A DNA stretch of 5,680 nucleotides from a virus. Its lineage: Duplodnaviria; Heunggongvirae; Uroviricota; Caudoviricetes. Numbering within the stretch: the first letter of the stretch is position 1; every line of letters starts with the position of its first letter. This document shows, piece after piece, positions 1 through 5,680 of this stretch. The stretch is from the IMG/VR virus record IMGVR_UViG_2657245664_000014; one strand, 5' to 3'. The position numbers were made by a program, and so were the translations under genes. The notes beneath the pieces were generated by a model. That model did not search any database and had not been told where the DNA came from. It saw only the letters and a list, made by a program, of their open reading frames with translations.

Positions 1-633
1 GATGACTTTACCCGTTATTCTAAAGATCTTGCAGATGAAGGCACCCGCTGCTTTATCGATGCCGATAATATGCGAGCCGTCAGTGTGCTTAACCTGGGTA
101 CTATTGATGAACCAGGTCACGCAGATAACACCGCCACTCTCAAACTGAAAAAGACAGCACCGTTCTCTGCCCTGTTGTCTGTTAACGGCGAGCGTAACTC
201 CCAGAAGTCACTGGCAGAATGGATTGAAGACTGGGCCGACTACCTTGTGGGCTTTGATGCCAATGGTGACGCTATTCAGGCAACAAAAGCGGCTGCGGCA
301 GTCCGTAAAATCACGATTGAAGCAAACCAGACCGCTGATTTTGAAGATAATGACTTCAGCGGCAAACGCTCCCTGATGGAGTCTGTCGAAGCGAAGACCA
401 AAGACATTATGCCAGTGGCATTTGAATTTAAATGCGTTCCGTTTGAAGGTCTGAAAGAACGTCCGTTTAAATTACGCCTCAGCATTATCACTGGCGATCG
501 TCCTGTACTGGTTCTGCGCATTATTCAGCTGGAAGCGATGCAGGAAGAAATGGCTAACGAATTTCGTGATCTGCTTGTTGAGAAATTCAAAGACAGCAAA
601 GTAGAAACCTTTATTGGTACTTTCACCGCCTGA
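1..633 (+). CDS. yfdQ: YfdQ-like prophage protein (DUF2303 family), 5'-truncated by the window edge
   Basis: The reading frame is open from base 1 with no in-frame stop before the ATG at 70, and ends at TGA 631-633. It lies directly upstream of yfdR/yfdS homologues, matching the CPS-53 gene order yfdQ-yfdR-yfdS as I recall it. The family call is from memory of YfdQ, not a search. Confidence 0.6.
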
Positions 634-645
634 TTTCATTACTGC

Positions 646-667
646 AAATGCCCCTGCGGGGGCATTT
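646..667 (+). terminator. Possible weak intrinsic terminator or attenuator hairpin after the yfdQ-like gene
   Basis: aaatgcccc (646-654), loop tgcg, then ggggcattt (659-667) form a 9-bp GC-containing stem 13 nt after the stop codon. The T-tract is short (ttt then atgg), so termination is probably partial. Confidence 0.35.
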
Positions 668-761
668 ATGGAAACGTAATTAACTCAATAATCACCGGAT
701 GGTGAGAGCTTCCTTTTAGCAGAATTCAGCGCGGTGCAGCGCATATAAAGTGGAGAACGAA

Positions 762-1298
762 ATGTCATTTATTAAAACTTTTTCCGGGAAGCATTTTTAT
801 TATGACAAGATAAATAAAGACGACATCGTGATTAACGATATCGCAGTTTCCCTTTCAAATATCTGTCGCTTTGCAGGACATCTTTCACACTTCTACAGCG
901 TCGCCCAGCATGCGGTGCTTTGCAGCCAGCTGGTACCGCAGGAATTTGCTTTTGAAGCGTTAATGCATGATGCAACAGAAGCATATTGCCAGGACATCCC
1001 CGCTCCACTGAAACGCCTTCTTCCTGACTATAAACGGATGGAAGAAAAAATAGATGCCGTAATCCGTGAGAAATACGGGTTACCCCCGGTTATGAGCACG
1101 CCTGTGAAATATGCCGATCTCATCATGCTGGCAACCGAACGCCGCGATCTCGGGCTTGATGATGGCTCTTTCTGGCCTGTACTGGAAGGCATCCCGGCAA
1201 CAGAGATGTTCAACGTGATTCCACTGGCACCGGGCCATGCCTACGGGATGTTTATGGAACGTTTTAACGAGTTATCGGAGTTACGCAAATGCGCATGA
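762..1298 (+). CDS. yfdR: HD-domain phosphohydrolase, YfdR-like (5'-deoxynucleotidase family)
   Basis: ATG at 762 is preceded by GGAG (752-755) at 6-nt spacing; the GTG at 750 used by the ORF track is less likely. The 178-aa product begins MSFIKTFSGKHFYYDK, carries an H...HD...E pattern (AQHAV ... LMHDATEAY), and its length matches E. coli K-12 YfdR as recalled. Confidence 0.85.
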   Translation: MSFIKTFSGKHFYYDKINKDDIVINDIAVSLSNICRFAGHLSHFYSVAQHAVLCSQLVPQEFAFEALMHDATEAYCQDIPAPLKRLLPDYKRMEEKIDAVIREKYGLPPVMSTPVKYADLIMLATERRDLGLDDGSFWPVLEGIPATEMFNVIPLAPGHAYGMFMERFNELSELRKCA

Positions 1299-1651
1299 AT
1301 GTTTTCGAAATGGAAGGGTTTCTTCGCGGGAAATGTGTACCGCGAGATCTGAAAGTGAATGAAACAAATGCTGAGTACCTGGTACGTAAATTCGATGCGC
1401 TTGAAGCTAAATGTGCGGCACTGGAAAACAAAATAATGCCAGTGTCAGCTGAACTGCCGCCAGCAAATGAAAGTGTTCTGTTATTTGATGCTAACGGAGA
1501 AGGCTGGCTGATTGGCTGGCGTTCTCTCTGGTACACCTGGGGACAAAAAGAAACCGGAGAATGGCAGTGGACATTTCAGGTCGGGGACCTTGAAAACGTC
1601 AATATCACTCACTGGGCAGTAATGCCAAAAGCACCGGAGAATAAGAAATGA
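1289..1651 (+). CDS. yfdS: YfdS-like DUF551 prophage protein
   Basis: ATG at 1289 is preceded by GGAG (1277-1280) and overlaps the yfdR 3' end by 10 nt. The 120-aa product matches the length of K-12 YfdS as recalled, with a C-terminal W-rich DUF551-like segment (WLIGWRSLWYTWGQ...THWAVMPKAP). Confidence 0.8.
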   Translation: MRMNVFEMEGFLRGKCVPRDLKVNETNAEYLVRKFDALEAKCAALENKIMPVSAELPPANESVLLFDANGEGWLIGWRSLWYTWGQKETGEWQWTFQVGDLENVNITHWAVMPKAPENKK

Positions 1652-1851
1652 GCGTGATAAAAACTCATACAGGAATTGTTATCACCCGAGACGGTCCGCA
1701 GGTAAAAAAACTGCACCAGACAAAGCGGATGTGGGTCGTCGGAAAAAACGAGTTTTACCACAAAGAAACCGGACGCCGCCACTTTGCAGAAAATACTCGC
1801 CGCCGACTGCTGATCGATACCATCAAGCCTATCGAGGTGAAGCATGTTTAA
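1648..1851 (+). CDS. Hypothetical small prophage protein (67 aa, basic)
   Basis: ATG 1648-1650 overlaps the yfdS stop TGA 1649-1651 (aATGa), with GGAGA at 1636-1640. It sits in a same-strand coupled chain; no recognisable domain. Confidence 0.6.
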   Translation: MSVIKTHTGIVITRDGPQVKKLHQTKRMWVVGKNEFYHKETGRRHFAENTRRRLLIDTIKPIEVKHV

Positions 1852-2083
1852 ACAGAACGAAAAATCTATCGCTCAAATTGCTGAGTATATCCCGCGTGCG
1901 TGCCGGGGTATGCAGTTGCAGGAAGCTAAAGCACGCCTGGAGAAAAAAATTGCGCTCTATATCGATGACGGCTGTGATGCTGCCGTTCTTAACGCGGCGT
2001 TCGCGCCAGCTCTTAACAGTCATACGCGAGAGTCTTTTTTTTCGTGCATCGCAGCGCAGATCCGCAAAGGAGGCAACCAGTGA
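1844..2083 (+). CDS. Hypothetical small prophage protein (79 aa)
   Basis: ATG 1844 is preceded by GAGGTG (1834-1839) and overlaps the upstream ORF end by 8 nt. Its stop TGA 2081-2083 overlaps the GTG start of the next gene. No recognisable domain. Confidence 0.55.
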   Translation: MFKQNEKSIAQIAEYIPRACRGMQLQEAKARLEKKIALYIDDGCDAAVLNAAFAPALNSHTRESFFSCIAAQIRKGGNQ

Positions 2084-2805
2084 GCGAAATTAATTACCAG
2101 GAACTGCGTGAGATAGCAAAAAAGGCAACACAAGGCGAATGGGTCGCATTTATTTCGCCGGGCAAATACGGCACGTACGCCGTACACACACCAGGTGATA
2201 ATCATCACGGAGATATTGTCGACTGGCCAGGATTCGACGAACAGAAGAACGCAGAGAACAACGCTCGTTATATCGCAGCTTTCAACCCTGAAGTAGTACA
2301 GGCACTACTGGACGAACGGGAAAGAAACCAGCAATACATCAAATCCCGCGACCAGGAGAACGAGGATATTGCTCTTACTGTTGGGAAGCTGCGCGTTGAG
2401 CTGGAAGGCAAAGACAGCAAAATAGCCAATCTTACCGCCGAACGCGATGCTCTTCGTGAAGGTGAGATGGGCGACGCTAGGCATAGCAACACACGGGCCG
2501 CAGCTGATATCTACTTCCAACTGGTCGAGGAGTGCGAAATTCCTGCTGGCGGATCTCTGGTCGAGTACGTTGACGATATGCGCGAGAAGCTGGAAGCCGC
2601 AGAGAAGCGCATTGCAGAGTTAGAAAGTGGTTCTCAGGCACAAAAGTTAGTTGAAGCAATCATTGTTGCGATAGAAAACGAACAGGAAAGGCTTTTTGAT
2701 GAAGATTACCTAATGGATTCGAAAGAATGCATTGACGTAATTCGTGAAGAAGTAAAGCGATGGAATGATTCCCGCGCCGCTGGTATTCGCATCAAAGGAG
2801 AGTGA
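2080..2805 (+). CDS. Ead/Ea22-like lambdoid early-region protein
   Basis: GTG at 2080 is preceded by a strong SD AAAGGAGG (2066-2073) at 6-nt spacing, giving the N-terminus (M)SEINYQELREIAKKATQGEW typical of Ead/Ea22-like proteins as recalled. The central region is acidic with heptad-like coiled-coil character. The track's earlier start at 2044 lacks an RBS and overlaps the upstream gene. Confidence 0.8.
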   Translation: MSEINYQELREIAKKATQGEWVAFISPGKYGTYAVHTPGDNHHGDIVDWPGFDEQKNAENNARYIAAFNPEVVQALLDERERNQQYIKSRDQENEDIALTVGKLRVELEGKDSKIANLTAERDALREGEMGDARHSNTRAAADIYFQLVEECEIPAGGSLVEYVDDMREKLEAAEKRIAELESGSQAQKLVEAIIVAIENEQERLFDEDYLMDSKECIDVIREEVKRWNDSRAAGIRIKGE

Positions 2806-2806
2806 G

Positions 2807-2998
2807 ATGAACGGACAAATATCAATTGTTCGACCAGGAGCATGTGACGATCGCGAAATACGAATGATTATTCGTCTGGCGAGGGGGAAAACAATAACTG
2901 CTCTCATTACTCCAGAAAATCTCGCATTAGCATTAACCGGAAAGTCAGACCTGCCAGTAGAGCTAAAGCTGCGAAATGTTGAGATTAAGGTGAAATAG
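2807..2998 (+). CDS. Hypothetical small prophage protein (63 aa)
   Basis: ATG 2807 lies 1 nt after the Ea22-like stop (2803-2805) with AGGAG at 2796-2800. The product MNGQISIVRPG...VELKLRNVEIKVK has no confidently recognised domain. Confidence 0.6.
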   Translation: MNGQISIVRPGACDDREIRMIIRLARGKTITALITPENLALALTGKSDLPVELKLRNVEIKVK

Positions 2999-3000
2999 TT

Positions 3001-3723
3001 ATGAATACTCTTACCAAAGAATGGTTACAGAACACGATTACCGGAATTGAGTCGATAATAGACGATAAATCGTTTGTATGTAGTGAAATAGCATTCGAAA
3101 TAGGTGTGGTTAACAACATACTTACCGCATTTAAAATTGCACTGGCATCGCTGGCAGCAGTATCGGATGAACGGGCAGCCTATGAATTATTTATGGAGAA
3201 GCGTTTCGGGGAATCTGTAGATCGCCGCAGGGCAAAAAATGGTGATAGAGAATACATGGCATGGGATATGGCGCTTGGCTGGATTATCTGGTGTCACCGC
3301 GCCGCCATGCTTCAGGGAGGCCAACCTGTAAACCAAACTTACAACTTGCCAGAATTAATCGAAGGCATGGAAGTTTCCATTGATGTAAGCACTTGTGATG
3401 CTGATTTAGGTAATCGCTATTTCGGCACCGTCACCGAGGCGTTAGAACTTGATACTGCCAAGAATGGTTACATCCTCCTGGTTCAGGACGCAGAGCCAAA
3501 CTTCGATGTAAATGGCAACTCTCCGGTAACTCCGGATAGTTGGATAAGCTGTAGTGAGCGAATGCCGGATGACGGGCAGTGGTGCGTAGTGAACACAGAA
3601 TACGGGTATTACGTGCAATGCTGGTCTGAAGGTCAAGGATGGCTTGGTGATGATATCAGCATCCCTGAATGCGATGTAATCAATTGGATGCCGCTACCGG
3701 AACCGCCGCAGGAGGTGAAGTGA
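3001..3723 (+). CDS. Prophage protein with C-terminal DUF551-like domain (240 aa)
   Basis: ATG 3001 lies 2 nt after the previous stop with AAGGTG upstream. The C-terminal segment WISCSERMPDDGQWCVV...YYVQCW...INWMPLPEPP resembles the W-rich DUF551 domain also seen in YfdS. The N-terminal ~170 aa is unassigned. Confidence 0.75.
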   Translation: MNTLTKEWLQNTITGIESIIDDKSFVCSEIAFEIGVVNNILTAFKIALASLAAVSDERAAYELFMEKRFGESVDRRRAKNGDREYMAWDMALGWIIWCHRAAMLQGGQPVNQTYNLPELIEGMEVSIDVSTCDADLGNRYFGTVTEALELDTAKNGYILLVQDAEPNFDVNGNSPVTPDSWISCSERMPDDGQWCVVNTEYGYYVQCWSEGQGWLGDDISIPECDVINWMPLPEPPQEVK

Positions 3724-4295
3724 TGAACAACTTAATGATCGACCTTGAGACGATGGGGAAAAATAAGGATGCACCGATCGTTTCCATTGGCGCGGTGTTC
3801 TTCACTCCAGAAACCGGAGACATCGGACAAGAATTTTATGCGGTTGTCAGCCTGGACAGTGCTATGGAGCAAGGGGCCACACCTGACGGCGATACCATCC
3901 TGTGGTGGTTGAAACAAAGCCCTGAAGCACGAGCTGCAATCTGTATTGATGATACTTTGTCGATCAGCGATGCACTCTCTGAACTGAGCCATTTCATTAA
4001 TCGGCACGCAGACAATACGAAATATTTAAAAGTTTGGGGTAACGGGGCCACCTTCGACAACGTAATTTTACGCGGAGCTTATGAACGAGCAGGACAAATC
4101 TGCCCATGGGCGTACTGGAATGATCACGATGTACGCACGATCGTTACGCTTGGGCGTTCCATCGGATTCGACCCCAAAATGGACATGCCCTTCGATGGCG
4201 AACGGCACAACGCCCTGGCCGATGCCCGTCATCAGGCAAAATATGTTTCCGCTATCTGGCAGAAATTAATTCCTGCCACCAGCACAGAATTATGA
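3723..4295 (+). CDS. DnaQ-like DEDDh 3'-5' exonuclease (phage-type)
   Basis: ATG 3723 overlaps the upstream stop TGA 3721-3723 with GGAGG at 3711-3715. The 190-aa product shows Exo I (MIDLETMG), Exo II (WGNGATFDNVIL) and Exo III (HNALADARHQAKY) motifs in the expected order. Confidence 0.8.
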   Translation: MNNLMIDLETMGKNKDAPIVSIGAVFFTPETGDIGQEFYAVVSLDSAMEQGATPDGDTILWWLKQSPEARAAICIDDTLSISDALSELSHFINRHADNTKYLKVWGNGATFDNVILRGAYERAGQICPWAYWNDHDVRTIVTLGRSIGFDPKMDMPFDGERHNALADARHQAKYVSAIWQKLIPATSTEL

Positions 4296-4331
4296 TTTTC
4301 CCGGGTGCAGCCGGTTTTGATGGAGAAAATT

Positions 4332-4604
4332 ATGAACACCTTGTTTTTACTGATGGCTGAATTCAATACCCCTAACATTGAACTCTCAGCAGTTAGCCAA
4401 AAGTACTTTGGCATGAGTCCAGCCACGGCAGAAGCAAAAGCAAACGCTTGTAAGTTGCCCGTTCCAACATATCGCATCGGCACATCACAAAAAGCAAAAC
4501 GTTGCATCAATATTCAGGATCTTGCGGAATACATAGACAAAAGGCGAGAAGAAGGGCGTGCTGAGTGGGAAAGGGTCAGAACCCATAAACAAAGGCTCAT
4601 TTAA
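4332..4604 (+). CDS. PrtN-family / excisionase-like DNA-binding protein (putative Xis or regulator)
   Basis: ATG 4332 is preceded by GGAG (4322-4325) at 6-nt spacing. The N-terminus MNTLFLLMAEF and the core ...KLPVPTYRIGTSQKAKRCINIQDLAEYIDKRREE resemble the pyocin-activator PrtN family as recalled. It is the last plus-strand gene before the terminator, where xis normally sits. Confidence 0.65.
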   Translation: MNTLFLLMAEFNTPNIELSAVSQKYFGMSPATAEAKANACKLPVPTYRIGTSQKAKRCINIQDLAEYIDKRREEGRAEWERVRTHKQRLI

Positions 4605-4609
4605 ATAGA

Positions 4610-4647
4610 ATATGAATAAACCCATCCAAAGATGGGTTTATTCATAA
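4610..4647. terminator. Bidirectional intrinsic terminator between convergent transcription units
   Basis: A perfect 17-bp inverted repeat, atatgaataaacccatc (4610-4626) and gatgggtttattcatat (4631-4647), surrounds a 4-nt loop caaa. It lies between the 3' ends of the plus-strand chain (stop 4602-4604) and the minus-strand module (stop 4638-4640), with AT-rich flanks on both sides. Confidence 0.7.
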
Positions 4648-5099
4648 TGTTGAAGAGCAGCGAGTATCAGTTTTTTATGCCGTTTAACCATAGTTTTAGA
4701 TATCTCAACTGCACATCGAACTTGTCTCATACAATGATCTGTAATGCGACCTTTTAGCACGTCACCATATTGGATGGCTATTTTCTCTTTAATAATTTCA
4801 AGATCGAAAGCAGCATGAGCCTCAATGCAATTAACAAATGAGTCCCATTTAAGAAAATCATGGTCCTCTCTATTAATTTCGACCTGACAAGCCATAAGAT
4901 CATTGTTTCTCTTAATAAATTCATTTATATCTGAATTTATTAGAAGAACTAAAAGAGGTTCACAGCAAACAACCACCATATATTTTACTTTAGGTGGGGT
5001 CGTAAAATCACAATGAAGATACAATACATCACCGGGTGATATACCTCTTTCACGACTAAAATTAGCCTTAAAATCAGGAGGGAAACAATCACCCAGCAT
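4638..5099 (-). CDS. Uncharacterised ~153-aa protein, putative partner (candidate toxin/effector) of the Panacea-domain protein
   Basis: The minus-strand ORF has an ATG at 5099-5097, or a TTG at 5108 overlapping the upstream stop (5105-5107). It is immediately downstream of the Panacea-domain gene with no intergenic space. AT-rich codon usage; no recognised domain. Confidence 0.6.
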   Translation of the reverse strand: MLGDCFPPDFKANFSRERGISPGDVLYLHCDFTTPPKVKYMVVVCCEPLLVLLINSDINEFIKRNNDLMACQVEINREDHDFLKWDSFVNCIEAHAAFDLEIIKEKIAIQYGDVLKGRITDHCMRQVRCAVEISKTMVKRHKKLILAALQHYE

Positions 5100-5104
5100 A
5101 AGTA

Positions 5105-5632
5105 TCAATATCCGTTCTTCAGATAATCCAGTATTAATTTGCTATTTTTTAGCTGTGCAACTATCGATTCCAAAGACATCTCACCATTGTGATCTGCCTG
5201 TTCCCATGCCGCGTCATGGCTCATGGTTCTGATAGCTTCAAAGGACATGTTTCCAAGCATCGCGATAGACTTATCAATACACTCTAAATCTGAGTCACTA
5301 AAAAAGTCTTCATCAGCTTCACGGCTCGGCACAATCGTCATACCTGATACAGAAAATGCTTTTCGCACAGAATCGACATCACAACCATTAGGAATGTAAC
5401 GTCCATCTCCACGAGCAATTTTTATAATATCGTATGTGTTGCTTGCTACAGGCCCATCCTTCATAGCGTTATAGTGATCGCCCGTTATGAGGCGTCCAAA
5501 ACTTTCAAGGTGAAACCTGTCAGCATAATAAAGAATTTTTCCGACATGATAGATATCTGGGATCGGTGCTTTAGAGGCGACGTACAGAATGGCCTCTAAA
5601 GCCTTTTCTGAATCAAACCTTACATTTAGCAT
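5105..5632 (-). CDS. Panacea/DUF4065 (GepA/SocA-like) domain protein, putative antitoxin; 5' end uncertain
   Basis: The core motif HVGKILYYADRFHLESFGRLITGDHYNAMKDGPVASNTYD matches the conserved K-[IL]-LYYA...G.P...W/AMK.GPV signature of DUF4065 as recalled. The frame stays open to the window edge at 5680. In-frame ATGs lie at 5647 and 5632, the latter with a GAAGGG-like RBS 7 nt upstream, so the start is either of these or beyond the window. Confidence 0.7.
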   Translation of the reverse strand: MLNVRFDSEKALEAILYVASKAPIPDIYHVGKILYYADRFHLESFGRLITGDHYNAMKDGPVASNTYDIIKIARGDGRYIPNGCDVDSVRKAFSVSGMTIVPSREADEDFFSDSDLECIDKSIAMLGNMSFEAIRTMSHDAAWEQADHNGEMSLESIVAQLKNSKLILDYLKNGY

Positions 5633-5680
5633 CAATACACCCTTCATCCAAACAACATCGTCAAGCTCTGGCAAATGCAA

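Follow-up and report, generated by a model that had tools for sequence, protein, structure and literature searches.

The window analysed here is a stretch of 5,680 nucleotides assigned to a virus of the Caudoviricetes (IMG/VR record IMGVR_UViG_2657245664_000014). Positions 1-1851 contain a cluster of genes, whose features, together with those of two ORFs that extend or lie beyond this region, are as follows.

1..633, + strand: yfdQ (family DUF2303), 3' part; base 1 falls within the gene, and of its 274 codons the C-terminal 210 are included
647..666, + strand: hairpin
762..1298, + strand: yfdR, 178 aa, complete, HD-domain 5'-deoxynucleotidase homologue
1289..1651, + strand: yfdS, 120 aa, complete
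1639, no strand: mosaic junction, where homology to K-12 CPS-53 has its last base (blastn)
1648..1851, + strand: 67-aa ORF (WP_000111289.1 in relatives; mEp460 gp31)
1844..2083, + strand: 79-aa ORF (WP_000476211.1; mEp460 gp30)
3001..3723, + strand: 240-aa DUF551 ORF, outside 1-1851, with a YfdT-like segment inside

We showed that the order, spacing and overlaps of yfdQ, yfdR and yfdS are identical to those of the CPS-53 genes of Escherichia coli K-12, and that the products differ from the CPS-53 proteins by only 1-3 substitutions. In BLASTP comparisons with K-12 MG1655, YfdQ was 98.6% identical to aa 65-274 of its counterpart (over 210 aa), YfdR 99.4% identical over the full 178 aa (the sole substitution being D170E) and YfdS 99.1% identical to aa 1-117, while the DNA of window positions 1-1639 is 97.5% identical to CPS-53 (blastn). 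This match is far beyond chance and, judging by the sequences, the three genes are almost certainly orthologues of yfdQ, yfdR and yfdS, which corroborates the original prediction in respect of both the cluster and the location of its ORFs. The yfdQ frame is open from base 1 to the stop codon at 631-633; its first 64 codons fall outside the window, and the gene is full-length in every close relative examined (fS58a, CFS3292 and mEp460).

The genes of the cluster are densely packed. The start of yfdS overlaps the stop of yfdR by 10 nt, the start of the 67-aa ORF overlaps the stop of yfdS (ATGA), and ribosome-binding sites were seen upstream of yfdR (GGAG, 7 nt from the ATG) and of the 67-aa ORF (GGAG, 9 nt upstream); the genes are translationally coupled. 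All reading frames are intact, and the pN/pS values in comparison with K-12 range across the cluster from 0.015 for yfdR (18 synonymous versus 1 non-synonymous changes) to 0.15 for yfdQ, a pattern that indicates strong purifying selection. These observations speak against the view of the cluster as cryptic-prophage debris that is in decay and currently serves no function. Such a view would agree with the nature of K-12 CPS-53, a cryptic remnant, and with the neutral effect of a yfdQRST deletion in the laboratory (PMC4776307). However, positions 1-1851 match 3088 of the 5426 complete E. coli genomes, and the cluster is also carried by viable phages (mEp460 and Stx phages) and by the apparently complete prophage of fS58a, and we consider decay to be very improbable.

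The homology with K-12 stops abruptly at base 1639 (blastn), where the nucleotide identity falls from its high level to none, 12 nt before the yfdS stop codon and directly after the GGAG serving the 67-aa ORF. The last three residues of YfdS differ from those of the K-12 protein because of this end of homology. The same end point is common to many Stx and ECOR phages and to most E. coli genomes, and the junction between yfdS and the 67-aa ORF is kept in only 255 of the 5426 complete E. coli genomes. In the original prediction the 67-aa ORF was taken for a divergent fourth gene of the cluster. The sole argument for regarding this ORF (or the 79-aa ORF) as a diverged, shortened YfdT is its position directly 3' of yfdS. 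Neither ORF gave a BLASTP match to K-12 YfdT at E<=10, and both correspond over their full length to other protein families, namely phrog_1226 (67-aa ORF, E=2e-42) and phrog_1344 (79-aa ORF, E=3.7e-53), as opposed to phrog_660, phrog_60, phrog_5117 and phrog_3323 for YfdT. Considering also the abrupt switch at base 1639 and the clear YfdT-like segment located elsewhere (3134-3291), the idea of a diverged YfdT has next to no probability and is refuted at the sequence level. The comparisons indicate instead that the change at base 1639 is a module replacement and not divergence, and that the gene after yfdS is evidently an unrelated small phage gene acquired by module exchange at this point; it is annotated in fS58a, CFS3292 and mEp460.

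The real counterpart of K-12 YfdT is evidently contained within residues 43-103 of the 240-aa ORF, i.e. 1.5 kb beyond the cluster and inside a larger gene. These residues are 74% identical to aa 30-90 of YfdT over 61 aa (E=3e-31), the DNA of window positions 3134-3291 is 81% identical to K-12 yfdT, and both proteins belong to phrog_660 and phrog_60. The kinship is partial: the N-termini differ, and the 240-aa ORF has an additional DUF551 domain (Pfam, E=2.2e-11 at aa 180-237). K-12 YfdT (101 aa) appears to be a short, mosaic protein related to the N-terminal or middle portion of a larger protein with DUF551, and the window contains this larger protein intact. An internal deletion was also considered. 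Both proteins end in QEVK*, but the stretch of similar DNA there, which surrounds a GAGGTGA ribosome-binding site, is only ~14 nt long and too short to support such an event.

YfdS (phrog_583, E=7.7e-82) is composed of an N-terminal module of ~50 aa and a DUF551-like C-terminal domain, the latter scoring 19.9 bits with Pfam DUF551 (PF04448), below the gathering cut-off of 22. The family phrog_924 matches YfdS 51-118 as well as residues 171-239 of the 240-aa ORF, and phrog_7704 likewise matches the C-terminal part of YfdS as well as this ORF's DUF551 domain. This domain is all that the two proteins share, and it is absent from YfdT. We asked whether the redundancy of YfdS and YfdT reflects homology, and no BLASTP homology between them was found.

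Positions 1-1851 are 100% identical in E. coli A20. Over the whole of this region, including the 67-aa gene, the identity with gp34-gp30 of the viable phage mEp460 (NC_019716) is 98.6% at the nucleotide level; these genes and SfV orf29-31 are together among the closest known systems. In the window the cluster is followed by orf67, orf79, an Ea22-like gene, orf63, the 240-aa DUF551 gene, an exonuclease gene and a PrtN-type xis, and the Ea22, exonuclease and xis-like genes predicted to follow are thus all present. The gene order downstream of the repressor is the same in mEp460, fS58a and CFS3292, and that of mEp460, from the repressor to xis, is identical to that of the prophage studied here; the differences are that the Ea22-like gene of mEp460 is shorter and that two other hypothetical genes replace the Panacea pair. 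The suggestion of a more complete prophage context holds within the window for the Ea22-like, exonuclease and xis-like genes; the apparently complete prophage (~46 kb, inserted in dusA) was seen in the relative fS58a, the closest complete genome. The description of the cluster as “CPS-53-type” applies to the mosaic module only, and not to the prophage: the relatives are located at dusA and have a different integrase, whereas K-12 CPS-53 (KpLE1) is located at argW and, unlike the window, carries yfdT-ypdJ-torI next to yfdS. Positions 1-1851 very probably belong to an SfV/mEp460-type lambdoid prophage of E. coli and represent the yfdQ(3')-yfdR-yfdS-orf67 part of its early-left operon, which extends from the CI-like repressor gene towards xis. 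Among the early genes of lambdoid prophages in E. coli, yfdQ-yfdR-yfdS are well catalogued and already known, and the cluster is an ordinary, near-identical copy of them. Thousands of E. coli genomes, as well as sequenced phages, carry it in their annotation, and the one activity known for it was described in a 2016 paper.

In that study, Noguchi & Katayama (PMC4776307) found that the minimal gene set inhibiting replication initiation comprises yfdQ and yfdR together with yfdS or, alternatively, yfdT. Purified K-12 YfdR binds domain I of DnaA specifically via Phe46, competes with DiaA and DnaB, and is inhibitory in vitro; alone it inhibits moderately, and in vivo it needs YfdQ and YfdS or YfdT (PMC4776307). 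These findings were restated in PMC12122000, and the background given in the original prediction (YfdR-DnaA binding, and the inhibition of initiation by cluster overexpression) proved accurate. Inhibition was observed only from multicopy plasmids, deletion of yfdQRST left initiation and hydroxyurea resistance unchanged, and the authors could not exclude an overexpression artefact (PMC4776307).

The inhibiting gene set is present in the window, with yfdR and yfdS complete and yfdQ extending to the window edge. If the K-12 findings apply, YfdR, a weak dNMP phosphatase, would bind DnaA domain I in a Phe46-dependent manner, in competition with DiaA and DnaB, and YfdQ, YfdR and YfdS oversupplied together would inhibit initiation at oriC. 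In an intact prophage the position of the cluster suggests that it would be silent in the lysogen and expressed early after induction; this early expression could interrupt initiation in the host for a time, in the manner of lambda P. The proposed analogy with lambda P and with the DnaA domain-I binders DiaA, HobA, SirA and Dps, in which a phage or regulatory protein would lower oriC initiation through DnaA binding, is functional and involves no sequence relationship; lambda P binds DnaA domain III, whereas YfdR uses the Phe46 patch that is used by DiaA and DnaB (PMC4776307). The inhibition of initiation is possibly the natural role of the cluster, although we propose it tentatively. Inducible prophages of this type would constitute the natural system for studying whether YfdR-DnaA binding has any physiological role, a question left open in PMC4776307.

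Alternatively, the true function of the module might lie in nucleotide or DNA metabolism at an early stage of phage development, with YfdR as the HD-domain dNMP phosphohydrolase and YfdP and YfdQ as its conserved partners, and with the DnaA effects as side effects of overexpression. YfdR belongs to phrog_318 (E=4e-110), which carries the PHROG label deoxyribonucleoside 5'-monophosphate phosphatase, and among solved structures Atu1052 (2GZ4, E=1e-13) is the nearest to it. The metal ligands of the H...HD...D motif (H50, H69-D70 and D119; the motif and the YfbR ligand residues are defined in PMC8177086) are all unsubstituted, in line with the original prediction of an HD-motif protein. R36, F37, E73 and D78 are also present, and these metal-ligand and substrate residues (R36, F37, H50, H69, D70, E73, D78 and D119) are invariant in four orthologues showing 58-64% identity. 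Such invariance of the catalytic residues points to selection on enzyme activity, which counts against the initiation role. For the H...HD...D metal ligands of YfbR, the HD-domain 5'-deoxynucleotidase of E. coli (PDB 2PAQ), and for its substrate residues (Arg-aromatic, Glu and Asp), counterparts exist in YfdR, but the two proteins share only ~23% identity and W19 of YfbR corresponds to F37 of YfdR. Furthermore, YfdR does not reach the cut-offs of the Pfam YfbR-like model (PF12917; 24.3 bits, cut-off 25.9) and the NCBIfam YfbR equivalog model (NF003009; 19.9 bits, cut-off 122), and its nucleotide affinities are reportedly far below those of YfbR (Zimmerman 2008, as cited in PMC4776307). By sequence criteria YfdR ranks as a relative of YfbR among HD proteins, and not as a YfbR. 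The low affinities and the unreached models argue against a metabolic function, as does the specificity of DnaA binding by the purified protein.

Gene neighbourhoods are also of relevance. In prophages of Yersinia, Serratia and Klebsiella the conserved trio after the repressor is yfdP-yfdQ-yfdR, without yfdS; across the Enterobacterales the conserved neighbours are these three genes and not yfdS or yfdT. The conservation of yfdP, and not of yfdS, beside yfdQ-yfdR is at odds with the initiation role and is consistent with the metabolic one. The latter also agrees with a 2025 survey in which a yfdP-yfdQ-yfbR-like cluster was common in lambdoid early-left operons (PMC12315714), with the neighbourhood of YfdQ homologues in Xylella phage Usme, where they adjoin genes for an ERF recombinase, an exonuclease and an SSB, and with the absence of a replication phenotype upon deletion. 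Against it stands the predicted model of YfdQ, which has no recombinase- or nuclease-like fold. A primarily metabolic function, which is compatible with the inhibition of initiation as the main explanation, is conceivable but somewhat doubtful.

YfdQ matches Pfam PF10065 with 235.8 bits (cut-off 26.6; E=6.6e-70) over profile positions 61-269 of 269, and corresponds to phrog_210. DUF2303 proteins also occur in phages of Xanthomonas and Gordonia, and the DnaA of these hosts is a different one, an observation that speaks against the initiation role. A profile search of the PDB with YfdQ identified entry 9O7M (“YfdQ Protein”, 36 chains), a Xanthomonas/Xylella-phage homologue, for which no paper was found in the literature; the same database gave no match with YfdP as the query. 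The 36 YfdQ chains of this entry, taken together with the lack of recognisable fold relatives of YfdQ, suggest that YfdQ could form a large homo-oligomeric assembly. It might be speculated that the functional unit is a phage-wide yfdP-yfdQ(-yfdR) core, and not the yfdQRS(T) set as defined in K-12. In such a unit YfdQ would act as a large homo-oligomer with a general role in early phage DNA transactions, and YfdR would link the YfdQ assembly to DnaA in enterobacterial prophages, stopping host initiation on induction. We consider this scenario unlikely.

The region was also scanned for other elements. PADLOC gave no defence-system match for any cluster protein, Rfam gave no matches in the window at E<=1, and a promoter/terminator scan of 1-1851 revealed nothing notable, promoter-like sites being fewer than in shuffled sequence. 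The 128-nt spacer between yfdQ and yfdR contains a stable hairpin (AAUGCCCC-UGCG-GGGGCAUU, 647..666, + strand), placed just 3' of the yfdQ stop codon and without a U-tract. The RNA fold of the spacer (634-761) has an MFE of -37.4 kcal/mol (z = -2.1). The hairpin sequence is identical in K-12, and in other genomes mosaic breakpoints are located at 650 and 681. The hairpin may be regarded as a candidate for an element that marks the 3' end of an RNA or stabilises it, or for a weak terminator.

The original prediction placed a yfdQ-yfdR-yfdS cluster like that of the E. coli K-12 cryptic prophage CPS-53 at window positions 1-1851, and the identity of the genes is certain. BLASTP comparison with K-12 MG1655 gave 98.6% identity for YfdQ (over the 210 residues visible in the window, whose edge cuts the gene), 99.4% for YfdR (sole substitution D170E) and 99.1% for YfdS (residues 1-117). 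The synonymous and non-synonymous differences from K-12 (6/3 in yfdQ, 18/1 in yfdR and 4/1 in yfdS) correspond to pN/pS values of 0.15, 0.015 and 0.07, respectively; selection therefore maintains all three genes. The ORF map revealed a single plus-strand operon of tightly packed genes, convergent with a minus-strand pair.

Features of the window
1 to the stop at 631-633, plus strand: yfdQ, C-terminal 210 residues of a DUF2303 protein (frame 1 open; Pfam PF10065, E=6.6e-70)
762-1298, plus strand: yfdR, GGAG 7 nt upstream of the ATG
1289-1651, plus strand: yfdS, 10-nt overlap with the yfdR stop
1648-1851, plus strand: 67-aa ORF, ATGA overlap; PHROG family 1226, full-length
1844-2083, plus strand: 79-aa ORF; PHROG family 1344, full-length
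2080-2805, plus strand: Ea22-like gene
2807-2998, plus strand: 63-aa ORF
3001-3723, plus strand: 240-aa DUF551 gene (C-terminal Pfam DUF551 domain, E=2.2e-11)
3723-4295, plus strand: Rv2179c-like DEDDh 3'-5' exonuclease (PF16473, E=1.9e-75)
4332-4604, plus strand: PrtN-family excisionase-like gene, last in the operon
4638-5099 or 4638-5108, minus strand: AT-rich 153/156-aa ORF, after the Panacea gene
5105 to beyond 5680, minus strand: Panacea/SocA-like antitoxin-domain gene (PF13274, E=5e-20)

The 128-nt spacer between yfdQ and yfdR contains, directly 3' of the yfdQ stop (647-666, plus strand), a GC-rich 8-bp hairpin, AAUGCCCC-UGCG-GGGGCAUU, which lacks a U-tract and has the same sequence in K-12. 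A second hairpin, with a 16-bp stem (4611-4646), lies between the PrtN-like gene and the minus-strand pair, and looks like a bidirectional terminator. In prophages of this type from E. coli, Yersinia and Serratia, the Rv2179c-like exonuclease is conserved at the same position.

The expectation that the gene following yfdS is a divergent yfdT had to be abandoned. BLASTP detected no similarity between K-12 YfdT and either the 67-aa or the 79-aa ORF at E<=10, and the families of the two ORFs (PHROG 1226 and 1344) differ from those matched by YfdT (phrog_660, 60, 5117 and 3323). Nucleotide identity to CPS-53 is 97.5% over 1-1639 and then ceases altogether. The break at base 1639 precedes the yfdS stop by 12 nt and directly follows the GGAG serving the next gene; because homology ends here, the last three YfdS residues differ from those of K-12. 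Judged from these alignments, the change of gene at 1639 is a module exchange and not a case of divergence. The sole other stretch of the window homologous to CPS-53 (3134-3291) is 81% identical to yfdT; at the protein level, identity is 74% between residues 43-103 of the 240-aa DUF551 product and YfdT residues 30-90 (E=3e-31). YfdT-like sequence is therefore present, within a larger protein with a C-terminal DUF551 domain that K-12 YfdT lacks. YfdT spans positions 3-148 out of the 193 in the phrog_660 profile, a coverage which suggests that it is a shortened mosaic form. In strain CFS3292, the DUF551 gene is replaced by one with a dATP/dGTP pyrophosphohydrolase domain.

The 1-1851 segment has a 100% identical copy in E. 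coli A20 and is matched by 3088 of the 5426 complete E. coli genomes. The viable lambdoid phage mEp460 and phiSTEC1575-Stx2k carry it from end to end at 98.6% identity, and parts of it appear in 135 phage records, chiefly of Stx-converting phages. In most genomes and phages the match ends exactly at 1639, a junction common to K-12, many Stx and ECOR phages and most E. coli genomes, and the yfdS-to-67-aa ORF junction is retained in only 255 of the 5426 genomes. Further recurrent breakpoints were found in the yfdQ-yfdR spacer (650 and 681, in other genomes), at the end of yfdR (1271-1296) and inside yfdS (1397). This pattern is ordinary lambdoid mosaicism.

The reported inhibition of replication initiation agrees with its source (Noguchi & Katayama 2016, PMC4776307), subject to qualifications. 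In that study the binding of purified YfdR to DnaA depended on Phe46; its competition with DiaA and DnaB was only moderate, every effect needed multicopy plasmids, deletion of yfdQRST left initiation and hydroxyurea resistance unchanged, and the authors could not exclude an overexpression artefact. Later papers merely cite this result (e.g. PMC12122000). The window holds the yfdQ-yfdR-yfdS version of the sufficient inhibitory set (with yfdQ as its visible part). The best-supported mechanism is one transferred from K-12: YfdR would bind domain I of DnaA and, together with YfdQ and YfdS, would lower initiation at oriC, which the operon position suggests might happen only after prophage induction. 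That such inhibition is the natural role of the cluster seems to us somewhat less likely than not, since the evidence is confined to multicopy conditions, the catalytic residues of YfdR are invariant and yfdS is not conserved. The main rival explanation, which is compatible with inhibition of initiation, is that a yfdP-yfdQ-yfdR core serves nucleotide or DNA metabolism.

The HD motif, whose integrity had been singled out for checking, is intact: YfdR retains H50, H69-D70 and D119, as well as R36-F37, E73 and D78. These residues align with the metal ligands of Atu1052, a relative of known structure (2GZ4, E=1e-13), and with H33/H68/D69/D137 and R18/W19/D77 of the E. coli 5'-deoxynucleotidase YfbR (listed in PMC8177086), and they are invariant in orthologues of 58-64% identity from Yersinia ruckeri, Serratia and Klebsiella prophages. 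YfdR was rejected as a YfbR equivalog, scoring 19.9 bits against the 122 needed for NCBIfam NF003009 and 24.3 bits, below the 25.9 cut-off, for Pfam PF12917. The YfdQ homologues of these three genera (62-64% identical) occupy the corresponding position, after a Peptidase_S24 (CI-like) repressor, always with a YfdP-family gene before them and a 175-178-aa YfdR orthologue behind; the next gene encodes 60-66 aa, compared with 120 aa for YfdS. The conserved core is therefore yfdP-yfdQ-yfdR, a point also made in a 2025 survey of lambdoid phages (PMC12315714), which describes the functions of YfdP and YfdQ as unknown. Further on, the loci of the three genera often carry an Rv2179c-like exonuclease and an integrase.

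The YfdQ model (AlphaFold2, mean pLDDT 75) matched in BFVD only other DUF2303 phage proteins, one of them from a Gordonia phage. A profile search of PDB sequences identified entry 9O7M ("YfdQ Protein", 36 chains; E=2.7e-56), which is absent from the fold libraries and for which our literature search found no paper mentioning it; its protein, a homologue from a Xanthomonas/Xylella phage, is ~99% identical to a gene product of Xanthomonas phage MET23-P3. In the Xylella phage Usme, genes for an ERF recombinase, an exonuclease and an SSB lie downstream of the homologue (7001-7777 of that locus). Clearly, the family extends beyond hosts with an E. coli-type DnaA.

The suggestion of a more complete prophage context holds for the relatives of this DNA. 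E. coli fS58a is 99.4% identical over 1-4582, and its cluster sits in a ~46 kb prophage, extending from an integrase adjoining dusA to a duplicated dusA fragment, with full tail, head, terminase, lysis, Q, replication and immunity regions. CPS-53 lies at argW and has intS, so the prophage itself does not resemble it. In mEp460 the order is CI-like repressor, yfdP-like gene, DUF2303, YfdR, YfdS, the 67-aa and 79-aa ORFs, Ea22-like gene, 63-aa ORF, DUF551, exonuclease, excisionase, two minus-strand genes and integrase. The cluster, its neighbours and its sole known activity are all already on record, and none of them is new.

In place of the minus-strand Panacea pair of the window, fS58a and mEp460 carry two other hypothetical genes. 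The pair (4638-5680) has a low GC content (0.34-0.40), and its 153/156-aa ORF had no match in Pfam, PHROG or PADLOC; the pair may be a PanA-type toxin-antitoxin or defence "moron", located where the prophage ends by the dusA fragment. The related prophage of fS58a also has SLATT-domain and reverse-transcriptase genes (7403-9302 of its locus), absent from the window, which adjoin the prophage integrase and a dinI-like gene and look like retron- or DRT-like defence cargo.

Follow-up and report, generated by a model that had tools for sequence, protein, structure and literature searches.

An AT-rich block at the end of a dusA-integrated Escherichia coli prophage: a probable PanA/PanT-type toxin-antitoxin cassette in a polymorphic slot

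In PanA/PanT toxin-antitoxin systems a stand-alone Panacea protein is encoded first in a bicistron, a small toxin follows downstream, and the pairs are associated with prophages (Kurata et al., 2022; PMC8832971). In the portion of that study covered here, all five PanA/PanT pairs subjected to pull-down gave stable direct complexes, which indicates neutralisation of the direct, type II kind. One of its toxin clusters, T5, is a predicted one without a validated toxin-antitoxin pair: the sole T5 pair assayed there, from Chryseobacterium bovis, was scored 'Toxic', meaning that the toxin was toxic in E. coli and was not rescued by its own PanA (PMC8832971).

Here, we analyse a 5,680-nt stretch of Caudoviricetes DNA (IMG/VR record IMGVR_UViG_2657245664_000014), referred to below as the window. 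A preliminary description of its last kilobase had pointed to an AT-rich module on the minus strand and read it as cargo acquired independently of the prophage early region. We find that this block is most probably a PanA/PanT-type toxin-antitoxin cassette made up of two genes (Table 1), and that its prophage slot is polymorphic, with at least five alternative occupants. The gene order, stand-alone Panacea protein, small downstream toxin and prophage association all match the described systems; this E. coli/Salmonella member is not among the entries covered of Dataset S1 of the PanA/PanT study (PMC8832971). Slot polymorphism is likewise not described in the covered portion of that source.

Table 1. 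Features of the cassette and its flanks (window coordinates unless a locus is named).
Feature	Position	Strand	Details
prtN-family excisionase-like gene, last of the conserved backbone	4332..4604	+	Pfam PF11112, E 3.9e-23; PHROG 1300 'excisionase', E 8.6e-40
Cassette A, part inside the window	4583..5680		GC breakpoint 4584; homology end at 4582 or 4593
Perfect 16-bp hairpin, predicted two-way terminator between convergent prtN and panA-panT	4611..4646	both
panT, putative toxin	4638..5099	-	153 aa; MazF/Kid/PemK fold with extra C-terminal helices; cluster T5
panA, predicted antitoxin	5105..5632	-	175 aa; Panacea (DUF4065) domain
5' leader of the panA-panT operon	5633..5680	-
Candidate promoter, outside the window	L001 8124-8095 = window-equivalent 5728-5699	-	TTGACC-18 nt-TAAGAT

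The compositional break holds up to direct counting. The GC fraction is 0.474 over window positions 1-4604 and 0.383 over 4605-5680, and a single-breakpoint scan places the maximum-likelihood breakpoint at 4584, with a score equalled in 1 of 500 shuffles of 50-bp blocks; the difference across position 4600 is thus significant. The two AT-rich runs named in the preliminary description, 4900-4960 and 5120-5160, have GC fractions of 0.213 and 0.293. By gene, GC is 0.348 in the panT ORF and 0.413 in panA; the drop is deepest across the toxin gene, and GC is back to ~0.43 over the 5' half of panA. The AT-rich codons seen earlier are reflected in third-position GC (GC3), which is 0.227 in panT and 0.369 in panA versus 0.40-0.54 in ten early-region ORFs. 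Because both minus-strand genes lie below the early-region range, the GC shift is more than an amino-acid effect. Within the complete 38.5-kb DA33137 prophage, the cassette is the 1.1-kb stretch of lowest GC (0.385 versus a mean of 0.508, s.d. 0.049).

The early region had been characterized as roughly balanced, which is true of its mean but not of its course, since 300-bp windows within 1-4600 have GC minima of 0.387 around 561-860 and ~0.39 around 2900-3200. More broadly, GC dips to about 0.39-0.42 within window positions 500-900 and 2800-3200. Related prophages match window 1-4582 in two to five pieces with differing genes in between, and these piecewise matches suggest that the early operon is itself mosaic. 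Such dips and mosaicism could be taken to mean that the GC drop reflects nothing more than local mosaic variation or the change of strand, and that the two ORFs form no functional unit. We find this scarcely credible, and it is largely refuted. GC content is independent of strand, and the break is significant, the deepest of the whole prophage and located at a homology breakpoint. In addition, the ORFs and their order are conserved in other genera at identities down to 42%, and an exhaustive profile search returned 1246 representatives of the toxin family (50% identity, E ≤ 1e-3).

Homology with relatives that lack the module stops at 4582 or 4593 and restarts at L001 8119 or 8163, equivalent to window 5723 or 5767; the full cassette A therefore measures ~1.14-1.18 kb and extends 43-86 nt beyond the window end. 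The break had been said to coincide exactly with the convergent terminator. It does lie within ~30 nt of it, but the breakpoint falls ~27 nt before the hairpin, and a junction alignment shows that the final ~7 codons of prtN (4583-4604) vary among cassette types. The hairpin folds with -23.5 kcal/mol on one strand and -23.0 kcal/mol on the other (z ~ -8; 0 of 200 shuffles as stable) and is picked up by a terminator scan on the minus strand, and its stem takes in the last three codons and the stop codon of panT. All five cassette types carry a hairpin directly after prtN, with a common core (AAACCC...GGGTTT) and a differing inner stem and loop (window 4605-4650). These type-specific hairpins with a shared core could be independent terminators or a preferred point of recombination.

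The upstream gene of the pair encodes a clear Panacea protein, which matches Pfam PF13274 (SocA_Panacea) with E 5e-20 and 72.9 bits (gathering cutoff 25.7) over 110 of the 113 positions of the profile, as well as PHROG 1281, and which has no recognised N-terminal domain. Homologues from Klebsiella, Enterobacter and a metagenome are 172-175 aa long and begin at the equivalent methionine, for which reason we place the panA start at the ATG at 5632 rather than at an upstream TTG. The annotated start varies among RefSeq genomes, giving genes of 555, 570 or 582 nt (L021 2001-2555, L001 7501-8070 and L020 2001-2582, respectively).

The Panacea domain is shared with Caulobacter SocA, for which the Pfam family is named, and PanA might accordingly act as SocA does in a type VI system, handing its toxin to ClpXP for continuous degradation with no direct block. 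The NCBIfam equivalog model for SocA_antitoxin (NF047745), however, gives PanA 17.8 bits against a cutoff of 190, the five pull-down-tested PanA/PanT pairs formed the stable complexes mentioned above (PMC8832971), and the window toxin has a MazF fold. We therefore consider a SocA-like mechanism very unlikely and continue with direct neutralisation of PanT by PanA as the preferred reading. When the pair was compared with the defence models of PADLOC-DB v2, PanA had no match and the toxin gave nothing beyond a hit to PDC-M02B at E 0.017 and 12 bits, which is not usable as a match.

The toxin can be linked to a catalogued cluster through a homologue from Photorhabdus (P0033), which is 53% identical to the window toxin and falls into one 90%-identity cluster with P0192, that is, WP_054475897.1. 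In Dataset S1 of the PanA/PanT study, WP_054475897.1 is entered under cluster pT5/T5 as a putative PanA-paired toxin (Kurata et al., 2022; PMC8832971), and on this basis we assign the window toxin to T5. The E. coli accessions of the window pair were not found among the Dataset S1 entries covered (PMC8832971). The family thus includes a T5-listed protein, and it resembles that cluster in fold as well: HHpred on a T5 representative predicted a MazF/EndoA fold there, with EndoA/MazF at 99.5% and CcdB at 98.5% (PMC8832971).

The toxin of cassette A adopts the MazF/Kid fold, with a beta-barrel core. A word-index search with it returned 41 clusters, every one of them of 148-157 aa. Among 132 members of the family, K39 and S87 are invariant and G23, F32, K37, N55, S56, F82, L83 and C91 reach 90% conservation or more. 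Judging from a manual alignment to EndoA (whose sequence was verified against PDB 4ME7), K39, N55/S56 and S87 would correspond to EndoA R25, T48 and S73. With hhalign, the profile built from the 132 sequences reached E 0.1 for E. coli MazF and 0.016-0.07 for EndoA in comparisons with single MazF and EndoA sequences and with a shallow EndoA profile; these values are not significant, although the register is plausible. An EndoA-seeded homologue search returned at least 120 matches; those listed were all at least 94% identical and therefore gave no useful MazF profile. PF02452 (PemK_toxin) was not among the matches listed for the 132 family members at E ≤ 1, and the best listed Pfam match of any family among them was at E 0.005. 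The window toxin itself has no Pfam match at E ≤ 0.01, NCBIfam and PHROGs provided no usable match for it, and a search of the toxin profile against PDB chain sequences found nothing relevant.

Given its MazF/Kid fold, free PanT would most likely cut RNA and so halt translation, and two other MazF-like PanT proteins have been validated as translation inhibitors (PMC8832971). We lean towards RNase activity for PanT. The toxin might instead be a poison of DNA gyrase like CcdB, or have some other non-RNA target, in which case it would still be neutralised by PanA and would kill through DNA damage or replication arrest. We regard such a target as unlikely.

Taking PanT as the probable RNase, the following mechanism can be proposed. 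The panA-panT genes would form a single operon, read leftwards from a promoter that probably lies just past the window, with transcription ending at the two-way hairpin. A promoter scan found three sites where 5.2 are expected by chance, which makes the single promoter-like site for the panA-panT operon a weak candidate. The panT gene begins 5 nt past the panA stop codon, and a gap this short suggests coupled translation. PanA would bind PanT and hold the toxin inactive; if another phage infected the cell or the prophage were lost, the toxin would be freed and the cell arrested. The outcome may be a defence by abortive infection, or a more stably maintained prophage.

We next consider where the cassette sits. 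The prophage is integrated at dusA and, in DA33137, is bounded by dusA and the integrase at one end and by a 105-bp remnant of the dusA 5' end (dusA') at the other. This remnant begins 147 nt beyond the window end, which places the slot between the xis-like prtN gene and the att end. The preliminary description had located the module between a xis-like gene and a presumed int/att end; prtN and the dusA' att remnant agree with that, but the integrase adjoins the intact dusA at the far end, ~38 kb from the cassette. As a result, xis, cassette, attP and int would be neighbours only on the excised circle. The 46 sampled genomes with cassette A all have this context, some of them with the dusA' remnant and yjbM deleted. 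At L020 2583-2940 and L004 5641-6113 neither the dusA' remnant nor the DUF2713 gene (yjbM) is present, and the cassette directly abuts zur; the missing sequences indicate a deletion at the junction between prophage and chromosome.

A comparison of complete E. coli genomes revealed that the content of this slot varies. Of 5426 genomes, 767 contain the exo-prtN backbone and only 46 contain cassette A, the window PanA and toxin pair, so the module is far from universal among related prophages. Elsewhere the position is taken by at least four further gene sets, which makes the slot variable, a point that the preliminary description had suggested checking. Cassette B (79 genomes) encodes the validated E. 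coli PanA, WP_000287252.1, together with a 182-aa toxin that has a hydrophobic C-terminal segment. Cassette C (208 genomes) consists of a 190-aa PanA, a toxin and a 57-aa ORF, and its toxin is homologous to that of cassette A. Cassette D (358 genomes, including O157:H7) combines a 177-aa orphan with the 57-aa ORF, and cassette E, seen in 2 genomes, a YafO-family toxin with a 179-aa ORF.

Some features of the alternative cassettes deserve separate mention. Cassette D is the commonest occupant of the slot; its 177-aa protein, WP_000956557.1 (minus strand; L002 12031-12564 and L005 4589-5122), has no Pfam match even at E ≤ 1 and no recognisable partner toxin or antitoxin. The 57-aa ORF (MKDQKATKPQVKFDTMKAF...; minus strand; L004 4439-4612 and L002 11661-11834) has a GC fraction of ~0.48, lies between the prtN terminator and cassette C or D, does not occur in cassettes A, B and E, and matches no family. 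For the cassette C toxin (L004 4652-5038, minus strand), RefSeq gives 128 aa from a GTG, while homologues in other genera have 131-150 aa; since these start ~12 residues earlier (M..FQPYRKGTVLAP...), the RefSeq start is probably too far downstream and the protein too short.

The pair is also found well beyond this slot, as judged from five contexts inspected for adjacency of PanA and toxin; a look-up of the neighbourhood of a Sodalis homologue yielded none. PanA is encoded immediately upstream of a toxin homologue on an Idiomarina chromosome. On a metagenomic, integrase-linked island (L009/L010 2120-4471) the pair adjoins a ParE/HTH pair, upstream of AlpA-like genes, and these modules form a small toxin-antitoxin cluster. 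In Klebsiella-associated contigs (L012-L014 3467-4462) the pair comes right after the tape-measure gene, inside the phage tail module, and this insertion shows that the two genes move together between very different positions in phages. All contexts examined show a higher AT content in the cassette than around it. Searched with the cassette DNA, the plasmid collection yielded no counterpart, and the deposited phage genomes only a 157-nt segment, 75% identical, in a Serratia phage.

An Enterobacter hormaechei prophage bears most directly on the age of the association. There the cassette recurs together with exo and prtN in colinear arrangement, and the alignment to window 3723-5651 has a nucleotide identity of 73%; at the protein level, PanA is 84% identical, the toxin 77%, PrtN 87% and Exo 74%. 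GC is 0.424 in the E. hormaechei cassette versus 0.509 in the adjacent early genes. Colinearity, together with divergence like that of the backbone genes, implies that cassette A has long been associated with the backbone and is not a recent insertion. A sharp GC break thus need not signal recent acquisition, because the same cassette and break persist in a prophage of another genus at ~27% nucleotide divergence. The earlier notion of independently acquired cargo is supported: there is a separate cassette in a variable slot, but the break is no sign of recent arrival. From these sequences, cassette A is an old allele of a polymorphic slot, and the GC break marks foreign or separately evolving cargo.

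More speculatively, the interval between prtN and attR of dusA-integrated prophages could be a dedicated cassette-exchange site by which enterobacterial prophages shuffle alternative abortive-infection modules, with T5 a very large branch of MazF-like RNases controlled by phage-sensing PanA proteins. The bounds of such a site may be the prtN 3' end with the terminator core and a ~60-bp conserved segment before dusA', and the T5 RNases may have their own cleavage specificity. We put this forward tentatively and think it doubtful as a whole.

The antitoxin domain, the pairing logic and toxin cluster T5 had already been catalogued. What the present analysis adds is the E. coli prophage member, a fold-level assignment of its toxin, an account of the slot, and the finding that the cassette A and cassette C toxins are homologous. 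It provides a predicted function for two genes that RefSeq calls 'Panacea domain-containing protein' and 'hypothetical protein', and places the predicted MazF-like T5 cluster, with more than 1200 representative sequences, in an easily studied E. coli prophage. A single prophage position in 767 E. coli genomes holds at least five interchangeable toxin-antitoxin-like cassettes, a validated E. coli PanAT among them. The slot variants thereby constitute a natural near-isogenic panel for distinguishing protection of the lysogen from other phages from stabilisation of the prophage.

A validated system close to this one is the E. coli PanAT of STEC O31, which in related prophages occupies the same slot, between prtN and dusA', and has the same PanA-first arrangement on the same strand. 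The resemblance is one of position and organization rather than of sequence: the STEC O31 toxin is a membrane-targeting protein of 182 aa with a hydrophobic C-terminal segment, unrelated to the window toxin, and the two PanA proteins share just a short stretch at ~33% identity. Dataset S1 marks the STEC O31 pair as 'NotPhage' (PMC8832971). In strain C311, a protein identical to the STEC O31 PanA (L003 4987-5460, minus strand) is encoded in this very slot, at one end of a dusA-integrated prophage.

The window toxin also departs from the classical type II toxins MazF, PemK, Kid and EndoA (PF02452). In addition to lacking their Pfam match, it has ~35 extra C-terminal residues, which are helical, and its partner is a Panacea protein and not a MazE, PemI or Kis antitoxin. 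Its putative active site would use Lys and Asn/Ser in place of Arg and Thr.

At the level of genome organization, a further parallel is provided by the variable accessory-gene ('moron' or defence) hotspots of temperate phages and satellites, which Rousset et al. in 2022 reportedly described at their ends, P2 and P4 being examples. The slot belongs to a different phage family, integrated at dusA and with an early region of the yfdP/Q/R type, and unlike those hotspots the contents seen are mostly toxin-antitoxin-like pairs, none of which matches a PADLOC defence model. As in the P2 and P4 hotspots, however, alternative AT-rich accessory cassettes with independent transcription occupy a fixed spot in a conserved backbone.

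Follow-up and report, generated by a model that had tools for sequence, protein, structure and literature searches.

Panacea-domain antitoxins (PanA) and their partner toxins (PanT) have been catalogued as clusters of two-gene toxin-antitoxin (TA) pairs, in which cluster T5 is identified as EndoA/MazF by HHpred at 99.5% (Dataset S1, Kurata et al. 2022, PMC8832971). The only T5 pair tested came from C. bovis, whose toxin was toxic in E. coli, and neutralisation has never been shown for T5 because the C. bovis PanA is itself toxic. MazF-like PanTs from Pseudomonas moraviensis (T6) and Bifidobacterium ruminantium (T25) are validated, PanA-neutralised, specific inhibitors of protein synthesis; a PanA-PanT complex was demonstrated for P. 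moraviensis, and pull-downs gave stable complexes in five of five PanAT pairs tested (Kurata et al. 2022). Tested PanTs labelled MazF or mRNase behaved inconsistently, and eight PanTs were non-toxic in E. coli, including T8 'MazF' and the T1 prophage 'mRNase' of E. coli MOD1. The same study discussed addiction as a role of TAs on mobile elements, and direct neutralisation by a standalone Panacea protein was reported subsequently (Ernits et al. 2023).

Here, we scrutinized a 5,680-nt stretch of phage DNA (the window, at its full length), whose right end encodes a Panacea protein and a partner. The element that carries the pair, as cargo near its right boundary, is an E. coli prophage of ~38.6 kb with lambdoid regulation and a contractile tail, integrated at dusA.

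Gene structure and prophage setting

The preliminary description placed two minus-strand genes in this region, and its coordinates proved correct: one ORF reaches from 5680 to a TGA at 5107-5105 and the other from TTG 5108 or ATG 5099 to a TAA at 4640-4638. The upstream product, termed DUF4065/Panacea in that description, indeed carries this domain, matching Pfam PF13274 SocA_Panacea (residues 48-159 in the 191-aa ORF; 72.9 bits, where the gathering score is 25.7; E 5e-20) and phrog_1281 (E 1.5e-20), and is named 'Panacea domain-containing protein' in RefSeq. PanA has no extra N-terminal domain; a sequence search found no solved-structure relative, and no PADLOC-DB 2.0 defence model was matched. 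The panA ORF is open to the window edge and the RefSeq start is TTG 5674. All PanA homologues, which are 171-179 aa long, begin ML(N/K)VRFDSEKA, hence the start is most likely the ATG given in Table 1, and the 191-aa ORF was rejected as the real product on the same N-termini and lengths.

For panT, homologue N-termini and lengths (152-157 aa) argue against the TTG at 5108, and the RefSeq start is ATG 5099. The two genes, previously taken to overlap, are consequently separated by 5 nt (TGA-tactt-ATG), overlap arising only with the unsupported TTG. From the sequence, panA and panT are probably translationally coupled across this gap. A promoter-like site (TTGACC-18 nt-TAAGAT, consensus match only) lies just past the window. 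The genes would be co-transcribed from the minus strand, with this site as a candidate promoter and possibly also with transcripts that start at the host dusA promoter and pass through attR. The probable end point of transcription is a strong terminator-like hairpin, which is situated between panT and the convergent xis and covers the stop codon of panT. No Rfam match was obtained within the window, and besides this hairpin the repeat search returned just short two-copy matches, which we read as chance.

Table 1. Features of the panAT locus in window coordinates (L001 coordinate = window coordinate + 4601)
Feature	Position	Strand	Details
xis-like gene (PrtN family excisionase)	4332..4604	+	RefSeq annotation; last early-left operon gene; convergent with panT
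Variable cargo cassette	4594..5680	.	blastn of the slot in four genomes
Intrinsic-terminator-like hairpin	4611..4646	-	Perfect 16-bp stem, 4-nt loop, then T-rich minus-strand tail; consensus match; L001 9212-9247
panT, 153-aa MazF/PemK-fold putative endoribonuclease toxin	4638..5099	-	ATG 5099-5097 to TAA 4640-4638
panA, standalone Panacea-domain antitoxin gene, 175 aa	5105..5632	-	ATG 5632-5630 to TGA 5107-5105
Shine-Dalgarno-like motif AAGGG	5640..5644	-	Lies 7 nt ahead of the panA start codon (ATG 5632); read from sequence

The pair lies between xis and attR, at the extreme edge of the prophage, in agreement with its earlier placement as cargo just past xis; the phage mEp460 homologue of the xis-like gene is annotated as an excisionase, and ~740 E. 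coli genomes carry this xis. When the slot was compared by blastn in four genomes, homology with sister prophages ended at ~4582-4593 and restarted only past the window end (L001 10324-10368). GC content is 33-38% across panT, compared with 47-50% in the early operon. Four cassette types were seen at this xis-attR slot, three of them Panacea-based, and sister prophages carry other cargo there, including a validated E. coli PanA whose partner is of membrane type. The comparison thereby shows that cassettes have been exchanged at this position.

PanT fold, candidate active site, and pairing with PanA

PanT belongs to a family of 1246 cluster representatives at E<=1e-3, although RefSeq names the protein only 'hypothetical protein'. 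The preliminary description stated that the partner matched nothing, which holds for sequence profiles, including Pfam and PDB, but not at the level of fold, where PanT is MazF-like. Searches with PanT against Pfam, PADLOC, PHROGs, and NCBIfam profiles returned noise only, and the single PADLOC-DB 2.0 match, PDC-M02B (E 0.017, 12 bits), was not convincing. PemK_toxin (PF02452) was not matched by the window PanT at E<=1 or by 138 relatives at E<=0.1, nor did these relatives match any other relevant Pfam family. Searching PDB by hmmsearch with 26- and 138-sequence PanT profiles gave empty results, with no MazF.

PanT adopts the SH3-like barrel fold of MazF, Kid, and CcdB, a likeness at fold level and not at sequence level. 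In the PanT model, three elements are added to this barrel: a helix at the N-terminus (residues 2-17), an inserted helical segment (~100-114), and a further helix at the C-terminus (139-148). Conservation was scored on a 138-sequence alignment, with members 27-65% identical to the window PanT. K39 and S87 were invariant, and G23, K37, N55, S56, F82, L83, and C91 were at least 90% conserved. The model places K37/K39 at the opening of strand 2, S56 after strand 3, and S87 at the opening of strand 5.

The catalytic residues of MazF are an Arg that opens strand 2 and a Thr/Ser that follows strand 3 (R25/T48 in B. subtilis, R29/T52 in E. coli). Aligning the PanT family profile by hhalign with four MazF/Kid sequences gave no significant match (probability 0.8-2.1%), and this statistically weak alignment was used solely for residue register, in which PanT S56 stands opposite MazF T48 and S87 opposite S73. 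We take B. subtilis MazF R25, T48, and S73 to occupy the same positions as PanT K37/K39, S56, and S87. PanT would have Lys instead of Arg, and Ser instead of Thr, at the putative MazF-type dyad positions, a mapping drawn from the weak alignment and secondary-structure register.

Conservation as a pair, the test set by the preliminary description for its own proposal, was found throughout: all 23 contexts examined had a Panacea gene immediately upstream of the panT relative, the most distant PanT being 25% identical, and in the subset of genome loci it was directly upstream on the same strand in all 14. Pairing is obligate, with the antitoxin gene first as in PanA/PanT-type modules, as had been proposed. 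The gap between the genes ranged from -8 to +66 nt in relatives overall, and in one comparison of loci it stayed within -8 to +11 nt except for a single locus at +42; this close spacing fits translational coupling. The flanking genes changed with every context, across Photorhabdus, Proteus, Serratia, Klebsiella, Rahnella, Idiomarina, Nitrospira, and metagenomes. Given the 1246 family representatives and the pairing kept in every context, panAT is not a chance pair of ORFs.

Relatives occupy prophage moron sites and defence-island-like neighbourhoods. One was found in the P2 gpA-portal hotspot (Rousset 2022) beside an AbiJ-like gene and another in Serratia phage OS31, at its Q-lysis moron site. 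Elsewhere, restriction-modification genes of types I and III, AAA_15/21 ATPases, and an HNH protein were among the neighbours. In metagenomic islands, panAT is accompanied by integrases and by further TA pairs, ParE/HTH for example. Decay of the toxin gene was also encountered. Strain AST20 carries a frameshifted panT allele beside an intact panA, the frameshifted 112-aa product is present on 82 contigs, and several Photorhabdus loci have a degraded panT next to an intact or largely intact panA. These decayed alleles are consistent with a cost of the toxin.

Proposed function and alternative readings

Taken together, we consider it likely, though some way from certain, that panAT is a PanAT-type (type II-like) TA cassette in which PanT, a MazF/PemK-fold endoribonuclease, is neutralised by PanA, and which would act in abortive infection or superinfection exclusion and/or in prophage stabilisation. 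We infer that PanT, as a divergent member of this fold, is most likely a sequence-specific endoribonuclease that would arrest translation, with Lys39 and Ser56 predicted to replace the catalytic Arg and Thr of MazF and Ser87 its RNA-binding Ser. PanA most likely neutralises PanT by direct binding, as other standalone PanAs do. Loss or inactivation of PanA, whether through a phage cue or prophage loss, would free the toxin, with abortive infection or exclusion of superinfecting phages, a more stable prophage, or both as the presumed benefit. The genomic neighbourhoods make an anti-phage role plausible.

With the same biochemistry, panAT could instead be mainly an addiction module, whereby prophage loss, as when excision occurs without replication, removes labile PanA and stable PanT arrests the cell, so that the element would be kept in the population and other phages would not be the target. 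Its position adjoining attR and xis, the excision machinery, the company of integrases and ParE/HTH-type pairs in metagenomic islands, and the role discussed by Kurata et al. (2022) all point that way. However, the same pair sits at defence-cargo sites, with the P2 hotspot, AbiJ-like, restriction-modification, and AAA_15/21 neighbours described above, and frameshifted panT alleles persist with the prophage still in place, so that prophage retention is independent of the toxin. On balance, we judge a mainly stabilising role unlikely. Doubtful to a greater degree is that panAT is not a working TA in E. coli at all, PanT being non-toxic or conditional and the pairing reflecting some other joint function. 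The PanTs found non-toxic in this host, the T1 'mRNase' and T8 'MazF' among them (Kurata et al. 2022), lend this some weight, but pairing is strict over 25-100% identity with both proteins co-diverging, the active-site-like residues are invariant, one T5 toxin is toxic in E. coli (Kurata et al. 2022), and repeated decay hits the toxin gene and not the antitoxin gene.

Two mechanistic departures were considered and both ranked low. That PanT is a CcdB-like gyrase poison, or another non-RNase protein with an SH3-like barrel, appears improbable; CcdB itself is among the proteins whose fold PanT resembles. Least probable of all is an arrangement like that of SocAB (type VI), in which PanA would not inhibit the toxin but, as an adaptor, would hand it to ClpXP for continual degradation. 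Pfam PF13274 was founded on SocA and PanA does match the NCBIfam SocA_antitoxin equivalog (NF047745), but the match is weak (17.4 bits, with 190 required), the MazF-fold partner is no SocB-like DnaN binder, PanAT pairs formed stable complexes in every pull-down (Kurata et al. 2022), and standalone Panacea neutralises directly (Ernits et al. 2023).

Returning to the MazF-fold TA cassette that we favour, a wider and more speculative scheme may be drawn, which we regard as unlikely to hold in full. The xis-attR slot of dusA-integrating lambdoid prophages would serve specifically for the swapping of entire defence cassettes, the lysogen's resident cassette would be partly transcribed from the captured host dusA promoter across attR, and the Lys/Ser-dyad MazF-fold PanT would be an abortive-infection effector freed when Panacea senses a phage cue.

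Comparison with described systems

Cluster T5 lists Photorhabdus heterorhabditis WP_054475897.1. A homologue with 53% identity to the window PanT (E 9e-51) falls in the same 90% cluster as this protein, and through this link the window PanT is assigned to the T5 family. P. namnaonensis PB45.5 and P. khanii NC19, which have loci related to the window pair, are likewise species or strains in the T5 list. The T5 pairs and the window pair share an antitoxin gene placed first, a gap of a few nucleotides, and a PanA without an N-terminal domain. The catalogue took one genome per species and the E. coli/Salmonella prophage version was left out; this version is 41-56% identical to the Photorhabdus loci that we fetched. 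The T6 and T25 pairs also combine a Panacea antitoxin with an EndoA/PemK/MazF-like toxin. However, their toxins fall in different clusters from the window PanT, and no sequence-level link to it was obtained: when a word-indexed protein collection was searched by profile, no relative named as Pseudomonas or Bifidobacterium came up.

Unlike the toxins of classical MazEF, Kis-Kid, and PemIK, which belong to PF02452 and have an Arg/Thr dyad, the window PanT lacks a PF02452 match, has Lys/Ser at the putative equivalent positions, and adds the N-terminal helix, helical insertion, and C-terminal helix. The antitoxins differ as well, being a globular Panacea domain in the window pair and an AbrB-type DNA-binding protein with a disordered tail in MazE/Kis. 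SocAB of Caulobacter (type VI TA) has the Panacea/SocA domain family in common with the window pair, but SocB is unrelated to the window toxin and the protease-adaptor mechanism is not expected here.

A further described system is the PanAT of E. coli STEC O31 (T3), which has a validated, membrane-acting PanT (Kurata et al. 2022). Its PanA, WP_000287252.1, recurs unchanged in sister prophages of strains D97-1 and 1428, at the xis-attR(dusA') slot and between flanks that are both 97% identical to those of the window, and the T3-PanA cassette is therefore an alternative at the same slot. The similarity of T3 PanA to the window PanA is confined to a local match of 40 residues (32% identity, E 0.001). 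Their toxins are unrelated, T3 having a membrane-type protein and the window a MazF fold. In D97-1 and 1428 the partner of T3 PanA is WP_021563277.1 (182 aa) and not the tested accession WP_000019185.1. While the table of Kurata et al. flags the T3 pair 'NotPhage', in the slot of these strains a T3-type PanA lies at a prophage edge.

The literature yielded no report of the window pair, nor of DUF4065 in a defence screen. The novel TA system envisaged in the preliminary description is nevertheless not upheld, the toxin family having already been catalogued as PanT cluster T5, and the combination of Panacea with a MazF-like toxin having been validated for two other clusters (Kurata et al. 2022, PMC8832971). 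The window pair is an E. coli member of an already catalogued PanAT subfamily and not a new kind of system. It provides a concrete E. coli prophage-borne example for a subfamily without demonstrated neutralisation so far, and different PanAT cassettes, one containing an experimentally validated E. coli PanA, occupy one slot in sister prophages. Such a natural cassette series in a tractable host offers a convenient means of asking which cue Panacea responds to and if other phages are excluded by such cassettes.

The panA-panT module at the prophage edge

E. coli chromosomes, including that of strain DA33137 (NZ_CP029579.1), carry the window at 100% identity; coordinates in L001, the E. coli locus containing it, equal the window coordinate plus 4601. 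Two minus-strand ORFs run in the same direction across 4638-5680, so the two-gene module of the preliminary description was borne out, with small corrections to its starts and spacing. The upstream gene product, PanA, matched Pfam PF13274 (SocA_Panacea, formerly DUF4065) at E 5e-20 and 72.9 bits (gathering score, 25.7), as anticipated, and also matched phrog_1281. Given that all extracted PanA homologues begin ML(N/K)VRFDSEKA and are 171-179 aa in length, the most likely panA start is ATG 5632 (175 aa), with AAGGG 7 nt upstream, and both the RefSeq start (TTG 5674) and the 191-aa ORF probably extend the gene too far. Homologues of the downstream gene, panT, encode 152-157 aa and its RefSeq start is ATG 5099, which leaves a gap of 5 nt in place of the overlap first described; an overlap needs a TTG 5108 start, which is unsupported. 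In relatives, the gap ranged from -8 to +11 nt, with a single exception of +42. We infer with fair confidence that expression of the two genes is tight and probably coupled.

In DA33137, the gene order is reconstituted dusA, integrase, late genes with a contractile tail, Q, cro/cI, the early-left operon (yfdP-yfdQ-yfdR ... exonuclease, xis), panT and panA, both directed toward xis, a dusA 5' fragment, and yjbM/zur. Farrugia et al. 2015 (PMC4482086) described this layout for dusA-specific integrases. The pair thus forms the final cargo of the ~38.6-kb prophage, adjoining attR. GC content was 33-38% over panT and 47-50% in the early operon. The 35-kb genome of Escherichia phage vB_EcoM-720R4 (ON470603.1) carries the window xis at 100% identity (34852-35056) and ends exactly at the xis end, and so the deposited sequence stops just short of the cargo slot. 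Elsewhere in the window, an intact ORF is represented in RefSeq by two partial DUF551 pseudogene pieces, which suggests a chimeric or insertion-bearing DUF551 gene split by the annotation pipeline.

A terminator-like hairpin sits where xis and panT converge. The host dusA promoter, displaced along with the first codons of the gene, is directed into the prophage toward panA, and no terminator-like site was found between this segment and panA. Hence, read-through from the host promoter could possibly transcribe the cargo in the lysogen.

Features of the window and prophage edge, and cassettes of the xis-attR(dusA') slot (genomes, E. coli complete genomes of 5426, copies counted irrespective of slot)
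Feature	Position	Strand	Description	Genomes
DUF551 gene	window 3001-3723	+	intact 240-aa ORF
DUF551 pseudogene pieces	L001 7590-7883, 8085-8324		two partial pieces in RefSeq
Hairpin	window 4611-4646		perfect 16 bp plus T-rich tail, overlapping the panT stop codon (consensus match only)
panA ORF	window edge (5680) to TGA 5107-5105	-	open reading frame, 191 aa
Promoter-like site	L001 10329-10300		TTGACC-18 nt-TAAGAT, just past the window end (consensus match only)
Displaced dusA	L001 10282-10740		host promoter and first ~35 codons
xis flank, end	window 4582-4593		92-97% identity among sister prophages
attR flank, resumption	L001 10324-10368		97-99% identity among sister prophages
Window-type cassette	window 4594-5680 and beyond (L001 9195-10367)		PanA and MazF-fold PanT	46
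D97-1 / 1428 cassette	PanA at L029 4405-4878, L031 4405-4878		PanA WP_000287252.1 and a 182-aa membrane-type partner	79
6409 cassette	128-aa gene at L032 4071-4457		third PanA (190 aa), 128-aa protein and 57-aa ORF	208
O157:H7 cassette	177-aa gene at L030 4227-4760		177-aa protein without Panacea domain, and 57-aa ORF	358

Predicted fold and conserved residues of PanT

The partner had been described as matching nothing recognised. This held for sequence profiles, with no identification in Pfam, NCBIfam, PADLOC, PHROGs, or a PDB hmmsearch, but not for the fold. The AlphaFold2 model, built with 26 homologues, was confident (pLDDT 90.3, pTM 0.84), and its top Foldseek match in the PDB was MazF-mt3 (E 7.6e-4, probability 1.00), while the top matches in the viral BFVD were phage 'Endoribonuclease' and 'PemK-like' proteins. 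The order of strands and helices matches the MazF topology, with three additions: residues 2-17 form an N-terminal helix, ~100-114 a helical insertion, and 139-148 a last helix. We regard the predicted MazF fold as solid. The family is large: searching 1.84 billion cluster representatives with its profile gave 1246 matches at E<=1e-3, 621 of them at E<=1e-10, nearly all of ~150 aa.

Across 138 aligned sequences (27-65% identity to the window protein), K39 and S87 were invariant and G23, K37, N55, S56, F82, L83, and C91 were at least 90% conserved. In the model, strand 2 begins with K37/K39, S56 comes after strand 3, and strand 5 begins with S87; presumably, these correspond to the MazF catalytic Arg (R25 in B. 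subtilis, R29 in E. coli), the catalytic Thr (T48/T52), and the RNA-contacting Ser (S73), respectively. A profile-profile alignment with four MazF/Kid sequences placed S56 opposite T48 and S87 opposite S73, although it was statistically nonsignificant. A putative MazF-like active site is thus plausible.

Pairing, cassette exchange, and decay of panT

A PanA homologue lay directly upstream of panT, on the same strand, in all 14 loci from species-representative genomes (eleven in Photorhabdus, together with Proteus, Atlantibacter, Serratia, and Idiomarina), where the two proteins co-diverge (PanA 40-68% identity, PanT 41-63%). The same order was found in a metagenomic island, beside an integrase and a ParE/HTH pair; in Klebsiella prophages, between tape-measure and distal tail genes or adjoining the tailspike; in Serratia phage vB_SspS_OS31, between Q and methylase plus lysis genes; and in a Rahnella P2-like prophage, beside an AbiJ-like gene in the gpA-portal interval, a defence hotspot (Rousset et al. 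2022, PMC9122126). It also occurred in five distant relatives (25-40% identity) with neighbours including AAA_15/21 ATPases with DUF4276, type I and type III restriction-modification genes, and an HNH protein. In all, a Panacea gene was upstream in 23 of 23 contexts, upholding the expectation that the two genes are conserved as a pair, and since the surroundings differed every time, panA and panT move as a unit.

Sister prophages share both the xis and the attR flanks but carry different cargo between them, in four cassette types, which makes the xis-attR(dusA') slot a site of cargo exchange. The window xis was carried by ~741 genomes. The three PanAs resemble each other weakly (20-32% identity over partial alignments), so whole cassettes are exchanged, not toxins alone. 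WP_000287252.1 is identical to the validated PanA of E. coli STEC O31. That PanAT is listed as 'NotPhage' in Dataset S1 of Kurata et al. 2022 (PMC8832971); the identical PanA adjoins attR inside the dusA-integrated prophage of D97-1 and 1428. The 128-aa partner in the 6409 cassette weakly matches the motif dhdFLdhdSy of the window PanT family (11.7 bits with the family HMM), a mere hint that it may be another distant MazF-like toxin. The 57-aa ORF downstream of its gene is 98% identical between the 6409 and O157:H7 cassettes. For the 177-aa protein, the commonest slot occupant, no Pfam match and no Panacea domain were found.

Decayed panT alleles were found beside retained panA. In AST20, one extra A in an A-run (window 4781-4784, minus strand) causes a +1 frameshift that shortens PanT to 112 aa, with panA intact; this truncated protein was found on 82 contigs. 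AST240 probably carries the same allele, because its match has the equal 1-nt length difference and PanA alone is annotated. In four Photorhabdus loci (L010, L013, L014, and L015; akhurstii, australis, tasmaniensis, and viridis, respectively), panT was frameshifted, truncated, or unrecoverable as an ORF, no usable start codon being found in L010. A full-length 179-aa panA ORF persisted in L013 and L014; that of L015 was shortened to 147 aa. Such alleles fit a toxin that carries a cost.

Relation to known PanAT systems

The Panacea domain, the position adjoining attR, and the invariable pairing agree with the proposal of a PanAT-type module as prophage cargo. We consider a toxin-antitoxin module with a MazF-like toxin probable, and a demonstrable anti-phage effect conceivable, at somewhat below even chances. 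We infer all functional steps: in the most likely mechanism, a PanA:PanT complex would keep a MazF-like endoribonuclease inactive, freed PanT would halt translation, and the benefit would be exclusion of other phages and/or prophage retention.

DUF4065 received the name 'Panacea' from Kurata et al. 2022 (PMC8832971), whose catalogue comprises 88 partner-toxin clusters. Among these, MazF-like PanTs of T6 (P. moraviensis) and T25 (B. ruminantium) were PanA-neutralised and specifically inhibit protein synthesis, the P. moraviensis complex was recovered by pull-down, and the T8 'MazF' and T1 'mRNase', the latter from an E. coli prophage, were non-toxic (PMC8832971). Direct neutralisation by standalone Panacea was reported by Ernits et al. 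2023 (PMC10440598), who found MazF/PemK among the commonest toxin folds of the network and proposed Panacea as a sensor. Our literature search found no paper on the E. coli panA/panT pair or on the xis-attR slot, and the slot with its alternative cassettes may be the new aspect.

The partner itself is not the new toxin first proposed, being a protein of predicted MazF fold from the already catalogued cluster T5, which matched EndoA/MazF (99.5%) and CcdB (98.5%) by HHpred (PMC8832971). The T5 entry from Photorhabdus heterorhabditis pairs WP_054475897.1 with PanA WP_054475899.1, antitoxin first, with a 3-nt gap (PMC8832971); WP_054475897.1 falls in one 90% cluster with P0033, a relative of the window PanT (53% identity, E 9e-51). 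The T5 list also names P. namnaonensis PB45.5 and P. khanii NC19, the species and strains of our loci L003 and L008. The single T5 pair tested came from Chryseobacterium bovis; its PanT proved toxic in E. coli (PMC8832971), and neutralisation was not shown because the PanA was toxic too. The window pair and T5 thus share a toxin family, an antitoxin gene placed first, and a gap of a few nucleotides (5 versus 3), and as a kind the window pair is largely already known.
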